In this document: in pieces, positions 1 through 64,000 of the stretch
Layout: every line of letters starts with the position of its first letter
Numbering within the stretch: the stretch's first letter is position 1
DNA from: Alphaproteobacteria bacterium
Lineage (GTDB): Bacteria > Pseudomonadota > Alphaproteobacteria > UBA828
Reading direction: 5' to 3'
Assembly (NCBI GenBank): GCA_965220745.1
Contig: CBDCQT010000010.1
Coordinates: forward strand, 160,001-224,000
Length of the DNA stretch: 64,000 nt
Position numbers and translations under genes: made by a program
The notes under the pieces: generated by a model
The model's database searches: none
The model's input: the letters and a program-made list of their open reading frames with translations, nothing else
What the model was told of the DNA's origin: nothing

Positions 1-1153
1 CGAGGAACTCGAAGGCGCTCTCGCCGAGGCCGAGGAAGAGGCCCCGTCGAGCACGGAGCGAACACCGCGCGCGAAGCGCCCCGCCGCGGAACGCAACATC
101 GGCGATCTTCCGGCCCACCTGCCGCGCTCCTATAGGCTGGTCGAGCCCGAGAGCACGCAGTGCCCGTGCGGTTGCGGCGAGATGACCAAGATCGGCGAGG
201 ACCGCACCGAGCGGCTGGACATCATTCCGGCGCAGCTTCTGGTCATCGTCACCATCCGGCCGAAGTACGCCTGCCGCGCGTGCGAGGAGGGCGTCACCCA
301 GGCGCCGGCGCCGGGGCACCTTGTCGAGGGCGGTCTGCCCACCGAGGGCATGCTCGCCCACGTGCTGGTGTCGAAGTTCGCCGACCACCTTCCTCTATAC
401 CGTCAGTCGCAGATCTACGCCCGCTCGGGGATCGAGCTGCACCGCTCGACGCTGGCCGACTGGGTCGGCAAGGCGTCGTTCCACTTGCGGCCCGTGTTCG
501 ACTGCCTGAAGGGAGAGTTGAAGACGTCGAGCAACCTCGGCCTGGACGAGACCACGGTTCGGGTTCTCGACCCGGGCCGGGGCAAGACCAAGACCGGCTA
601 CATGTGGACGATGACGCGCGACGGGCGGGGCTGGTCCGGGGCCGATCCGCCGGGCGTGGTCTATGAGTATGCGCCCGGCCGCAGCGGCAAGCATGGCGAG
701 GACCTTCTCGAGGGCTTCAAGGGGACGGTACAGGTCGACGGCTATTCCGGTCACAACCGGCTGCGCCGGCCGGACCGGCCGGGTGGGGCGCTGACGCTGG
801 CGGCATGCTGGACCCACGCGAGGCGCGGCTTGAAGGAGGTGTTCGACAGCAACGCCTCGCCGATCGCGGCGGAGGGTCTGAAGCGGATCGCGCAGCTCTA
901 CAAGATCGAGGACAAGATCCGGGGCAAGCCGCCGGCGACGCGCCAGTTCGTCCGGTGGACCGAGTCGGCGCCGCTGGTGAACGCCTTCGGCGTGTGGCTC
1001 GACGAGCAGCGCTCGCGCGTCTCACCGCGCTCGCGCTTGGGCGAGAAGCTCACCTACATCGCCAACCAGTGGGATGGGCTGCTGGTGTTCCTGTACGACG
1101 GGCGCGTCGAGATGGACACCAACGCCATCGAGAACCCCATCCGCCCGATCAAG
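1..1153 (+). pseudogene. tnpC: IS66 transposase TnpC, 5' part (runs off window start; interrupted by LSR element)
   Basis: CPCGC...YACRAC zinc finger, KFADHLPLYRQ, LDETT, VDGYSG, CWTHARR, DTNAIEN motifs; IS66 similarity stops at ...IRPIK (AAG 1151-1153). Confidence 0.93.
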
Positions 1154-1180
1154 ACGATGGAGTCATTCTGCACCCCTTGT

Positions 1181-3265
1181 TCAAGTGTCTGAAAACATTG
1201 ACATCTGTTCCCGGCAAGAGGATCGATGCGGATGTCGTCTCCTCCTGTTGGCCAAGGCTTGGGCGACGTTCTCGGTATGAAGGTCTGCAACCTTGATCTG
1301 CCAGGGCGCTCCGGGAACGACCTGCCGGGCGGGCAACTCTCCCATCTTGATGAGACGTCGGATGACGTGACTGGTGACGCCGAGCTCCTTCGCGGCTTCG
1401 AACATGGTGCACCAAATGCCGTCCCTGTAGGCGGGGAAATGAGCGTGAATGCCGTTCACGCGGCGGATCGAGCTGACCCGTTTGGCCGTCCAGGTCTTGT
1501 CCTGGCCGGTGCGCATGCCCATCCGGTTGAGCGACGCGGCGATATGATCGTCGGACCATCGTCCCGCCATGTTCCGCATGACCGCCAGGGCCTCATCGGA
1601 TGTCCTGCTTCCGTGCTCGCCACTCTTCGGCTTGCGAACCCTTAGCTGTGAGTGTTGGCCGCCGCGCCAATGAATCGTCAGGACGACTTCGCGGGCCTCG
1701 TCGTCGACATTGGCGACGATGTCGATGATCAATGTGCGCACGAGTCTCTGGCGTGCGCGCATGCTCACACCGGGTGCATTCCAGGCGGCTTTCAGGTCGT
1801 GGGCGAGGCCGGCCAAGTCCGGGCTAACGGCTTGAGGGTCTGGCGAGTGCATCGCTTCCAGTCGCTCCTGGCACGCCTGCACGCGCTGCAGCGCGGTCTC
1901 CCAACTCTTCTCCAGTTCGGCGGCGATCAGCCGGTTGTCGGGGTCGCAGGCGGCATAACGCCGCTCGGCGAGCGATGCTTCGTAGCGAGCTTGTTGCAGA
2001 TCGAGTTCGGCCACGTGCTGTCGTTCCCGCAGACTTTCCTCACGTGTGCGCTCGGCCTCCAGCGACGCCTCCAGCGCCATGGGCTCCACGACACGGAGGA
2101 TCTCCGCGGCAATAGCCTCATCCACCCGCGCGCCGCCAAATCCCAAACAACGCTTGAGGCCGAGATGAAGGTTCGGTCGGTCGCAACGGTAACGTGGGCG
2201 GCCGGGTCGCCCCCCGACATAGGCGACCGCCAAGCCACGGCCGCATCGACCGCACGTGAGGAGACCGCTGAGCAATGCTCGCCCGCCGCGTCCCGACTTC
2301 CTGCCCCCTGACTTGCTGTAGCTGTTTGCGGCGAGCTGTGTCTGGTTGCGCTCGAACTCCGCCCAGTCGATGTAGCCCTCGTGATGGTTCTTCAACAGAA
2401 CCTCCCACTCCTCCATCGGCTTGGCATGACCGTATGTCTTCCGCACGTACCCATTGATGATCTCGGTCCGACTCTCGTTCTTTCCATACGCGTAGACGCC
2501 GGCGTAAAAGGGATTCTTCAGCACCGAGATCACGTTGCCGTAGCGGATCGGCGTCCAATCGAACGAAACCATTGTGCTGCCATCCGACGGGCGGGGGAAG
2601 CAGAGTTGTTCCGCGGTCAGCGCCAGGAGCACCTGTCGTGCGCTGGCCAGATCGCGAAACCGCGCGAAGATCAGGCGGACCGTCTCCTGGACGCGCTTGT
2701 CGGGGTCAAGCCCCAATCCAGTGTCGCGATCCCAGACGTACCCGACGGGTACACCGATCCGGAGTTCGCCGCGCGCTGCTTTGGACGACCGGGCATCGTG
2801 CATCCGGGCGCGTAGCACACCGAGTTCGAACTCGCTGATTGTTCCCTTCATGCCGAGCAGCAAACGATCGTTGGGACGGCGCGGATCGTAGACGCCGTCA
2901 TGGTCGATGACGCGCGCGCCGACAAGACCACACAGCTCGAGAATATGGTGCCAATCTCGACCATTCCGAGCGACCCGAGACGCCTCGAAACAAAGCACTG
3001 CACCGACGTCGCCGGCACACAGCCACGCGACCAGGCGCTCGAACCCGGGTCGCGCCACCGCGCCACCGGCCGACAAGCCGAGATCCTCATCGATGATCTC
3101 GACGGCGCCGAACCCGTGGTCACGCGCGATGTCCACGAGATCGTACTGAAGGCGCTGGCTCTCAAGGTTGCCGCGGACCTGGGCAGGCGTGGATTGGCGG
3201 ACATAGACCACCGCCTTGCGGGACAGTACCGACCCCGGCAGGGAATCAGACGCGCGCATCGTCAT
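1181..3265 (-). CDS. Large serine recombinase (resolvase, recombinase, Zn-ribbon, coiled coil, C-terminal HTH)
   Basis: AVVYVRQST catalytic Ser motif, ARPGF, EASRVARN, LKNPFYAG, LLSGLLTCGRCG; GGAGG RBS. Confidence 0.95.
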   Translation of the reverse strand: MTMRASDSLPGSVLSRKAVVYVRQSTPAQVRGNLESQRLQYDLVDIARDHGFGAVEIIDEDLGLSAGGAVARPGFERLVAWLCAGDVGAVLCFEASRVARNGRDWHHILELCGLVGARVIDHDGVYDPRRPNDRLLLGMKGTISEFELGVLRARMHDARSSKAARGELRIGVPVGYVWDRDTGLGLDPDKRVQETVRLIFARFRDLASARQVLLALTAEQLCFPRPSDGSTMVSFDWTPIRYGNVISVLKNPFYAGVYAYGKNESRTEIINGYVRKTYGHAKPMEEWEVLLKNHHEGYIDWAEFERNQTQLAANSYSKSGGRKSGRGGRALLSGLLTCGRCGRGLAVAYVGGRPGRPRYRCDRPNLHLGLKRCLGFGGARVDEAIAAEILRVVEPMALEASLEAERTREESLRERQHVAELDLQQARYEASLAERRYAACDPDNRLIAAELEKSWETALQRVQACQERLEAMHSPDPQAVSPDLAGLAHDLKAAWNAPGVSMRARQRLVRTLIIDIVANVDDEAREVVLTIHWRGGQHSQLRVRKPKSGEHGSRTSDEALAVMRNMAGRWSDDHIAASLNRMGMRTGQDKTWTAKRVSSIRRVNGIHAHFPAYRDGIWCTMFEAAKELGVTSHVIRRLIKMGELPARQVVPGAPWQIKVADLHTENVAQALANRRRRHPHRSSCREQMSMFSDT

Positions 3266-3431
3266 CCTCCCGTTCCAGGATGCCCGTGGCTTCCAGCAGC
3301 ACTCCGGCCAGCGCGCCGAGCACTTCGCCCCGTTCGCTCGGGCTCAGCCCCCGCAGCTTCGGGGCGTCCAGCGCCATGCTCAACTGGCGAGGTTCGACAG
3401 GTGGAAGCTGTAGCGTCGACACAGACTTCAT
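3246..3431 (-). CDS. 61-aa hypothetical protein upstream of the LSR (MKSVSTLQLPP...)
   Basis: GAGGAG RBS before ATG 3431; overlaps LSR start. Confidence 0.55.
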   Translation of the reverse strand: MKSVSTLQLPPVEPRQLSMALDAPKLRGLSPSERGEVLGALAGVLLEATGILEREDDDARV

Positions 3432-3748
3432 CGCGAATCTCCTCGATGACGGGATGGTCATCACAGGAGCTTGCTCTGAAGCCTTGCGTAACGAGAAGCT
3501 CATGGAGTTCGCCAAGAGCGGCAAGAGACGCCCGAGGCTCACCGAGCTCCATTCCGATGCAGGCCGCCGGATCGAGCATCCAGACGGCAACCTTTATGAC
3601 TACACCCGGCTGTAGCTCGAGCAGGGCGAGTGAGCCATCGGCTCGATGCTCGACGCGCTCAAGGCGGAGACGGCGGCCGAAATGGGCGTGCCACGGGTAA
3701 TGGACGACGCAATCCTGCCCGACATGGGCAGAATGAACGGATGATGAA
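3262..3748 (-). CDS. Accessory ORF open to the element end with no ATG in its 5' part (HSAHVGQDCVVHYPWHAHFGRR...WMLDPAAC)
   Basis: Frame open from attR to TGA 3262-3264, which overlaps the LSR ATG (ATGA); in the integrated state an in-frame TGA lies just outside the element. Confidence 0.65.
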
Positions 3749-3977
3749 GCTCACGAAGAAAAACGCGCTGTTCGCCGGCAGCGATGACGGCGCCACGACC
3801 TGGGCGCGATGCGCCAGCCTGATCGGCACCTGCAAGCTCAACGGCGTCAATCCGCAGGTCTACCTGACCGACACCCTGCGCCGGATCGTCGACATGCACC
3901 CCGTGTCACGCATCGATGACCTGATGCCCTGGAACTTCACCCCGACAATCCCGAGCGTCACACGTCAACAAGGGTGA
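3747..3977 (+). pseudogene. tnpC: IS66 TnpC 3' part
   Basis: KLTKKNALFAGSDDG...SLIGTCKLNGVNPQVYL...DDLMPWNF, the classic IS66 C-terminus. Confidence 0.93.
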
Positions 3978-3992
3978 CCGCGCGGCGCTTAC
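3975..3992. repeat. IS66 right terminal inverted repeat
   Basis: Ends in CGCTTAC (reverse complement GTAAGCG), IS66 terminus consensus, just after the tnpC stop. Confidence 0.75.
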
Positions 3993-4745
3993 ACTCATCC
4001 ACGTAGCGCTGAAAGTGATTCGGGCTGATCTTGTGGAACTTGCCGGCATGGGCGCGCTTCAGCATGGACCAGAAGCTCTCCGTGTCGTTGGTGTGGGCCA
4101 TCCCGCGCATGTGCTCGCCAGCGCTGTGGTTGACGTTCTCATGGTCGAACCATGCCGCCAGTGCGTCATAAGCCTTCGATTCGTCGGTGTAGACCTTCGC
4201 CCCTAGCAGTCTGTCGGACTTCCGACTTCAGAAAGTCGTAACTATTTGATTTTTCGACATTTGTGATTTCACTACTGGAGCTATTCGATTCACGAATATC
4301 TATACTTTTCAGCACGTTACGAAAATGGCGCTCCCAAAGTCCGACAGACTGCTAGCGTGGTCTTTTCCGCGACGAAGCACGCGAGGTGGGTGGTATCGGT
4401 GCGCCTGACATACCGCGCGGCGACCTTCCCTGTCTCGCGATCCTTCGTGCCGACCACCGCGGCCTTGCCAACCGCGCCCCGGCCCGTGTCCGCCAATTCC
4501 TTCCGCTTCGCCTTGTGTCGAACTGGTGCTGGCCCCCGGGCGGGTGCGGGCCGGGCACGCGGAGCGGATGCGCTCGCCGGTCGGCGAGATGCCGTACCTC
4601 GGAATCTCGACACTGGCTGACCGCTTGTCAGACCTCCGACATTGCCGCTCGACCCAACGACCTACCGGCAGAGGGCAAGCTGCGGCAACCTGGCCATCAT
4701 GTTCCTGTAGCGTTCCAATGCGCCGCAAAACTTTTGCATTCCACT
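3993..4745 (-). pseudogene. IS1595-family transposase remnant, cut by IS66 and interrupted by a MITE
   Basis: Fragments GRGAVGKAAVVGTKDRETGKV and VYTDESKAY...HENVNHS...HTNDTESFWSMLKRA...HFQRYVDE. Confidence 0.8.
4207..4351. mobile_element. 145-bp MITE, perfect 15-bp TIRs, CTAG duplication
   Basis: CAGTCTGTCGGACTT (4207-4221) / AAGTCCGACAGACTG (4337-4351); CTAG at 4203-4206 and 4352-4355. Confidence 0.88.
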
Positions 4746-5237
4746 CACCCGGCGGGGGGCTGACAGCCCATATCTGGTCGCCAACGTTGGGCGGCTGTGC
4801 GGTCGCAATGTGTCACCCACAGGGTACAGGCGTTTGCATAGGCTCGAATTTTGTGGTTCAATTCTTCCCGCAAACCTTCAGGCAGTCCCGCTGAGTCGGG
4901 TCTCCTGCTGAATAGAACAGCCTGATACCCGGCGTGGGGTAGCTCCCTGCGTTTGGCGAATAGGCAGGGTCTCTCAATCTGTCTGAGGGTTTGCAAAGGC
5001 CCGGCACCTGGGTCGGGTCACTTCGCGCTCAGATGGAGGATCCTGCAATTGCGAAACAATTGTCGACCCAAGCCGTTTCGATGACCTAGACCAGCCGACG
5101 AAAGCGTAGGTGCGTTCAACCTGCGTCAGCATTGTGTCGCAACCGCTAGAACGACCACATCTTAATGGGCTGAGTCTGCCAGTCTAGATACTGGGAGTGT
5201 TTCTACTCGTACTCCTAGCGAGCAGTGGCGAGGGGTC

Positions 5238-5489
5238 ATGAAGAAAACGTTTCAAGCAGTGACTGTCATTTCGTGCATGATTATCGGCTCGGCATTTCTC
5301 GCGCAGGATCTCCGCGCTCAAGTAGTGGGCTGTTTTGACTACTTCACCCGCACATGGGTGTGCCCCCCTACCTGCTCTACCTGGCGCGGGCAATGCCCTA
5401 TTGTCGTGCCGGGTTACTACTATCCTGGCGACCGATGCACGTGCCATTGGCCTGTTGGTCCGCCCTCTCGCGGGAGAATCATCGAATAG
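5238..5489 (+). CDS. Small secreted Cys-rich protein A
   Basis: GAGGGG RBS; signal-peptide-like N-terminus; six Cys in mature part; paralog of 6001-6258. Confidence 0.75.
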   Translation: MKKTFQAVTVISCMIIGSAFLAQDLRAQVVGCFDYFTRTWVCPPTCSTWRGQCPIVVPGYYYPGDRCTCHWPVGPPSRGRIIE

Positions 5490-5498
5490 GAGTCGAAG

Positions 5499-5669
5499 AT
5501 GAAGAAAGCGATCGTGTTTTGCCTTCTGCTGCTTGTGCTCGGCGCGGCTGGTGGTTGTTACGGGACCGGTTCGGGAAGTTCGTCCGGTGTCGGAGTTCCC
5601 ACCGTTTCTCCCCCTACTTCAATTGACTACGACTTCCGCGGCCCAATACTTTCGCCGGGCGTACTCTAG
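5499..5669 (+). CDS. 56-aa putative lipoprotein (below ORF-track cutoff)
   Basis: AGGAG RBS; MKKAIVFCLLLLVLGAAGG-C then G/S-rich tether. Confidence 0.55.
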   Translation: MKKAIVFCLLLLVLGAAGGCYGTGSGSSSGVGVPTVSPPTSIDYDFRGPILSPGVL

Positions 5670-5709
5670 ATTAACACAACGATAACCGAATCTATGAAAG
5701 AGAAGTATA

Positions 5710-5922
5710 GTGATACCAAGTCGCGCATTGACGCTTTGTTTCCTGCTACTGGCTCTTCCCATGGCAAACGTGGTGAGCGCAGATGACTGGCTTTAGCGCG
5801 ACGCCAATGGCGATTGGGCCGCAGCACAGTATGCTCTTGCGGAGAAATACGTCTTCGGCGAAGACGATTATCCAGAAGATAGAGAAAAGGCGCTGGTGTG
5901 GCACTTGCGAGGATATTGCTAG
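5710..5922 (+). pseudogene. Secreted Sel1-like repeat protein remnant
   Basis: Signal-like MIPSRALTLCFLLLALPMANVVSA, in-frame TAG 5794-5796, then AAQYALAEKYVFGEDDYPEDREKALVWHLR. Confidence 0.6.
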
Positions 5923-6000
5923 TAGGGCACCTTACTAATGATACGGCTGACTACGCCCATAAACCCCGTAACGTGGCTACCCAAACGAGAGAGGCTAGAC

Positions 6001-6258
6001 ATGATGAGGTTAATTGCCATTGCCAGCTTACTTTTCGTTTTATGCGCGTCTTTGTTGACACAAACGTCGCAAGCCCAAGCGAATGAATGTTATGACTACT
6101 ATCGTGACCAATGGCGAGCTAGCGAACCTTATAGTCCATGCTGGCCCAGGTGTTATACCTCGCAGGGGTGGTGTTGGATGTCTCATCCGTGGAAGCGCCC
6201 GGGGGACAATTGTATTTGCCAGGGCCCTCATGGAAGTCGTTTCGGCGAAGTAGGTTGA
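6001..6258 (+). CDS. Small secreted Cys-rich protein B
   Basis: GAGAGG RBS; signal-peptide-like N-terminus ending SQA; same six-Cys pattern as protein A. Confidence 0.75.
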   Translation: MMRLIAIASLLFVLCASLLTQTSQAQANECYDYYRDQWRASEPYSPCWPRCYTSQGWCWMSHPWKRPGDNCICQGPHGSRFGEVG

Positions 6259-6530
6259 CGACTGACGAAAAGCTAGCTAAAGAGCTGGGAAGCTGAGGCA
6301 AAATGGCTGCTTGGAGAACTAACAACCTCCGGCGACGTTCTGGTCAACATTGTCCGAACCAGTTTGATTGGTAAACCCAATATTCCTGACACTAAGCTTC
6401 GTTGCATGTAGACCGAAGTTGTCTGTCTCGGAGTCGTGCTAGATGCGTTCTTTGTCAAGCAATAAGTAAGAAAGTAACACAGAAATATTATCGGGTTCTA
6501 CTTAAGATAAGTAGTTTGTTTTAGGCTAAA

Positions 6531-6668
6531 TATTCTGTCGGACTTTCGACCTAATAATGTCGTAACTTATGGATTTTTCTTGAATGCACCATTGGCACTA
6601 TTCGATTCAACAATATCTATGGTGTTCAACACGTTGCGCAGTTGGCGCCCGCAAATTACGACAGACTT
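6531..6668. mobile_element. Diverged second copy of the CTAG MITE
   Basis: Shares TCTGTCGGACTT, GTCGTAACT, TATTCGATTCA, AATATCTAT, CACGTT, TGGCGC, CGACAGACT-CTAG with 4207-4351, same orientation. Confidence 0.75.
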
Positions 6669-6851
6669 CTAGGTGGCATGGAGGTCCTCTATAGTAGGAC
6701 AGCGTTCCGCTCGACAGCCCGTTTTCCACGATTAATTCCTTGTAGGGGAGTTGCTCCCAGAACTAGCCGTTTGTCTCATAGGGTGATCGTGGCACCTCGA
6801 CGACGGAGGCTCTGAGTAGGGATGTAAACCTGAGCGCGATTAGGGCACTCG

Positions 6852-7913
6852 TCATCCCCCACTATTCCTCAGAAGCGGGCTCGAATGACTGTGCTTAAAG
6901 GTCAAGATTGAGTCTCCAACATTGACGGTACCACTGAGTTCTCGCGCGATGGCGGCTCCGATGCGCTCTGCCGCCGTTTCGGTCTCGCGGTCTCCGACAT
7001 GGGCGTAGCGCATCGTCATGCTCGGTCGCCTGTGGCCAAGCAGGCGCGAAACCACCGGCAGCGGAACGCCTTGCAGTACGGCGTGGCTAGCTACCGTGTG
7101 TCGGAGATCGTGAAGGCGAACATCCTCGATCCCGGCTTCCCTGCGTACCGACCGCCAGAGCTTGAGATCTGGCGAGAGCGGCTTGCCGGTCTTTCAAGGC
7201 GAAGGAAAGACGTATGTGCTCCCGAATCGCGGCTGCCGATCGAGGATGGCGCGTGCCGGTGCATTCAGGAAGACTCGCCGCGGTCCCGACTTGGCGTCGC
7301 TCAGGTTGATCGTGTTCCCGTCCACGTCCTGCCAGCGCAGGGTCAGGATTTCGCTCTTCCGGCATCCGGTCAGCAGCAGAAGGCGGATGATGTCTGCCTG
7401 CTGCGCGCGTGACGGCTGCACGGCGGCGATGTGGTCCAGCGCGCGATGAAGTCGCTGGACCTCCTCGTGCGAGAGGAAGCGGGTGACTCCGGCATGGGTG
7501 ATGCGGTCTAACGACAGCGAGCCGAAAGCGGGCAGCAAGCGAGCCTTCAAGGCCCAGCGCTCGGACTTTTGCGTCGACGGCTTGCACCTGTCGAGACAGA
7601 CACGCCCCGGCCCGGCGACGAATTCCTCGAATGTCGGCATGGCGTCGCCGTCGTTGCGGGTCGGCCGCTCACCGGTCTCGAATGCACGACACCGGCTGCG
7701 TGCTTCCTCGACGCTCATCAAGGCGGCGGGTCCGAGCGTGATCCGTCTTGCGTCGCCATCGCCACTGCGGCGATACACGAAGCTTCGGTGCCCCGAAGGA
7801 CGCACGCGCACGCCGAGACCGTCATGTCGGGCGTCGAAGACCGTATACTCGCGCGCCGCCGGCTTCAGCCTCGTGACGTTGGCATCCGTCAGTCGTTGTC
7901 TCTTTACGGCCAT
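6852..7913 (-). pseudogene. Tyrosine integrase with arm-binding N-domain, second of tandem pair; nonsense codon and internal deletion
   Basis: LLLTGCRKSEIL, RLHDLRHT, LLGH..MTMRYAH all in one frame with a single TGA at 7194-7196; core-binding region shorter than in the paralog. Confidence 0.85.
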
Positions 7914-7916
7914 TTC

Positions 7917-9041
7917 CTAGCCCCCGAGGACAGCGCCGATGGTGTCGACCGCCTCACGCACCATGGCGTCGGACAAATGCGCGTATTTCAGGGTCGTCTC
8001 CGGGTCGCGATGCCCGAGAAGCCTGCCGATGGTCAGCACCGTCTCGCCCTGCGCCATGGCGACGCTGGCGTACGTGTGCCTGAGGTCATGAATTCGGACG
8101 TCGTGCAGGTCAGCTTCCGCTCTTGCGCGATACCAGAGCTGGTCGACCGCCACCGCGGTCATGCAGCGGTTCGTCCTGGTCGAAGGGAATATCCAGACCG
8201 ACTTGCGTGGCAATCCGTCGAGGATCGCGCGCGCGGCAGACGAGAGCCAGACCGTGCGCGGCCCAACCTTGCTATCGGGCAGGAAGAGGTTACCCTCGCG
8301 ATAGAAGCGCCATTTCAGGGTGACAATCTCGCCCTTGCGGCATCCGGTGAGGAGAAGCAGCCGTATGATTGCTGTAGCCTGCGGGTGGTCGACTTCATGG
8401 CGGGACAGCACTTCGCCAAGCCGGCGAATCTCGGCGGTTGACAGGAAGCGCTGCCGTCCCCGGCGGCGGTATCGCTTGATGCCGGCGCAAGGGTTTGTCC
8501 CCTCGGGCCTGTAGCCGTAGACCTCGGCCTGGCGCATGATGACCGAGAGGATGGGGGCTGACCGGTCTGCCGAGACCGGGGTATTGTGGAGCGCCGCGAA
8601 CCAGTGCTGGACGTCATGGGCAGTGATGTCGGCGATGGGGCGCCCTTCGAACCAGGGCAAGATATGGTTGCTGAAGTAATTCCGATTGACCTTGAGTGTC
8701 GAGGGCTTCCAGTTTCGGGCGTATCGCCGGAAGACTTCGCTGGCGACCGTCTCGAAGGCGATGTCCGGCGGTGCTGCGGCCGCGTCACCGTTTCCGTTCC
8801 TGATTGCGGCCAACATGGCCCTGGCGCGCTCGCGGGCCTCGTCCACACTAACGTCGTCGGCTTTGCCGATGAGTCTCCAGACTCGCCTGCCATCGTACTG
8901 AGTATGGATGAAGTAGCGCTTGGCGCCCGAGGGCAGGACCCTAACGCCGAAGCTCTTGAGTTCGGGGTCACGGACGTCGTGGGCGGACTTGCGGGGCTTG
9001 AGCGCATCGACGCGGCGCTGACTGAGGCGAGCAGTTGCCAT
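7917..9041 (-). CDS. Tyrosine integrase with arm-binding N-domain
   Basis: FGVRVLPSGAK N-domain; TGCRKGE, RIHDLRHT, LLGH, TTLKYAH catalytic motifs. Confidence 0.93.
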   Translation of the reverse strand: MATARLSQRRVDALKPRKSAHDVRDPELKSFGVRVLPSGAKRYFIHTQYDGRRVWRLIGKADDVSVDEARERARAMLAAIRNGNGDAAAAPPDIAFETVASEVFRRYARNWKPSTLKVNRNYFSNHILPWFEGRPIADITAHDVQHWFAALHNTPVSADRSAPILSVIMRQAEVYGYRPEGTNPCAGIKRYRRRGRQRFLSTAEIRRLGEVLSRHEVDHPQATAIIRLLLLTGCRKGEIVTLKWRFYREGNLFLPDSKVGPRTVWLSSAARAILDGLPRKSVWIFPSTRTNRCMTAVAVDQLWYRARAEADLHDVRIHDLRHTYASVAMAQGETVLTIGRLLGHRDPETTLKYAHLSDAMVREAVDTIGAVLGG

Positions 9042-9657
9042 GGAATTTCCTCCCCAGTTCAGTTGCAGCCGGGGACAGAATTCGGGCAGAATTCGTGTCA
9101 CTTGGCCGAATTAGGAGGAAAAAAGCAACGCTATGTCAGTATGTTAGCACTGAAAGTGCGCGAGCGCGAGTACCACATCTAGGATCAGCGAATATGCGCG
9201 CTATTCGGCAATCATCAACAGCTGGTGCGTGGTGCGCGGGTTTGCGCGATCGACCCGGCAGATACCTGGTGGGGACTGCGGCTCATGGCCGACGGGGCCG
9301 CTCCGTCCGGCCATCGGATCGTCATCTTCGCGGGGCAGCACGCGGACCTGCCGATCCAGGCCGCCGATGGTCCCGCCATCGCCGGGACCATCGGCACATC
9401 GCCCGCCATACCCACCATCATCGACACACGGCAAATGACCGTGTCCGAGCGCACGCGTTTCTTCACCGGGTTCGCCGAAACCCCGGTGCGGACCAATCAA
9501 GGGGAGCTGACGGTGATTCGCCGGAGTATTGCCGGTGGACAGGCTGTCCTGAGCTTCCCGGCGCTCATTATCGATCGGCCTGCGGATTGGCTGCCGATCG
9601 GCACGGCAAGCGTCAAATCCGGCGGGACTCAGGGGGGCGAAGTTGGACGCCAACACC

Positions 9658-10338
9658 TCATGCCCGTGTGAACTTCCAGACCACCTTTCCGACGATGTGG
9701 GCCTCTTCTGCGCGGCACTCGTAGGCCGGATAGTCGGGATTGGCGGATAGCAGGCTGAGCATGCCGTCTGCGGAGAGGCCGGCGACGCGCTTGACGACGA
9801 GGCCGGTGCCGTCCCAGAGCACGAACAACTCGCCCGTGACGGGGATGCGCCTTGCGGTGTCGACAACGACGCGGTCGCCGTCGCGCAACTCGGGCTCCAT
9901 CGAGTTGCCGCGTACGCGGAGGATGCGGAGCGCATCGGGGTCGGCGTGGCCCTCGTGGCGGACCATGACCTCCGGCAGGCGCCAGCGCGCCCTCTCCTGA
10001 ACGAACTCCTCGGCGAAGGCGCCCGGCCCGGCGGAGGCCTCGACCTCGACCTCCGTGACGGTGGCGAGCGCGGGTCCGGCGGCGGGGGTCTTGCGCCGCT
10101 TGCCTTTCCAGGGCTTGGGCGCCGGAAGCTCGTCGTGGCGGAAGTCGGCGGGATCCGAGCCGAGGAGCTTTCCCAGCGCCTCGCTGTCCTGGTGCGAGAG
10201 CACCCGGGGCATGCGGCGTGAGAAGTACTGGTGAAGGTAGGCCTTGTTGCGTCCGATGGCGAGGGAGGCCTCGGCGAGGGACATTCCGTTCTTCCATAGC
10301 GCCTGGCGCAGGCTGTCTCGCGGTGGATCGGGACTCAT
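9658..10338 (-). CDS. S24 (LexA/CI-like) HTH-peptidase repressor
   Basis: SLAIGRNKAYLHQY HTH; VRGNSMEP, VVKR, LSANPDY, IVGKV. Confidence 0.9.
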   Translation of the reverse strand: MSPDPPRDSLRQALWKNGMSLAEASLAIGRNKAYLHQYFSRRMPRVLSHQDSEALGKLLGSDPADFRHDELPAPKPWKGKRRKTPAAGPALATVTEVEVEASAGPGAFAEEFVQERARWRLPEVMVRHEGHADPDALRILRVRGNSMEPELRDGDRVVVDTARRIPVTGELFVLWDGTGLVVKRVAGLSADGMLSLLSANPDYPAYECRAEEAHIVGKVVWKFTRA

Positions 10339-10427
10339 GTCATCTCCTTGCGCGTGTGCCGGGAGTGCAGTCTATTTCCTAAAAAACCCTATTGTCAATG
10401 GCTCATGTTCCGCTTATGTTCACCCGC

Positions 10428-10757
10428 ATGGATACTCTCGACCGCTGCATCCGTGACTTGATCCTGGCCAATCCGAAGCGCTCCGGCCCCTCGGGCCGGC
10501 GCGTCGGAGCGAAGGTGCCCGGCCGCCCCGGCGTCGCCGCGCCGCTCACGCGCCGGCGTCGGACAAGCCCGGATGCCGGGGACAAGACCGCGCGGCGCCA
10601 ACGATGGGCGGTGGCCCACCCACGACCTGCGCGGTCTCGACGGCCGCGTCGCCGGGGACGAGTGCATCGTCGTGTCGAGTCCGAGGACGAATGCGGCCGC
10701 GACGGGCATGGAATGGGCGCCAGAGAAAATAAATTTTTCTGTAGCGAATCTACTTAA
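10428..10757 (+). pseudogene. Possible degenerate Cro-like HTH divergent from the S24 repressor
   Basis: Divergent position across a short AT-rich spacer; weak resemblance only. Confidence 0.3.
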
Positions 10758-11072
10758 AAAGAACACCTGAGACGACATAGGAGGACATAAGACGACAAAT
10801 AGGTCGATAAGCATATGTAATCATTGCGCTATACGAGTTGACAGCCCACTTGTCAGGGGTTCTTTTGATTACCATAAACGACCGGAAGGAGCTGTAGCGG
10901 CAATGTTAATGAGGAAGGTTTCAGTGAAATCTACGAGCTGTTCGCGGGCCTTTTCCACGGTCTCGCGGCGCGGTCTGCGCCGCAGCCTGCAAGGCCCGGG
11001 GGCGGCGTCCCTTCCGCCGTGCGCGCCGTCCCGCGGCCGCCTCATGCAGGCGCCGTTCTCGACCAAGGGGAG

Positions 11073-13061
11073 ATGAATGAGATGAGAACCTTTGAGCTGT
11101 CCATCTGCGCCCTCCTGCTCGCCGCAGGCGGAGGCTGGGCGATCTGGCTCACCACCGGCTACAGGCCGAACGACCTCGCCGCCGCCGCTCTCGCGCTCGC
11201 GGCTGCGGCGTCGCTCGCGGCCTACTACGTGACCGGACGCGAGCGCTCCGGAGGCTGGATCCGCTTCGGCCTCTACAGCGCGGGCCTCTCGGTCTCCATC
11301 GCGTCGTTCTGGACCGGCATCGTGCGCCCCGTCGGGGCGGTCCAGTGGCCCGACGCCACCCTGGACTGGCTGCTCGGGCTGGAAGGGTCCGGGCTGGTCA
11401 TGCTGGTGCTCCCGATCGCGGCCGTCCCGGTGCTGGCCCTGCTCTGGTGCGGGGCGGCTTTCCATCTGATCGGGCAGGCCGGCGGCGGTGGGCGCCGACG
11501 GCGCGCGAAGTCCGACCTCCACGGCAGGGCCGCGCTGCTGGACCGGCGCTCCATGCGCAAGCTGGCGAAACGCCGGGGCATCCTGCTCGGCCAGTGGGGC
11601 GAGCGAAAGAACGCGCCCCTGATCGGCTGGTCCCTGGAGGGCTCGGCCATCACCGTCGCGCCGCCCCGCGCCGGAAAGGGCGCACTCATCGCCCTAAACC
11701 TGCTCGCGCCCGAGGGCCGCGGCTTCGACGGCTCCACCGTCACCATCGACCCGCGCGGCGAGCTCTATTGCATCGCCGCGCGCCGCCGCCGGGAGATGGG
11801 CCGGCGGACCGTGCTCATCGACCCCTTCGGGGTGGTGAGGAAGCACAGGGAGGATTTCGGGGGGTGCCTGGTGCCGGAGGTGATCAGCTCCACCTACAAC
11901 CCGCTCTCGTTCATCCGCGAGGACGAAGGCCTCGCTGTGCGCGACATCAACGTGCTGCTCGACGCTCTTCTGACCCCGCCCCGTCCGGGCGCTCCCGAGA
12001 ACAGCCGGCACTTCTACGAGTCCGCCCGCGCCATCGTCGCGGGATACATGGCCTGGGTGCGCTTCCGCGAGCCGCCCGAGTTCCAGACCCTGGGCATGGT
12101 GCATCGCCTGCTCTCCATGGGGCCGGGCGAGCGGGAGGAGTTCGCCGAGCTGGTCCGCAGAACGGAGCGCTTCGCCGGCGGTCTGACCCATATCGCCGTC
12201 GAGCGCCAGGCGCAGGTGGGCAAGGAGGAAGGCGGGTCCAACTTCAGCACCATCGCCAACCAGCTCTCCTTCCTCAACTATCCGGAGCTGCTCGAACACA
12301 CCTCCAAGCAGAGGGGCTTCAACCCGCTGATGCTGGCAGACGGCGACATCGATCTCTTCGTCGTGGTGCCGGAGGAGACCGTCGAGCACGTCAAGGGCTG
12401 GCTCCGCCTCTGGGTCGCCATTCCCAACGCCGTCGCGGGCATCAGGCCGCTCGAGCGCGACATGCTGATCGTCATCGACGAGATGCCGAGGCTCGGATAC
12501 CTCAAGCCGGTGATGGACGGCTATACCATGGCCGCCGGCAAGGGGGTGCACTTCTGGTGCTTCGCCCAGTCGATCTCGGCGCTGGATTCGACCTGGGGCA
12601 GGGAGCACCGCAAGACGCTGCTGGACCTCGCCGAGGTCGTCCAGATCCTCGGCTTCCCGCGCACCGACGCAGAAGGCGCGGAGGAGATGTCCAAGGCCAT
12701 CGGCACCGCCACCTTCGAGGGCCGGACCGAGAGCCGCTCGGGCAGCGTCTCGGACAGCCGCGTGGTCGCCGGCAACACCCAGTGGCAGGCCGGAGAATCC
12801 TTCAGTCTGGTGCGCGAGCGGCTGGTGACGCCCGACGAGCTGATGACGCTGGCGCCGGACCGGCAGTACGTAATCGGTGCGGCGAAGGACATCAAGCGCG
12901 ACGCGCTTCATCTCCACCACGCGCACTACTGGGAGCGGCCGGACACGCGCTTCCTGGCCGACCCCAACCCGTACGTTCTGCGCAAGGAGATGGCGGCGGC
13001 CAACGCCGCTGCGGGCGGCGGAACGCGCCGGCCGACGACGATCATGGGAGGTGCGGAATGA
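11073..13061 (+). CDS. virD4: Type IV coupling protein VirD4/TraG family
   Basis: N-terminal TM segments, APPRAGKG Walker A, IDPRGEL, LIDPFG, YNPL, IVIDEMP Walker B, RLVTPDEL. Confidence 0.88.
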   Translation: MNEMRTFELSICALLLAAGGGWAIWLTTGYRPNDLAAAALALAAAASLAAYYVTGRERSGGWIRFGLYSAGLSVSIASFWTGIVRPVGAVQWPDATLDWLLGLEGSGLVMLVLPIAAVPVLALLWCGAAFHLIGQAGGGGRRRRAKSDLHGRAALLDRRSMRKLAKRRGILLGQWGERKNAPLIGWSLEGSAITVAPPRAGKGALIALNLLAPEGRGFDGSTVTIDPRGELYCIAARRRREMGRRTVLIDPFGVVRKHREDFGGCLVPEVISSTYNPLSFIREDEGLAVRDINVLLDALLTPPRPGAPENSRHFYESARAIVAGYMAWVRFREPPEFQTLGMVHRLLSMGPGEREEFAELVRRTERFAGGLTHIAVERQAQVGKEEGGSNFSTIANQLSFLNYPELLEHTSKQRGFNPLMLADGDIDLFVVVPEETVEHVKGWLRLWVAIPNAVAGIRPLERDMLIVIDEMPRLGYLKPVMDGYTMAAGKGVHFWCFAQSISALDSTWGREHRKTLLDLAEVVQILGFPRTDAEGAEEMSKAIGTATFEGRTESRSGSVSDSRVVAGNTQWQAGESFSLVRERLVTPDELMTLAPDRQYVIGAAKDIKRDALHLHHAHYWERPDTRFLADPNPYVLRKEMAAANAAAGGGTRRPTTIMGGAE

Positions 13062-13801
13062 CTGCCAGGAGGCCCAAGATGCCGGTTGGCATCGACCTGG
13101 ATGATGACCATGAGGAGACACGGCCCGTCAACGGGCAGCGGCACGAGCCGTGGAACGAATCCCGCGGCGGCGAGCCGGCGGGGGATGAGTCGGCAGGCGC
13201 GGGCGGCGCGCCTGCCGGCGACGGCCCGGCCCCGCCGGCGCCCGATGCCGGGGCTGACCCCGCTCCGGCGGAGAAGCGCGGTGGCGTTGCGCGGGCAGAC
13301 GGCGAAAGCTGGCTCTTCGCGCGCTATGTCGCGGAAAAGATCGCCGAGTACGAAGGACGTGGAGAGGAACTGCCACAGCCAGCGCAGGAAGACGCGGTCG
13401 AGCCGGCCGAACCGCACGGCGGGGGCGCTGCCGAGACAGGAGAGGAGCCCGAGCGATTGCCGGACGAGGCTCGCGAGCCCCGGGACGCGGCGATGAGCGC
13501 GGCTGCGGAACTCGCGGCCGCGCTCCGCGCCTTCAAGGCCGACTTCGTGCATTGGGCCGATAACGAAAGGCGCCGGCGCCGGCGCTGGGCGGGTCTCGCG
13601 ATGGCAGCGGGCTTCCCCGCCTGCGTCCTTCTCGGCCTGCTGGTCCAGGTGCAGTTCGAGGTCATCCCCCTGCACGACCCCACACAAGGCTGGGGTGAGC
13701 ACGTCTGGAACACATACGGACGGACCATCGTCGATTGCGAGCACGAGGCCATGCGGACGGACACGGTTGTCGAATGTCCGCTGACGGTGGGTCGGCCGTG
13801 A
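13058..13801 (+). CDS. Hypothetical single-TM protein with acidic disordered N-terminus
   Basis: ATGA overlap with virD4 stop; GGGAGG RBS; RRRRRR followed by TM segment. Confidence 0.65.
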   Translation: MTARRPKMPVGIDLDDDHEETRPVNGQRHEPWNESRGGEPAGDESAGAGGAPAGDGPAPPAPDAGADPAPAEKRGGVARADGESWLFARYVAEKIAEYEGRGEELPQPAQEDAVEPAEPHGGGAAETGEEPERLPDEAREPRDAAMSAAAELAAALRAFKADFVHWADNERRRRRRWAGLAMAAGFPACVLLGLLVQVQFEVIPLHDPTQGWGEHVWNTYGRTIVDCEHEAMRTDTVVECPLTVGRP

Positions 13802-13866
13802 CTGCGGTGGAGAGAAGGCGGCGGGAAATGCGAACCCCGCCGCAACGAAACGGGAGGAGACGGGCG

Positions 13867-14079
13867 ATGAGCACCGGCATGGTGCGCGAGCTGATGCGCC
13901 GCGAGGAGGTCGAGGAGCGCTTCAGCGTCTCGCGAAGCTGGATCTATTGCGAGATGCGCGCCGGGCGCTTCCCGGAGCCGGTGAAGATCGGCAAGCGCAG
14001 CGTGAGATGGCGGGTGGTGGACCTCGACGAGTGGGCTGCCGGCAGGCCCGTCGCGCACGGAGACAACAGCGACCGCTGA
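13867..14079 (+). CDS. alpA: AlpA-family regulator/excisionase-like
   Basis: SVSRSWIY..MRAGRFPEPVKIGKRSVRW; GGAGGAG RBS. Confidence 0.88.
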   Translation: MSTGMVRELMRREEVEERFSVSRSWIYCEMRAGRFPEPVKIGKRSVRWRVVDLDEWAAGRPVAHGDNSDR

Positions 14080-14365
14080 TCGCCACCGGCGCTCGGCGCC
14101 GTCAGGCTCCGACCCGGGGCACTCGCATGTTCAAGGGAAACAGCGTCGGCACCGCCGCCGTCTCATGCGCGACGGCAGGTAACCGCTTGCTCAGACCGGG
14201 GAAGTCCGAACCGGGGGAGGCAGGAAACAACGTCTTCGGCGAGAGCCGCAGTTCAGGATCCGGCGAAGTGTCCCGCCGTCCGCATATGGGTGGTCCCTGC
14301 GACCGGTCGGACGCGGTCAGCGGCGGCGGCTGCCGGGCGTGGTGGCGCACCCATGAGGCCGCAGC

Positions 14366-14640
14366 CTAGTAGATGCCGAACGGGAAATAGCGGGCGTTGA
14401 TCCGCTCGTAAGTGCCGTTCGCGAGGATGGCCTGCGGCGCGCCGTTCAGGCGCTGCAGAAGGGAAGCGTCCTCATGGCGCACCGCGATGCCGATCCCTTC
14501 GTCCAGCCGGTATCCCTCGCCGGCGAACGCGAAGCCGGCGCCCTCCGGACTCCGAAGCCAGGCGTATGAGCCCAGGCCGTCGCCGAACATCGCATCCAGG
14601 TGGCCCGCAACGAGGTCCGCGAATACGTCGCGGTGCAATA
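14366..14640 (-). pseudogene. C-terminal fragment of polar amino-acid ABC substrate-binding protein
   Basis: DLVAGHLDA...EGIGIAVR...ILANGTYERINARYF; no N-terminus. Confidence 0.75.
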
Positions 14641-14753
14641 CGGTTCGACTCCCGCAGCGACGGTATCGCGATCGGGCCATGTTCGTTGTGACGTGAACTC
14701 CTGTGTCGTGAACTCCTGGTGGCACCTAGCGAGCTTCTTGGTTACCCTAACGA

Positions 14754-14993
14754 ATGCCGAGCGCCACGTTTGACGCCTACGCAGCCGCAAAGTCGCTCCG
14801 CGAGGCGGGTTTCGACGAAGCTCAAGCAGAGGCCGCCGTTGGGATGGTACGCGATGCTGTTACAGAAGGAGTCGCCACCAAAGCCGATCTGAAAGCCGAG
14901 ATAGCCGGCCTTGAATCCCGGATAACGTGGCGGATTGTGGCTGTCGCCCTAGCCAACGCGGGTCTCACCGTTGCCTTGCTCAAGTTGCTGTAG
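14754..14993 (+). CDS. DUF1640/CCDC90-like small membrane-anchored protein
   Basis: FDAYAAAKSLREAGFDEAQAEA, ATKADL, C-terminal TM. Confidence 0.8.
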   Translation: MPSATFDAYAAAKSLREAGFDEAQAEAAVGMVRDAVTEGVATKADLKAEIAGLESRITWRIVAVALANAGLTVALLKLL

Positions 14994-15163
14994 CCCTTGA
15001 CCGACAAAGCTTTCTGCCCGTTGCCATCAGGGCTGGCTCGCCTGAACCGACATCCGCATTCGCAAGCGCTGCAGCGTACAACACCACGCCACTTTCGCCG
15101 TTAAGGTTAGCATTATCGCACCATTTTGGGTACTTCCCTTGATTAGATGAAAAGGAGTGTCTC

Positions 15164-15820
15164 ATGATTATTCGCATATGTATAGTCGCGATAATGATGG
15201 TGTCAATGAGTAACACATCACTTGCTGGAACATGCTCTTGCGCACCCGAAATCAATAACGCGAGTGCTGAAGTCTCTAGCAGTTGTAGTAAGCTTTGGAG
15301 CAGCGGTCACTGTACGCTGAAGGAGTCATATACGGCAACCACACAATTGCGTCTGCAATTCGGAAGCAATCCTTACGATGGCATTTCTGAACTACAGCGT
15401 GCGCTTGAACAAATTTTCGACAATCAGACCTGGAACTTATACACATTTGAACCGACCGAATTAGCTATGGACTTTATGGAATACGAGTATATTGATCGTG
15501 CGCAGAACAACTGCGGTTCCCGTACGTTTGTCGAGAATACACACCTGGTGATGATATTGTTAAACCCGCTACTCACGATTGAGGACGATAACAGCATAGC
15601 TCTACTGTTGGAGCCCTCTATCGTTTCATCGCTCATTAATGCTGTGCTTCAGCATGAAGTTGCAGACAAGGTATGCACGGCGTCTGATATCAGCGTGGTG
15701 GACATCCCACAACTGAAGTTACTCTTTGGTCATGGCTGCATCGGGCACGGCAACAGAGAGAGATATTTTGTTACAAATCTCGGGGGATTCAGTGACTGCC
15801 TGCGGCAGATAGAATTCTGA
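15164..15820 (+). CDS. Hypothetical secreted Cys-containing protein (low GC)
   Basis: AAGGAG RBS, signal-peptide-like N-terminus, long ORF in AT-rich DNA. Confidence 0.72.
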   Translation: MIIRICIVAIMMVSMSNTSLAGTCSCAPEINNASAEVSSSCSKLWSSGHCTLKESYTATTQLRLQFGSNPYDGISELQRALEQIFDNQTWNLYTFEPTELAMDFMEYEYIDRAQNNCGSRTFVENTHLVMILLNPLLTIEDDNSIALLLEPSIVSSLINAVLQHEVADKVCTASDISVVDIPQLKLLFGHGCIGHGNRERYFVTNLGGFSDCLRQIEF

Positions 15821-15832
15821 CGAGCTGCTACC

Positions 15833-16546
15833 GTGGCCGGTGACAGGAAGAGCGAGAGCGCTACGTGCGCGGCCAAGACCGATATCGGACCAAGGCAGGC
15901 ATTCTCGAAGAGCACAAGTCAAACGGTTTGGATTTGCGCAGTTCTATTTGCGCTGCTTGTTCTATGGATCTATGTGGTCGGCGCACCGCCCCAAACGGTA
16001 GAGGCGATGCTAGCAGATGTCCTGCTTGGCGCGCTTGTCGCCGTATTCGGCATTGGGGTCGTGGGCGGTACGATCGAATGGAAGAGCAGTGTACGTGGTA
16101 TCGGTAAACTTAAAGTGACGGGAGGACTTGCAATCATCATACTTGTCGGTTTCCAGTTCCGTCCAATTTATTCCGTCACCGAACAAATACCTTATCAGGA
16201 ACATTTTAGACTTAGCGGACAGGAAACAATCGGAGCAATATTAGAGTTGTACGAACACCAATATAGTACTAACGTAGAAGGCGCGATAGATCTCAAGATT
16301 CCAAACGATGCTCGAGAGGAGATTATGAGATTTCGCACTGCGCCAGTTGGAACGGAAATTGTCTTTAGCGCCAATTGGGGATTTTGGCCACGAAATCCTA
16401 AGTTGCGTGTTCTTGATCAGATAGAGGATCGACAGAATTGTCTTTCGTTTGTGGAAGACGACAAGAATGTTATTGCTAAGCTAGACCGTGCTAGCGTCAT
16501 ACGAGCGAGAAATGGAGGAATCAACGTATATCTTTGCGAGAATTGA
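15833..16546 (+). CDS. Hypothetical protein with ~3 N-terminal TM helices (low GC)
   Basis: Long ORF 12 nt after the previous stop; hydrophobic segments. Confidence 0.68.
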   Translation: MAGDRKSESATCAAKTDIGPRQAFSKSTSQTVWICAVLFALLVLWIYVVGAPPQTVEAMLADVLLGALVAVFGIGVVGGTIEWKSSVRGIGKLKVTGGLAIIILVGFQFRPIYSVTEQIPYQEHFRLSGQETIGAILELYEHQYSTNVEGAIDLKIPNDAREEIMRFRTAPVGTEIVFSANWGFWPRNPKLRVLDQIEDRQNCLSFVEDDKNVIAKLDRASVIRARNGGINVYLCEN

Positions 16547-18300
16547 GGCCGGTTAGCTAATCTCAATGCATGACACTTAGACGTAACCTCAGACTTCCCG
16601 ACAGTATAACTCTCGCACCGCGAGCCGAGATGCACCGAAGCAAATTGGATTAGATGTGGCGTTCGCGGCTATTGGCAAGATTGGCGGAGGTCGTGGCCAG
16701 TATCACTGGCCTTTTAGTTGCGCAAAGCCTACGGTACCGATTGAACAAGTTTTCTGCCAAACAACCGGTCCTTTGCAACGCCTTCACCCGGTGAGACCCA
16801 ACGTTGTCGATGTGTCTGGTGATTCGCTGGTCAGGAACGCCACGAAGCTCCTTTACGTGTTGGGTTGGTGAATGTTTTTCGGAACTTCCTAGTTTGGAGT
16901 CTTGATGTTATCCCAAATCCGGCATTTGAGCGCGGCCTGGATCACGGGAATCGCTTGTAGACTGGGGGCATGAGCGAATCGAGAGAGGCCCTTGAGGGTC
17001 ACCCTGCGGGTGATGGTCCCAGCGCTGTGCGGGAGGTCGCCCGAGAGGCCGTGAAGCTGGACACCTTCGGCGGCACGGTTCATGTCGAATGGGATCCGGA
17101 CGCGGCGGCGACGCCGTTGGGTCACCTGGCCTTCTTCGCGGAATACCTGAAGGTGAGCGGCCGCTTCGACGCGCTGGTGGCGGACTGTCCGCTGCACTAC
17201 ACGAGCCCGAACGCGCCGTCTAAGCGGGACGTGCTGGGGACGGTGCTTCTGTCGGTCCTCGCGGGGCAGTGGCGCTATGCGCACATCACCGCGCTGCGCG
17301 GCGACGGGGTCAATCCGTCGCTGCTGGGCATGACCAAGGTGGCGAGCGAGGACTCCGTTCGGCGCGGTCTGGAGCGGATCGGGGCGGAGGATGGCGCGTC
17401 CTGGCTTCGAAGCCATCTTGACGACACGGTGCGGCCTTTGCTGAGCGAGCCGTGGGTTCTGGATTGCGACACCACGATCAAGCCGCTCTACGGCCACCAG
17501 GAGGGGGCGGTGGCGAGCTACAACCCGAAGAAGCCGGGTCGTCCCTCGCACGCCTACCACGCGTTTCTGATGGCGGGCACGCGCCTTGTTCTGGAGGTCG
17601 ACGTTGCGCCGGGCAACCGCCACCGCTCGAAGAGCGCGGCGCCCTCGCTGTGGGCCCTGCTTGAGCGCCTCGGCCGTGAGCACTGGCCGCGGCTTGTCCG
17701 GGGCGACAAGGACTGGGGGAGCGAGGGCAACATGGCGTCGTGCGAGGGGGCGGGGCTGGACTATCTGTTCAAGCTGCGCCTGACGAAAGGCGCGCGCCGC
17801 CTTGCGGAGCGCCTGATGGGGCGTGACGGATGGGAGGACGCGGGCCAGGGCTGGTGGGGTATCGAGGCCGAGCTTCGTCTGCAGGGCTGGAGCCGGACGC
17901 GCCGCGTCGTTGTGCTGCGCCGGCGGCTTCCCGGGACTGTGTGTTGATGACGGCCAGGGCGATCTGTTCTGGGCCGACGCGCAGCCTGGCACCAGGGTAT
18001 GGGAGTTCGCGGTTCTGGCGACATCGCTGAATCTTGAGGTTCGCTCGATCGCCCAGCTCTATCGGGATCGGGCTGACGCGGAGAACGCCTTCGACGAGTT
18101 GAAGAACCAGTGGGGCTGGGGCGGCTTCACCACGCGGGACTTGAAGCGCTGCCAGCACATGGCCCGTCTGATCGCGCTAACCTACAACTGGTGGAGCCTG
18201 TTCGTGCGGCTGGCCGATCCCGATCGCCACCGCGAGGCGATCACCAGCCGGCGGCTTCTGCTGCACGGGATTGCGCGTCGGACCCAGCATGCCGGTCAGA

Positions 18301-20204
18301 CCCAACTTCAACAGTAGACGCCTGATTTGGGGCGGGGCCTGTCGAGCAAGTCATTGAAATAGCTCAATATCGTGAGTCCTGGTCGGGCATTCTCCAAAAG
18401 TGTAGTGAAAACATTTTCTCGGTTATGGCCTATATGACTTGATATCGGCGCTGACTCCGTAGACAACATCACAATGTTCGTCTGCGAAAAGGTCGCCCGA
18501 GGGCACCGCTATCTCTATCTCGTCGAGAGCGTGCGCGAAGGCAAGCGGGTCCGCCAGCGCACGATCCGCGCGCTGGGCCGCAAGGACGTTCTCCAGGCCA
18601 GCGGCCAGCTCGATCGGCTGATCGCCTCTTTCGCGCGCCACTCCGAGCGCTCCATGGTGCTTTCCGACATGGAGGCCGGGCGTCTCGCCTGCATCCGTAT
18701 TGGCGGGCCCCTTCTGTTCGGGCGGCTCTGGGAGCGTCTAGACCTTGGCGAGGTCCTGAACGAGCTCGTGAGCGGCCGCGGCTTCGAGTTCACCCTCGAG
18801 CGGGCCGTCTTCGTCAGCGTCCTGCACCGCCTGTTCGTCTCCGGCTCGGGCCGTTCGTGCGAGAAGTGGATGGGCGACTACGCCATCCCCGGCGCGGCCG
18901 GTTTGCGCCTGCACCACCTCTATCGGGCGATGGCCTGGTTGGGCGAGGAACTCGAGCCGGCCGGAGACGGCGACCTCGCGCCGCGTTGCGTGAAAGACGA
19001 GATCGAGGAACGTCTGTTCGAGCGTCGGCGTGACCTGTTCACCGATCTGTCGCTGGTCTTCATGGACACCACCACCTTGTCGTTCCACGGTGCAGGCGGG
19101 GAGAGCCTGGGGGCGCACGGCCATTCCAAGGACCACCGGCCGGACCTTCGGCAGATGGTTCTGGCAGTGGTCCTCGATGGCGAAGGCCGCCCGGTGTGCA
19201 CCGAGATGCTGGCCGGGAACACTGCTGACATGACGGTGCTGTTGCCTGTGGTCGACCGTCTGCGCAAACGCTTCGGCATCGGCCGGGTCTGCGTTGTGGC
19301 GGACCGGGGTATGATCTCGGCGGCGACGATCGCGGCGCTTGAGGAGCGCGGCCTGGACTACATCCTTGGCGCGCGCGAGCGGGGCACGGCGGTGATCCGC
19401 GAGATCGTGCTGAAGAACGAGAGGCCGTTTGTGCCGCTTCTTCTCGAACGCGGGCGCAGCGACACTCAGCTCTTCGTCAAGCAGGTGACGGTCCATGGCG
19501 CGCGCTACATCGTATGCCGCAACGAGGCGGAGGCCGAGAAGGACCGAGCCGACCGCCATGCGATCGTCGCCACCCTGGAGAAGCGGCTCTCGGGCGGCGA
19601 CAAGGCGCTGGTCGGCAACGCCGGCTACCGCCGCTATCTGCGCAGGACCGGCGCCGGAAAGGCGTTCGAGATCGACGCCGGCAAGCTCGCCGAGGAGGCC
19701 CGCTTCGACGGCATCTTCGTGCTGCGGACCAACGCCACAATGACGCCGCTCAATGCGGTGCTGAGATACAGGGAGCTGCTCCTGGTCGAGGATCTGTTCA
19801 GGCGGGCGAAGGTGCAGCTGCGCACGCGGCCGATCTACCACTCCTGCGACGCGGCGATCCGGGGCCATGTCTTCTGCTCCTTCCTGGCGCTGGTGCTGCA
19901 GAAGGAGCTGGCCGACCTCTGCCGGTCCCACGAGGTCAGCGTCGAATGGGACGATCTGATCCGGGATCTCGACCGCCTGCAGGAGGCGACCATCGAGAAG
20001 GATGGCAAGCGCGTCACCACGCGCACCTACGTCGAAGGGCAGGTCGGGCGCGTCTTCCAGGCCGCAGGCGTCGCCTTGCCGCCCAACTGGCGCGAACACC
20101 CCGTCTGACCCTTCACATCCCTGAAATGTAGTGGAGACACCCGGCAGCGCCGGCGTAATCTGCTGTTTCTACGAATACTTTGGAATCACACTGTTGAAGT
20201 TGGG
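18301..20204 (+). mobile_element. IS1634-family element, complete
   Basis: Perfect TIRs CCCAACTTCAACAGT / ACTGTTGAAGTTGGG; TCAGA duplication 18296-18300 and 20205-20209. Confidence 0.92.
18474..20108 (+). CDS. IS1634-family transposase
   Basis: YLYLVESVRE, FMDTT, GHSKDHRPDL, VADRGM, VEDLFR..K..LRTRPIYH, IRGHVFCSFLAL. Confidence 0.93.
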   Translation: MFVCEKVARGHRYLYLVESVREGKRVRQRTIRALGRKDVLQASGQLDRLIASFARHSERSMVLSDMEAGRLACIRIGGPLLFGRLWERLDLGEVLNELVSGRGFEFTLERAVFVSVLHRLFVSGSGRSCEKWMGDYAIPGAAGLRLHHLYRAMAWLGEELEPAGDGDLAPRCVKDEIEERLFERRRDLFTDLSLVFMDTTTLSFHGAGGESLGAHGHSKDHRPDLRQMVLAVVLDGEGRPVCTEMLAGNTADMTVLLPVVDRLRKRFGIGRVCVVADRGMISAATIAALEERGLDYILGARERGTAVIREIVLKNERPFVPLLLERGRSDTQLFVKQVTVHGARYIVCRNEAEAEKDRADRHAIVATLEKRLSGGDKALVGNAGYRRYLRRTGAGKAFEIDAGKLAEEARFDGIFVLRTNATMTPLNAVLRYRELLLVEDLFRRAKVQLRTRPIYHSCDAAIRGHVFCSFLALVLQKELADLCRSHEVSVEWDDLIRDLDRLQEATIEKDGKRVTTRTYVEGQVGRVFQAAGVALPPNWREHPV

Positions 20205-20715
20205 TCAGACGCGGCTGACGGTGACGTCGAGCCACGGGCGTCGGCGGGGGGCGGAGGTCGCGGCCTTGCGGCGGATCAGCGGCTTCTTCCGTAGCCTGAT
20301 GCGAAGTGCGGGGCAGTTGAGCGCCGAGGATCGCTGGCGCCGGATCCTGGCGGAAGCGCTGAAGAAGTACCTGCGTGGCCGACAGCCCGGCCGACAGCCC
20401 TGGCTGCCGCCGCCTCGACCCGCGCTCGCGGGCTGAAATCGACCCCGAAAACCCGCCGCCCACAGCCGGCAACTGCCGGATTTAGGGTTATTCATCCGGG
20501 CGGCTACGGTGAGCGCGACAGGCCTGTGCAAGTTGCCCGCTCGCCCATGCCCCGCTAGACTCCGTCCTTGATGCACTTCGGGCCGGACCCGGCAAGGTCC
20601 GGCCCGAAGCTCCTACCACAAGGTTTCGAGGCCGATGGGTGGGGGAAGCGCGCTGGAACCAACCTAGATCGCGACCGTGCCAGCGTCAATCGGCCTCCGC
20701 CACAGGGAGGTCGCC

Positions 20716-21321
20716 ATGACCCACAAACTAGCCAGGACGATGATCGCAGCGCTCGCAGTGGGCGGGCTGGTTCTGATCGTGACGTTAGCGGCGGCGCAAG
20801 AGCGTCAGTTTCCCAAATTTCTAGAGGATGACTGCGTCCGAAACTCCGACCTTCTTGCAATACTAAAATCTGGGGGAGTAAACGCTTGGGGAGAGGTGGG
20901 GGGCTGGACACCGGACGAACTTGAAGAGCGGTATGAAGCAGCGGCCTGTGATTGCACCGATCTCCGCTCTTCAATCGCCTATATTGAAGACCATTATGAA
21001 CGTCGAGATTTTAGAGGTATAGACTTTGGTGATGTGGATGTTGACAAATACCATATTGAACTGATTGATCTGACCCGGCGCAAGTTCAATCAGCAATGTG
21101 ATGAATGGTTAGCGGCGCAGGCGTGCATCATTGCCGGGGAATACGGCGGGAAAACCATGGGTTTAGGAGCGAGACCGCTAGAGGGCGACGCGGACTCTCG
21201 CATATTTGCCTTCGTGGATGAGGCGGCCGTCAAGGCGGCACAGTCCTTCGTGAAGGAACTCAACAAGCTTGATCACGAGGGAGACCTGCCGTCCCAATGG
21301 GAACTGCGCTGCGAGCAATGA
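20716..21321 (+). CDS. Hypothetical secreted protein
   Basis: GGGAGG RBS; signal peptide ending AAA-Q; six Cys. Confidence 0.72.
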   Translation: MTHKLARTMIAALAVGGLVLIVTLAAAQERQFPKFLEDDCVRNSDLLAILKSGGVNAWGEVGGWTPDELEERYEAAACDCTDLRSSIAYIEDHYERRDFRGIDFGDVDVDKYHIELIDLTRRKFNQQCDEWLAAQACIIAGEYGGKTMGLGARPLEGDADSRIFAFVDEAAVKAAQSFVKELNKLDHEGDLPSQWELRCEQ

Positions 21322-21369
21322 GTGACGGCATCACCCCGATGTTTCTATTCAACCAAGGGAGAGGGAGAC

Positions 21370-21546
21370 ATGAAACTGGTCTTGGAACAGCCAATTCGGG
21401 ACGACGATTTAGACCGCATCAAGTCCGAGCTTCATGATGCGGCCAATGCAGTCAGCACTTCCAATCGAGTGAAGATTATAGAGATTGGTTCGTGCTGGAT
21501 TGGTCTCGAAGATGGGATGCTGAAAGCGACGTGCGAGTTCGACTGA
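21370..21546 (+). CDS. 58-aa hypothetical protein
   Basis: GAGGGAG RBS; followed by terminator. Confidence 0.55.
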   Translation: MKLVLEQPIRDDDLDRIKSELHDAANAVSTSNRVKIIEIGSCWIGLEDGMLKATCEFD

Positions 21547-21568
21547 CCCGCCCCGCGCTCATCAGGGA

Positions 21569-21600
21569 GGGGGCGGCGGGAACCGCCGCCCCCCTTTCTC
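21569..21600 (+). terminator. GC hairpin, probable intrinsic terminator
   Basis: GGGGGCGGCGG-GAA-CCGCCGCCCCC then CTTTCTC, between convergent ORFs. Confidence 0.6.
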
Positions 21601-21604
21601 GCTG

Positions 21605-21900
21605 TCAGTCATCGCCCAGGTTCATCTCGTACTGGTCGTTCAGGACGGGTAAGGCCCGCTTGAAACTGCGCTGGAACTGGTCCCAATTCGCGGCCGCGCG
21701 CACGAGCGCGACCACCGCCGCGAGGTGTTCCTTGAGCCTCGGGTGCCCTAGGTCCGGCTTGAACCACTGGTGATGCTTGTCCTTCCGGTTTCCCTTGGGC
21801 AAGGTCGGGTTCTTCTTCTGCAACTCCTCCAGCACCCCCGGCGCGATCCGCGCGTACACGATGTCATTGGTGTAGTGGCCGATGATCGAAGGGCGCTTCA
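21605..21900 (-). pseudogene. P63C-domain protein C-terminal fragment
   Basis: RPSIIGHYTNDIVYARIAPGVLEEL..KNP...KHHQW...GHPRLKEHL. Confidence 0.75.
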
Positions 21901-21954
21901 CGCGATCGACGCGACGTGGCTGTGATACCCGTGACCACGAAGCAACAAAACGGC

Positions 21955-22874
21955 TCCTCACAAATTGAAGCGAAAGCGAATGACGGCTTCAAAGATGCCC
22001 TGTCGGTCCTCGGCCAGTTCGAATTCGCTGGTGAGTGAAAAGTCGGCGAGCAGCAGGCGGGCACGAAAGCCGGTCTTGGCAAGTTTTTCGCCACCGGTCT
22101 CGCGGCGCGGAGACTGGCTGACGGGTTCGCGGCCAAGCTGGGAGCACAAGACCGCTCCGGGGTGTCGATTCTTCCTTCGAGCGTGATCGTGCCCGAGAAC
22201 GGGACCACGGCCTACGAAGTAAGGCTAGACTCCAAGCCGTCAGCAGCCGTTACGGTCAACGTGGTGCGTGCTATCGGTGGGAGCCACGATACGGATATTA
22301 CGGTGAGTTCGGGTTCCAGCTTAACGTTTACGGAATCGAACTGGAGGCAAGCTCAGAGCGTCACCATCTCAGCATCGGAGGATGACGATCGCGACGACGG
22401 TACCGCAACCATGCTGCACACTGCGAGTAGCTGGGACCCCGATTATGATGGGCTTGTTGCAGAGATTACGGTAACGGAGGCTGACAACGATTGATGATGT
22501 CAGCCCGTCCTGGGTAGCCGGCTCATGGGAGTACGAACATGAATGACGTTCTTCGCACTGTGGCTGCTCGTCACGGTCCCAAGCCGTTGGGCCAAGTTCA
22601 GATAGTGCCGGCCGAGCCGGACGGCTGGCCAGTACTGTCTTGGTCATCTACACGACAGACCCCATCTACACCTCCGACACCACCTAGTCCTAGCACACCA
22701 TCGACCCCCAGCACGCCATCCACGCCATCCACACCTACGACACCGCCCTCGCCACCGGAACGCCCCACACCAGATAGGTCCAGATCGCCCAAGACCGATC
22801 CTGATTCAGTTTCGACGACAGCTTCCGAACGCAGTGTCACACGCCAACGCTTCGGCGCGCCAAGTCCAAATTGA
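21955..22874 (+). pseudogene. Degraded surface protein: Calx-beta-like module plus Pro/Ser/Thr linker
   Basis: YEVRLDSKPSAAVTV...LTFTESNWRQAQSVTISASEDDD; in-frame stop upstream; PST repeats at ~22660-22760. Confidence 0.6.
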
Positions 22875-22930
22875 CCGGTGCGTGGGCCGATGTCAGTATC
22901 CGACATGATCGGACATGGCGAGATTGCACG

Positions 22931-23173
22931 ATGCCGAACGTTCACTTGACCGACCAGATGCATCGCTACGCCCAAGGGCAGGTCGATGCTGGCGCCTACG
23001 CCAACCTGAGCGAGGTCGTGCGCGCCGGTCTGCGGCTGCTTATGGAGCGCGACGGCGCGCGGCAATTCTACGCGCTGAAGGGAGAGTTGGAGGCGGCCGT
23101 ACGGGAAGCGGAAGCCGGCGGGTTCGAGGAGTTCGACCCCGTGGCCTACGAACCAGGCGTGGAATCGAGATAG
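22931..23173 (+). CDS. parD: ParD-family antitoxin
   Basis: QVDAGAYANLSEVVRAGLRLL. Confidence 0.88.
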   Translation: MPNVHLTDQMHRYAQGQVDAGAYANLSEVVRAGLRLLMERDGARQFYALKGELEAAVREAEAGGFEEFDPVAYEPGVESR

Positions 23174-23183
23174 CCGCCGCGCC

Positions 23184-23501
23184 ATGTCGATCCGGCTGTC
23201 GCGTCGGGCACGTCGCGATCTGGACGAGATTCGGCGCTATACGGTCGAGACTTGGGGCCGTGAACAGTGGCTCACCTACTACGAAGGGCTGGTGCGGACG
23301 TTCGAACGGATCGCGGCCAACCCTGATGGCGGTCGCGATCGGAGTCTGTTCGCGCCCGGACTGCGCTCCCTGACCTATCGGCGGCACGAGGTATTCTTCG
23401 CCCGGATTGCCGCCGCGGACGATGCGCCGGTGGTTCTTCGCATTGTCCATCAGCGCCGTAACCTTCCCGCGCTTGTCTATTTCGAGGATATCGGCGGCTG
23501 A
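23184..23501 (+). CDS. parE: ParE/RelE-family toxin
   Basis: LSRRARRDLDEIRRYTVETWG, VLRIVHQRRNL. Confidence 0.88.
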   Translation: MSIRLSRRARRDLDEIRRYTVETWGREQWLTYYEGLVRTFERIAANPDGGRDRSLFAPGLRSLTYRRHEVFFARIAAADDAPVVLRIVHQRRNLPALVYFEDIGG

Positions 23502-23679
23502 GTTCGTCTCTGTCTCGTCACTCCGGCCCTTCGTCCATCGTCTCGCGCATCGTGCTGCGGGCGCCCTCGACGATCTCGTCGAGTTCCTTCCCGCGCTCGG
23601 CGTCGAGCATTTCCTCCCGGTTGATCGTCGCCAGCACGTAGACGGCGCGGTAGGTCGCCTCGATCAGCGCGAGGTGGCC

Positions 23680-24106
23680 GCGACGGCTGGCCCGTCGCCA
23701 TGCTCGGCTTCTCCACCGCCGCCTGGAAGCTCGCTCCGCGCGACACCTTCATCGGATGGACGCCGGAGATGCGCGAGAAGAATCTCCCCCTGGTGGTCGA
23801 CAACCCGCGCTTCCTCATCCTGCCCTGGGTCGAGATCCCGAACCTGGGTTCCCACATCCTCGCCATCGTGCGTCGCCGCCTGCCCGAGGACTGGACCGAG
23901 CGCTACAAGACCACGCCCGTGCTGATCGAGACCTTCGTCGAGACCCCGCGTTACACTGGCGCCGTCTGCAAGGCCCCGGATGGACCCGTGTCGGAACCAC
24001 TCAAGGCCGCGGGCGCTATGACACGCATATGAAGCGGGACAAGCCCAGGAAGGACATCTGGCTGCGGCCGCTCAGGCGAGACTGGAAGCGAACGCTCAAT
24101 CGATGA
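23680..24106 (+). pseudogene. DUF4338-family protein C-terminal fragment, frameshifted
   Basis: AAWKLAPRDTFIGW, NPRFLILPWV, PVLIETFVE, then GWTRVGTTQGRGR in another frame. Confidence 0.8.
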
Positions 24107-24362
24107 AATCTCCAACCCTGCAAAATCTGGCCGCATTTGACCGCAGTTCTGAATTTATCTGACCGCGATTCTGATTTTATTTGACCGCCGTTCTGGCGAC
24201 ATCTGACCGCGATTCCGGCGGGACTTGACCGTCGGAGGCCGGGTCCGAGGCCCGGTCCGATCGCCCTGCGGGCGCCACCGACATCCATGTTTCCGGACGC
24301 GCCGATCCTCTCCCGGCTCAGCCTCATCGATCCACCGATCGACTCGAGGAGGCGGGCCCCCA

Positions 24363-25961
24363 ATGAAGAGGATCGACACCATGAGCATCAGGGACATCCT
24401 TCGGCACCATCACGACCTGGGCTTGCCCCGGGCGGAGATCGCTGTGGCCGTGAGCGTGAGTGCGGGCACGGTATCGAACGTTCTGGAGCGCGCGCAGGCG
24501 GCGGGTCTGTCGTGGCCGTTGCCGTCCGATCTCGACGATGACGGGCTGCGCGCGCGCCTGTATCCGCCGGCGCCGCGCGAGAGCGGATATGCGCAGCCGG
24601 ACTGGGATGATGTGCTCCGTGAGCTTCGAGCCAAGCGCAAGCGGCGCCGGGTGCGCGCGACACGGCGCACGCTCTGGGAGGAGTACCGCGACGAGGCCCA
24701 GGCCCAGGGCGGGAAGGCGTACAGCTACAGCCAGTTCTGCGCGCGCCTGAAGGCGCACCAGGGCAGCTGCGGCGGCTCGGCGCAGATGCACTTCGACTAC
24801 GAGCCCGGGCTGTACGGGATGGCGGACTTCTCCGGCAAGACGCTGGCCCTTCGCACCGGACGCGGCGAGACCGACGTTGAGATCTTCGTCGCGGTCCTGG
24901 CGCATTCCAACCTGATCTACGCCGAGGCGGTCCCCGACCAGACGGTGCGCCACTGGACGATGGCCCACCGGCGCGCGCTCGAGTACTTCGGCGGCAGCCC
25001 CCGCCGGTGGATCATCGACAACCTCAAATCAGGCGTGGACGATCCCGACCGCGACGATATCCGGCTCAACCCCTCCTACCGGGAGTTCGCGCGCCACTAC
25101 GAGATCGCGGTGCTGCCAGCGCGCAAGTACCGGGCCACCGACAAGGGGCTGGTCGAGAGCTGCGTCAAGGCCGTCCAGACGCGCATCCTGCTGACGCTGC
25201 GCCACCAGACCTTCTTCTCCCTCGACACCATGAACGCGGCTATCCGCCGCGAGCTCGACCGCCTCAACGATGCCCCCATGGCCAAGTACGGCGAGAGCCG
25301 CCGCGCGCTCTTCGAGGCGAGCGAGCGGGCGGCCCTGACCGCGCTGCCGGCTCGCCCCTGGGAGTGGGGAGATTGGATCGAGCGCAAGGTCGGACAGAAC
25401 TGTCACATCCGCTTCGAGAAGAATCACTACTCCGCTCCGGAGCGCTACATCGGCCGCCAGGTCGACGTCCGCGTCAGCGAACGCATGGTCGAGGTGTTCC
25501 TCGAGCGCGAGGGCGAGCGCATCGCCGTCCACCGCCGCAAGAGCGGGCGCAACCAGTACGCCACCACCCCCGAGCACATGCCCGAGCACCACCGGGCGGT
25601 CTGCGATATCCGCCGCCCCGACTACGGCGACATCCTGCTCGGCCAGGCGCGTCGCATCGGAGCCAATGCCCTGGCCTGGGCCGAGCGGTGCTACGCCTCG
25701 CGCGACTTCCCGGAACAGGCCTTCGCCACCGTAAAGGGCATGATCCGCCTCGCCGACGATCACGGTGCCGAGCGCCTCGACGCAGTCTGTGCCGAGGCCC
25801 TCGACCTCAACCGCCTCGCCTCGGGCTTCCTCAGGGAGCGTCTCAAGAACGGCGACGGCGAGCCCGGTCCGCCGCGCCCCGAGCACGACGAGACCATCCC
25901 CAGCCACGGCAACATCCGCGGTGGCGAGTACTACGGAAACAACGGAGGAGCGACACCATGA
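24363..25961 (+). CDS. istA: IS21 transposase IstA
   Basis: YSYSQFC, ADFSGK, IIDNLKSGV, DKGLVE, NHYSAP, HGNIRGGEYY. Confidence 0.93.
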   Translation: MKRIDTMSIRDILRHHHDLGLPRAEIAVAVSVSAGTVSNVLERAQAAGLSWPLPSDLDDDGLRARLYPPAPRESGYAQPDWDDVLRELRAKRKRRRVRATRRTLWEEYRDEAQAQGGKAYSYSQFCARLKAHQGSCGGSAQMHFDYEPGLYGMADFSGKTLALRTGRGETDVEIFVAVLAHSNLIYAEAVPDQTVRHWTMAHRRALEYFGGSPRRWIIDNLKSGVDDPDRDDIRLNPSYREFARHYEIAVLPARKYRATDKGLVESCVKAVQTRILLTLRHQTFFSLDTMNAAIRRELDRLNDAPMAKYGESRRALFEASERAALTALPARPWEWGDWIERKVGQNCHIRFEKNHYSAPERYIGRQVDVRVSERMVEVFLEREGERIAVHRRKSGRNQYATTPEHMPEHHRAVCDIRRPDYGDILLGQARRIGANALAWAERCYASRDFPEQAFATVKGMIRLADDHGAERLDAVCAEALDLNRLASGFLRERLKNGDGEPGPPRPEHDETIPSHGNIRGGEYYGNNGGATP

Positions 25962-26728
25962 CCCTGCGACAACCCAACATCGACCGCCTGCTGCAGCTCG
26001 GTCTCAGCGGCATGGCCGAGGCCCTGGAGGAACAGCGCGACATCGCCGACGTCGACCAGCTCGGCTTCGACGACCGCCTCGCCCTGATGATCGAGCGCGA
26101 GGCCGAGCACCGCGATCACAAGAGCTATCTCGGCCATCTGCGCCAGGCCCAACTGCGCATCCGCGCCGACGTCCAGGACGTCGACTGCCGCGCAGGGCGT
26201 GGCATCGCCCGGACCACGCTCACCCAGCTCGCCGCCGGCGACTGGATCCGCCAGGGCCACAATCTGATCCTGGGTGGGCCAACGGGATCGGGAAAGACGT
26301 TTGTCGCTTGCGCGCTCGCCCACCAGGCCTGCCGCCAGCACCAGTCCGTCCTCTATCGCCGCGTGCCCGAGCTGGTCGCTGCCCTCATCCGCGCCCGCGA
26401 CAAAGGCACGCTCGAGCGCTTGATGGGCCGCCTGGGCAGGGTCTCGCTGCTGGTCCTCGATGACTGGGGGCTGCAGGGCTTCTCGGCCGAGGGCCGGCGC
26501 GACCTGCTCGAGATCGTCGAGGCGCGCCACGGACGCAAGTCCATCCTCATCGCCAGCCAGATCCCCGTGGACGGCTGGCCGAAGGTGATCGGAGAGCCAA
26601 CCATCGCGGACGCGGTCCTCGACCGCATCGTTCACAACGCCTATCGCATCGAGCTCAAGGGAGAGTCCCAGCGCAAGCGCAACAAGCCCCCGCCACTCGA
26701 CGGCGGCGGCAACAGAGCCCCGGCCTGA
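25958..26728 (+). CDS. istB: IS21 helper ATPase IstB
   Basis: GPTGSGKT, LLVLDDWG, ADAVLDRIVHNA..IELKGESQR. Confidence 0.95.
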   Translation: MTLRQPNIDRLLQLGLSGMAEALEEQRDIADVDQLGFDDRLALMIEREAEHRDHKSYLGHLRQAQLRIRADVQDVDCRAGRGIARTTLTQLAAGDWIRQGHNLILGGPTGSGKTFVACALAHQACRQHQSVLYRRVPELVAALIRARDKGTLERLMGRLGRVSLLVLDDWGLQGFSAEGRRDLLEIVEARHGRKSILIASQIPVDGWPKVIGEPTIADAVLDRIVHNAYRIELKGESQRKRNKPPPLDGGGNRAPA

Positions 26729-27078
26729 AGGCCGGGGTCCATGGGCGCCTGCGGCGCCTTCCGGGTTGCAAGGGTGGAGGTGCGCGGCGGCATGCTGTGT
26801 GTGAGAGCTTGCCGCCGCGCCCCGCAGGCCGTTTGCATGCCAAAGAGGCCTCGCATACGCTCGGCTCGGGCTGGCCAAAGGCCAGCCCCCAACATCACCA
26901 AGGGGAGGGGCACACCGCCAAATCCGGGAGAGACAGCGCGCTGGCGCGCGCCCGCAGCACGGTCAAGTGTTGCCAGAACCCCGGTCAAATAAAATCAGAA
27001 CCCCGGTCAGATAGAATCAGAACCGGCGGTCAAATGAACCGGAATCCGCACAACCCATCCCCCGACAACGAAGGCTTA

Positions 27079-27683
27079 TTGCGCCAGGCTAAGCTCTGGA
27101 GAGGAGGATGCCATGAACTGAAACCTCTCGTCGCGGTCCAGCGGGTTCGACTCCCGCCCGGCAAAGGCGCAGCCCGCCAGCCGGAAGCGAGTCTTGCATG
27201 GCGTGCGGCAACGCCCGTCGTGAAGCGTAGACAGCAGGTGACGAAGCGGCGTGCAGCCTCGAAATCGGTCAAGCGATGACGCCTTCATTGTTAATCGTTG
27301 TGGGGGCAGTACCGGAAGCGCCGCTATAGGCGAGGCGCAACGGGTCGTCCGGGGTCGTGGATCGGCGCAGAGTCATGGGATGGATCGCCAGGGAACCTGG
27401 GAGATCCTGCTCTTGCCCGTGGGCAAGGACGCTGGAATGGGGACGGCCAGCGTAACCAATATAGACCCCGGCCCGCTGCCGGGCCTGCACGGCGGCGGGA
27501 GCGCCCGAGGCGGACACGAACTCGGCAGGCACCCGCGGAGCCGGCTGTCGAAACCAATAAGCCGAAGGCCATGTGGGGGCAGGAAGTCGTAGCGTCCTGA
27601 TAGTACTGAGGAACCGAGTGCGTCAGTCGCGCACGCTCGGCTTTGTGGGGGGAGGGGCTCGGCAACGACCCCTCCTACCCGGC
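27079..27683 (+). ncRNA. ORF-less group II intron (most of DIII and all of DIV missing)
   Basis: TTGCG 5' end; GTGAAGCG, AGCCTCGAAA, GGAACCTGGGAGATCC, GGAAGTCG..ATAGTAC; DV stem CCGAGTGCG/CGCACGCTCGG; DVI ending CCTACCCGGC; EBS2/IBS2 complementarity. Confidence 0.85.
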
Positions 27684-27716
27684 CATTGAAAGTTTGCCGG
27701 AACGCTTACCACCGTC

Positions 27717-27850
27717 GTAAACGTTCCGAGAGGCCGTGGAGCCGAGCGGCCCGCCGCTGCGCTTGGCGTCTGAATTGACGGATCTCTGCGCCGCTCGGCC
27801 GTCCGCCACCTCTGGTTGTCCGGATCGGCACGGCCTCTCAGAACGTTTAC
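27717..27850. mobile_element. 134-bp IS66-type MITE
   Basis: 22-bp TIR GTAAACGTTC(C/T)GAGAGGCCGTG with one mismatch; CCACCGTC duplication 27709-27716 and 27851-27858. Confidence 0.85.
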
Positions 27851-28038
27851 CCACCGTCGACATTCAAGCCGGCCGCCGCCATTCGATTCGCAATGAGGGA
27901 AAAAACGTGGGATGCAAACTGCCAGAAATGTGAAAAGCTGTGTTAAGTCAGCGTCCTAACGAGTATTCTTCGCGGAGCGAGCGCCCGGCGCCTGAGGGAA
28001 ATGAATAAGTTGGGAGGTGGGAGCGAATCTTTTCGCCC

Positions 28039-28524
28039 CTAGTCTTCGGCCTTGTTGTAGTCCCAGGTGAGCCAGTCCTGCGGCGTGATGGTGACGATGG
28101 TGCGGCCCTCGGCCATTACCGGGTCCGCGTACTTCTCGGCATCCTCCGGGCCCAGCGCCTTCTTGAGGACCGCGACGGTCACTTCGCGGATCAGCGCGTC
28201 GTCCTGGGAGAGCGTGGCGTTGCCCCGGCACATGATCGCCCAGGCGCCGGCCGCGAGGCCCTGAGCGCCCTCGTCCACGCGGGGGTCGCGGTCGATCAGG
28301 ATCGAGACGCGCGGGTCTTTCGCGAGGTTCTTGAGGTGGATGCGGCCCGCGCCGAGGGTGAGCCGGAAGACCTCGCCGGTCCAGTCGAACCAGATCGGCG
28401 TCAGATGAATCATCCCGTCCTCGCGATAGGTCGCGAGACGCGCCAGCGTGCCTGCCGCCAATCGCTCGTCGATCTCCTGCTTGGAAAGCGCATTCTCAGG
28501 GGTTGCCGTGGTCTTCGAGCTCAT
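28039..28524 (-). CDS. Pyridoxamine 5'-phosphate oxidase-like (PPOX) flavin-binding protein
   Basis: ARLATYREDGMIHLTPIWF, KNLAKDPRVSILID, WLTWDY. Confidence 0.85.
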   Translation of the reverse strand: MSSKTTATPENALSKQEIDERLAAGTLARLATYREDGMIHLTPIWFDWTGEVFRLTLGAGRIHLKNLAKDPRVSILIDRDPRVDEGAQGLAAGAWAIMCRGNATLSQDDALIREVTVAVLKKALGPEDAEKYADPVMAEGRTIVTITPQDWLTWDYNKAED

Positions 28525-28692
28525 GGTTTCTCCCGCTGTCGCATGTTGCCGGCGGGCGGACGCCCGGCCGATGATGGGCGGCGATGATAACGGCCGGTCC
28601 GGGCGATCGGAAGGCGCCGCGATCCTTGCCGGCCGCCGGCCGATAGGCGAGGCTCGCGCCGGCCTCTGAAGGGATGGAGGAGAGACACGGGC

Positions 28693-29814
28693 ATGGCATC
28701 GCCGCCGGACCGTCCGCGCGCTGACTACGGCAGCGCAGGCGTCGATACCGATGCCGTCGAGGCCGGGCTCGCAGGGCTGGTGCGGCACGTGCGCGGCACC
28801 CTGCCCACAAATGCCGAAGGCCTCGGCGCCATCAAGAGCATAATGGGCCATTTCGCGAGCGTGATCGATTTCGGCGGCGTGGGCGTCGCGGTCTGCACCG
28901 ACGGGATCGGCACCAAGGCGCTGATCGCGCAGATGACCGGGCGCTACGACACGGTCGGCATCGACTGCGTGGCGATGAACGTCAACGACCTCGTCTGCGT
29001 CGGCGCGCAGCCGGTCACGCTGGTGGACTACATTGCCGTCGAGCGAGCGGAGCCCGCGATGCTCGAAGCCCTGGGCGCGGGCCTCGCCGAAGGCGCGCGG
29101 CGGGCCGGCGTCTCCATCGCGGGCGGAGAGATCGCCGCGATGCGCGACGTGATCAAGGGCGCGGTGCCGGGGGCCGGCTTCGATCTGGCGGCGACGGCCG
29201 TGGGCCGGGTCGCGCTCGACGCGGTCAACACAGGCGCCGCAGTGCAGCCGGGGGACAGCATCGTCGGCATCGCCAGCAGCGGCATCCACAGCAACGGACT
29301 GACGCTCGCCCGGCGGGTCTTTTTCGAGAGCGCAGGCCTCACCGTGGAAGACCGCGCCGAGGGCCTTGGCGAGACCGTGGGCGAGGCGCTGCTCCGCCCC
29401 ACCCACATCTATGTCCGCGAGGCGCTGGACCTGCTGGCTAGCGAGGTGCCGGTGCACGCGCTGGCGCACATCACGGGCGACGGCTTCCTCAACCTGACCC
29501 GCATCGAGGCGAAGGTCGGCATGCGGCTCGATGCGCTGCCCATGCCGCCGCCGGTCTTCGCCGTGCTGCAGCGTCTGGGCGGGATCGAGGACGCGGAAAT
29601 GTACCGGGTCTTTAACATGGGCATCGGCTTCTGCGCCATCGTGCCGCCCGCGCACGAGGCCCGTGCCATCGAGATCCTCTGCGGAGACGGCAAGGCGTGC
29701 CGGCGGATCGGGACGGTGGTGGAGGACGCGCAGGAGCGCGTCTGGATTAAGCAGGCTAGGCTGGTCGGCCGCGCCGGCGAAGGCTTCGTCAGAGAAGACG
29801 CCGCGCCGGCCTAA
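28693..29814 (+). CDS. purM: AIR synthetase PurM
   Basis: YGSAGVD, TDGIGTK, GIDCVAMNVND, SSGIHSNG, AHITGDG, FNMGIG. Confidence 0.92.
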   Translation: MASPPDRPRADYGSAGVDTDAVEAGLAGLVRHVRGTLPTNAEGLGAIKSIMGHFASVIDFGGVGVAVCTDGIGTKALIAQMTGRYDTVGIDCVAMNVNDLVCVGAQPVTLVDYIAVERAEPAMLEALGAGLAEGARRAGVSIAGGEIAAMRDVIKGAVPGAGFDLAATAVGRVALDAVNTGAAVQPGDSIVGIASSGIHSNGLTLARRVFFESAGLTVEDRAEGLGETVGEALLRPTHIYVREALDLLASEVPVHALAHITGDGFLNLTRIEAKVGMRLDALPMPPPVFAVLQRLGGIEDAEMYRVFNMGIGFCAIVPPAHEARAIEILCGDGKACRRIGTVVEDAQERVWIKQARLVGRAGEGFVREDAAPA

Positions 29815-29844
29815 TCCGCATTTCTTGGCGCGGTCGCCGCCTGC

Positions 29845-31185
29845 TCACGTGACCGCGTCGGGCGTCCCGGTCCTGTGCGCCACCCAGCTCTCGCCGGCCA
29901 TGATCCCCGCGAGTGCCTCCACCGCATCCCATACATCGACGTAGCGCATGTAGAGGGGCGTGATGCCGAAGCGGAGGATATCCGGGCTGCGGAAGTCGGC
30001 GACGACGCCTGCGGCGCGCAGCGCCTTCGACACGGCGTAGGCTTCCGGGTGCCTGAAGGAGACCTGGCTGCCGCGCTTCTCCGGATCCCGCGGGCTCGCC
30101 AACGTGAACCCATGATGCGCGAGCCGGTCGTCCGCCAGGGCGATCAGCAGTTCGGACAGCGCCCGCGACTTCTGGACGACATCCCCCATCCCCAGGCCGT
30201 CGAAGCACGCGATGCCGTGCATGACGGCGCGGAGTGAGAGGATCGGCGGGGTGCCGACGAGGCACTTCTCGATGCCGTCCGCGGGGCGATAGCGGTCCTC
30301 GAAGCCGAACTGGTTGGCGTGGCTGAACCAGCCGGTCACCACGGGCTCGTGCGTCGCGATGATGTCCTGCGCCATGTAGATGTAGGCTGGCGCCCCCGGC
30401 CCGCCGTTCAGGAACTTGTAGGTGCAGCCGACGGCGTACTCGACGCCCCAGTCGTTGAGCGCCAGTGGCACCGCGCCGGCGGAATGGCTGAGATCCCAGA
30501 TCACGGGAACGCCGTGCGCGTTGCAGTGCGCGGTGATCGCCGCCATGTCGTGGGCCGCACCCGTTCGAAAATTGACGTGGGTGAACAGGACCAGCGCGGT
30601 GTCACCGTCGATCGCGCCGACGATGGTCTCGGGCTCCGCCACCACCAGATCGAACCTCTCGCCGAACAGTTGGACGAGCCCCTCCAGGATGTAGACATCG
30701 GTTGGGAAGTTGCCGCGCTCGGTGACGACGGTACGTCGGCCCTTGCTCTGGCGCAGCAGCGAGGCCGCGAGCTTGAACAGGTTGACGGAGGTGGAGTCCG
30801 CGCAGACGACCTCGCCCTCAGAGGCGCCGATCAGCGGCGCGATAGCGTCGCCGACCTTGCGTGCGAGGAAGAACCAGTCGGCATCGAGCCAACTCTCGAC
30901 GAGGCCGCGGCCCCACTCTTCCTGCACGACGCGGTCGATATCCGCGGCGGCGGTCTTCGGCAGTGCGCCGAGGGAGTTGCCGTTGAAGTAGAGCATCCCC
31001 TCCGGCAGCGAAAACCGCTCGCGGCAGTGGGCGAGCGGGCATGCCCGGTCCAGCCTCTCGCACGCCGCGCGGTCTACGGGACGGGCGCGGCGCCGCTCGG
31101 AAACCTGTGCATCCGTCCGCCCCGGTGGCGGCCCGTTCGAATCCGAAATTGATCTGCTCCACCTGCTCGTCCGTGAGCCCTCCAT
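29845..31185 (-). CDS. kynU: Kynureninase (start uncertain)
   Basis: YFNGNSLG, DSTSVNL, NFPTD, WDLSHSAGA, GCTYKFLNGGPG, RGSQVS. Confidence 0.92.
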   Translation of the reverse strand: MEGSRTSRWSRSISDSNGPPPGRTDAQVSERRRARPVDRAACERLDRACPLAHCRERFSLPEGMLYFNGNSLGALPKTAAADIDRVVQEEWGRGLVESWLDADWFFLARKVGDAIAPLIGASEGEVVCADSTSVNLFKLAASLLRQSKGRRTVVTERGNFPTDVYILEGLVQLFGERFDLVVAEPETIVGAIDGDTALVLFTHVNFRTGAAHDMAAITAHCNAHGVPVIWDLSHSAGAVPLALNDWGVEYAVGCTYKFLNGGPGAPAYIYMAQDIIATHEPVVTGWFSHANQFGFEDRYRPADGIEKCLVGTPPILSLRAVMHGIACFDGLGMGDVVQKSRALSELLIALADDRLAHHGFTLASPRDPEKRGSQVSFRHPEAYAVSKALRAAGVVADFRSPDILRFGITPLYMRYVDVWDAVEALAGIMAGESWVAHRTGTPDAVT

Positions 31186-31294
31186 TGTGGCGGGAACTAT
31201 CACCGCCTCAAGGGACACCAACCCAGTCGGTGCAGTCACGCGGAAACAACGATAGATTCTCTCCGATGAAACCGGCTTCAGACGGCGGCAGACC

Positions 31295-32830
31295 ATGACG
31301 AAACGAAGCGGCCGCCGCGGCGGCGGACGCGCGGCGCGGCGCGCGGAGCGGACCGGCGGCGGTATCGAGCAGCTGCGCTACATCACGCGCGACATCCCCT
31401 CGGTCGGGCTGCTGACCGACGAGGGGCTGGCCCTGATCGAGGAGAACGCGGACACGATCCTGGAGGAGATCGGGATCGACTTTCGCGACGATGCGGAGGC
31501 GCTCGCGCTGTTCAAGGGTGCCGGCGCAGATATCGTGGGCGAGCGGGTGCGCTTTCCGCGCGGGCTGGCGCGCCATCTGGTCTCGACCACGCCCTCCACC
31601 TTCACGCAGCTCGCCCGCAACCCCGAGCGGTCGGTCGAGATGGGCGGCCGCAACACGGTCTTCGCGCCGGTCTACGGCCCGCCCTTCATCTTCGATATCG
31701 AGAAGGGGCGCCGCTACGCCCAGCTCGAGGATTTCCAGAACATCGTCAAGCTCGCCTACATGACGCCGGCGATGCACCACTCCGGCGGCACGGTGTGCGA
31801 GCCGGTGGACGTGCCCGTCAACAAGCGCCACCTCGACATGGTCTACGCGCACATGCGCTATTCCGACAAGCCGTTCATGGGCTCGGTCACGCACCCCGAG
31901 CGCGCGGCGGATTCGGTGGAGATGGCGAAGATTCTCTTTGGTGCCGACGTCATCGACGCCAACCCCGTCATGGTCAGCCTGATCAACGCCAACTCGCCGA
32001 TGACCTTCGACGCGACCATGCTGGGCGCGCTCAAGGTCTACGCCCGCGCCAACCAGGGCCTGCTGATCACCCCGTTCATCCTGGCGGGCGCGATGGCGCC
32101 GGTCTCGGTCGCGGGCACCATGGCGCAGACGCTGGCGGAAGCCATGGCCGGCATCGCGCTCGCCCAGCTCTGCCGGCCGGGAGCGCCGGTGATCTTCGGC
32201 AGCTTCCTCAGCTCCATGTCGATGCAGAGCGGCGCGCCGACCTTCGGCACGCCGGAGGCAACGCTCGCGATCTTCGGCCTCGCTGCGCTGGCGCGGCGGC
32301 TGGGCGTCCCCTTCCGCAGCGGCGGCGCGCTCACCGCCTCGAAGCTGCCGGATGCGCAAGCGGCTTACGAAAGTGCGAACACACTGCTGCCGACCGTGCT
32401 CGCCGGCACCAACTTCGTGCTCCACGGCGCGGGCTGGCTCGAAGGCGGGCTCGCCAGCGGCTACGAGAAGTTCGTCATGGATGCGGACCAGCTCGGCATG
32501 ATGCAGGTGCTGGCGAACGGCTACGACCTCTCTGCCAACGGCCAGGCGCTGGATGCGATCCGGGAGGTCGGGCCCGGCAGCCACTTCCTCGGCTGCGCTC
32601 ACACCCAGACGAACTTCGAGACCGCCTTCTACCGCTCCCCTGTCGCCGACAATTCGAGCTTCGAGCAGTGGCAGTCCGACGGCTCCAAGGACACGACACA
32701 GCGGGCGCACGGCCTGTTCAAGTCGATGCTGGCCGCCTATGAAGCGCCGCCCATCGACCCCGGCGTGGACGAGGCGCTCAAGGAGTTCATCGCGAAGAAA
32801 AAGGCCTCTATGCCCGACGCCTTCGCCTAA
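31295..32830 (+). CDS. MttB-superfamily methyltransferase, non-pyrrolysine (MtgB-like)
   Basis: APVYGPPF, HHSGGTVCEPVD, INANSPM, SGAPTFGTPE, KLPDAQA, GWLEGGL; no in-frame amber. Confidence 0.92.
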   Translation: MTKRSGRRGGGRAARRAERTGGGIEQLRYITRDIPSVGLLTDEGLALIEENADTILEEIGIDFRDDAEALALFKGAGADIVGERVRFPRGLARHLVSTTPSTFTQLARNPERSVEMGGRNTVFAPVYGPPFIFDIEKGRRYAQLEDFQNIVKLAYMTPAMHHSGGTVCEPVDVPVNKRHLDMVYAHMRYSDKPFMGSVTHPERAADSVEMAKILFGADVIDANPVMVSLINANSPMTFDATMLGALKVYARANQGLLITPFILAGAMAPVSVAGTMAQTLAEAMAGIALAQLCRPGAPVIFGSFLSSMSMQSGAPTFGTPEATLAIFGLAALARRLGVPFRSGGALTASKLPDAQAAYESANTLLPTVLAGTNFVLHGAGWLEGGLASGYEKFVMDADQLGMMQVLANGYDLSANGQALDAIREVGPGSHFLGCAHTQTNFETAFYRSPVADNSSFEQWQSDGSKDTTQRAHGLFKSMLAAYEAPPIDPGVDEALKEFIAKKKASMPDAFA

Positions 32831-32834
32831 GCCC

Positions 32835-34838
32835 TTACCGCTTGCGGCGGCCAGTGCGGCGGCGGCCGGTGGGTGCCGGCGCTTGCTTCGCGGTGGGCAG
32901 GGTGACGGCTTGCGGCAGGTGGACGTAGTCCGCGGTGCCGTGGGGGATCGCCATGGCGTCCACGAAGTGGCGCTGAAACGCGGGCTCGACGGCGGTCTCC
33001 ACCTTCTCGATCCCGCGCACCACGGTCTCGATCTCCGCGCGCGCCGCGCAATCGAGCAGCGCGATCAGCGCGCCCGTGCCGGCGGCGTTGCCTGCGGCGG
33101 AGACCTTCTCCAGCGGGCAGTCGGGGATCATACCGAGCACCATGGCATAGAGCGGGTCGATGTGGCTGCCGAAGGCGCCGGTGAGCACGATGCGGTCCAC
33201 GCGCGCGATCTCGAAGCGATCCATCAGCAGCCGGGCGCCGGCCATGAGCGCCGCCTTGGCAAGCTGAATGGCGCGCACGTCGTTCTGATGGATGGCGATC
33301 GCAGGCTCGCCCGGATGGAGCAGGTAGCGGAAGGTGCGCGCGTCTTCGACGATGCGCTCGGTCGTGGCGCGCGCGGCGCCGGCGATGGTGCCGTCGGCCA
33401 GCAGGATGCCGGCAAGATACATCTCGGCCAGCGCCTCGATGATGCCGGAGCCGCAGATGCCGGTGACGCCGGTAGCGGCGGTGGCTTCCGCGAAGCCCTC
33501 CTCGTCCGACCAGAGGTCGCAGCCGATGACCTTGACCTTGGCCTCCAGGGTTTCGCGGTCGATGCGCACGCGCTCGATCGCGCCGGGGGCCGCACGCTGG
33601 CCGGCCTCGATCTGCGCGCCCTCGAACGCGGGCCCCGTGGGCGAGGAGGCGGCCAGCAACCGCTCTCTGTTGCCGAGAATGATCTCCGCATTGGTGCCGA
33701 CATCGACGATCAACACCGTCTCGTCGGCCCGGTGCGGCGCCTCGGAGAGCACGACGCCCGCCGCATCGGCGCCGACATGGCCCGCAATGCAGGGCAGGAC
33801 GTAGACGCGCGCGCCCGGATTGATGTCGAGGTCGATGCCGGCCGCCGCCAGGGTCAGACCGCCGGAGGCCGCGAGCGCGAAGGGCGCGCCGCCCAGCTCG
33901 GTCGGATCGATGCCGAGCAGCAGGTGGTGCATGATCGGGTTGCCGACGAAGGCCGCGTTCAGAATGTCGCTGCGCTCGACGCCCGCTTGCTCCGCCACCT
34001 CGCCGATCAGCGCGTTCACCGCGCCGCGCACGGCCTCGGTCAGCTCGGCCTCGCCGCCGGTATTCATCATGACGTAGGAGACCCGGCTCATCAGGTCCTC
34101 GCCGAAGCGGATCTGCGGGTTCATGCGCCCGGCCGACGCCGCGACGCTGCCGCTCGATATGTCGGCCAGATGACAGGCGATGGTGGTGGAGCCGATGTCG
34201 AAGGCCGCGCCATAGGCGCGTTCGTGGAAGCCGGGCCAGACCGCGACGATACGCGCGGCCCGGTGGACCGCGACCGTCGCCGACCATTCGCCGTCGCGGA
34301 GCGCGCGCTGCAGGCCCTGCAGGACGTGCAGGTCGGCGGTGAGGTTGTCCAGGCCCCACTGCTCGCAGAGCGCGTCGGTCAGGCGCTCGAAATCGCTGCG
34401 CGGATTGTGCATGTCGGGCTCGGCGACCTCGACGTAGTGCAGCCGGATCGCGGGATCGATGGTGTAGTCCCGCGCCTCGGCGCGCTTGCGCACGACCTGC
34501 TTGTGGACCTGGCTCTCGGGCGGCACGTCGATGACGACATCGCCCCGGATGTGGGCCGAGCAGCCCAGCCGGCGCCCGTCCGCGAGGCCGCGCCGGGTGG
34601 CGTAGCGGGCCTCCTTCTCGCCCGGTGGGCTCAGGTGATCGGGCGCGCTCTCGATCCCGAATTTGGCGAAGTGGCCGGAGCCGGCCTCGACCTGGCAGCG
34701 GCCACAGAGGCCCCGGCCCCCGCATACCGAATCGAGATCGACGCCGATGGCGCGCGCAGCGTCGAGGACCGACGTGCCGTGGGCGAAGCGCCCGCGCTTG
34801 CCGGAGGGCGTGAAGACGACGAACGCGGACTCGGTCAT
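32835..34838 (-). CDS. ASKHA/2Fe-2S reductive activator of corrinoid proteins (DUF4445)
   Basis: CGGRGLCGRC, DIGSTT, DVGTNAE, TGPAFEG, GICGSG, GNAAG. Confidence 0.92.
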   Translation of the reverse strand: MTESAFVVFTPSGKRGRFAHGTSVLDAARAIGVDLDSVCGGRGLCGRCQVEAGSGHFAKFGIESAPDHLSPPGEKEARYATRRGLADGRRLGCSAHIRGDVVIDVPPESQVHKQVVRKRAEARDYTIDPAIRLHYVEVAEPDMHNPRSDFERLTDALCEQWGLDNLTADLHVLQGLQRALRDGEWSATVAVHRAARIVAVWPGFHERAYGAAFDIGSTTIACHLADISSGSVAASAGRMNPQIRFGEDLMSRVSYVMMNTGGEAELTEAVRGAVNALIGEVAEQAGVERSDILNAAFVGNPIMHHLLLGIDPTELGGAPFALAASGGLTLAAAGIDLDINPGARVYVLPCIAGHVGADAAGVVLSEAPHRADETVLIVDVGTNAEIILGNRERLLAASSPTGPAFEGAQIEAGQRAAPGAIERVRIDRETLEAKVKVIGCDLWSDEEGFAEATAATGVTGICGSGIIEALAEMYLAGILLADGTIAGAARATTERIVEDARTFRYLLHPGEPAIAIHQNDVRAIQLAKAALMAGARLLMDRFEIARVDRIVLTGAFGSHIDPLYAMVLGMIPDCPLEKVSAAGNAAGTGALIALLDCAARAEIETVVRGIEKVETAVEPAFQRHFVDAMAIPHGTADYVHLPQAVTLPTAKQAPAPTGRRRTGRRKR

Positions 34839-34842
34839 GCCG

Positions 34843-35769
34843 TCACGCGCTGACGGCGGCGCCCTCCCGCCGGCGCCGGCGCCCCTCGCGCCGACCGCGC
34901 CGGCCCTCGCCGCCGTTCGCGCCCGCCGGCTCGCGGAAGCGGCCGAGCCAGCGCGCGCAGTCGGGGTCGTTGCCGTTCATCATGTCTGCGGCCATGACCG
35001 CGGCGATCTCGGCCTCGTGCAGCGGGTTCATGATCGCGGAGGTCAACCCGGAGCGCGCGGCCATGCTGAGGAAGGCCGCGTTCACGCTCGGCCGGTTGGG
35101 CAGGCCGAAGCCGATATTCGACGCGCCGCAGGTGGAATTCACGCCGAGCTCCTCCTTGAGCCGGCGCATGATCGCGAAGGCCTGAACGCCCGCCTTGTTG
35201 ATGGCGCCGATGGGCATGACCAGCGGGTCCACCACCACGTCCTCCTTGGGGATGCCGTGGTCCATGGCACGCTCGACGATCATCTTGGCGATGGCAAAGC
35301 GCTCGTCCGGGTCTTCGGAGATGCCGCTCTCGTCGTTGGAGATGGCGACGACGGCGCAGCCGTATTTCTTCACCAGCGGCAGCACCGATTCCAGCCGCTC
35401 CTCCTCGCCTGTGACCGAGTTGAGCAGCGGCTTGCCCTGGTAGACCTTCAGCCCCGCTTCCAGCGCTGCCACGATGGAGCTGTCGATGGAGAGCGGCACG
35501 TCCACCAGCGACTGCACCAGCCGGATGCACTCGGCGAGGATCTTGGGCTCGTCGGCGAGCGGCACGCCGGCGTTCACGTCCAGCATGTGCGCACCGGCGG
35601 CGACCTGGGCCAGCGCGTCCCTCTCCACCCGCGAATAGTCGCCCGCCGCCATCTCCGCCATCAGCAGCTTGCGGCCGGTCGGGTTGATCCGCTCGCCGAT
35701 GATGCAGAAGGGCTCGTCGAAGCCGATCGCGACTTCCCTGGTGGCGGAACTGACGACGGTGCGTGTCAT
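34843..35769 (-). CDS. Methyltetrahydrofolate:corrinoid methyltransferase (pterin-binding domain)
   Basis: IIGERINPTGRK, LDVNAG, SIDSS, GASNIGFGLP. Confidence 0.9.
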   Translation of the reverse strand: MTRTVVSSATREVAIGFDEPFCIIGERINPTGRKLLMAEMAAGDYSRVERDALAQVAAGAHMLDVNAGVPLADEPKILAECIRLVQSLVDVPLSIDSSIVAALEAGLKVYQGKPLLNSVTGEEERLESVLPLVKKYGCAVVAISNDESGISEDPDERFAIAKMIVERAMDHGIPKEDVVVDPLVMPIGAINKAGVQAFAIMRRLKEELGVNSTCGASNIGFGLPNRPSVNAAFLSMAARSGLTSAIMNPLHEAEIAAVMAADMMNGNDPDCARWLGRFREPAGANGGEGRRGRREGRRRRREGAAVSA

Positions 35770-36440
35770 GGCGCTCCTGCTTCCTCGCCGGCGGTAGCGG
35801 CTGCTTCCATGAAGCCCGCGAGCTCGCCGTAGCCGACATGGCGATGGACGTAGCCGAGCCCCAGCCGCTCGGCCGCCACGCGGGCCTTGGCCTCCAGCGC
35901 CTCGTCGCGGACCTGGGAGATGTAGACGCAGTTGGTGTAGTTGCCGAAGTAGTCGTCGCGCAGCTCGGGCCAGCGGTCCAGCCCCAGGCCTTCGATAATC
36001 AGGCGATCGAAGTGGCGCACCATGTAGTCGGTCAGGAAGAACTGGGTGGGGTCGTCGTCGGTGATGGCGGCGAACGCCTCCTGGCCGGTGTAGAAGGCGT
36101 AACAATGCGGCCCGTCGATGCGCTCCACACCTTCCTCCTCGATCACCTTGTCGAGCAGGCCGCCGGTGCCGCAATCGCCGTAGGCGACGAAGATGGCGCG
36201 GTAGTCGGCCTTGTTGGCCTGGATCTTGGTGCGCACCGCGTCGGGGATCAGGTGCGGGCGGTTGTGCAGCTTGGCGGGCAGGCAGGTGATGTCGAGATGA
36301 TCGAAACCGTTGGCCGCGCGGAAATCCACGATCTCGCGGGCGAGCGCGCCGCAGGCAATGACCAGCGCTCGGGCAGGCCCTGCGGACGCGAAGGCGGCTT
36401 CCTCGTCGACCGAGAGGTCGGTGTGCTCAGGCGTCGCCAT
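35766..36440 (-). CDS. DUF1638 protein
   Basis: VIACGALARE, LPAKLHNRP, YGDCGTGG, GPHCY, YFGNY. Confidence 0.85.
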   Translation of the reverse strand: MATPEHTDLSVDEEAAFASAGPARALVIACGALAREIVDFRAANGFDHLDITCLPAKLHNRPHLIPDAVRTKIQANKADYRAIFVAYGDCGTGGLLDKVIEEEGVERIDGPHCYAFYTGQEAFAAITDDDPTQFFLTDYMVRHFDRLIIEGLGLDRWPELRDDYFGNYTNCVYISQVRDEALEAKARVAAERLGLGYVHRHVGYGELAGFMEAAATAGEEAGAP

Positions 36441-36469
36441 CACGGCAATCTTGAGAGTGTGCGCCGCCC

Positions 36470-37180
<711 letters not shown>

Positions 37181-37388
37181 GGCCACTTTCCTGATCCGGG
37201 CGTCGACGGCGCCGGGCCGTTGCTCGTTGGCACCGCACGCCCGCGTTGCAGGAGTGCGGCGCGGCACTTCATCCCGGTTTCTCTTCAATCACATGGGGGC
37301 GGGCAGTCTGTCCCAGACGCGACATTGGTTTGCCGGCCCGCGACAAAGCCCTAATTCGCCTGACCGCGTCGCCCTGGCGCGGCGCCGG

Positions 37389-38405
37389 TTACAGGGACGC
37401 CGGCTCCGGCAATTCGGCGTCGACCGCGCGGAAGGGAGGCGAGCCGCTGGTCAGCCGCTTGGTGTCGCGCGGTGCGTGCCCGAAGTGCAGGCGGTAGGAC
37501 TTCGAGAAGTGCGATGCGGAGACGAAGCCGGTGGCCAGCGCCACGTTCGTCACCGACATGCAGGTCTGCTGCAGCAGGGCACGCGCGCGGTTGAGCCGCA
37601 TTTCGAGGTAATAGCGGCTGGGCGTGCAGTTCAGGTACTTGAGGAACAGCCGCTCGAGCTGGCGGGTCGAGAGGCCGATTTCCCGCGCAAGCTCGGTCTG
37701 GCTAAGCGGCGCCTCGATGTTCTCGGACATCACGTTAATGGTGGCGAGCAGCTTGGGCTGGCTCACCGCGAGGCGAAGGCGCAACGCCATCCGCTGGTGG
37801 TCGTCCTCGCCCCTGATCCGCTCGCACACCAGCCCTTCCGAGACCGCCGCGGCCAGCTCGTAGCCGTGGTCGCGGTTGATGAAGCTCAGCATCATGTCGG
37901 AGGCCGCCATGCCGCCCGCGCAGGTGTAACGGTTGCGGTCGATGACGAAGATGTCCTCGCTGACCTCCACGCTGGGAAAATCCTCGATGAAGCCCGGCAA
38001 GTTCTCCCAATGGATGGTGCAGCGATAGCCGTCGAGAAGCCCGAGGCGCGCGAGAACGTGGCTGCCCGTGCAGAGCGCGCCGATGTTGGTGCCCCGCCGC
38101 TCGATCTGGCGCAGCCAGATCGCGAGGCGCGAGTCCTCGAACAGGTGGGTATCGATCCCGCCGCAGACGAAGACCGTTGAAAGCCGTTCGGCGGCGTCTC
38201 CGATCGACAGGTCCGCAGCAACACTGAGTCCAGCGGATGACGCCACAGCCTCCCCGTCCGCGGAGACGGTGTGCCACTCGTAGAGCGTCTGGCCGCTGAC
38301 GTAGTTCGCGAGCCGGAGCGACTCGATCGCGCTGGACAGCGCGCCGAGCGAGAATTTCGGGACCATCAGGAAGCCGAACTGGCTCCCAGGGTCGGTGGTC
38401 CTCAT
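37389..38405 (-). CDS. GlxA/GbdR-like AraC regulator
   Basis: LRLAN, TIHWEN, LSTRQLERLF, GFVSASHFSK. Confidence 0.92.
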   Translation of the reverse strand: MRTTDPGSQFGFLMVPKFSLGALSSAIESLRLANYVSGQTLYEWHTVSADGEAVASSAGLSVAADLSIGDAAERLSTVFVCGGIDTHLFEDSRLAIWLRQIERRGTNIGALCTGSHVLARLGLLDGYRCTIHWENLPGFIEDFPSVEVSEDIFVIDRNRYTCAGGMAASDMMLSFINRDHGYELAAAVSEGLVCERIRGEDDHQRMALRLRLAVSQPKLLATINVMSENIEAPLSQTELAREIGLSTRQLERLFLKYLNCTPSRYYLEMRLNRARALLQQTCMSVTNVALATGFVSASHFSKSYRLHFGHAPRDTKRLTSGSPPFRAVDAELPEPASL

Positions 38406-38667
38406 GGCATCGACGCCGGTCGGGCGCCTCCCTGGCCGATCTGGTCATGCACGCACTGCGTACTATTCCAATTACGACATCGCCCGGCGGATGGAGCAAC
38501 AAGTTTCTGATGCCGAGGCGGAATCGGCCGGGTCGCCATCGCAGGCACCCTCGCCCATAATCCGCGCCGCCATGGCCCCGCCCTCGTACCGTCCTCACTC
38601 ACCCGGCCGCCAGCACGCGCGCGGACGGCTGCCCTGCATGATCGCATGACATCGTGACAGCGGGTCG

Positions 38668-39537
38668 ATGTTAGAGAGCGCGGCCGCCTGGGGCGCGGGC
38701 TGCGCGCTCGCTTGGGGCCTCTCGGACGTCATCGCGCGTTTCGCCGGCCGCTCGGTGGGCGTCCTCGTCGCGACCTGCACGATGATGACGATCGGCGCCG
38801 CGCTGATTGCGGCCATCATGGCGGCGTCGGGCGTGCCCTTCGACTGGCGCCTCGACGGCATCCACTGGCTCTTCGGCATCGGCGCTGGCACCGTGATCGG
38901 CTCGCTCCTGTTCTATCACGCCATCACCCACGGTCCGGTGTCGCTCGCCTCGCCGGTGGTGGCCTGCTACCCGGCGATCGCGGTGCCCATTTCAGTCGCC
39001 CTCGGTGCCCGTCCCGACCCGCTCCATTGGGGCGCGATGGTGGCCACCATGGCGGGGGTCTGGCTGGTGGCGCGGGCAATGCCTGCCGAAGGCTCCGCAC
39101 CGGAATACGCGCCCGCCGTGGTCAGACGGACCATCCTCTGCTCGCTGGGTGCGGCGGCGACCTTTGCCGCCTCGCTCACCGCCGCCGACCGGGCCATCGA
39201 CATCTACGGCCCCTGGCAGACCGTGCTGGTGGTTCGCCTCATCGGCTTCGTGGCGCTCGCGACGATCGTGCTCGCCCGCCGCGAGCGTGTCCGCTTCCCG
39301 GCACGGGCCTGGCCAATTCTGTTGGCCTTCGGGGTCCTCGATACCATGGGCCATTTGCTGCTCTACACCGGCCTCGGCCTCCCCAACGGCGAATACGCGA
39401 TCGTGGCGAGCGTGGGCTACACGGTGGTGACGGTGGTGCTGGCGCGTATCTTCCTGCGCGAGCCGGTCTCGCCGCTGCAATGGGGTGGCGTCGCGATGGT
39501 GGTGGGCGGTGTCGGGGTCCTCGCCGCGTTCGGGTAG
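38668..39537 (+). CDS. EamA/DMT transporter
   Basis: ~10 TM; LARIFLREPVS..QWGG. Confidence 0.88.
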   Translation: MLESAAAWGAGCALAWGLSDVIARFAGRSVGVLVATCTMMTIGAALIAAIMAASGVPFDWRLDGIHWLFGIGAGTVIGSLLFYHAITHGPVSLASPVVACYPAIAVPISVALGARPDPLHWGAMVATMAGVWLVARAMPAEGSAPEYAPAVVRRTILCSLGAAATFAASLTAADRAIDIYGPWQTVLVVRLIGFVALATIVLARRERVRFPARAWPILLAFGVLDTMGHLLLYTGLGLPNGEYAIVASVGYTVVTVVLARIFLREPVSPLQWGGVAMVVGGVGVLAAFG

Positions 39538-39680
39538 AGCACTATCCGGCGCCAGATTGCACGTCAGAGGACCATCCGTCGTCCCCTGGCGGGCGTGCTA
39601 TTCCGTGCCAAGAAGACTCACCGGCAATCGATGCGTCCCAGATGGGTTAGGGTAGGCGATGGGTCAGACTGGAGGGCACG

Positions 39681-40310
39681 GTGATGAACCAAAAGGATGC
39701 GCTACCCGTTGTCCGGGACGAGGTCGTGGCACCGGGCGCGCCGTGGTCGGCCCGCCTACGGCGGGACCAGGTGTTGCGCATCGTCGACCTGGAGGGCGAA
39801 CAGGGCGTCGATTTCCTGTGCTACGACGCGGCTGACCCGAGCGAACGCTACTACGCGCCGAACACGATCAAGAAGAGCGGCACTCTTCGCCTGACCACGG
39901 GCCATGCGCTCTACTCGGACCGGGGACGAGCGCTCTTCACGATCGTGGCCGACACCTGCGGCCATCACGATACCATCGCCGGCTGCTGCAGCGCCCCCAG
40001 CAACGCCATGCTCTACGGCGTGGAAGACGCGCCGGGATGCCGCGAGAACTTCCTGACCGCCCTGGCGGAACACGGCCTGGGGTGGACGGACATCGTGCCC
40101 AACGTGAACTTCTTCTGCGCTGTGCCGATCCATGAAGAAGGCCGTCTGGCAGAGCGGACCTTCGTCGACGGCCCGTCCAAGCCCGGCGATCACGTCGACT
40201 TGCGGGCCGAGCGCGACGTCCTCGCGATCGTCTCCAACTGCCCTCAAGTCAACAACCCGGCCGCAGGGGGCCGCCCGTCCCCGATCCGGATACAGATTCT
40301 CGGCGGCTAG
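39681..40310 (+). CDS. DUF1989 urea-carboxylase-associated family protein
   Basis: LRIVDLEGEQGVD, HDTIAGCC, CRENF, SNCPQVNNP. Confidence 0.88.
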   Translation: MMNQKDALPVVRDEVVAPGAPWSARLRRDQVLRIVDLEGEQGVDFLCYDAADPSERYYAPNTIKKSGTLRLTTGHALYSDRGRALFTIVADTCGHHDTIAGCCSAPSNAMLYGVEDAPGCRENFLTALAEHGLGWTDIVPNVNFFCAVPIHEEGRLAERTFVDGPSKPGDHVDLRAERDVLAIVSNCPQVNNPAAGGRPSPIRIQILGG

Positions 40311-40315
40311 CTCGC

Positions 40316-41113
40316 TCAGGTCTGCCCGAGCGCGTCGCGCAGGAAGGCACAGAGCGGCGTGTTGACCGCCTGCGGCGCTTCGGCAAGCGCCATGTGCCTG
40401 AGACTGGGCAGGATCGCGAGACGGGCGCCGGGGATCGACCCGGCCATGGCCCGCGCCATAGCGGGCGTGTTGCCGGGGTCGTCCTCGCCGGTCATCACCA
40501 GGGTGGGACACGCGATCTGCTCCAGCCCCTGGACCAACTCGGCGTCGCCCTCGGTCAGCACCCGGTAGATCTGCGGATAGACGGCGGGATCGTTGCCTGT
40601 GATCCAGGCGCGGACGAGCGTGATGGTCTCCGGCGCCTCGGCGCGGAACGCCGGAGTGAACCAGCGCTCGAGCGCGGGCTCCACGTTGGCGGATGGCCCC
40701 TGCGCCTCGGTCTGGTGGACGCGCGCGCGGACCGCCTCGCGCTCTGCCGGGCTGCGATCGTGTGGGGAGTTCAGGATCGCGAGCGCCGAGACCCGGTCCC
40801 CATGATCCAGCGCGACGCGGCGCGCGATCATGCCGCCGAGCGAGAACCCCACGATTGCCGCCCGCTCGATGCCGCAGCGATCCATGAGACCGAGCAGCTG
40901 CCGAGAGAACATGGCGAGACCGGGCGTGCCGTGCGGCGACGCACTCTCGCCGTGCCCGAGTAGATCGTAGGTCAGCACGCTGAAATGCGGCGTGAGCGCC
41001 GGCAGCGTCCACTGCCACATCGCGCGGTTGAGCCCGAAGCCGTGGATCAGCACGACGGGCGGGCCGCTGCCGTGCCGCTCCCAGGCGGTCTCGCCCGAAT
41101 CAGGCGCGCTCAT
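40316..41113 (-). CDS. Alpha/beta hydrolase (PcaD-like)
   Basis: LIHG, YDLLGHGES, GFSLGG, GEDD, RHM. Confidence 0.88.
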   Translation of the reverse strand: MSAPDSGETAWERHGSGPPVVLIHGFGLNRAMWQWTLPALTPHFSVLTYDLLGHGESASPHGTPGLAMFSRQLLGLMDRCGIERAAIVGFSLGGMIARRVALDHGDRVSALAILNSPHDRSPAEREAVRARVHQTEAQGPSANVEPALERWFTPAFRAEAPETITLVRAWITGNDPAVYPQIYRVLTEGDAELVQGLEQIACPTLVMTGEDDPGNTPAMARAMAGSIPGARLAILPSLRHMALAEAPQAVNTPLCAFLRDALGQT

Positions 41114-41150
41114 CGGCGGCTGCCGTTCACCGCCGAGACCGCGAGCGAAC

Positions 41151-42188
41151 TCACGCGAAGGCCGGCATCACCTCGTCGATGAAGAGCCGCATGGAGCGCT
41201 TCTGCTCCTTCATCCCGAGGCCGAGGCTCGCGTAGTAGGTGAACTGGTCGACGCCGAGCGCCTCGTAGACCCTGAGTTTTTGGATCACCTCGTCGGGCGT
41301 GCCGAACATCAGGTTGTCGTGGAGCATGCGCGGGTCGTACTCGCCCCGGTTCTCCAGCTCCGAGAGGGGGATGGTGCGCGGAAAGCCGTTGGCGACGTCG
41401 CCCAGGTTCTTGAACAGGTTCTCGAACTGGCCGAACTGGCGGATCGCAGCCCTCACCGGCACCTCCCAGTCCTCCTTGCGGTTGTACACCACCGTGTGGC
41501 GCATGGTGGCGAAGATCGGCCGTCGCTTGCCGGGGTTGTCGGCGAGGGCTGACTCCATGCGCCCCCTGTAGGCCTCGACCTCCGACATCGGGCGGGTGAG
41601 CGGCCAGGAGAGAATATTGCATTCGTGTTTCACGGCGAAGTCGTAGGTGTCCGGCGAGCGCGCGGCGATCCAGATCGGCGGATGGGGCTTCTGCAGCGGT
41701 TTCGGCACCGAGGTCGCGGCCGGGAAAGACCAGAACTCGCCCTCGTGCGCGTGGTCGCCCTGCCAGAGCGCCTTCACCATAGGCAGCATCTCGAACATGT
41801 ACTGGAATGCGTCGTTGCGCTGCAGGCCGGGGTGCATGCGGTCGAACTCGCGCTGGTAGGCGCCGGAGCCGATGCCGAACTCGAGCCGCCCGCCGCTGTA
41901 GAGATCCAGTAGCGCGGCCTCGCCCGCCGCCTTGATGGGATGCCAGTACGCCGCCACCACCACCGCCGAGCCGAGCCGGATGCGGCTCGTATGCGCCGCC
42001 CACCAGGTGAGGATCTGGAAGGGGTTGGGCGCGATGGTCATCTCCAGCGCGTGGTGCTCGGCGGCCCAGGCGATGGCGAACCCGCCCTCGTCCGCCATCT
42101 GCACCATCTCCAGCGTGTGGCGCTCGACATCAGTCATGTCGAGGTCGGGCACGAGCCGCTCCATGTTGATGGCGAGCTGGAATTTCAT
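41151..42188 (-). CDS. LLM-class flavin-dependent oxidoreductase
   Basis: WAAEHH, SGGRLEFGIGSG, PKPLQKPHPPIW, GTPDEV. Confidence 0.92.
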   Translation of the reverse strand: MKFQLAINMERLVPDLDMTDVERHTLEMVQMADEGGFAIAWAAEHHALEMTIAPNPFQILTWWAAHTSRIRLGSAVVVAAYWHPIKAAGEAALLDLYSGGRLEFGIGSGAYQREFDRMHPGLQRNDAFQYMFEMLPMVKALWQGDHAHEGEFWSFPAATSVPKPLQKPHPPIWIAARSPDTYDFAVKHECNILSWPLTRPMSEVEAYRGRMESALADNPGKRRPIFATMRHTVVYNRKEDWEVPVRAAIRQFGQFENLFKNLGDVANGFPRTIPLSELENRGEYDPRMLHDNLMFGTPDEVIQKLRVYEALGVDQFTYYASLGLGMKEQKRSMRLFIDEVMPAFA

Positions 42189-42334
42189 TCTGCAGGGCCT
42201 CCCGAATGGGTTGCGACATGTGCCGCTCCGGGATGGATAGCGGACCCGCGCGAATTATTCATCAAGCTTCTGGCTTGAGGGTCGCCGGGGCGCGCAATCG
42301 GCGGGGCTTCACCCTTTCCCCGCCCGCCCGCGCC

Positions 42335-42400
42335 GATAATAATAATGAGTTGCATTTGCTGATTCGGCGGCTACACTGCCCGAAATGAGAGTTATTCGCA
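42335..42400. promoter_or_regulatory. Two Fur-box-like sites
   Basis: GATAATAATAATGAGTTGCATT and AAATGAGAGTTATTCGCA, AT-rich islands in GC-rich DNA resembling the Fur consensus. Confidence 0.6.
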
Positions 42401-42437
42401 GACCGAGACGACACACGGCGGACCGGCGAGGACAGGG

Positions 42438-43049
42438 ATGAAGGGAGCGATGAACGAGGGCGCGACGCAACGGGAGGCGCAGGCACCGGCGCCGCGACGC
42501 CGCAACGGGCCGGGGATGACAATTCCCCGCCTGACCTTCGCCGAACAGCTCGTGCTCTGGTCCGCGCGCCGGCTGGCCAACGCCGGCCATAACGTTGCGG
42601 GGACGGAGACGGAGGCCTCGGCATACCGGCAGGATGTCCTGACGCGCGTCAGCGGCGAGCTCAGCGTTGCGCTCTGCCCGACCGGCGGCCCGACGGCCGG
42701 GGCCGAAGCGGCGGAGGCGCTGGAACGCACCCTGGACACCTTCGGCTGCGCAGGCGTGCGCAACCTGCGGCTTAACCCCATGTGCTGCCGCTTCGTCAGT
42801 AATGACGAGCGGCTCTTCCTGTCCTTCCTCGCAAGCTGCCAGGAAGGCGACCACCGGCACGCGGCCACCCTGCTCTCCTGGTTCCTTCCGCCCGCGGCGG
42901 TGCGAGCCGCAGCGGCCGACGGGGCCGCCTTCACGCGGGCGCTGCTCGAGGCGGGATTCCAGCTACCGCAGCGGCTCATGCTCGCCGAGCACGCGGGTTG
43001 CCCCGCGGGAGAAACGCCGAGAGCGGCCGCGCCGCGCACGCTGCATTAG
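42438..43049 (+). CDS. Hypothetical protein
   Basis: EQLVLWSARR, PMCCRFVSNDERLFL; first gene after the putative Fur boxes. Confidence 0.65.
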   Translation: MKGAMNEGATQREAQAPAPRRRNGPGMTIPRLTFAEQLVLWSARRLANAGHNVAGTETEASAYRQDVLTRVSGELSVALCPTGGPTAGAEAAEALERTLDTFGCAGVRNLRLNPMCCRFVSNDERLFLSFLASCQEGDHRHAATLLSWFLPPAAVRAAAADGAAFTRALLEAGFQLPQRLMLAEHAGCPAGETPRAAAPRTLH

Positions 43050-43107
43050 CTCGCGCCGGGGTCCTGCGCGCGGGTCATCTCAGGCCAGAGACAAGGGAGT
43101 CGACACC

Positions 43108-44532
43108 ATGAAGCGAACGATTGCTGCGGGAACCGCCCTCCTCGCCTTCGCCGTGCTGCCCGTGGCAGCGCACGGGCAAGACGACATCTATGCGGGCTTT
43201 CCGGTCACCCTGAAGAGCTACGAGGGCTCGGCGACGACGTCGGTCTCCTACGGCGGCCAGATCGCCCGCCAGGTCCTGCATGACTCTCTGAAAAAACTGG
43301 CCGGCAAGGGCACCGGCGCGCCGGACGACGCACTGAAGGCCACGATGCTCTCCTACTTCGATGGCAAGGACGAGGGCCGCGCGATCATCGCGCCGGCCAG
43401 CAAGGGCCCGTTCGTGGTGATGCAGACCGGCGTCGACGAGATCAGCAAGGGCACCAACCTCGCCGGCAAGACCTACAAGGGCGCGGTGCCGGGCATGCCC
43501 AACAACATGACCGGGCCGGAGCTCCTCACGTTCTGGATCGACAAGGCGTCGGCGGCGGAAAAGGGCTTCGATGCGGCGAACGGCTACGACTATCCGCAGC
43601 TGATCTCCAAGTTCCTCCTGGGTGCGGTGTTCTACAACCAGGCGGTCGACAACTACCTGGACGAGAAGCTGCGCGCCGACACCAAGCCCAACGACAAGCC
43701 CTACAAGGAAGGCGCCGCCTACACCGGCAAGGAGCATTCCTGGGACGAGGCGTTCGGCTATTTCGGCACGCCCGCCCACACGCTGACGCTGACCCCGCAG
43801 GCGGTCTACGAGATCAACAAGCAGGGCAGCAAGTCGGAGAAGCCGGAAGACGCGCTGACCCTCGCCGATTACAACAAGGACGGCGCGGTCGACCTCAAGA
43901 GCGAGATGGCCTTCGGGCCGGCCTACTACGCCGCCGGCTTCGACAAGTCCGGCACCGACTACCTCCACACCATCACCCGCGCCTTCATCGACGGGCGCAA
44001 GGCAATCACGGAGGCGAACGGCGCAGCGCTCACCGACGAGCAGCGCAGCGCGCTCCAGGGTTACGCCGAAACCATCCGCACCAACTGGGAACAGGTTCTT
44101 GCGGAGGCCGTGTTCAAGTACGCGGGCTCTGTCTACAAGGACCTCGGCAAGCTGGACATCATCCTCGAGTCCGACGGCGATCCGGCCAAAGCCTACCGCG
44201 CCTATGCCAAGCACTGGGGCGAGCTGAAGGGCTTCGCGCTGGCGCTCCAGACCGGCCGCGACAACCTGGGCGAGACGGCGGTCAGGCTCAACCGGATCAT
44301 CGGCTTCGGCCCGGTGCTGCTCAACCTGAGCCAGGTCACCGACATCGACAGCGCGGGCAATTACGTGAAGGACGAGTCCAAGCCGCTCGCGACCTACCAG
44401 TACGACATGCTGAAGCTGCAGGACCTCATGGTCTCGGCCTTCGGCGTGGAGGCTCGCCAGAACGATCAGCTCTCCGACATGGAATCGCTGCTGGAGAAGC
44501 TCGGCGACGGCGCGAGCGCCGAGAACGATTGA
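43108..44532 (+). CDS. DUF4856-like exported protein
   Basis: Signal peptide; VSYGGQIAR, QLISKFLLGAVFYNQAVDNYL, EHSWDEAFGYFG, KHWGELKGFALALQ. Confidence 0.8.
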   Translation: MKRTIAAGTALLAFAVLPVAAHGQDDIYAGFPVTLKSYEGSATTSVSYGGQIARQVLHDSLKKLAGKGTGAPDDALKATMLSYFDGKDEGRAIIAPASKGPFVVMQTGVDEISKGTNLAGKTYKGAVPGMPNNMTGPELLTFWIDKASAAEKGFDAANGYDYPQLISKFLLGAVFYNQAVDNYLDEKLRADTKPNDKPYKEGAAYTGKEHSWDEAFGYFGTPAHTLTLTPQAVYEINKQGSKSEKPEDALTLADYNKDGAVDLKSEMAFGPAYYAAGFDKSGTDYLHTITRAFIDGRKAITEANGAALTDEQRSALQGYAETIRTNWEQVLAEAVFKYAGSVYKDLGKLDIILESDGDPAKAYRAYAKHWGELKGFALALQTGRDNLGETAVRLNRIIGFGPVLLNLSQVTDIDSAGNYVKDESKPLATYQYDMLKLQDLMVSAFGVEARQNDQLSDMESLLEKLGDGASAEND

Positions 44533-44605
44533 GGAGTCGTTCCCCGCCGCGGCGTCCGCTACGGTGGCGGGCGTCGCGGTGACTTAGGAGGCAGGCGCGG
44601 GAACG

Positions 44606-45682
44606 GTGGAGTCGGTCGTCCTCGACTATCTCGGCGGGCTGGGCGACGGCTTCGTCGATCCTAAGAAGCGCGTCTTCGTCGGCTACCTGGCGGCGGCGCT
44701 CGCCATCGCCTGCGTGGTGACGCTCGGCGCGGCGGGGTGGAACCTCCGCAACGGCGCCGCCGCCGGCCGCCGCGTAATCTTCTCCCGCGCGATCTGGTGG
44801 TCGGCCTCCGCCCGCGCGGACTACAAGATGTTCGCGGTCAACCAGGCGCTGATGATGGCGATCGCGCCCCGCCTGGTGGGCCGCATGGCGATCGCCACAG
44901 CGCTCTTCTCGGGCCTGCACACCCTGGTCGGCGGCCGGCCCGACGCCGCCCTCGCACTCCCCGGCTGGCTGGTCGTCGCGAGCTTCACGCTCTGCCACTT
45001 CCTCTGCGATGACGTGTCGAAGTACCTGGTGCACCGCGCCCTGCACCGCTGGCCGGTGCTCTGGGCATTCCACAAGGTCCACCACTCGGCGACGACGCTG
45101 ACGCCGCTCACAGTCTACCGGACCCATCCGCTGGAGGCGGTGCTCTTCAGCCTGCGCGGCACCGCTGTGCAGGCGGTGGTGGTGGCCGTGTTCATCTTCT
45201 TCTTCGGCAGCGCGGTGGACCTCTTCACGGTGCTCGGCGCGAGTGTCTTCCTGTTCGCGTTCAACGCCGCTGGCTCCAACCTGCGCCATTCGCACGTGCG
45301 CATAAGCTACGGGCGGCGGCTGGAGCGGGTGCTGATGTCGCCGGCACAGCATCAGATCCACCACTCCGTGGAAGCACGGCACCACGACAAGAATTTTGGC
45401 ACCGTGCTCTCGCTCTGGGACTGGTTGGGCGGCACCCTCTTCATCGCGGACAAGGGCGAAACGCTGCGTTACGGCCTCTCTCCCGGCCCGGCGAAGGAGA
45501 TGAACGGCCTCGCGGCGCTCTATGTCAGGCCGGCGCTGGAGGCCGGCCTGGTTCTTCGTGACACAGCCGCCGGCGCGCTTGCGAATCGCCACGAATTCAA
45601 AGGACAATCGCGCCGTGGTTGGCACATTGCGAGCGTGACCGATGCCTCCCGAATCGCACGGCAGGCAATCGGGGACCGATAG
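44606..45682 (+). CDS. Sterol desaturase/fatty-acid hydroxylase family
   Basis: His boxes HRALH, FHKVHHS, RTHPLE, HQIHHS, NFG. Confidence 0.9.
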   Translation: MESVVLDYLGGLGDGFVDPKKRVFVGYLAAALAIACVVTLGAAGWNLRNGAAAGRRVIFSRAIWWSASARADYKMFAVNQALMMAIAPRLVGRMAIATALFSGLHTLVGGRPDAALALPGWLVVASFTLCHFLCDDVSKYLVHRALHRWPVLWAFHKVHHSATTLTPLTVYRTHPLEAVLFSLRGTAVQAVVVAVFIFFFGSAVDLFTVLGASVFLFAFNAAGSNLRHSHVRISYGRRLERVLMSPAQHQIHHSVEARHHDKNFGTVLSLWDWLGGTLFIADKGETLRYGLSPGPAKEMNGLAALYVRPALEAGLVLRDTAAGALANRHEFKGQSRRGWHIASVTDASRIARQAIGDR

Positions 45683-47141
45683 CGACGACCCGGCAGAAGC
45701 CGGAAAGCGTCTATTCGCCGAATACGAGACCCGCCCCGCGTTCTACGACGAGATGTTCGAGACCACCGGCGTGCCGCGCATCCACTGCCGGGAGCTCTGC
45801 GAGGCGCTCGATGGGATGCGCCCGGCCGAAATCGCCGCCATGCAGGAGTACGCCGAGCGCTCCTTCCTGCATCAGGGGATAACCTTCGCGGTCTACGGCG
45901 AGGACGGCGCGCAGGAGCGGATCATCCCCATCGACTTCCTGCCGCGGCTTGTCGACGCCGCCGACTGGGACCTGGTGGAGCGGGGCCTGCGGCAGCGGCT
46001 GGAGGCGCTGAACCGCTTCCTCGCCGATGTCTACGGGCCGGGGCGGATCCTCGAGGACGGGGTGGTGCCGGTGGACCTGGTGCGGGGCTGCCCGCAGTAC
46101 CGGGTCGAGATGCGGGGCCTGGAGGTGCCCCACGGCGTCTACGTCGCGCTCTGCGGCACCGACATCGTGCGCACCAACGACGGCTTCGTGGTGCTGGAGG
46201 ACAACCTGCGCGTGCCCTCCGGCGTCTCCTACATGCTGGCCAACCGGCGCGCGCTGAAGACCAGCCTGCGCAACCTGTTCCGGCGCCACCATGTGCGCGG
46301 CATCGAGCACTACGGCCAGCTGCTGCGGCAAACGCTCGCCGAGCTGGCGCCGCCCGGCGTCTCCGACCCCTGCATCGTCCTGCTGACGCCCGGCGTTTAC
46401 AACTCCGCCTTCTACGAGCACATGTTCCTGGCGCAGGAGATGGGCGTGGAGCTGGTGCAGGGCAGCGACCTGCTGGTCCACAACGGCTTCGTCTACATGC
46501 GGACCACCGCCGGGCTGAAGAAGGTGGACGTGATCTATCGGCGCATCGACGACGACTTCATCGACCCGCTGGCGTTCCGCCCCGATTCGCAGCTGGGCAC
46601 CCCCGGGCTCTTCTATGCCTACCGGCTCGGCAACGTGACTATCGCCAATGCGCCGGGCACCGGCGTCGCCGACGACAAGAGCGTCTACGTCTATGTGCCG
46701 GAGATGATCCGCTACTACCTGGGCGAAGAGCCGCTGCTCGCCAACGTGGACACCCGTCTCTGCCGGGAGCAGGAGGGGCTGGAGTACACGCTCGACAACC
46801 TGGACAAGCTGGTGGTCAAGATGGTCGGCGAATCGGGCGGATACGGCATGCTGGTCGGCCCCCACGCGACGCCCGACCAGCGCGCGGCCTACGCCGAAGA
46901 GCTGCGCAAGAACCCGGCCAACTACGTCTCCCAGCCGGTGCTCGACCTCTCGGTCTCGCCCTGCCTGACGGAGACGGGCGCCGCACCGCGCCACGTCGAC
47001 CTCCGCCCCTTCGTGTTGCGCGGCAACGAGACCCGCCTGGTCCCCGGCGCCTTCTGCCGTGTCGCGCTGGTCGAGGGCTCGCTCGTCGTGAACTCGAGCC
47101 AGGGCGGCGGCGGCAAGGACCTCTGGGTGCTCTCCGAGTAG
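45642..47141 (+). CDS. Circularly permuted ATP-grasp type 2
   Basis: YDEM, QGITF, LEDNLRVPSGVSY, VIYRRIDD, NAPGTGVADDK, NSSQGGGGKD. Confidence 0.93.
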   Translation: MPPESHGRQSGTDSDDPAEAGKRLFAEYETRPAFYDEMFETTGVPRIHCRELCEALDGMRPAEIAAMQEYAERSFLHQGITFAVYGEDGAQERIIPIDFLPRLVDAADWDLVERGLRQRLEALNRFLADVYGPGRILEDGVVPVDLVRGCPQYRVEMRGLEVPHGVYVALCGTDIVRTNDGFVVLEDNLRVPSGVSYMLANRRALKTSLRNLFRRHHVRGIEHYGQLLRQTLAELAPPGVSDPCIVLLTPGVYNSAFYEHMFLAQEMGVELVQGSDLLVHNGFVYMRTTAGLKKVDVIYRRIDDDFIDPLAFRPDSQLGTPGLFYAYRLGNVTIANAPGTGVADDKSVYVYVPEMIRYYLGEEPLLANVDTRLCREQEGLEYTLDNLDKLVVKMVGESGGYGMLVGPHATPDQRAAYAEELRKNPANYVSQPVLDLSVSPCLTETGAAPRHVDLRPFVLRGNETRLVPGAFCRVALVEGSLVVNSSQGGGGKDLWVLSE

Positions 47142-47145
47142 GCCG

Positions 47146-48120
47146 ATGCTCTCACGCACCGCCGAAGGCCTCTACTGGATGGCCCGCTATCTGGAGCGGG
47201 CGCAGAACGGCTGCCGCCTGCTGGCGGAGCAGTTCATCATCATCGAGGACCGGCCGGTCGAGCAGATCGACCAGAGCTGGCGGCGCCTCTACATTGCTGC
47301 CGGCCGCACCCCGCTGGGCGGCCACCTGGAGCCGCCGCCCGACGACGAAGACTTCATGCTGGCCGACGCCTACACGCTGGCCGACGACCTGACCTTCGAG
47401 CCGACCAACCCCGATGCGATCCGCAACTGCTTCGCGGCGGCGCGCGAGAGCGCCCGGCAGGTGCGCAACATCATCCCGGACAAGATGTGGTCCGCCCTCA
47501 ACCTCGCGTACTTCGATCTGCGCGATGTCGAGATCGAGAACATCTGGAACGACCAGCCGGGCACGTTCTACGAGCGTACCGAGGGCGCCATCCGCACCAT
47601 CTCGGGCGTCGCCGAGGGCACGATCTACCGGGACGACGGCTGGCACTTCCTCCAGCTCGGGCGCTTCGTCGAACGGGTGCAATCCACCGCCGCTCTGATG
47701 GACGCGCACATCGCGCTGTTCCCGACCGACGCGCCCGACTGCGAAGCGGACTGGCTCTCCCTGCTCTGGATCAGCGAGGCGCACTTCGCCTACCGCCGCC
47801 TCTACTCCCTGGAACGCAGCCCGAGCCGCATGGTCGACTTCCTGGTCACCGACCCCTCGCTGTCGCATTCGATCCGCCATGCGCTGGGGCGGATCGTGGA
47901 GGCGCTCGACGCCGTGGCGGTGGGTCCGGCGCTCAAGATCGAAGCGGAGCGCCGCGCGGGCCGCATGGTCGCCAGCATCGACCATGACTGGCCCGACCGC
48001 GACCGCGGGGACGACGACGCCACGCGCGCTGCGCTGCGGGAGATCGGCGAGTCATGCCGGCTGCTGCACCAGGACATCACGGCCGCCTACTTTGACTACG
48101 AGGTCAAGGACGCGTCGTGA
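47146..48120 (+). CDS. Alpha-E domain protein
   Basis: MLSRTAEGLYWMARYLERA, LGRFVER. Confidence 0.92.
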   Translation: MLSRTAEGLYWMARYLERAQNGCRLLAEQFIIIEDRPVEQIDQSWRRLYIAAGRTPLGGHLEPPPDDEDFMLADAYTLADDLTFEPTNPDAIRNCFAAARESARQVRNIIPDKMWSALNLAYFDLRDVEIENIWNDQPGTFYERTEGAIRTISGVAEGTIYRDDGWHFLQLGRFVERVQSTAALMDAHIALFPTDAPDCEADWLSLLWISEAHFAYRRLYSLERSPSRMVDFLVTDPSLSHSIRHALGRIVEALDAVAVGPALKIEAERRAGRMVASIDHDWPDRDRGDDDATRAALREIGESCRLLHQDITAAYFDYEVKDAS

Positions 48121-49082
48121 GCAGGGACACCCCGAGCCGGTTCCTGGTCGAGCACCTCTCGGACTTTCGCTACGAGGCGCCGGCGCAGGGCAGCCTGATG
48201 GTACTGCGCCTGCAACCACGGGCGGACGGCGGGCAGCGGGTTGCCTCCTTCGCCCTCGACATCGACCCCGTCGCTGCGCCGCTCGCGTTCGAGGACTCCT
48301 TCGGCAACGCCTGTCACCTGTTCAATATCCATCGGACGCACGAGCACACTGCCGTGCATTCGCGGGCGGAGGTGGAGACGGCACCGGCGCCGGACTTGCC
48401 GCAGCGCATGGAGACAGACGCCTGGGATGCGCTGGCGGAGGCTGCGGCCCCGCTCCGGCACTGGGAGTTCCTGGCGCCCAGCGCCTTCGCGCGGCCGGGC
48501 CCGGCGCTCGCGGCCTTCGCCGAGGCCAAGGGGCTGCGCAAGGGCGGCGATCCCCTTTCCTCCCTCCTGGAGCTGGGCCGCGCGCTGCACGGGGCGTTCC
48601 GCTACGAGCCGGGCAGCACGGCGGTGGACTCGCCGATCGAGCACATCCTGGAGACCGGCAGCGGGGTCTGCCAGGACTACACCCACGTGATGATCGCCAT
48701 CGCGCGCTCGTGGGGGATTCCGAGCCGCTATGTCTCGGGCTACCTGCATCGGGAAGGCGCGCCGGGCGAGCAGACGCCCGAGGGGGCGAGCCACGCCTGG
48801 GCGGAGTTCCTGCTGCCCGATCTGGGCTGGCTCGGCATCGACCCCACCAACGACACGATTGCCGATCACCGCCATGTGCGCATCGCCGTGGGCCGCGACT
48901 ATGCCGATGCGGCGCCGACGCGGGGGGCGGTGTTCGGCGGCGGGGAGTCCAGTCTGGAGGTGCGGGTGACGGTCACCGAGAGTGGCGAGCCCGAACCCGC
49001 CATTGCGCCCAGGGCGGAGCGGCCGTTCATCAGCGACGCCACGCCCACCCCGGCGGTCCCGCAAGCGGGCGCCGATCAATAG
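48117..49082 (+). CDS. Transglutaminase-family protein
   Basis: GVCQDYTH, RYVSGY, SHAWAE, DPTN, GRDYAD. Confidence 0.93.
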   Translation: MSRDTPSRFLVEHLSDFRYEAPAQGSLMVLRLQPRADGGQRVASFALDIDPVAAPLAFEDSFGNACHLFNIHRTHEHTAVHSRAEVETAPAPDLPQRMETDAWDALAEAAAPLRHWEFLAPSAFARPGPALAAFAEAKGLRKGGDPLSSLLELGRALHGAFRYEPGSTAVDSPIEHILETGSGVCQDYTHVMIAIARSWGIPSRYVSGYLHREGAPGEQTPEGASHAWAEFLLPDLGWLGIDPTNDTIADHRHVRIAVGRDYADAAPTRGAVFGGGESSLEVRVTVTESGEPEPAIAPRAERPFISDATPTPAVPQAGADQ

Positions 49083-49106
49083 CGGCCCACCGGCGGAGGG
49101 GCCGAG

Positions 49107-50783
49107 TTAGCTCAGATAGCGGTCGAGCACGTGGCCGGGGGGCGGCACGTCGCGATAGCCGTCCTCGTCGTAGACGCGGGTGCCGTTGACCCAGACCCGG
49201 TGCACCCCGCTGGCGTCGCGGACCAGCCGGCTCTCGCCGCCGGGCAGATCGTCGACCCGCCTGATCGCGCCGCGCCCGACCGTCGTCGGATCGAAGAGCA
49301 TGAGGTCCGCGAACTTGCCGGGCGCAATCTCGCCGCGATCAGCGATGCCGTAGAGCCGCGCCGGCATGCTGGTGACCCGGCGGATGCCGTCCGCCAGATC
49401 GAACACGCCCTTGTCGCGCACCCAGTGGCCGAGCAGGTGCAGGCCGTAGCCGGCATCGCAGAGGTAGCAAAGGTGGGCGCCCGCGTCCGACAGGCTGATG
49501 AGGCCGGCGTCGTGGCGCAGCAGCTCTTCCACCGCCGCCTCGTCGGCGTTGAGCAGGGCGGCATTGAAGGTGGTGCCCAGCTTCTCGTCCACGACGATGT
49601 CGAACATGACGTCGACCGGGTCGCGGCCCGCGCGCCCGGCGATGGTCTCGATGGTCTCGCCCTCCAGCGTCCGATGCGCCGGCGTCGCCGCCATCGCCAC
49701 CTCGACGCGCCGCCAATCGCCGTAGAAGATCTTGCCCTGCTTCGGCTTGTCCAAGTCCTCCCGGAACCTGTTTCGGAAGTCCTGGCTTGCAACGATCGCC
49801 AGAAAATCCTCGTCCGATGCCGTGTGCAGCGGCCCCCAGGCATCAAGGCTCTGGAGTGGGAAGGCGGTCCGCATGGAGAAATCCATGCAGAGTGGCTGAC
49901 ACGAGACCTGGGCCCACACCCCGTTGCCGCGACTCTGCGCGGCGGCGGCGCCCTCCAGCATCCCGATGGCGCGGTCCGGGAAGGTATCGTTGTGGAGAGC
50001 GGCCGTCATGAAGATCGGCCGGTCGGTTTCGGCGGCCATGCTCTCCAGCCGCTCCACGGTCATGCTCGGGCCGACGGTGAGTTGGAAGGTTCCTCGGCCG
50101 AGCTCGCCGAGCACGCCGACCAGCGCGCGCAACTCGTCGTCTTCCGCCAACCGGGACGGCATCGGCACGCCGCCGTCACCGTTGTGGTTGATCGAGGTGG
50201 AGGTGGCAAAGCCGATGGCGCCGGCCTCCATCGCCTCCTTTACGATGCCGCGCATGGTGGCGATCTCGTCCTCGGTCGCCGCGCGCTCCGAGGCTTCGGC
50301 GCCGAGCACCGTGGTGCGCACCGCCGAATGGCCGACGAAGACACCGGCGTTGGGATAGCAGCCCTTGCGCCGCAACTGCGCCAGATACTCGGGGAACGTC
50401 TCGAAGCCCCAGTCGATCCCGGCTTCCAGCGCGGCGATGGACATACCCTCGACTTCGGCCAGGTTGCGCGCCATCTGCTCGCGCCGGTCCGGCGGGCAGG
50501 GCGCGATGCTGAAGCCGCAATTGCCCATGACCACCGTGGTGACGCCGAGCGAAGGCGAGGGCGTCACCTGGCTCTCCCAGGTGACTTGGGCGTCGTAATG
50601 GGTGTGCACGTCGACGATGCCGGGCGCCAGTACGAGGCCGTCGGCGTCGACCGTCTCCCGCGCGCTCTCAGTTACGTCGCCGACTTCGACAATGCGCTCG
50701 CCGCTGACGGCGACATCGGCCTGGATCAGCGGATTGCCGACGCCATCCGCCACCATCGCGCCGCGAATTACGAGGTCATGCAT
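49107..50783 (-). CDS. N-acyl-D-amino-acid deacylase-family amidohydrolase
   Basis: PGIVDVHTHYDAQ, GNCGF, SDAGAH. Confidence 0.92.
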   Translation of the reverse strand: MHDLVIRGAMVADGVGNPLIQADVAVSGERIVEVGDVTESARETVDADGLVLAPGIVDVHTHYDAQVTWESQVTPSPSLGVTTVVMGNCGFSIAPCPPDRREQMARNLAEVEGMSIAALEAGIDWGFETFPEYLAQLRRKGCYPNAGVFVGHSAVRTTVLGAEASERAATEDEIATMRGIVKEAMEAGAIGFATSTSINHNGDGGVPMPSRLAEDDELRALVGVLGELGRGTFQLTVGPSMTVERLESMAAETDRPIFMTAALHNDTFPDRAIGMLEGAAAAQSRGNGVWAQVSCQPLCMDFSMRTAFPLQSLDAWGPLHTASDEDFLAIVASQDFRNRFREDLDKPKQGKIFYGDWRRVEVAMAATPAHRTLEGETIETIAGRAGRDPVDVMFDIVVDEKLGTTFNAALLNADEAAVEELLRHDAGLISLSDAGAHLCYLCDAGYGLHLLGHWVRDKGVFDLADGIRRVTSMPARLYGIADRGEIAPGKFADLMLFDPTTVGRGAIRRVDDLPGGESRLVRDASGVHRVWVNGTRVYDEDGYRDVPPPGHVLDRYLS

Positions 50784-50848
50784 GGCTCAACTCGATCCTT
50801 CTCACGGTATGGCGGCTCGGCGTCTGCGTGCGCGCCGCCGCGCCGGCG

Positions 50849-51478
50849 TCAGGGACTCCTCGGAACCGTCACGCCGATCATGCAGTCGCGGGTCACGAGC
50901 GCGGCGAGGCGCTCGGGCTCCCAGCCCTCGGTGCCGGCAGGCTGCCGGGGCACGACAATGTAGCGCATGTCGGCGGTGGAATCGTGCACGCGCACGGTCA
51001 CGTCGTCCGGCACCTCGGTGCCGAACTCGCGCAGCACGGCACGGGGCTCGCGCACCACCCGGGAGCGGTAGGCCTTCGCCTTGTACCAGTCGGGCGGCAG
51101 GCCCAGGAGGTTGCGCGGATAGCACGAGCAGAGCGTGCAGACGATCACGTTGTGCACGCTCGCCGTGTTCTCGACGGCGATCAGGCGCAGCGGCCCGAGC
51201 TCGATGCCCATGCTGGCGCAGGCCGCCGAGCCGTCCGCCAACAACGCGTCCTTGAAGGCCGGGTCGGTCCAGGCGCGGGCCACGACTTGCGCTCCCTTCG
51301 CGGGGCTGCGGGCGTCCATCGCCTCGATCGCCGCGCGCACGTCGTCGGCGCCGAAGACCCCCTTCTCGATCAGGAGCTCGCGGACGGCGATCTCCATGGT
51401 CTCGTAGTAGCTGAGCGGGCCGTCCTCGTCAGGCGGGGGCCGGTGATCGTGGGCGTGTTCGTGGACATGGCTTGCCAT
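50849..51478 (-). CDS. nthA: Co-type nitrile hydratase alpha subunit (or thiocyanate hydrolase gamma-like)
   Basis: VCTLCSCYP, VVARAWTDP, YRSRVVREPR, DSTADMRY. Confidence 0.92.
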   Translation of the reverse strand: MASHVHEHAHDHRPPPDEDGPLSYYETMEIAVRELLIEKGVFGADDVRAAIEAMDARSPAKGAQVVARAWTDPAFKDALLADGSAACASMGIELGPLRLIAVENTASVHNVIVCTLCSCYPRNLLGLPPDWYKAKAYRSRVVREPRAVLREFGTEVPDDVTVRVHDSTADMRYIVVPRQPAGTEGWEPERLAALVTRDCMIGVTVPRSP

Positions 51479-51481
51479 CGC

Positions 51482-51772
51482 TCACTCCGTCGCGGGTTCG
51501 AGCCAATGCTCGTAGAGCTCGATGTCGATGGTATCGCCGGCCGGGCCGTCGTAGTCGGGCCAGAGCGCGGTCTGGGCGAAGCGCACGCGATAGAGGGTCT
51601 GCCTGGGGCGGTCCCTGCGCCCGAACGCAAGCTCTTCGGGATTGCCGAAGTCGCCGCAGATGCGCTCCACGTCGCCGACGGCGCCGCGCGCGTAGTAGGG
51701 CGTGCGGATGTGGCCGAGCGGGAAGGCCCGGCGCACGGCCACCCGGTCGCCCATGGCGAAGCGGGCGGCCAT
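51482..51772 (-). CDS. Nitrile hydratase beta C-terminal (SH3-like) half
   Basis: GHIRTPYYARGAVG, LYRVRF, ELYEHWLEP. Confidence 0.88.
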   Translation of the reverse strand: MAARFAMGDRVAVRRAFPLGHIRTPYYARGAVGDVERICGDFGNPEELAFGRRDRPRQTLYRVRFAQTALWPDYDGPAGDTIDIELYEHWLEPATE

Positions 51773-52101
51773 CAGCCGGCGCCCTCTCCGCGTTTCTCGA
51801 CCTCGGCCATGCGGCGGCCGAGCTCGTCGGAGGAGATGACCCCCTCGGCGAGCAGCGTATTGGTGATGGAGGCCATCCAGCGCTCGTAGTAGCTCATCGC
51901 TTCGTAAGCTTCGGTGCCGAGCTGCTCGATACCGCGCCGGAGCTGATCCACGGTGATGACTCGGCGCTCGGGGCTCCCGAGCAGCACCATGAGCGCGTCG
52001 ACTCGCTTCTCCCAGGGCGCATGCGCGTGCTCCGCCCGGTCGATGGAACCGGCAGGGAGCCCGCCCATGTCGTGCACCCCGCGCCCCGGATCGCCGCTCA
52101 C
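51772..52101 (-). CDS. Nitrile hydratase beta N-terminal half
   Basis: HDMGG, WEKRVDA, RRGIE, SYYERW; GAGGGGAGG RBS before GTG. Confidence 0.88.
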   Translation of the reverse strand: MSGDPGRGVHDMGGLPAGSIDRAEHAHAPWEKRVDALMVLLGSPERRVITVDQLRRGIEQLGTEAYEAMSYYERWMASITNTLLAEGVISSDELGRRMAEVEKRGEGAG

Positions 52102-52235
52102 CTCGGTTCCTCCCCTCGCCTCGTCAGGCGGCCACGATAGGTGCGTGCCAAGCCTGGGGCAAGGCGCCGCGTTGTCGCTGAACGTCTCGGCTGATAGCGT
52201 ACCGCGAGCGCTCACATCGCTCCGGGAATTGGCCG

Positions 52236-53957
52236 ATGACCTTCGATTTGCTGATCCGCAACGGAACCCTGGTGGACGGCTCGGGCATGCCCCGCTACCG
52301 GGCAGATGTCGGGGTCAAGCAGGGCCGAATCGCGGAAATCGGCCGAATTTCCAGCCCCGCCGACGAGACGATCGACGCGGAGGGCATGATCGTCGCGCCC
52401 GGCTTCATCGACGGCCACACCCACATGGACGCGCAGGTGGCGTGGGACCCGGCGGGCACCTGCTCCTGCTGGCACGGCGTGACCAGCGTGGTCATGGGCA
52501 ATTGCGGGTTCGCGCTGGCGCCCTGCAAGCCAGAGGCGAGGGAGTGGTTCGCCGAATGCCTGGAGGCGGTCGAGGACATCCCCAAGGAAGCCATGGTGAG
52601 CGGGATCGACTGGCGCTGGGAGACCTTCCCCGAGTATCTCGCGGCGGTCGAATCGTTCCCGAAGGCCATCAACTACGCCGCCTACATCGGGCACTCGGCT
52701 CTGAGAATGTACGCGATGGGCGATCGCGCCCTGGACCAGGAAGCCGGGGAGGACGATCTCAAGCTCATGGCGGACCTGGTGCAGGAGGCGCTCCGCGCCG
52801 GCGCCATGGGGCTATCGTCGTCCAGGGCCACCACCCATATCCGCCCGGACGGCGGCCCGGTGGCAAGCCGCATCGGCAACTGGGCAGAAATTTCGCACCT
52901 GGTGCACGCGATGGCCGAGCTTAACGCCGGCATCTTCCAGGTCGGGCCGGATGTCTCCGGCGGCGAGGCGCAGCGCGCATGCCTGGACGAGCTGACCAAG
53001 ATTGCGGTCTCGAGCCGCCGGCCGCTGATGCTGGGAGTGCTCGCCACGCGCCAGGGCGACCGACCCAACCCGCTCGAGTTCCAGTTCGAGTGGATGGACG
53101 AGGTCGCGGCCCAAGGCGGGCGGGTGCTGGGGCAGGCCACCACGCGGTCGATCAACGCCATCTTCTCGCTCAAGTCCTACCTTCCGTTCGATGCCCTGCC
53201 GGTGTGGCGCGACATCCGCAGCCTCCCGGTGGCGGAGCAGCAGGCCCGCTTCCGCGAGCCGGATGTCCGCAGCCGTCTGGTCGCGGCCGAAGCGGGGATG
53301 CAACCCCGGAGTACCGAATTCCAAGGTGGCGGCGCTGCCACGACAAATCCGTACAAGCCGGACTACGCCAACCTGTTTCCGATGTTCGACGTGAATTGGG
53401 ATGACCCCAGCATCGAGATGCTCGCGCAATCCTCCGGGCGGCACCCTGTCGAGGTCATGCTCGACCTGATGGCGGAAAACGAGGACCTGGTCTTCGTCCA
53501 GCCACTGGTGAACGAGACACCAGACGAGGTTCGCCGGATGCTGAGGAACCCCCGCTCGCTCGCCACTTTTTCCGACTCCGGCGCGCACGTCTGCCAGGAG
53601 ATGGGCTCATCGCTGCAGACACACTTGCTGAGCTACTGGGTGCGGACCAAGCAGGCGTTCACCCTGGAAGAAGCGGTAAGGATGCTGACGTTCGACAATG
53701 CCTCCGCCTGGGGCATGCACGACCGGGGCCTGCTGCGCCCTGGCTTCACGGCTGACATCGTGGTCTTCGACGAAACCACGGTCCGGCCCCGCCTGCCCAC
53801 GGTTCAGCGCGACCTGCCCGGTGGCGCGCGCCGGCTGGTGCAGAAGGCCGACGGCTTCGCCGCCACGGTGGTGGGCGGCGTTGTCACGCTGAGGCATGGG
53901 GAACCCACCGGCGCGCATCCGGGCCAGCTCATCCGCGGCGGGGCCGCCGCCCACTAA
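52236..53957 (+). CDS. N-acyl-D-amino-acid deacylase-family amidohydrolase
   Basis: PGFIDGHTHMDAQ, GNCGF, SDSGAH. Confidence 0.92.
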   Translation: MTFDLLIRNGTLVDGSGMPRYRADVGVKQGRIAEIGRISSPADETIDAEGMIVAPGFIDGHTHMDAQVAWDPAGTCSCWHGVTSVVMGNCGFALAPCKPEAREWFAECLEAVEDIPKEAMVSGIDWRWETFPEYLAAVESFPKAINYAAYIGHSALRMYAMGDRALDQEAGEDDLKLMADLVQEALRAGAMGLSSSRATTHIRPDGGPVASRIGNWAEISHLVHAMAELNAGIFQVGPDVSGGEAQRACLDELTKIAVSSRRPLMLGVLATRQGDRPNPLEFQFEWMDEVAAQGGRVLGQATTRSINAIFSLKSYLPFDALPVWRDIRSLPVAEQQARFREPDVRSRLVAAEAGMQPRSTEFQGGGAATTNPYKPDYANLFPMFDVNWDDPSIEMLAQSSGRHPVEVMLDLMAENEDLVFVQPLVNETPDEVRRMLRNPRSLATFSDSGAHVCQEMGSSLQTHLLSYWVRTKQAFTLEEAVRMLTFDNASAWGMHDRGLLRPGFTADIVVFDETTVRPRLPTVQRDLPGGARRLVQKADGFAATVVGGVVTLRHGEPTGAHPGQLIRGGAAAH

Positions 53958-53983
53958 CCCACAGTTTTCACCAGGGTCGCAGC

Positions 53984-54781
53984 CTATCTGCCCTTGAAGT
54001 CGGCCGGACGCTTCTCGCGGAAGGCATCGGTGCCCTCCTTGAGGTCTTGAGTCTGGCCGAGATCGTAGAACGAGCGCGATTCGAGGCGCAGCGCGTCCGC
54101 CAACGGCATATCAAAGGCGCGCATCATCACGTCCTTGGCAAAGCGCTGGGCGAGCGGAGCGCGGCTCGCCAGGAGCTGAGCGAACTCCATGGTCTCGGCC
54201 ACGAGGTCGGCGCCCGGCACGACGCGGTTGACGAGGCCGATGCGGAGCGCGTGCTCGGCATTGACGCGCCTCCCTGAGAGGATGATCTCCATGGCGTTGC
54301 CGAGGCCCACGATCTGCGGCAGCCGCACGCAGCCGCCGTCGCAGGGATGGAAGCCCCAGTTCACGTCCTGGTGGGCAAACTCGGCGTTGGGCGAGCAGAA
54401 GCGGATATCGCAGGCTTCGGCGAGCTCGAGCCCGCCTGAGATCGCGTAACCGTTGACCGCCGCGATGATCGGCTTGTCGATCTCGAGCCCGCGCGTGATG
54501 CCGCCGAAGCCGGGGCCGTCGGTAAAGCGGGTACGAAACTCGGGCGCCGGGCGACCCGCATAATTCATCGTGTAGGTCTTGAGGTCGGCGCCGGCGCAGA
54601 AGGCTTTGTCGCCCGCGCCGGTGATGACCGCGACCCGCGCCTCGTCATCGGCGGCGAACGCGCGCCAGCGCTCGATCAGCCGGTCGTTGGCCGCGAAATC
54701 GAGGGAATTCATCTTCTCGGCGCGGTCGATGGTGATCAGGCGCACGTGGCCGTGTGCCTCGTAGAGGATGTCGTTGGTCAT
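53984..54781 (-). CDS. Enoyl-CoA hydratase/isomerase family
   Basis: AFCAGADL, KPIIAAVNG, GGLEL, AFREKR. Confidence 0.92.
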   Translation of the reverse strand: MTNDILYEAHGHVRLITIDRAEKMNSLDFAANDRLIERWRAFAADDEARVAVITGAGDKAFCAGADLKTYTMNYAGRPAPEFRTRFTDGPGFGGITRGLEIDKPIIAAVNGYAISGGLELAEACDIRFCSPNAEFAHQDVNWGFHPCDGGCVRLPQIVGLGNAMEIILSGRRVNAEHALRIGLVNRVVPGADLVAETMEFAQLLASRAPLAQRFAKDVMMRAFDMPLADALRLESRSFYDLGQTQDLKEGTDAFREKRPADFKGR

Positions 54782-54807
54782 GGGTTGATTCTTCGGTTCT
54801 TGCTCCG

Positions 54808-55563
54808 CTACCAGGCGGCCCAGCCATTGTCCACCAGCAGGTCCGCGCCATGGACCGAGTCCGAATCGGCAGACGCGAGAAAGACGGCGGCGCCGGTGAG
54901 CTGCTCCGGGTCCATGTGGCCGATGCCGGCAGGCGTCAACTCTGCCTGCCGTGCGTCATAGTCCGCGTCCGCGCGGAGCGCGGCATTCATGTCGGTGACG
55001 ATGTTGCCCGGCGAAAGCGCGTTCACGTTGATGCCGTCGCCCGCGAGCTCCAGGCAGAGTGCCTTGGTCATGTTGGTGAGACCGCCCTTGGACGCGCAAT
55101 AGGCGGCCGACTGCGGGAAGCCGCCGCAGCCGGCGATGGAAGAGATGTTGATGATCTTGCCGGCGCCCTTGGCCTTCATCGTGGGCACGACCGCCTTGGT
55201 CATGAAGAAGGCACCCTTGAGGTTGAGCGCCTGCTGGGCATCCCAGTTCTCCTCCGTGACCTCTTCGATCGGCATCGGCGTGAAGATGCCGGCGTTGTTG
55301 ACCAGTATGTCCACCGTGCCGAAGGCGTCGATCACCTCCCCCGCCAATCGCTCGCAGTCGGCGACCACGCCGACATCAGCCATGAACGCCTGGGCCTTGC
55401 CGCCGGCGGCCTCGATCTCGGCGACCACCGCCTCGGCGCGCTCGCGCCTGGTGTTTCCGACCACGGCGACGGCGGCACCCTCCCGCCCGTAGCGGCGCGC
55501 GATACAGGCGCCGATCCCACGCGATGAGCCGGTGACGATCGCCGCCTTGCCTTCAAGTTTCAT
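54808..55563 (-). CDS. SDR oxidoreductase
   Basis: TGSSRGIG, LVNNAG, YCASKG. Confidence 0.93.
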   Translation of the reverse strand: MKLEGKAAIVTGSSRGIGACIARRYGREGAAVAVVGNTRRERAEAVVAEIEAAGGKAQAFMADVGVVADCERLAGEVIDAFGTVDILVNNAGIFTPMPIEEVTEENWDAQQALNLKGAFFMTKAVVPTMKAKGAGKIINISSIAGCGGFPQSAAYCASKGGLTNMTKALCLELAGDGINVNALSPGNIVTDMNAALRADADYDARQAELTPAGIGHMDPEQLTGAAVFLASADSDSVHGADLLVDNGWAAW

Positions 55564-55769
55564 GGTGACCCCTCCCCCGCGTTCGGCGCTGATCTTAACC
55601 TGCCTTTCCCACCAAGGTCATGGTATGCGCAGCGCTCTCCGGGGACATGTGCAGGGTCTGCGACTGGCACACGCGCGACGAACGGAACAAGTTCATCTGG
55701 CAAGTCTCCGGCCGGGATGTGAACATGTATCTGGATCGCTTGCCCCAGCGGGGTGCAGGAGAAGCGCGG

Positions 55770-56639
55770 ATGGCATTCGAGCTCACGCCCGCACAGATTG
55801 ACCGATTCACCGAAGACGGCTTTCTGGTCGTCGACAAGCTGATCGATGACGAGACGGTCGAGGCGGTGAGCGAGCGCTACGAAAAGCTCTTTCGCGGCGA
55901 ATTCGAAACCGGAGTCCTGCCGGACGAAGTCAACTGGCAGGAGGGTGAGAGCGATCCTTCCCTGACCCGGCAAATCTGCAACGCATGGAAGGCGGATCGG
56001 ACGATCGCGTCGGTGGTCATGAGGGCCGACCTGGGCAAGGCGATCGCCACACTCGGCGGCTGGCCGGGCGCGCGCTTGATGGTCGATAACGTGCTGTGGA
56101 AGCCGCCCGGCACACGGCCGCTGGCTCTTCACCAGGACAACGCCTATCTGCATTGGTTTCAGCCGACGGAGTTGCTGAGCTGCTGGATGGCGCTCGACGA
56201 CACCAGGGCCGATGCAGGGACGCTCGAGTTCGTGCGCGGATCGCACCGGTGGCACCACTCACTCCCCGAAGGCGAGTTCCACGGCCCCAAGGACTACCGC
56301 AAGTACATGGAGAAGGCGGCTGCCAAGGAGGATGTCGAGCCGGAAATCGTCCACGTGGAGGTGCCCAAGGGCGGCGGCTCCTTCCATCACGGCTGGACCT
56401 GGCACGGCTCCGGCGACAACGCCGCGACGGTCCCCCGCCGCTCTCTCGTGCTGCACGCTATGCGAAGCGACACGCGCTACGTCCCTGAGTGCTTGGGCCA
56501 AGGTGTCGGCTCCATCTACAGCCGCTACAAGCGGCTCGGCGACAACACCATCGACGAGAACTACTTTCCGGTTCTGTGGACCTGCGACGGCTATCGAACC
56601 CCCGATATCGACACGTTCCTGAATGGCGCGGGCACCTGA
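55770..56639 (+). CDS. Phytanoyl-CoA dioxygenase-family Fe/2OG enzyme
   Basis: HQD, WMALDD, GSH, HGS..N...RR. Confidence 0.9.
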   Translation: MAFELTPAQIDRFTEDGFLVVDKLIDDETVEAVSERYEKLFRGEFETGVLPDEVNWQEGESDPSLTRQICNAWKADRTIASVVMRADLGKAIATLGGWPGARLMVDNVLWKPPGTRPLALHQDNAYLHWFQPTELLSCWMALDDTRADAGTLEFVRGSHRWHHSLPEGEFHGPKDYRKYMEKAAAKEDVEPEIVHVEVPKGGGSFHHGWTWHGSGDNAATVPRRSLVLHAMRSDTRYVPECLGQGVGSIYSRYKRLGDNTIDENYFPVLWTCDGYRTPDIDTFLNGAGT

Positions 56640-56754
56640 TCCTGCACCGGCCAAGGGCCCGGAGCGTCTTGGCTTGTGTGGCGACGGTTGATGCGCGACA
56701 ACCGTCCGACCCGGCTATCTTGAATGACCTCAACACGGGCTGGAGAAGAGAGAC

Positions 56755-57060
56755 ATGTCAGCAGCGGACAAGTTGGGTGGGTATGCCGGCGGTTTCAGTG
56801 GTTTGAACGCTGAAGAAATCGCCGCAAACGTGACGGACGACTACAAGCTTTTGGACAAGGACGGAGCTGTCTACAGAAAGAGCGACCTGTCGGGCTACAT
56901 CGCCGAGCTGAGAAAGATCGGCGACAGGATGGACATCACCGATGTCGTGGTCGAGGGCGGCACCGCATGGTGCAAGTGGCAGGTCGGAGACATCGTGGGC
57001 GCCGGCTTGATCAGTTTCGGAGACGAGGGCGTCACGCAGGAGCAGCTGTTCTACTTCTGA
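56755..57060 (+). CDS. NTF2/SnoaL-like small protein
   Basis: Purine-rich RBS; ITDVVVEGGTAWCKW pattern. Confidence 0.6.
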   Translation: MSAADKLGGYAGGFSGLNAEEIAANVTDDYKLLDKDGAVYRKSDLSGYIAELRKIGDRMDITDVVVEGGTAWCKWQVGDIVGAGLISFGDEGVTQEQLFYF

Positions 57061-57103
57061 CGCGTAACGGCCCCGCTCCGCGCGACCGGTGCCCTACCGA
57101 CCG

Positions 57104-57532
57104 TTAGCGGTGAACGTCCTCGGTCTCGCCGAGCGCGCGAAATCCACCGCGGATGAACACCGCAAGCGTCCCACCGTCTTCCGAGACCGAGACATGCTTC
57201 GAGCCCGGCTTCAGTGAGACGAAATCGTTGCGGCGGTAGACCGTGCCGTCACAATCGGTCAGCGTCCCGTCGAGGACCAGAAACTCCTCGTATCCGATGT
57301 GCTCGTGAGGCGTCGAACCGGCCCCTGGCGCAAATCGAATCAGATAGCAGCCTTCGCCCGCTTCCGCGTCGTAGCTGATGTTGCAGTAGCTGACGCCGCC
57401 ACGCGCCGGATGATCGGAACGGTCCACGCGCTTCATGCGATGGGGCGGCTCCGCTCCGAAGGTCGCGGTCTCGACGTTCACGACTGTGCGATAGCTTGCA
57501 AGGGATGTACTCATCTTGGCCGTCATCTGCAC
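57104..57532 (-). CDS. ChrR-like cupin
   Basis: PHEHIGYEEFLVLDG, PGSKH. Confidence 0.85.
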   Translation of the reverse strand: MQMTAKMSTSLASYRTVVNVETATFGAEPPHRMKRVDRSDHPARGGVSYCNISYDAEAGEGCYLIRFAPGAGSTPHEHIGYEEFLVLDGTLTDCDGTVYRRNDFVSLKPGSKHVSVSEDGGTLAVFIRGGFRALGETEDVHR

Positions 57533-57947
57533 GGTTAAGGCTCAGCCATCGACCGGCTCGTCGATCGCCGCGAGCAACTTACGCCAGCGCCGGACGAGGC
57601 GACAAGGCTCCGCGCGCACGTCGCTCAGTTCACACAAAGACAACACCCTCGTGCGGGCTCCGACGGTCGCGCCTGCGACATCCTCGGCATCGCGACTGTC
57701 GCGTGTTGCGATTGCCGCTGCCTCCACGTCTGGCACAGCCGTCGCGTTGCGACAGCGCGAGGGGCAGCACTAGAATGACGGGACCCGAACGCCCCTTGCG
57801 ACCGGCTGGCCACCGCTGAACTTTGATTCGCGATCGACTGGGGGACGGCGAGACGGAGCGAGTGTCATTGCGACCCAGTACGATCGCGGCGTACCGCAAC
57901 CTCTCTGCACAGTGGCGTTATTGGCCTAGAGCCGGGGGCATCGTCTC

Positions 57948-58865
57948 TTGAGCACGCACGGGATGGTCCATACCGGATCCACGCGAACCTTCATGTGGTT
58001 CTGCATGGGTCCGGTGCTCCTGTTGCTGATCATCGTGGCCGTCGCCCCGGTCACGCTCGCCCTTATCGACAGCTTCCGCGATCTGTCGCTGGCTATGCCG
58101 AGCAAGCGCGGGCAGTTCGTGGCGCTCGACAACTACCGCGACCTGCTCGGCTCCGACGGCAACTTCTACCGATCGCTGGCCCATACGGCGATCTTCATGA
58201 TGATCGCCGTCCCGATCGAGCTGGCGCTCGGGCTTCTCATCGCCCTCTGGATCAACCGGGAGTTCGCAGGCCGCAGGCTCGTTCTCACCATCCTCATGAT
58301 CCCGACGATGATCGCGCCCGTCGTCGTCGGCATGATCTGGCGCTTCTTCCTGATGCCGAGTTTTGGGGTGCTGACGGTCTATATGAACCGCCTGGGGTTG
58401 TTCGAGGAGACCAGCGTCTTTTCCGGGGCGATCACCGCTTTCGGCGCCCTGATCATCATCGACATCTGGGAATGGACACCCTTCATCATGCTGATCATGC
58501 TGGCGGGGCTCAGCGCGCTGCCGCAGGCACCCATTGAAGCGGCGACGATCGACGGCGCCTCTCGCTGGCAGATTTTTCGGCATATCCAGCTGCCCATGCT
58601 CTTTCCGCTCATCGTCGTCGCGGTCATGCTCCGTGGCATCGATGCCAGCAAGGTGTTCGACACCATCTACGTGCTCACGGGCGGCGGGCCAGGCAACGCG
58701 ACCGAGGTCATCTCGACCTTTGCGTACCGAACCAACTTCATCCGCTGGGACCTGGGTTACGGTGCCGCCGTCTGCCTTGTCCTCGCGTTCGCCTCTCTGG
58801 TGGTGGCCGCGCTCTTCTTCAAGACCGTGAGCGGCAAGCCCAAGCCCGTGGAAGAGACCTCATGA
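57948..58865 (+). CDS. Carbohydrate ABC permease 1
   Basis: DIWEWTPF, EAATIDGAS, TGGGPG. Confidence 0.92.
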   Translation: MSTHGMVHTGSTRTFMWFCMGPVLLLLIIVAVAPVTLALIDSFRDLSLAMPSKRGQFVALDNYRDLLGSDGNFYRSLAHTAIFMMIAVPIELALGLLIALWINREFAGRRLVLTILMIPTMIAPVVVGMIWRFFLMPSFGVLTVYMNRLGLFEETSVFSGAITAFGALIIIDIWEWTPFIMLIMLAGLSALPQAPIEAATIDGASRWQIFRHIQLPMLFPLIVVAVMLRGIDASKVFDTIYVLTGGGPGNATEVISTFAYRTNFIRWDLGYGAAVCLVLAFASLVVAALFFKTVSGKPKPVEETS

Positions 58866-59692
58866 CCGGGCGCAGCCTCTTCGCGCGCAAGCTGGTTACG
58901 TTCGTGGTGCCTCTTCTCGTGCTCCTGGGGGTGGCGCTGATCCCCTACATCTGGATCCTGCTCGCCAGCTTCAAGACGCGCGGCGAGCTGATCTCGCCCG
59001 ATCCGAAGTGGGTCTTCAACCCCACCTCGATCAACTACACGGACATCATCTACAAGGGCTTCGACGGCTATCTGCTCAACTCCGTGATCATCGGCTTTTC
59101 GAGCACGGCGCTTTGCGTCTTCGTCGGAACGCTCGCGGCCTATGGCTTTTCCCGCTTCAAGATCCCGGCCGGCAATCACCTCTTTTTCTACATCCTGGCG
59201 ACCCGGCTCGGCCCGCCGGTGGCCTATGCGCTGCCGATGTATCTGATCTTCAGGGATCTTGGCCTGGTCAACACCTACGCCGGCGTCATCCTGGCGCACA
59301 CCACGTTCAATCTCGTCCTGGTGGTCTGGATGATGCGGTCGTTCTTCGACGACGTGCCGCGCGAGATCGAGGAGGCGGCCTATCTCGACGGCTGCGGGCA
59401 CTTCCGGGTGTTCCTGCAGATCACCCTGCCGATGACCTACCCCGGCCTCGCCGCCGTCTCGATCTTCGTCCTGATATTCTCGTGGAACGAGCTGCTCTTC
59501 GCCCTGATCCTCACCGGCGGCGACACGCGCCCGCTGACGGTGATGATCCCGTCACTGGTCCTGCACACGGGAACGCAGTGGGGCCAGGTCGCCTCCGCCT
59601 CGATCATCCAGAGCATTCCCGTGCTCGTCTTCATCTTCTTCATCCAGAAGAAGCTGGTTCAGGGCCTGACCTTCGGCGCTGTCAAGGGTTAA
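58862..59692 (+). CDS. Carbohydrate ABC permease 2
   Basis: EIEEAAYLDG, SWNELLFA, GLTFGAVKG. Confidence 0.93.
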   Translation: MTGRSLFARKLVTFVVPLLVLLGVALIPYIWILLASFKTRGELISPDPKWVFNPTSINYTDIIYKGFDGYLLNSVIIGFSSTALCVFVGTLAAYGFSRFKIPAGNHLFFYILATRLGPPVAYALPMYLIFRDLGLVNTYAGVILAHTTFNLVLVVWMMRSFFDDVPREIEEAAYLDGCGHFRVFLQITLPMTYPGLAAVSIFVLIFSWNELLFALILTGGDTRPLTVMIPSLVLHTGTQWGQVASASIIQSIPVLVFIFFIQKKLVQGLTFGAVKG

Positions 59693-59919
59693 CCCGCACT
59701 TCTCACCAGGGTCATGGTCTGCGCGACGCTGTCCGACCGACAGAGTAGGAACGGCGCGCAGCGCGTCGCGCGGATACGCGCGCCTTCGGCGCGACGTGGT
59801 GCATCGGGCAAGACCGTATGTCCTTCTGGTCCGGCTGGTGCGGGGGCGGTTCGCCCTACACTGGCTGATCTCAACGAGGGTTGCTCAGTGAGCAGGGCCT
59901 CAAGCCAGGAGGGCGAACC

Positions 59920-61024
59920 ATGGTCGACTATAGCGAGGTTTTCATCGGATTGGACGTGTCGAAGGACAGCCACGCCGTTGCGGTGGCGGAAGGCGGACGC
60001 GATGGTGAGGTCAGGTATTTTGGCGAGATCGCCTCGGATGCGGCTGCCGTCCGTCGTTTCGTGCACAAGCTTGAGCGGCCGGGCGCGCGGCTTCGCTTCT
60101 GCTACGAGGCCGGCCCGACGGGCTACGGGCTGAAGCGTCTGATCGAGGGGCTCGGTCACGACTGCGCCGTCATTGCACCGTCCCTGATCCCGCGCCGGCC
60201 CGGCGAGCGGGTGAAGACCAACCGCCGTGAAGCTGGTGCGCCTGTTCCGGGCCGGCGAGCTGACCGAGATCTGGACACCGGACGAGGCCCATGAAGCGAT
60301 GCGCGATCTCGTGCGCGCCCGCGAGGCGGCGGTGAGAGACCGCACCCGCAAGCGCCAGGAGATCCGCTCCTTCCTGCTGCGTCATGGCAGGGTCTACGCC
60401 GGCAAGAAGGCGTGGGGGCCCAGGCACATGGCCTGGCTCCACGAGCTCAGCTTCGACTGGCCCGCCCAGAAGGTCGTGCTGCACGAGATGATCGCGGCCG
60501 AGAGCCGGTGTCGCGAGCGCGTGGCGCGGCTGGAAGGAGCGATCGAGGACGCCCTGCTCGACTGGCCGCTGGCTCAAGCGGTGGACCGCCTTCAGGCGCT
60601 GCGCGGCGTCGGCCTGGTCACGGCGGTCACCTTCATGGTGGAGGTCGGCGACATCCGTCGCTTCGAGCATCCCCGGCGGCTGATGGCTTATCTCGGCCTG
60701 GTGCCCTGTGAGCGCTCGACGGACGAGAGCGTTTGGCGCGGCGGCATCACCAGGGCCGGCAACGCACGAGTGCGCCACGTGTTGGCGGAGAGCGCGTGGG
60801 CCTACCGCCATCCTGCGGCGGTGGGGAGGAAGAAGTACTTTGCGACGAGACATCTGCCGGAGGACGTCCAGGAGGTGGCATGGAAGGCGCAGGCGCGCCT
60901 GACCAGGCGCTACCGCGCGCTGACGGCACGAGGGAAGCGCAGCACGGTCGCGGTCACCGCCGTGGCCCGTGAGTTGGTCGGCTTCATGTGGGCGATTGCC
61001 CGCATGAAGCCTGCGGCGCTCTGA
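59920..61024 (+). pseudogene. IS110 recombinase, frameshifted near 60228
   Basis: FIGLDVSK, CYEAGPTG, KTNRR then frame change; GLVP..RS, GGITRAGN, AVAREL. Confidence 0.9.
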
Positions 61025-61290
61025 TCCGCGAGAAGCGGACCGCCCACATCGCGCATAGCGGCAGGGGCGCGGCCACGACAGGGGAACTCCCGACGGCGCT
61101 TTGTGGCCGGCATCGCCGACGCCCGATGCGAGAGAGGACCAGCCCCGGACGCAGACACGGACATGCGGTCTCGACCCGCGCATCAGAGCTTGTTCACCAA
61201 CGTCCCGGGCCGCGTTCCCACCGCTATGCGTGCGACTTGCGAAACCCAGGCGCCGCTTGGCGCCTCATAGGTCCGTTCGAACTCTTGCTT
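61025..61290 (+). ncRNA. Putative bridge/seek RNA region
   Basis: Hairpins flanked by GGACATGCG (61159-61167) and CATCAGAGC (61181-61189), matching the element's own ends. Confidence 0.6.
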
Positions 61291-61479
61291 GACGAAGGAC
61301 ATCAGAGCGGCGTGACGCCCGCTGTCGGCCGGAGAGCGCCGCCCTTCGGGTCGCGCCCAGGCGCCCGCCCGCGGCGTCGCGGGCCTCAACCGTATTCCCC
61401 GAATACGCCTTTCGGCCCGCTCCTAGCGGATCGAACGCCTGGGTGCGACACAGGCCGCGACCGTGGTGAGAAATGCGGG

Positions 61480-61688
61480 TTAATCCAACTCCGGGCATTG
61501 GTATTGAAGTACCGCGCGAGCCGCAGCGCGGTCTCGGCCGTGATGCCGCGGCGGCCGCGCACGATTTCGTTGATCCGCGCAGGCGTCACGCCGATGGCCT
61601 TCGCGAGCGCTGTGGCCGAGAGACCGAATGGCTCCATGAAGTCGTGCTTCAACACCTCGCCCGGGTGAACCGGCTCCAATCGGGTCAT
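61480..61688 (-). pseudogene. higA: HigA antitoxin, 3'-truncated at the TTAA element; no higB in place
   Basis: HPGEVL...RINEIVRGRRGITAETALRLARYF..SWIN, then reads into the element end. Confidence 0.85.
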
Positions 61689-61716
61689 GATAGCCGCCTT
61701 CGTCCCCAATCGCGGC

Positions 61717-62010
61717 TCAGGCGTCGGTCACGTCGAAGTGCCGGATGCTCGGGGGCTCGGCAAGGGCCTGCTTGAGCCGGTCGCGGACGCCCCTCTCCCG
61801 CTGCCAGGCCAGATACTTCTCGTATTGCTCGTGGGTGTCCCAATCTTCCACCAGGAGCACATTGTCGGCGTCGTCGCTGTTCTGCAGCGTTTCGACTCTC
61901 GTGCAGCCCTCGTAATTGCGCGTCTCCGGAAGGATCGACCTGAAGAACGCAACCACCTCGTCCCCGGTGCCCGGCTTCGCCTTGACTTCGAGAATCACCC
62001 TTACGGCCAT
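61717..62010 (-). CDS. ABM-family (antibiotic biosynthesis monooxygenase-like) protein
   Basis: KAKPG, TRNYEGC, LLVEDWDT; GGGAG RBS. Confidence 0.85.
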   Translation of the reverse strand: MAVRVILEVKAKPGTGDEVVAFFRSILPETRNYEGCTRVETLQNSDDADNVLLVEDWDTHEQYEKYLAWQRERGVRDRLKQALAEPPSIRHFDVTDA

Positions 62011-62098
62011 TTCAAGCTCTCCCGTTTGCGTCCGTAACGCTAACAGCATCGCCGGTCCGTTACACCCGGCCATTCAGGAGTCGATCATGTCCCTGCCG

Positions 62099-64000
62099 TC
62101 AGGAGGGATCGTCCTCCGGCTCGGCCTGAAAGTGCCGGGCGAGGAGGTAACGGTAGAGCTTGAACGCGAGATGTTCCCGGTGCGATTCCAGCCAGCGCCG
62201 GGTGTCGGGCGTTAGCGCCAGAGTCTGGCAGGGCTGGTCTGCGACCACGCTGCTCGCGTTCGCGTCGAGCGCGGCCGCCGGCCAGATCGCATCGCCGGGG
62301 CCAAGCTGGTAGAGCCGCGCGCCGGCATCATCGTATGCAGAGGCCCGGCCGGATAGCAGCAGCTGAAGGCCTTCGTCCGGTGCGTCTGGCCCGGCGAGGG
62401 GCTGGCCTGCGGCATAGTCGCGAGGATGCAGCCACTCCCCAAGGTCCGCGATCAGGTCCTCGAACTGAATCTGCCGATCCAGGTAGCGCTCCAGGTCTTC
62501 GCCGGCGTGCTCCAGTATTTCCGTGCGCCGCTTTCCTGCCGCGCCTACGTCAGCTCTCCAGGCCGCGATGACGATGTCCTCGCAGCGTTCGAGCGCGCGG
62601 TCCGCATTCGGCTCCACCAGCAGTTCGGCGAACGCGGACGGCGGCAGGGTACGCTCCAGCCCGACCCGCAACGGTTCGGCGACCCCGCACAGAACCACCT
62701 TAACCCCGGCCGCGTCGGCTCGTTGCAGGAACCTGCCGAGGACGCTGACCGCAGAGAAGTCGAAGCCGGAGACGCGGGCGAAGTCCAGCATCAGACAGGC
62801 CGGCGGCGAAGGGCCGCTCAGGGCTTGCCGGAGCTGATCGGCCAGGGGCACGACGCTGCCGAAAAAGATGTAGCCGCGCAGGCGATACGCCTGCACCCGG
62901 TCTCCCTCAGCCAGCAGAATGGCGTGATCGGTGACAGGTCGGGCCTTGTTGCTCTGGTGCTCGCGCAGGGTGAACCGCGCCTCGACGGAATCCACCCGGC
63001 CGAGGCGAACGGCGAAGAGCACGAGCGTCGCCGCGATGCCGGCGCCCACGCCCTCGAGCAGCCCGAGCGCGATGATGATCGCGAAGATCAGCAGGATGAT
63101 GCCGTACTCTTGTCGGGGCAGCCGCTTCCAGCTTTTCACCAGCCCCTCGTCCAGCATGCCGGCGCCGGCAAAGACCAGCATGCCGCCGACGAGCGGTGCC
63201 GGGACCAGCTCCAGCATCCCGTCGCCGAGCAGCAGTGCAATACCGATGACAAGGGCGGCGATGACGCCGGTGAGCCGCGTCGTTGCGCCGAACAGCTTGC
63301 TGCGCAGCGAGGCGGGAACGACCAGGGTGGACACCGTGCCGCCGCCCAGGCCGGAGATCACGGTCGCGAAGCCCTTGGCCCTGAACTCCCGGTCCCAGTC
63401 GAGTTCGCTGTTCACCGCAAGCTCCAGGCCCGCGATGTTCATGACGACGCAAATGAGGGCGACCAGGATCAGCGTCAGCATGTCGGGGATTTGCCCAGCC
63501 ATCGCCGACCAGTCCACATGCGCGAAGTCGGCTGGCGCCCAAACCGGCCACAGGCTTTCCTCTACCGTGCTCGTGAACAGCAGGCCGGCCGCTCTCGCCT
63601 CCTCGCCGCTTATGTCGAGGGCGTAGAGAGCGAGATGGCATGCGCCGACGAAGAGCACGACGCTGACCGGCAGGATCAACGGATGGCGCCAGCGCCTCAT
63701 CGACAGGTAGAGGGCGAGCCCGTAGGCCGCACCCGGCGCCCACTTCCACAGCACGTCGGGATCGAAGAACCCCGGAACCGCCGACCAGTGCGGCTCGACC
63801 CCCATCATGGAGAGCGCCGCGATACAGACGGCGCCGCCGATCCCGGCGACGAACCCGCCCGCGACCGGGTAGGGAATGAAGCGCACCACGTTGGCGAGAC
63901 GAAATTGGCCGATGATGAGGCAGAACACGCCGGTGGCGACGGCGGCGATAATCAGCGCGACCGCCGTGGTGACGAACAGCGCATGACCCTCGGCCGCCAT
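62099..64000 (-). CDS. SulP-family transporter with STAS and cNMP-like domains (5' end outside window)
   Basis: RFIPYPVAGGF, LRGYIFFGS, LDFARVSGFDFSA. Confidence 0.9.
   Translation of the reverse strand: MAAEGHALFVTTAVALIIAAVATGVFCLIIGQFRLANVVRFIPYPVAGGFVAGIGGAVCIAALSMMGVEPHWSAVPGFFDPDVLWKWAPGAAYGLALYLSMRRWRHPLILPVSVVLFVGACHLALYALDISGEEARAAGLLFTSTVEESLWPVWAPADFAHVDWSAMAGQIPDMLTLILVALICVVMNIAGLELAVNSELDWDREFRAKGFATVISGLGGGTVSTLVVPASLRSKLFGATTRLTGVIAALVIGIALLLGDGMLELVPAPLVGGMLVFAGAGMLDEGLVKSWKRLPRQEYGIILLIFAIIIALGLLEGVGAGIAATLVLFAVRLGRVDSVEARFTLREHQSNKARPVTDHAILLAEGDRVQAYRLRGYIFFGSVVPLADQLRQALSGPSPPACLMLDFARVSGFDFSAVSVLGRFLQRADAAGVKVVLCGVAEPLRVGLERTLPPSAFAELLVEPNADRALERCEDIVIAAWRADVGAAGKRRTEILEHAGEDLERYLDRQIQFEDLIADLGEWLHPRDYAAGQPLAGPDAPDEGLQLLLSGRASAYDDAGARLYQLGPGDAIWPAAALDANASSVVADQPCQTLALTPDTRRWLESHREHLAFKLYRYLLARHFQAEPEDDPS

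Follow-up and report, generated by a model that had tools for sequence, protein, structure and literature searches.

A 2.6-kb large serine recombinase element splitting an IS66 tnpC gene, with a small gene that seems complete only in the excised circle

The stretch of DNA analysed here (64,000 nucleotides, hereafter the window) very probably carries one copy of a widespread site-specific integrative family of about 2.6 kb, whose sole enzyme is a large serine recombinase (LSR), and whose attachment site attB is the DNA encoding a conserved motif of the IS66 transposase TnpC. We found no paper in the literature on an LSR element family homing into IS66 tnpC. Besides the LSR, the element contains two small genes, A and B, and, judging from the layout of its reading frame, gene B seems to be complete only in the excised circular form. 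The features, in window positions, are as follows.

2-1150, plus strand: 5' part of tnpC, which starts upstream of the window (near genome position C10:159705) and closes with the codon that precedes the crossover
1153-3748, minus strand: the unit that splits tnpC, 2596 bp with one core copy included
1151-1153: AAG of attL, closing the tnpC frame end CCG ATC AAG
1151-1152: central dinucleotide AA of attL, the proposed crossover; it forms bases 1-2 of the AAG codon for Lys and lies 10 nt away from the left arm
1153-1162: 10-nt spacer of attL
1163-1171: left inverted arm, TCATTCTGC; the minus strand reads GCAGA-ATG-A
1164-1166, minus strand: ATG of the left arm, where gene B is proposed to start when the element is circular
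1181-3259, minus strand: LSR gene, 692 aa counted from the second ATG, or 694 aa when the ATG at 3265 is used
3246-3431, minus strand: gene A, 61 codons plus stop, with its own ATG (3429-3431) after GAGGAG
3262-3746, minus strand: gene B in its integrated form, the frame open from the element terminus up to a TGA stop at 3262-3264
3728-3736: right inverted arm, GCAGAATGA
3737-3746: 10-nt spacer of attR
3747-3749: AAG of attR, followed by the tnpC frame; central dinucleotide AA at 3747-3748
3749-3977, plus strand: 3' part of tnpC, stop at 3975-3977
3984-3992: probable right end of IS66 (...GGCGCTTAC)

Both sides of the unit are recognizable parts of one transposase gene, with AAG at both junctions. 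The translation to its left (2-1153) matches the Pfam families DDE_Tnp_IS66 (E 3.1e-89) and zf-IS66 (E 3.5e-18), and that to its right (3747-3974) matches DDE_Tnp_IS66_C (E 5.9e-20), which together make up a complete TnpC domain set of zf-IS66, DDE_Tnp_IS66 and the IS66 C-terminal element. IS66 elements are characterized by upstream tnpA and tnpB genes, terminal inverted repeats and an 8-bp target duplication. Upstream of this tnpC lie open frames that fit tnpA and tnpB by size only, and, taking IS66 ends to begin GTAAGCG, we located a candidate left end near C10:158716, with no matching target duplication between it and the GGCGCTTAC end. Contigs of the Logan collection from each of four runs, all of one sample, cover the window from 1040-1088 to 4200 without a difference and span both junctions, so the insertion is not an assembly artefact.

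The enzyme itself has the domains of a large serine recombinase, with Resolvase (PF00239, residues 18-167, E 3.5e-22), Recombinase (PF07508, E 3.3e-18) and Zn_ribbon_recom (PF13408, E 1.6e-07), the latter two above their cut-offs. At its C-terminus there is an excisionase-type helix-turn-helix, detected as HTH_17 (E 2.5e-05, below the Pfam cut-off) and as the NCBIfam 'excise' domain at residues 618-661; DUF4368 is absent among its Pfam matches. In an alignment of 40 sequences the window protein retains all invariant columns, one of which is the serine of the VYVRQS motif, presumably the nucleophile. Homologs are abundant (of 8000 candidate proteins scored, 7986 match at E <= 0.001, most of them 689-696 aa long), and related elements occur at 468 places in species-representative genomes and in 138 plasmid records.

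Joining the half-sites by script reproduced the two reconstructions on which the initial annotation had relied. Both of its junction strings are present in the sequence, and the inner halves join into two inverted 9-bp arms 22 nt apart, as it had described; the places that it implied for the arms are one base off. These arms, absent among the 25 longest of 115 inverted-repeat pairs, were confirmed by script. Its claim that the outer halves restore tnpC also held: they yield a single open frame, which aligns without a gap at the junction with four uninterrupted tnpC genes (locus L006, locus L061 twice, and locus L064). Dyad symmetry favors the proposed AA centre, around which 14 of 25 positions are symmetric (9 of them consecutive) vs 6 of 25 around AG. 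The ATG of the left end and part of a G-run mirror the right arm, with GGGCA.AATGA on both sides. The arms, their spacing and the junction geometry are repeated in 62 related elements of other genomes, a recurrence that places the geometry beyond chance.

Relatives that are 65-82% identical share this site. We fetched 80 loci, and both flanks were readable in 50, of which 36 carry the N- and C-terminal parts of tnpC on opposite sides in the orientation of the window; two are fully reversed, two have C-terminal parts on both sides, eight have tnpC on one side and two on neither. Thus, tnpC lies on at least one side, at one codon position, in 48 of 50 loci, as expected from the proposal that homologs would occupy the same tnpC codon, and it does so even though the tnpC genes on the flanks share only 31-55% identity with that of the window. 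The site encodes the motif N..E[RN]..R.. | A/V/K.GRKN.LF. At locus L030 there is no tnpC on either side, and at locus L056 the flanks are not tnpC and the cores are matching CC.

A crossover at the symmetric AA, as the initial annotation had placed it, is backed by the agreement of this dinucleotide between attL and attR in 53 of 61 elements (45 GC, 5 GT, 1 TG, 1 AC and 1 CC), whereas the neighboring dinucleotides agree in only 13/55 and 6/55; the remaining eight elements have unequal cores. The core tracks positions 1 and 2 of the target codon: GC (Ala), GT (Val), TG (Cys), AC (Thr) and, in the window, AA (Lys). The window copy is the sole AA/AA pair among the elements examined, its Lys codon being unusual where GC is usual. 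Serine integrases make breaks staggered by 2 nt at the core of attP and attB and swap half-sites; by extension, the LSR would have cut both sites at AA with the same stagger and exchanged their halves, and the non-palindromic AA would have set the orientation, with the LSR gene on the strand opposite to tnpC. Excision catalysed by this LSR would recreate the tnpC sequence exactly. By LSR rules a palindromic core should yield both orientations equally, yet the commonest core, GC, is palindromic and 36 elements lie forward vs two reversed, which points to some further orientation bias or selection.

The description of the element as a minimal LSR unit needs amending, in that it is not LSR-only: A and B do not look like cargo, and both are conserved. 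Gene A, whose end falls within the first codons of the LSR gene, shows a peak of third-codon-position entropy in its frame over 3416-3267, and its protein is conserved in 49 related loci, with no Pfam or NCBIfam match. Gene B ends 2 nt ahead of the LSR start codon, and 796 cluster representatives match it. Its AlphaFold model (pLDDT 84) is a small beta-barrel plus a helix, and its nearest clusters in the ESM Atlas are DUF5372 in 30 of 30 cases, at 0.93. The resemblance is weak by sequence (BLASTP E 0.28; hhalign E 0.004 with a probability of 8%; Pfam DUF5372 matches in 2 of 50 homologs, best E 0.043), and we describe the product as DUF5372-like. In some relatives B and A are fused as a single protein (P0136 and P0163), from which the two proteins probably act together.

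In the integrated form, the frame of gene B is coding from the last bases of the element, with a codon-position signal over 3746-3480, and its first start codon is the ATG at 3579; in the right flank of the window copy a TGA three codons out closes it. The left end offers what the right end lacks. An ATG lies in the arm in 62 of 63 complete elements, a Shine-Dalgarno-like purine run stands 4-16 nt upstream of it in 63 of 63, and joining the ends gives a junction open reading frame of 162-178 aa in 59 of 63 (56 distinct sequences). Five database proteins start 9 residues before an HSAH motif, as the junction start predicts, and in 48 of 50 elements no stop interrupts the B frame where it crosses gene A, vs 16.1 expected from synonymous resampling. 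With its start and ribosome-binding site in the left end and its body in the right, the gene could be translated from that conserved ATG only where the two ends meet, as in a circular or tandem form. Integration would split gene B, leaving the ATG and ribosome-binding site after the LSR stop codon and the body at the right end. Since no stop interrupts the B frame until it reaches the start of the LSR gene, ribosomes translating B on the circle should be delivered to that gene, raising recombinase when re-integration is needed. Such topology sensing, in which B is made only from the circle and its translation turns on the recombinase, with distinct core races (GC, GT, TG, AC and AA) and, from the GC orientation bias, a determinant beyond the textbook LSR model, is a proposal that we regard as evenly poised.

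A rather unlikely alternative, and the strongest competitor, is that gene B is not circle-specific, being started in the antisense tnpC flank or at an internal or non-canonical codon, or being a mere overlapping frame, with the left-arm ATG kept for another purpose. Both arms contain an ATG and mirror each other, so the left-end ATG could be conserved solely as a putative recombinase binding site. Moreover, an in-frame start is present in the flank of 22 of the 58 right ends whose flank is 60 nt or longer, and internally, within the first 20 codons, in 20 of 71 unique right ends; 18 of the best 150 B homologs begin 10 residues before HSAH with N-termini unlike the junction type, from which the start may lie elsewhere in other clades; and the annotated DUF5372 gene of NGRIS-4 lies wholly inside that element. 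Against this, the flank and internal starts are scattered and unconserved, 35 of the 58 flanks (that of the window included) close the frame with a stop before any start, and 51 of the 71 right ends have no in-frame start in their first 20 codons, while the junction start and its purine run are nearly universal. The coding pattern that begins at the last bases of the element also implies that the conserved N-terminal half of B needs an upstream start.

Searches for joined forms bear on both the circle and the mobility of this copy. In contigs of the source sample (four runs, one sample) there are no attB or attP joints and only the integrated form is present, which is weak evidence, as contigs drop rare variants. 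One joined form was found in a metagenome contig, L139, where the 3' end of an LSR gene is followed by arm, 22 nt, arm, and a B gene running from the junction ATG. It is the one genuine case among 71 pattern matches in metagenome contigs; a stricter pattern gave none, and there was no joined form in viral contigs or in 401 genomes (that of the window and others of its class). An IS3-family element sits inside gene B of the L139 copy, which suggests a lasting DNA form, perhaps a tandem, rather than a transient circle.

Less probable still is that the window copy is a stranded relic, integrated once and now immobile, with a permanent interruption of tnpC. The missing joints would fit, as would its being a single copy in its genome and the state of the two other tnpC genes there, which are 23% identical to this one and carry GT and GC, not AA, at the target codon, so that an excised AA-core circle would have no matching site among the tnpC genes detected here. 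However, all three reading frames are intact and the invariant LSR residues are kept, the cores still match (AA/AA) where a locked copy need not keep the match and 8 of 61 relatives have lost it, and proteins 94-96% identical to the LSR occur in other samples, which points to a recent lineage.

It is very improbable that this is a TnpX/TndX-like serine transposon of loose specificity that is found in IS66 merely through the abundance of IS66: the few relatives in other DNA (L056 and L030) would suit it, but not the single tnpC codon position shared by 48 of 50 loci across such divergent tnpC genes, nor the lack in this LSR of DUF4368, a domain common in the TnpX/TndX clade and tied to multi-targeting LSRs in the preprint by Durrant et al.

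If the preferred reading of a family homing into tnpC is right, its consequences extend beyond this genome. In many bacterial phyla, and in at least 138 plasmid records, the family breaks IS66 transposase genes within a conserved motif, so it may shape the activity of IS66. In the window the element would ride IS66 and switch it off, as initially proposed; the genome holds no intact copy of this IS66 for movement in trans. The family explains many bare 'recombinase family protein' annotations and many 2.6-kb assembly contigs, and for genome engineering it offers thousands of natural LSRs with inferable attP/attB pairs, core variation and a minimal element size. A circle-only gene, if true, is a compact way to tell 'integrated' from 'excised'.

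Serine integrases of the phiC31, Bxb1 and TP901-1 type belong to phages and integrative elements, and the window LSR shares with them the Resolvase, Recombinase and zinc-ribbon domains, short att sites with imperfect dyad symmetry and a matching 2-bp crossover, and insertion within a gene that precise excision would restore. Unlike them, the element is only 2.6 kb and lacks genes for phage functions, conjugation or cargo; an excisionase-type HTH lies at the C-terminus of its LSR, no known directionality factor is present, and the attB of the element is located in another mobile element and hence exists in many copies and variants. The clostridial transposons Tn4451/Tn4453 (TnpX) and Tn5397 (TndX) are also moved by large serine recombinases, which generate the circle unaided by any directionality factor. 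They resemble the window family in having an LSR as the sole mobility enzyme and, as we propose for the family, in circle movement and an expression switch at the joint. They carry resistance or conjugation cargo and use loosely defined sites at GA, whereas the window family is without cargo and targets a single conserved protein-coding sequence. The circle joint of Tn4451 reportedly forms a promoter for tnpX, whereas the joint in the window family is proposed to complete a reading frame.

A further system for comparison is NGRIS-4 of Sinorhizobium fredii NGR234 (pNGR234a, 33949-37270), which we compared by the gene table of its record. Its LSR of 694 aa is 38% identical to that of the window over 649 residues, including the C-terminal part, and a DUF5372 gene, of a family that gene B resembles weakly by sequence, lies at the element end upstream of the LSR. 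NGRIS-4 differs in its size of 3.3 kb, in having an HTH gene and a small 'transposase' gene in the place of gene A, and in that its DUF5372 gene is annotated as wholly internal. As a parasite of a parasite, the window element resembles the group II intron RmInt1, which homes into ISRm2011-2; in both, a conserved transposase gene is a safe, multi-copy and horizontally traveling landing site, although here the enzyme is a serine recombinase exchanging at a 2-bp core. The split gene B, if true, would do at the level of translation what junction promoters do in IS circles.

An IS66-family tnpC gene in the window is interrupted by a 2596-bp unit (1153-3748) that carries a large serine recombinase (LSR) gene and two small genes upstream of it, gene A and gene B, all three on the - strand. 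The unit is bounded by 9-bp inverted arms, and its features are as follows.

Features of the element and of the interrupted tnpC gene
upstream of the window to 1153, + strand: 5' part of the IS66-family tnpC (Pfam zf-IS66 and DDE_Tnp_IS66, E 3.1e-89)
1151-1153 and 3747-3749: AAG at each junction of the inserted unit, which lies between both tnpC parts
1163-1171: left arm, TCATTCTGC, 9 bp, fully complementary to the right arm, ten bases inside the junction AA
1181-3259, - strand: LSR, 692 aa, with Resolvase, Recombinase and zinc-ribbon domains and a C-terminal excisionase-type helix-turn-helix
3431-3249 plus stop, - strand: gene A, 61 codons, with its own ATG after GAGGAG; conserved in 49 relatives
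element end to the stop TGA at 3262-3264, - strand: gene B frame, open from the element end, its stop two bases ahead of the LSR start
3728-3736: right arm, GCAGAATGA, 9 bp, fully complementary to the left arm, ten bases inside the junction AA
3747-3977, + strand: 3' part of tnpC, in the same frame as the 5' part (Pfam IS66 C-terminal element, E 5.9e-20)

The arms are the very strings given in the initial annotation, and its reconstruction of the ends could be reproduced by script. When the inner halves were joined into attP, the circle form, dyad symmetry extended over 14 of 25 positions centred on AA, as had been proposed, versus 6 of 25 centred on AG. Joining the outer halves into attB, the empty target, restored a single open tnpC frame, also as claimed, which aligns gap-free to four uninterrupted tnpC genes from other loci. 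Logan contigs from each of four runs of one sample, starting between 1040 and 1088 and reaching 4200, show no difference from the window, so the insertion is not an assembly artefact; the presence of the element in tnpC is confirmed. Over 700-4200, the contigs of these four runs contain the integrated form only, with no excision products; the two contig joints listed, 2870 to 3818 and 4074 to 4172, bear no relation to the element ends, and on the short side they extend over 21-29 letters. The genome holds a single copy of the element, and neither a second copy of the window's IS66 nor an intact one able to move the composite in trans was found in it. A replacement tnpC C-terminus carried by the element, suggested by tnpC tblastn alignments that enter the left end in 16 loci, was rejected, as the aligned residues are poor and gapped and the alignments run on spuriously into antisense sequence of the LSR 3' end. 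At the right end, the element supplies two in-frame ATGs (3741-3749, ATG ATG AAG...) directly before the tnpC 3' part, so that a 78-residue C-terminal TnpC fragment could be translated in the integrated state; many relatives have a spacer ending in GATG, which would act likewise.

Flanks were mapped for the best 80 loci, whose elements are 65-82% identical to that of the window, and both flanks were readable in 50, distributed as follows.

Arrangement of tnpC around the element in 50 loci
36 loci: the window's arrangement, with the N-part of tnpC next to the LSR 3' end and the C-part past gene B
2 loci (L039, L052): fully reversed flanks
2 loci (L032, L066): tnpC C-part on each side
8 loci: tnpC on a single side, four of them with the other half decayed or truncated
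2 loci (L030, L056): tnpC on neither side

The tnpC genes at the flanks share only 31-55% identity with that of the window, and despite this divergence the break point always falls between N..E[RN]..R.. and.GRKN.LF, so the expectation that homologs use the same tnpC codon was borne out. A family scattered over unrelated sites with different ends, which would have spoken against the reading, is not what this survey of 50 loci showed.

Using the arms as anchors, we took as crossover core the two bases that lie 10 nt outside each arm. The left junction (attL) and the right junction (attR) share this dinucleotide in 53 of 61 elements (GC in 45, GT in 5, and TG, AC and CC in one each), with the flanking dinucleotides agreeing in just 13/55 and 6/55, as predicted by a 2-bp staggered exchange at a symmetric centre. 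The core matches positions 1 and 2 of the codon targeted (GC for Ala, GT for Val, TG for Cys, AC for Thr). That of the window, AA, derives from a Lys codon that is unusual in this tnpC motif, and the AA/AA pair was seen in the window alone among the elements examined; two other, distant tnpC genes of the same genome have GT and GC at the target codon. Left and right cores differ in the remaining 8 of 61 elements, namely L016, L054 and L065, each with the pair AC/GC, and L071, L018, L030, L002 and L073. Serine-integrase recombination requires matching overlaps, and if this rule holds here, such copies should be locked in, with no clean excision. To our knowledge, the central dinucleotide is held to be the sole determinant of orientation for serine integrases, and since GC is palindromic, GC-core elements should then insert both ways. 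Both orientations do exist, but in a ratio of 36 to 2, a bias that the core leaves unexplained and that calls for either a loss of reversed insertions or a further determinant of orientation. One route to loss would be that the operon of a reversed copy is read through from the IS66 promoter, whereupon that copy excises again. The two loci with a tnpC C-part on each side would be the expected product of recombination between oppositely inserted copies.

The initial annotation described a minimal, cargo-free LSR element; nothing in it resembles cargo, and this part of the description stands, but it is not made up of the LSR alone, since genes A and B are also present. Upstream of the LSR, 3262-3746 contains two conserved frames that overlap each other, as read from codon-position entropy over 67 aligned unique right ends: the third-position peak is in frame B at 3746, among the element's last bases, and stays there until about 3480; between about 3416 and 3267 it occupies frame A, and thereafter the LSR frame. 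The integrated gene B frame has no start codon ahead of Met-62 of the conserved domain. A sigma-70 consensus scan of 1000-4000, which covers one promoter type only, returned no promoter.

A candidate for the start that gene B lacks is found at the other end of the element. On the - strand the left arm reads GCAGA-ATG-A, and in attP this ATG comes to lie in frame with gene B across a 22-nt spacer. Among 63 complete elements (the window and 62 loci), the arm ATG is present in 62, and in 59 it opens, once the ends are joined, a reading frame of 162-178 aa, with 56 distinct sequences among the 59. In all 63, the short stretch that separates the LSR stop codon from the arm contains a purine-rich, Shine-Dalgarno-like run 4-16 nt upstream. 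Conversely, an in-frame start is absent from the first 20 codons in 51 of 71 unique right ends; where at least 60 nt of flank were available, the frame is closed by a stop without any start in 35 of 58 (in the window after 3 codons), and in 22 of 58 a start is present at scattered positions. Moreover, 48 of 50 elements keep the B frame open through gene A as far as the LSR start, against 16.1 expected when synonymous codons are resampled according to the LSR codon usage of the element concerned, a contrast that is inflated by the relatedness of the elements. The arm ATG could instead be conserved merely as part of the recombinase binding site, and indeed the right arm contains a mirror image of this ATG and of part of the G-run. 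Bearing on gene B itself, 5 of its 150 best homologs in the protein library start exactly 9 residues before the HSAH motif, as a start at the junction predicts; another 18 start 10 residues before it, with other N-termini, and may represent clades of different build. A strict attP pattern had no match in metagenome contigs, and a loose one had 71, of which 70 were chance matches in unrelated DNA and one was real; neither viral contigs nor 401 genomes (the window's own and others of its class) contained a match to the attP form. The real match, on the 2389-bp metagenome contig L139, consists of an LSR 3' end (56% identical), an arm, 22 nt, the second arm and gene B from that ATG. Its gene B is interrupted by an IS3-family insertion, so that the contig represents a lasting form rather than a transient circle. 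We consider it fairly probable that gene B can be started only from the joined ends of the circle.

The anatomy, the conserved target, the matching cores and the intact genes are matters of observation, and the main interpretation, an LSR element inserted in an IS66 tnpC gene, is supported. That the insertion is reversible, that it acts as a switch and that it rides IS66, all put forward initially, we treat as hypotheses, within the following scheme. Following established LSR chemistry, a circle with attP would have recombined with the target in tnpC, strands being exchanged at AA with a 2-bp stagger; the AA core being non-palindromic, the orientation would be fixed, and the reverse reaction would restore tnpC exactly. 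Judging from the anatomy, gene B would be without a start in the integrated state, and LSR translation would depend on its own site, whereas in the circle gene B would be translated up to the LSR start, so that more LSR might be made when re-integration is urgent.

Gene B is represented by 796 clusters at E <= 0.001. Its predicted structure (pLDDT 84) has a helix after a small barrel of five strands. Foldseek returned nothing for it from the PDB at E <= 0.001; barrels of the KOW, Tudor and chromo-like types ranked highest (E 0.05-0.5), and a wide VIA-align comparison gave a best Z of 6.3 (NdhS, Spt5 KOW, NusG, 53BP1 Tudor), within the range of common small barrels. These matches to the model show a generic SH3/KOW/Tudor-like fold, which indicates a fold class and not a function. 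B may be a divergent DUF5372 protein: the sequence evidence is weak (Pfam matches in 2 of 50 homologs, best E 0.043; hhalign against the DUF5372 protein of NGRIS-4, an element on pNGR234a of Sinorhizobium fredii NGR234, E 0.004, probability 8%), and language-model features are stronger, with all 30 nearest ESM Atlas clusters being DUF5372 (score 0.93). We know of no function for the DUF5372 family, and found no paper on it in the literature searched. Gene A matches no family in Pfam or NCBIfam. In some database proteins related to gene B (P0136, P0163), B and A occur in one reading frame, and by this arrangement the two probably act together.

The LSR family is very large: 7986 of 8000 scored candidates match at E <= 0.001, nearly all of them 689-696 aa long and many from contigs of about 2.6 kb. 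We located 468 related places in species-representative genomes, and relatives on at least 138 plasmid records, mostly of Rhizobium and Sinorhizobium, where they are annotated merely as 'recombinase family protein' and 'hypothetical protein'. Proteins 94-96% identical to the window's LSR occur in sequence collections, and 48 other genomes of the same order contain no close relative of the AA-core lineage, the best match being 59% identical. Of 20 genomes from the same genus, 8 have LSR relatives with 37-59% identity (L155-L173), and a single genome can have up to 10 matches. A B-like gene lies upstream wherever identity is at least 42%, tnpC flanks none of them at the junction, and these relatives belong to other clades, which have other targets. 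The genome of the window has a second, distant LSR gene (contig C12, 216152-221529; residues 14-139 matching at 51% identity, residues 138-646 at 34%), which seems to be split by about 3.5 kb and may carry an insertion itself. On another contig of this genome, C13, a tnpC relic without its N-terminal part (657157-657258) starts near the LSR target site (..LTAKNALF..) and may be the scar of a rearrangement there.

To the right of the element, an IS1595/ISXO2-like transposase remnant (3961-4110, - strand, to about 4600; Pfam DDE_Tnp_IS1595, E 1.9e-10) adjoins the right end of IS66, so that the nest reads, from outside to inside, IS1595-like, IS66, LSR element. Within this remnant, a gene-less 153-bp unit (4203-4355), AT-richer than the surrounding DNA and with perfect 19-bp terminal inverted repeats (CTAGCAGTCTGTCGGACTT), looks like a MITE; its repeat end also occurs on C13 near 657080. 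Further along, two small ORFs on the + strand (5238-5489 and 5938-6258), neither with a Pfam match, have signal-peptide-like starts and similar cysteine-rich, aromatic-rich mature parts, and may encode paralogous secreted peptides.

In the literature searched, to which subscription journals and supplements did not belong, we found no description of LSR elements homing into IS66 and no paper on NGRIS-4, and such elements go unmentioned in the accessible passages of the phage WO paper and the Durrant et al. preprint. The nearest named element seen by sequence is NGRIS-4, whose LSR is 38% identical to that of the window and which likewise has a DUF5372 gene at its end. Closest in life style are the clostridial serine transposons (TnpX, TndX); the present element differs from them in that its target is a single conserved one, it carries no cargo and it lacks a DUF4368 domain. 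In its working the element resembles the serine-integrase elements, whose sequence and site characteristics it shares, and it is a minimal, cargo-free serine-recombinase element specialised on the transposase gene of another mobile element.

Follow-up and report, generated by a model that had tools for sequence, protein, structure and literature searches.

The window, a stretch of 64,000 nucleotides from an alphaproteobacterium, contains an IS-like mobile element in which a large serine recombinase (LSR) is the sole enzyme. The element interrupts a gene for an IS66-family transposase (Table 1), and the DDE_Tnp_IS66 match of the 5' part spans profile positions 2-266 of 284 in Pfam. As in LSR-type att sites, the arms are mirrored around a 2-nt crossover, and the dinucleotides at the two ends match in 42 of the 47 family loci with both ends. 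A 9-nt motif of the left arm (1163-1171) recurs as its reverse complement in the right arm (3728-3736); at this length, the terminal inverted repeat would not by itself be conspicuous in the window. The crossover dinucleotide lies 11 nt from an ATG at one end and 11 nt from a CAT at the other, and this CAT (3735-3733, minus strand), inside the right arm, is the first codon of the orfA body. A linear-sequence scan of 1050-3850 found no sigma-70-like promoter.

Table 1. Features of the element and of the interrupted IS66-family gene in the window.
Feature	Position	Strand	Remarks
Mobile element	1151-3748		2.6 kb; minus-strand order headless orfA, orfB, LSR
IS66-family transposase gene, 5' part (interrupted target)	2-1150	+	Pfam DDE_Tnp_IS66 (E 6.4e-89) and zf-IS66
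Crossover dinucleotide, LSR-distal end; element/target boundary	1151-1152		AA on +, TT on -; recurs at 3747-3748
Left att arm	1153-1180	-	Carries detached orfA head: SD AAGGGG, ATG, first 4-5 codons
LSR, 694 aa	1181-3265	-	Pfam Resolvase, Recombinase, Zn_ribbon_recom, HTH_17
orfB, 61 aa	3246-3431	-	Own ATG 3431-3429; SD GAGGAG 3444-3439
orfA frame tail, non-conserved	3262-3450	-	Overlaps orfB; TGA 3264-3262 within LSR ATGA
orfA body, conserved, start-less	3451-3735	-	DUF5372-like beta-barrel and helix
Right att arm	3725-3746	-	Mirror of left arm
Crossover dinucleotide, orfA end	3747-3748		Same AA/TT as 1151-1152
IS66-family transposase gene, 3' part	3749-3977	+	Pfam DDE_Tnp_IS66_C (E 6.1e-20)

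The LSR has the domains expected of its class. Its catalytic domain (PF00239, E 3.5e-22, residues 18-167) carries the R-x-S motif, with R23, Q24 and S25 invariant in 18 aligned LSRs, and both DBD1 and DBD2 are present, as the Recombinase (PF07508, E 3.3e-18) and zinc ribbon (PF13408, E 1.6e-07) matches. An HTH_17/excisionase-like domain follows at the C-terminus (residues 618-663), where the NCBIfam model TIGR01764 'excise' matches below threshold. The LSRs downstream of orfA in relatives are 47-75% identical to that of the window.

In IS66-family transposase genes, the element inserts at the alanine codon within the conserved motif RP(I/V)-A-LGRKN, and it is antisense to the IS66 gene in all 70 IS66-type flanks. 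The commonest crossover dinucleotide, GC (35/47), is palindromic; the IS66 orientation is nonetheless constant. Reconstructed empty sites read as one open IS66 frame in 33 of 47 loci, as does that of the window. If confirmed, the element family homes into IS66 transposase genes, a case of mobile elements parasitising mobile elements.

The organization of orfA is the central feature of the locus. On the minus strand, the LSR stop (1183-1181) is followed by AAGGGG (1178-1173), six bases and an ATG (1166-1164), which in the integrated state opens a 5-codon ORF ending at a TGA within the IS66 flank. At the opposite end, the frame from the CAT is open for 157 codons and stops at a TGA (3264-3262) overlapping the LSR ATG (3265-3263). 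Upstream, it is closed in the IS66 flank by a minus-strand TGA (3753-3751) just beyond the element, and the ORF listing of the window gives no ATG, GTG or TTG in this frame before the methionine of MLDP, codon 52 from the CAT. Joining the ends in silico at the shared AA/TT (1151-1152 and 3747-3748) yields an in-frame ORF of 9 + 157 = 166 codons, with the crossover core between codons 5 and 6, within the coding sequence of an element gene. The preliminary description had read the locus in this way, from the ribosome-binding site with its five-codon ORF and the head-less frame closed just outside the element to an in-frame circle junction encoding about 166 residues and a stop overlapping the LSR start, and each of these observations is borne out. 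It had also put the chance of an in-frame joint, taken alone, at 1 in 3, which we agree holds for a single window; the case for a split gene beyond chance is therefore made by family-wide data. With the Shine-Dalgarno (SD) sequence, ATG and first codons at one end and the body at the other, the sequence supports an orfA that would be whole only across attP.

The family search collected 2792 representative relatives of the orfA protein at E <= 1e-3, and the best 80 of 519 confirmed stretches were kept from the metagenome sample. Ten loci lie in species-representative genomes of Alpha-, Beta- and Gammaproteobacteria, Actinomycetota and Acidobacteriota, and 211 plasmid records, mostly rhizobial (Rhizobium, Sinorhizobium), carry the family. 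The orfA boundary is identical in 92 loci from five phyla or classes, in which the first 12 nt of orfA (CAT TCT GCC CAT) are near-invariant, synonymous sites included. In all 47 loci with both ends, the LSR stop is followed by an ATG whose spacing to the crossover is constant and which, upon in-silico circularisation, a comparison that the preliminary description had proposed, is in frame with orfA. Two further named plasmid records (2/2) fit the same junction pattern. The SD before the junction ATG is strong (<= -6 kcal/mol) in 36 of 38 distinct left arms and in none of the 38 mirror-image right arms, which average -2.2 kcal/mol; the family mean is -9.0 kcal/mol, the window value -7.7, and 12% of background ATGs reach -6. 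The LSR stop and the junction ATG overlap in 10 loci (7 ATGA, 3 TAATG), as in coupled cistrons.

These regularities are not of equal weight. The att geometry is symmetric and the ATG mirrors the CAT, so that conservation of ATG and frame is not independent evidence; since the spacing is fixed at 3 + 11 + 2 + 11 nt, the constant frame counts as one evolutionary event with a 1-in-3 prior. The stop-free joint is likewise uninformative, frame +2 being stop-free as well in 45 of 45 distinct joints. Judged from the arm sequences, att-site symmetry could explain the ATG and the frame, but it cannot explain the SD. In the integrated state, the left-end ATG opens ORFs of 5-124 codons without a constant product, so that the SD and ATG have no evident use there.

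Integrated copies, in turn, lack a conserved orfA start. No ATG, GTG or TTG occurs between the upstream stop and codon 12 in 38 of 79 copies, the window included, and the other 41 carry some canonical start, either an ATG of the target at codon -10 or a GTG at codons 8-10. A GTG or TTG at codons 5-10, present in 22 of 91 loci, would still give the whole DUF5372-like core. The ATG at codon -10 derives from the antisense strand of IS66 variants and is found in 5 loci and in 16 of the 150 best representatives. Among these 150 best of the 2792 relatives, gene-caller N-termini are scattered from -11 to +83 residues, and RefSeq leaves orfA of the Polaromonas plasmid pPNAP04 unannotated, calling an antisense ORF in its place. 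Three of the 150 (P0012, P0025 and P0050, on contigs of 660-1836 nt) open with the 9-residue junction leader; by their sequences, the joined form of orfA exists in nature. The source-run contigs yielded the integrated form only, with no circle junction found. The earlier proposal that the protein is made only from the excised form fits the 38 copies without a usable start and is weakened by the 41 with a chance start. The loss of SD and ATG on integration would make orfA translation specific to the circle.

Purifying selection at the protein level acts on the N-terminal part of orfA that lacks a start. Codons 9-51, the region upstream of MLDP singled out for such a test in the preliminary description, have a median pN/pS of 0.65, compared with 1.18 and 1.25 in the other frames; codons 0-90 give 0.29-0.49 across 29 non-redundant loci, and the closest pair shows dN 0.08 and dS 0.49. 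The body has a predicted fold with an AF2 pLDDT of 79. OrfA has no match in Pfam, NCBIfam or PHROG above threshold, and no sequence relation to a known recombination directionality factor (RDF) was found; for DUF5372 (PF17342), Pfam gives the window protein no match at E <= 1, and the best scores among relatives (24.2, 20.1 and 18.6 bits) stay below the gathering threshold of 25. Profile comparison by hhalign aligns 44 columns (probability 67%, E 5.1e-5), and both share a beta-rich start with the N-terminal motif aromatic-x-W/F-H-P-L-x-G-R. On these alignments, OrfA is a distant relative of DUF5372 and not a formal member. The genome of the window has a bona fide DUF5372 gene as well, likewise upstream of an LSR gene; loci of this kind differ in carrying an additional HTH gene and a distinct LSR. 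A bona fide DUF5372 protein begins at the equivalent of orfA codon 11-12.

Downstream of the conserved body, selection shifts to orfB, which occupies the +1 frame with respect to orfA and runs 16 nt into the LSR gene. From about codon 100 on, the orfB frame has the lowest pN/pS, and the tail of the orfA frame over orfB exceeds 1. OrfB has no family in Pfam, NCBIfam or PHROG. It is conserved in 7 of the first 14 loci by tblastn, and all 18 loci with a strict match to its motif have that motif in frame +1. Six representative clusters carry orfA and orfB fused in one frame, a poor fit to a simple antagonism of A versus B. Its ATG has a strong SD in 76 of 80 loci (at or below -6 in 92% of 76). Nevertheless, in 70 of 71 non-redundant loci the orfA frame crosses orfB without a stop and ends only at an xTGA on the LSR start, whereas synonymous shuffles of orfB predict 27.1 of 71, with a maximum of 44 in 500,000 simulations; in 83 of 89 loci, the stop of the orfA frame shares bases with an ATGA or GTGA. 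These counts suggest that the frame is selected to stay open down to the LSR start, and therefore suggest translational coupling. In 69% of loci, the first LSR start is preceded by an SD at or below -6; 39 loci have an ATG six bases downstream, with such an SD in 97% of them. Coupling is not needed for synthesis of OrfB or the LSR, because both have SDs of their own. Accordingly, the coupled LSR translation envisaged earlier is favoured by the open frame, but the LSR would not come from the circle only.

Prediction of an OrfA-LSR complex, also proposed in the preliminary description, modelled binding with an ipSAE of 0.63, compared with 0.13 for the best control. Of 80 solved complexes, 58 attained the benchmark mark, as did 2 of 110 mismatched pairs; these counts hold only roughly because own alignments were used. 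At least 70% of contacts agreed between runs, and partner pLDDT was at least 72. The modelled interface on the LSR comprises residues 337-343, 388-405 and 481-540, placing OrfA on the base of the zinc ribbon and coiled coil, where directionality factors bind; RDFs are reported to bind the coiled coil and/or DBD2 (PMC12286644). We infer a role in directionality, targeting or another function.

Taken together, an IS66-targeting LSR element whose orfA is split at attP and whole only in the circle is the best explanation, and we consider it probable. Its anatomy, the SD and ATG kept throughout the family, the constraint on the start-less codons and the frame that selection holds open all come from sequence analysis; that orfA translation is specific to the circle and coupled to that of the LSR, and which way OrfA acts on the enzyme, is what we infer. 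While the element is integrated, the SD, ATG and first codons would stand idle behind the LSR stop, with the start-less body at the opposite end. Excision would join the ends, making orfA a cistron after the LSR gene that could be efficiently translated in the circle. OrfA, docked as modelled on the coiled-coil/zinc-ribbon base, may tune the LSR for the circle state, most plausibly by favouring integration or blocking the reverse reaction. Ribosomes on the unconserved tail would cross orfB and terminate at the LSR start, so that more LSR may be made in the circle, and integration would split orfA again and reset the system.

A more elaborate version, which we regard as rather doubtful, is a translational directionality switch that reads the element's own topology through ribosome traffic and not through a promoter. 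The integrated element would produce only OrfB, a candidate excision factor, and basal LSR. Once excised, it would load ribosomes on orfA through the junction SD and ATG, and OrfA would fill the RDF-binding surface of the LSR. Ribosomes on the orfA tail would traverse the start region of orfB in a different frame, shutting orfB off, and end on the LSR start, boosting the LSR and committing the circle to integration, until integration cuts orfA and resets the switch.

It is less likely still that the junction ORF is a roleless by-product of att architecture, in which the inverted half-sites account for the ATG, for some of the G-run and for the invariable frame, and OrfA is made from the integrated form, starting at GTG or near-cognate codons 5-12 or in the flank. 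The mirror-image ATG and CAT would be expected, as would the three G-rich bases that adjoin the repeat in both arms; the GTG/TTG codons in 22 of 91 loci and the target ATG in 5 offer such starts, the bona fide DUF5372 protein begins at the corresponding place, and the stop-free joint does not discriminate. However, the purine-rich extension of the SD is confined to the left arm, nearly half of the integrated copies have no canonical start before codon 12, existing starts are at scattered positions, and the overlap of LSR stop and junction ATG resembles coupled cistrons.

Another possibility, which we find improbable, would be that OrfA is a classical RDF driving excision, expressed at a low level when integrated and boosted by the junction start, which would prevent immediate re-integration into the site just left. 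The modelled interface lies where known RDFs bind (PMC12286644), and the LSR of the gin element is reported to need the small accessory proteins GirC/GirX (PMC5595907). However, if integration stayed blocked, a 2.6-kb circle lacking a replication gene would be lost; a canonical orfA start is missing from half of the integrated copies, and orfB, which has an SD of its own whether integrated or excised, has an equal claim to be the RDF. That orfA is a functionless, decaying remnant, truncated by insertion or att-site drift, has next to no probability: the window copy lacks a start codon and a Pfam match above threshold, but purifying selection and the kept-open frame contradict the idea, as do the boundary shared by 92 loci and the confident fold.

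If confirmed, a split orfA would give DUF5372-like proteins their first function-bearing context, as LSR partners docking at the directionality-factor site, and would define an unrecognised, widespread family of 2.6-kb LSR elements, in 211 plasmid records and hundreds of soil-metagenome contigs. It would represent compact, topology-dependent gene control at translation initiation, a design usable in synthetic recombinase circuits and state machines; it may help explain direction control in minimal LSR elements, and would account for automated annotation that overlooks orfA or puts an antisense ORF in its place. Were the directionality switch to hold as well, DUF5372 would be a general class of LSR partner proteins, and hundreds of rhizobial plasmids would carry a recombination-state sensor.

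The principle of an att site inside a gene is already known, and the orfA arrangement is a variant of it. End joining creates a promoter in IS junctions of the IS911 type. Circle-specific promoters are described for Tn4451/Tn4453 TnpX, ICEclc Pcir and ICEKp1 P3'end (PMC13023037); by that account, joining the ends activates recombination genes only in the circle, and Tn4451 also uses an LSR, but the control is transcriptional, with a promoter assembled at or reading across the joint. In orfA, what the joint brings together is a translation initiation region and a coding body, and the linear scan gave no promoter. In viruses and plasmids of archaea with an SSV-type tyrosine integrase, attP lies within the integrase ORF and integration splits the gene, so that a gene containing the recombination site is whole only in the excised form (PMC7253208). 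There, however, the archaeal integrase itself is split into two large parts, whereas here no more than the SD, the ATG and some five codons are detached from a bacterial serine-recombinase accessory gene, and the recombinase gene is left whole. Integration-dependent immunity in mycobacteriophage BPs, a phage with a tyrosine integrase, likewise places attP within a regulatory gene (PMC4557955), and the protein made depends on the integration state, a built-in state sensor. In BPs, it is the 3' end that differs, and the integrated form, freed of a degradation tag, is the active one; in orfA, it is the 5' end, with translation initiation, that is removed, and the excised form is complete. Finally, OrfA resembles RDFs and GirX (PMC12286644, PMC5595907) in being a small LSR-adjacent protein with predicted docking on DBD2 and the coiled-coil base, but a classical RDF has to be available while the element is integrated, whereas orfA is complete only when excised.

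The 2.6-kb element (window 1151–3748) carries the headless orfA, orfB and the gene of a large serine recombinase (LSR) on the minus strand, antisense within an IS66-family transposase gene. The plus-strand flanks are two pieces of a single gene of that family: the left flank matches DDE_Tnp_IS66 over profile positions 2–266, and the right flank matches the IS66 C-terminal element. An identical dinucleotide is found at 1151–1152 and 3747–3748, at each end 11 nt from a mirrored 9-nt motif, with an ATG within one arm and a CAT within the other. Scripted fusion of the ends at this dinucleotide yields a 166-codon in-frame ORF, and the scripted empty site is a single uninterrupted IS66 frame. The preliminary description had proposed a gene that exists only after excision, with its Shine-Dalgarno sequence (SD) and ATG at one end and its body at the other; its coordinates, frames and in silico joint were all correct on re-checking.

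Features at the ends and within the element
Feature	Window position	Strand	Details
Closing TGA, in frame with orfA	3753–3751	minus	sequence
orfA frame, first codon CAT	3735–3733	minus	157 codons; the first ATG, GTG or TTG is the Met of MLDP, codon 52
orfB, 61 codons, +1 frame	ATG at 3431	minus	own GAGGAG SD
LSR, 694 aa	3265–1181	minus	start codon and orfA-frame stop overlap (ATGA)
AAGGGG, six bases, ATG	ATG 1166–1164, behind the LSR stop	minus	opens just five codons

The LSR contains Resolvase, Recombinase and zinc-ribbon domains (Pfam, NCBIfam), followed by a C-terminal HTH_17/excisionase-like domain. The latter (residues 618–663, window 1181–1330; Pfam E 2.5e-5, below threshold; TIGR01764 E 8.5e-5) is kept across 18 aligned LSRs, and may be an extra DNA-binding module. 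The final 8–9 LSR codons (window 1184–1210; same place in the relative loci L010–L019) are conserved at the nucleotide level, even between the Alphaproteobacteria and Acidobacteriota copies. This stretch lies 30–50 nt from the crossover, where the usual half-site of a 50-bp att site would not reach, and might represent a promoter element or an additional site for protein binding.

Other putative mobile sequences lie nearby. An AT-rich segment of ~150 bp with perfect 19-nt terminal inverted repeats (window 4203–4355) looks like a miniature inverted-repeat element; its surroundings are GC-rich and encode the C-terminus of a transposase-like ORF (3958–4110, minus strand). Two tandem tyrosine-integrase-like genes occupy 6852–9101 on the minus strand, one seemingly whole (7917–9101) and the other seemingly split (7194–7913 and 6852–7055).

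The element belongs to a large family. While a word-index search with the headless ORF returned three relatives, a ten-sequence profile collected 2792 representative proteins at E ≤ 1e-3, 974 of them at ≤ 1e-10. Species-representative genomes supplied ten loci (Alphaproteobacteria, Burkholderiaceae, Rhodoferax, Steroidobacteraceae, Egibacteraceae and Acidobacteriota), and 400 genomes of the same class as the source supplied four more; of 519 confirmed metagenomic stretches, the best 80 were retained. By tblastn, the family also occurs in 211 plasmid records, including Rhizobium (67), Sinorhizobium (55) and Bradyrhizobium (15). In 92 loci, the window counted, the first codon of the conserved protein is the same CAT, and the sequence 5' of it is unrelated or IS66-antisense. 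The initial 12 nt of orfA are nearly invariant, synonymous sites included, as expected of a recombinase binding arm. Both ends are present in 47 loci, and in all of these an ATG lying behind the LSR stop, or overlapping it, keeps a constant distance to the element end; the dinucleotide 11 nt past this ATG equals that 11 nt ahead of the CAT in 42 of the 47. The LSR stop overlaps the junction ATG in 10 loci (7 ATGA, 3 TAATG). Intact copies measure 2577–2623 nt, and two named plasmid copies, on S. meliloti SM11 pSmeSM11c and Polaromonas pPNAP04, also fit. Strains with intact copies include S. meliloti SM11 and RU11/001, Polaromonas naphthalenivorans CJ2 and Paracoccus denitrificans.

Circularising homologues in silico, as the preliminary description had suggested, reproduced the ATG geometry in 47/47 loci with a constant frame and a strong SD in 36 of 38 arms. 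The conservation of frame and ATG thus stands, but not as independent evidence, since ATG and CAT mirror each other in a symmetric site of 3 + 11 + 2 + 11 nt. This geometry always places the ATG 27 nt from the CAT, so that the constant frame amounts to one event with a 1-in-3 prior. The stop-free joint was rejected as support, as frame +2 is likewise without stops in 45 of 45 distinct joints.

Three observations do discriminate: the asymmetric SD, the coding nature of the start-less part, and the absence of a conserved start in the integrated state. The 20 nt 5' of the left-arm ATG pair with the anti-SD string at a mean of −9.0 kcal/mol (≤ −6 in 36 of 38 distinct arms), against −2.2 kcal/mol for the corresponding right-arm 20 nt (0 of 38), and 12% of 3000 background ATGs taken from these loci reach −6; the anti-SD string is an assumed one, not read from the genomes themselves. 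Over codons 9–51, upstream of the MLDP motif, the ORF frame has a median pN/pS of 0.65 and its two alternatives have 1.18 and 1.25, with synonymous sites saturated. The closest pair of relatives gives dN 0.08 and dS 0.49, and sliding windows over codons 0–90 in 29 non-redundant loci give pN/pS of 0.29–0.49. The purifying selection that the preliminary description had looked for upstream of MLDP is therefore present.

An upstream stop is visible in 79 loci, and in 38 of them no ATG, GTG or TTG occurs between that stop and codon 12. Starts in the others are scattered, with GTG or TTG at codons 5–10 in 22 of 91 loci and ATG at −10 in five. Among the 150 best relatives, the called N-termini range from 11 residues within the domain to 83 residues upstream, and a 10-residue leader shared by 16 of them was traced to the antisense strand of IS66 variants. 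On pPNAP04 of Polaromonas naphthalenivorans CJ2 (27458–27769), RefSeq annotates a 'hypothetical protein' antisense to orfA, which itself is unannotated. Most of the plasmid hits listed have no annotated feature under the match. The alternative that orfA is translated from an internal start in the integrated state, with nothing conserved upstream, is made less likely by these scattered starts and by the selection on codons 9–51. In the integrated state, the ORF opened by the left-end ATG varies from 5 to 124 codons, so that the SD and ATG there have no constant product.

Beyond about codon 100, the orfA frame is unconstrained (pN/pS 1.1–1.4), and the lowest pN/pS in this region, about 0.7, is that of the +1 frame, orfB. 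In 76 of 80 loci, orfB has an ATG preceded by a strong SD. The orfA frame nevertheless stays open up to an xTGA overlapping or abutting the LSR start in 70 of 71 non-redundant loci; shuffling of synonymous orfB codons gives an expectation of 27.1 open frames, and none of 500,000 simulations exceeded 44. Counts of this kind are inflated by kinship, although the region here is close to saturated (57–60% nucleotide identity). On these codon statistics, what is selected is the arrival of orfA-reading ribosomes at the LSR start, rather than the peptide made en route. The open tail fits termination–reinitiation coupling, and ribosomes reading it would also occlude orfB initiation. The suggestion that coupled LSR translation may occur only from the circle agrees in its first part with the open frame, but does not hold in the word only: the LSR has its own SD (≤ −6 in 69% of loci, and in 97% of the 39 loci with an ATG six bases further), so that coupling can only modulate LSR synthesis. 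While orfB lies in the +1 frame at every locus examined, orfA and the orfB motif are fused in one frame in six representative protein clusters (P0012, P0036, P0047, P0052/P0154, P0121 and P0127), which suggests that the two products act together. Neither orfA nor orfB has a family in Pfam, NCBIfam or PHROGs.

The AF2 model of OrfA (pLDDT 79; residues 10–60 above 90) shows a small five-stranded barrel followed by helices. Foldseek returned nothing from the PDB at E ≤ 0.001, and VIA-align returned generic small beta-barrels alone (KOW, Tudor, SH3-like and PsaE), the best with a Z of 6.3 and an rmsd of 1.8 across 46 residues, which is under the informative range of the tool. A protein atlas linked OrfA to DUF5372. 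PF17342 scores 24.2 bits against OrfA relatives, just under its threshold of 25, and hhalign aligned OrfA with a bona fide DUF5372 protein of the same genome at 67% probability over 44 columns. That DUF5372 gene lies 5' of an HTH gene and another LSR gene, and a different genome contains three copies, 96–98% identical, in the same arrangement, within a common 4.7-kb block. DUF5372-type proteins thus look like general LSR companions. The att geometry of bona fide DUF5372–HTH–LSR elements differs from that of the present one.

The second LSR element of the source genome (loci L101, on contig C12, 216500–225500, and L102), with the order DUF5372, HTH, LSR, is unrelated to the present one and borders on a tyrosine integrase gene at the latter's 3' end. 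A recombinase trio, three consecutive tyrosine-recombinase genes, interrupts the LSR gene of this second element. Its DUF5372 frame is open 5' of the GTG start, with CAT TCA as first codons, and an ATG stands behind its LSR stop within a 7-of-8 mirrored motif; inspection by eye of this disrupted copy found no matching crossover at any symmetric spacing.

The preliminary description had also called for a structure prediction of the ORF with the LSR. The complex model passed its controls, with an ipSAE of 0.63 against 0.13 for the best control, contact agreement of at least 70% between runs and a partner pLDDT of at least 72. Of 80 solved complexes 58 reach the ipSAE mark, as do 2 of 110 mismatched pairs; these counts are approximate, since our own alignments were used. 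In the model, OrfA helix 62–87 and the W-H motif contact LSR residues 337–343, 388–405 and 481–540, that is, the zinc-ribbon domain and both coiled-coil ends. This region is described as the binding place of directionality factors (excerpts of PMC12286644). OrfA is accordingly placed at the directionality-factor surface of the LSR by a model, not by measurement.

The joined form can be read from protein N-termini. Three representatives, P0012, P0025 and P0050, on contigs of 660–1836 nt, begin with the exact 9-residue junction leader, indicating that the joined form was assembled from environmental DNA. The 1151/3748 joint is absent from the Logan contigs of four runs of one sample, the source sample of the window, which contain the integrated form only (about 1040 to 4100). 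Such contigs drop rare variants, and the missing joint therefore says nothing about excision. In three runs, contigs fuse 2870 with 3818 at a joint that has 7 additional letters and one side of 21 nt; these are not the element ends, and the fusion probably stems from a related sequence in the sample.

An IS66 motif lies on the opposite strand of the right flank in 70 of 85 loci (58 by strict pattern and 12 more by eye), and the remaining 15 have other targets, one of them seemingly the IS66 accessory gene. At L007, a more distant member, the opposite strand of the flank resembles the conserved motif of an accessory protein of IS66 (TnpB/Orf2 type) rather than that of the transposase. The reconstructed empty site is one open IS66 frame over the joint in 33 of 47 loci, so that the crossover falls within the Ala codon of the RP(I/V)-A-LGRKN motif. 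At 35 of 47 loci (e.g. L026, L033 and L085) the crossover dinucleotide is palindromic, namely GC, and yet all 70 IS66-type flanks have the element in antisense orientation to the IS66 gene. In serine integrases, a palindromic crossover dinucleotide should not fix orientation; either the orientation is set by something besides the core, or the other orientation is lost. The element is present once in its own genome, where neither a second copy nor an uninterrupted paralogue of this IS66 was found. No empty site was found in the S. meliloti SM11 megaplasmid, or among plasmids with the 589-nt flank as query.

As a whole, the most likely mechanism is that of a split orfA responding to the circular state. 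An IS-like LSR element would home into IS66 transposase genes, and its integration would sever the accessory gene orfA between codons 5 and 6. While integrated in a chromosome or plasmid, orfA would be silent or almost silent; once excised as a circle, it would be an ordinary cistron behind the LSR gene, with SD and ATG. OrfA is predicted to dock on the LSR, and orfA translation would bring ribosomes to the LSR start. The direction that makes sense for a 2.6-kb circle lacking a replication gene is one in which OrfA promotes or secures integration, which in turn shuts orfA off. A classical excision-promoting role of OrfA is possible, but would suit this life cycle less well. A scan of the element found no sigma-70-like promoter; for the circle-state mechanism, any internal promoter from which transcription continued around the circle would be enough to cover the joint.

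The principle of an att site within a gene, making that gene dependent on the integration state, is already known from the three kinds of system compared below. Four points seem to be new: in a bacterial serine-recombinase element, the detachment of the translation initiation region alone from an accessory gene; the selected continuation of the orfA frame as far as the recombinase start; the DUF5372–LSR partnership; and the element family together with its IS66 target. Searches of openly available main texts found none of the four described, and no account of DUF5372 or of an accessory gene with its start across attP; the main text of a large LSR survey preprint does not mention IS66. In SSV-type integrases, the integrase splits itself on integration (excerpts of PMC7253208), whereas here the accessory gene of a bacterial serine-recombinase element is split. 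In integration-dependent immunity, the 3' end of the repressor changes (excerpts of PMC4557955), whereas here just the translation initiation region is detached. The circle-specific promoters of Tn4451 TnpX, ICEclc and ICEKp1 act at the level of transcription (excerpts of PMC13023037), whereas in the present element the translation initiation region would be restored to its gene in the circle.
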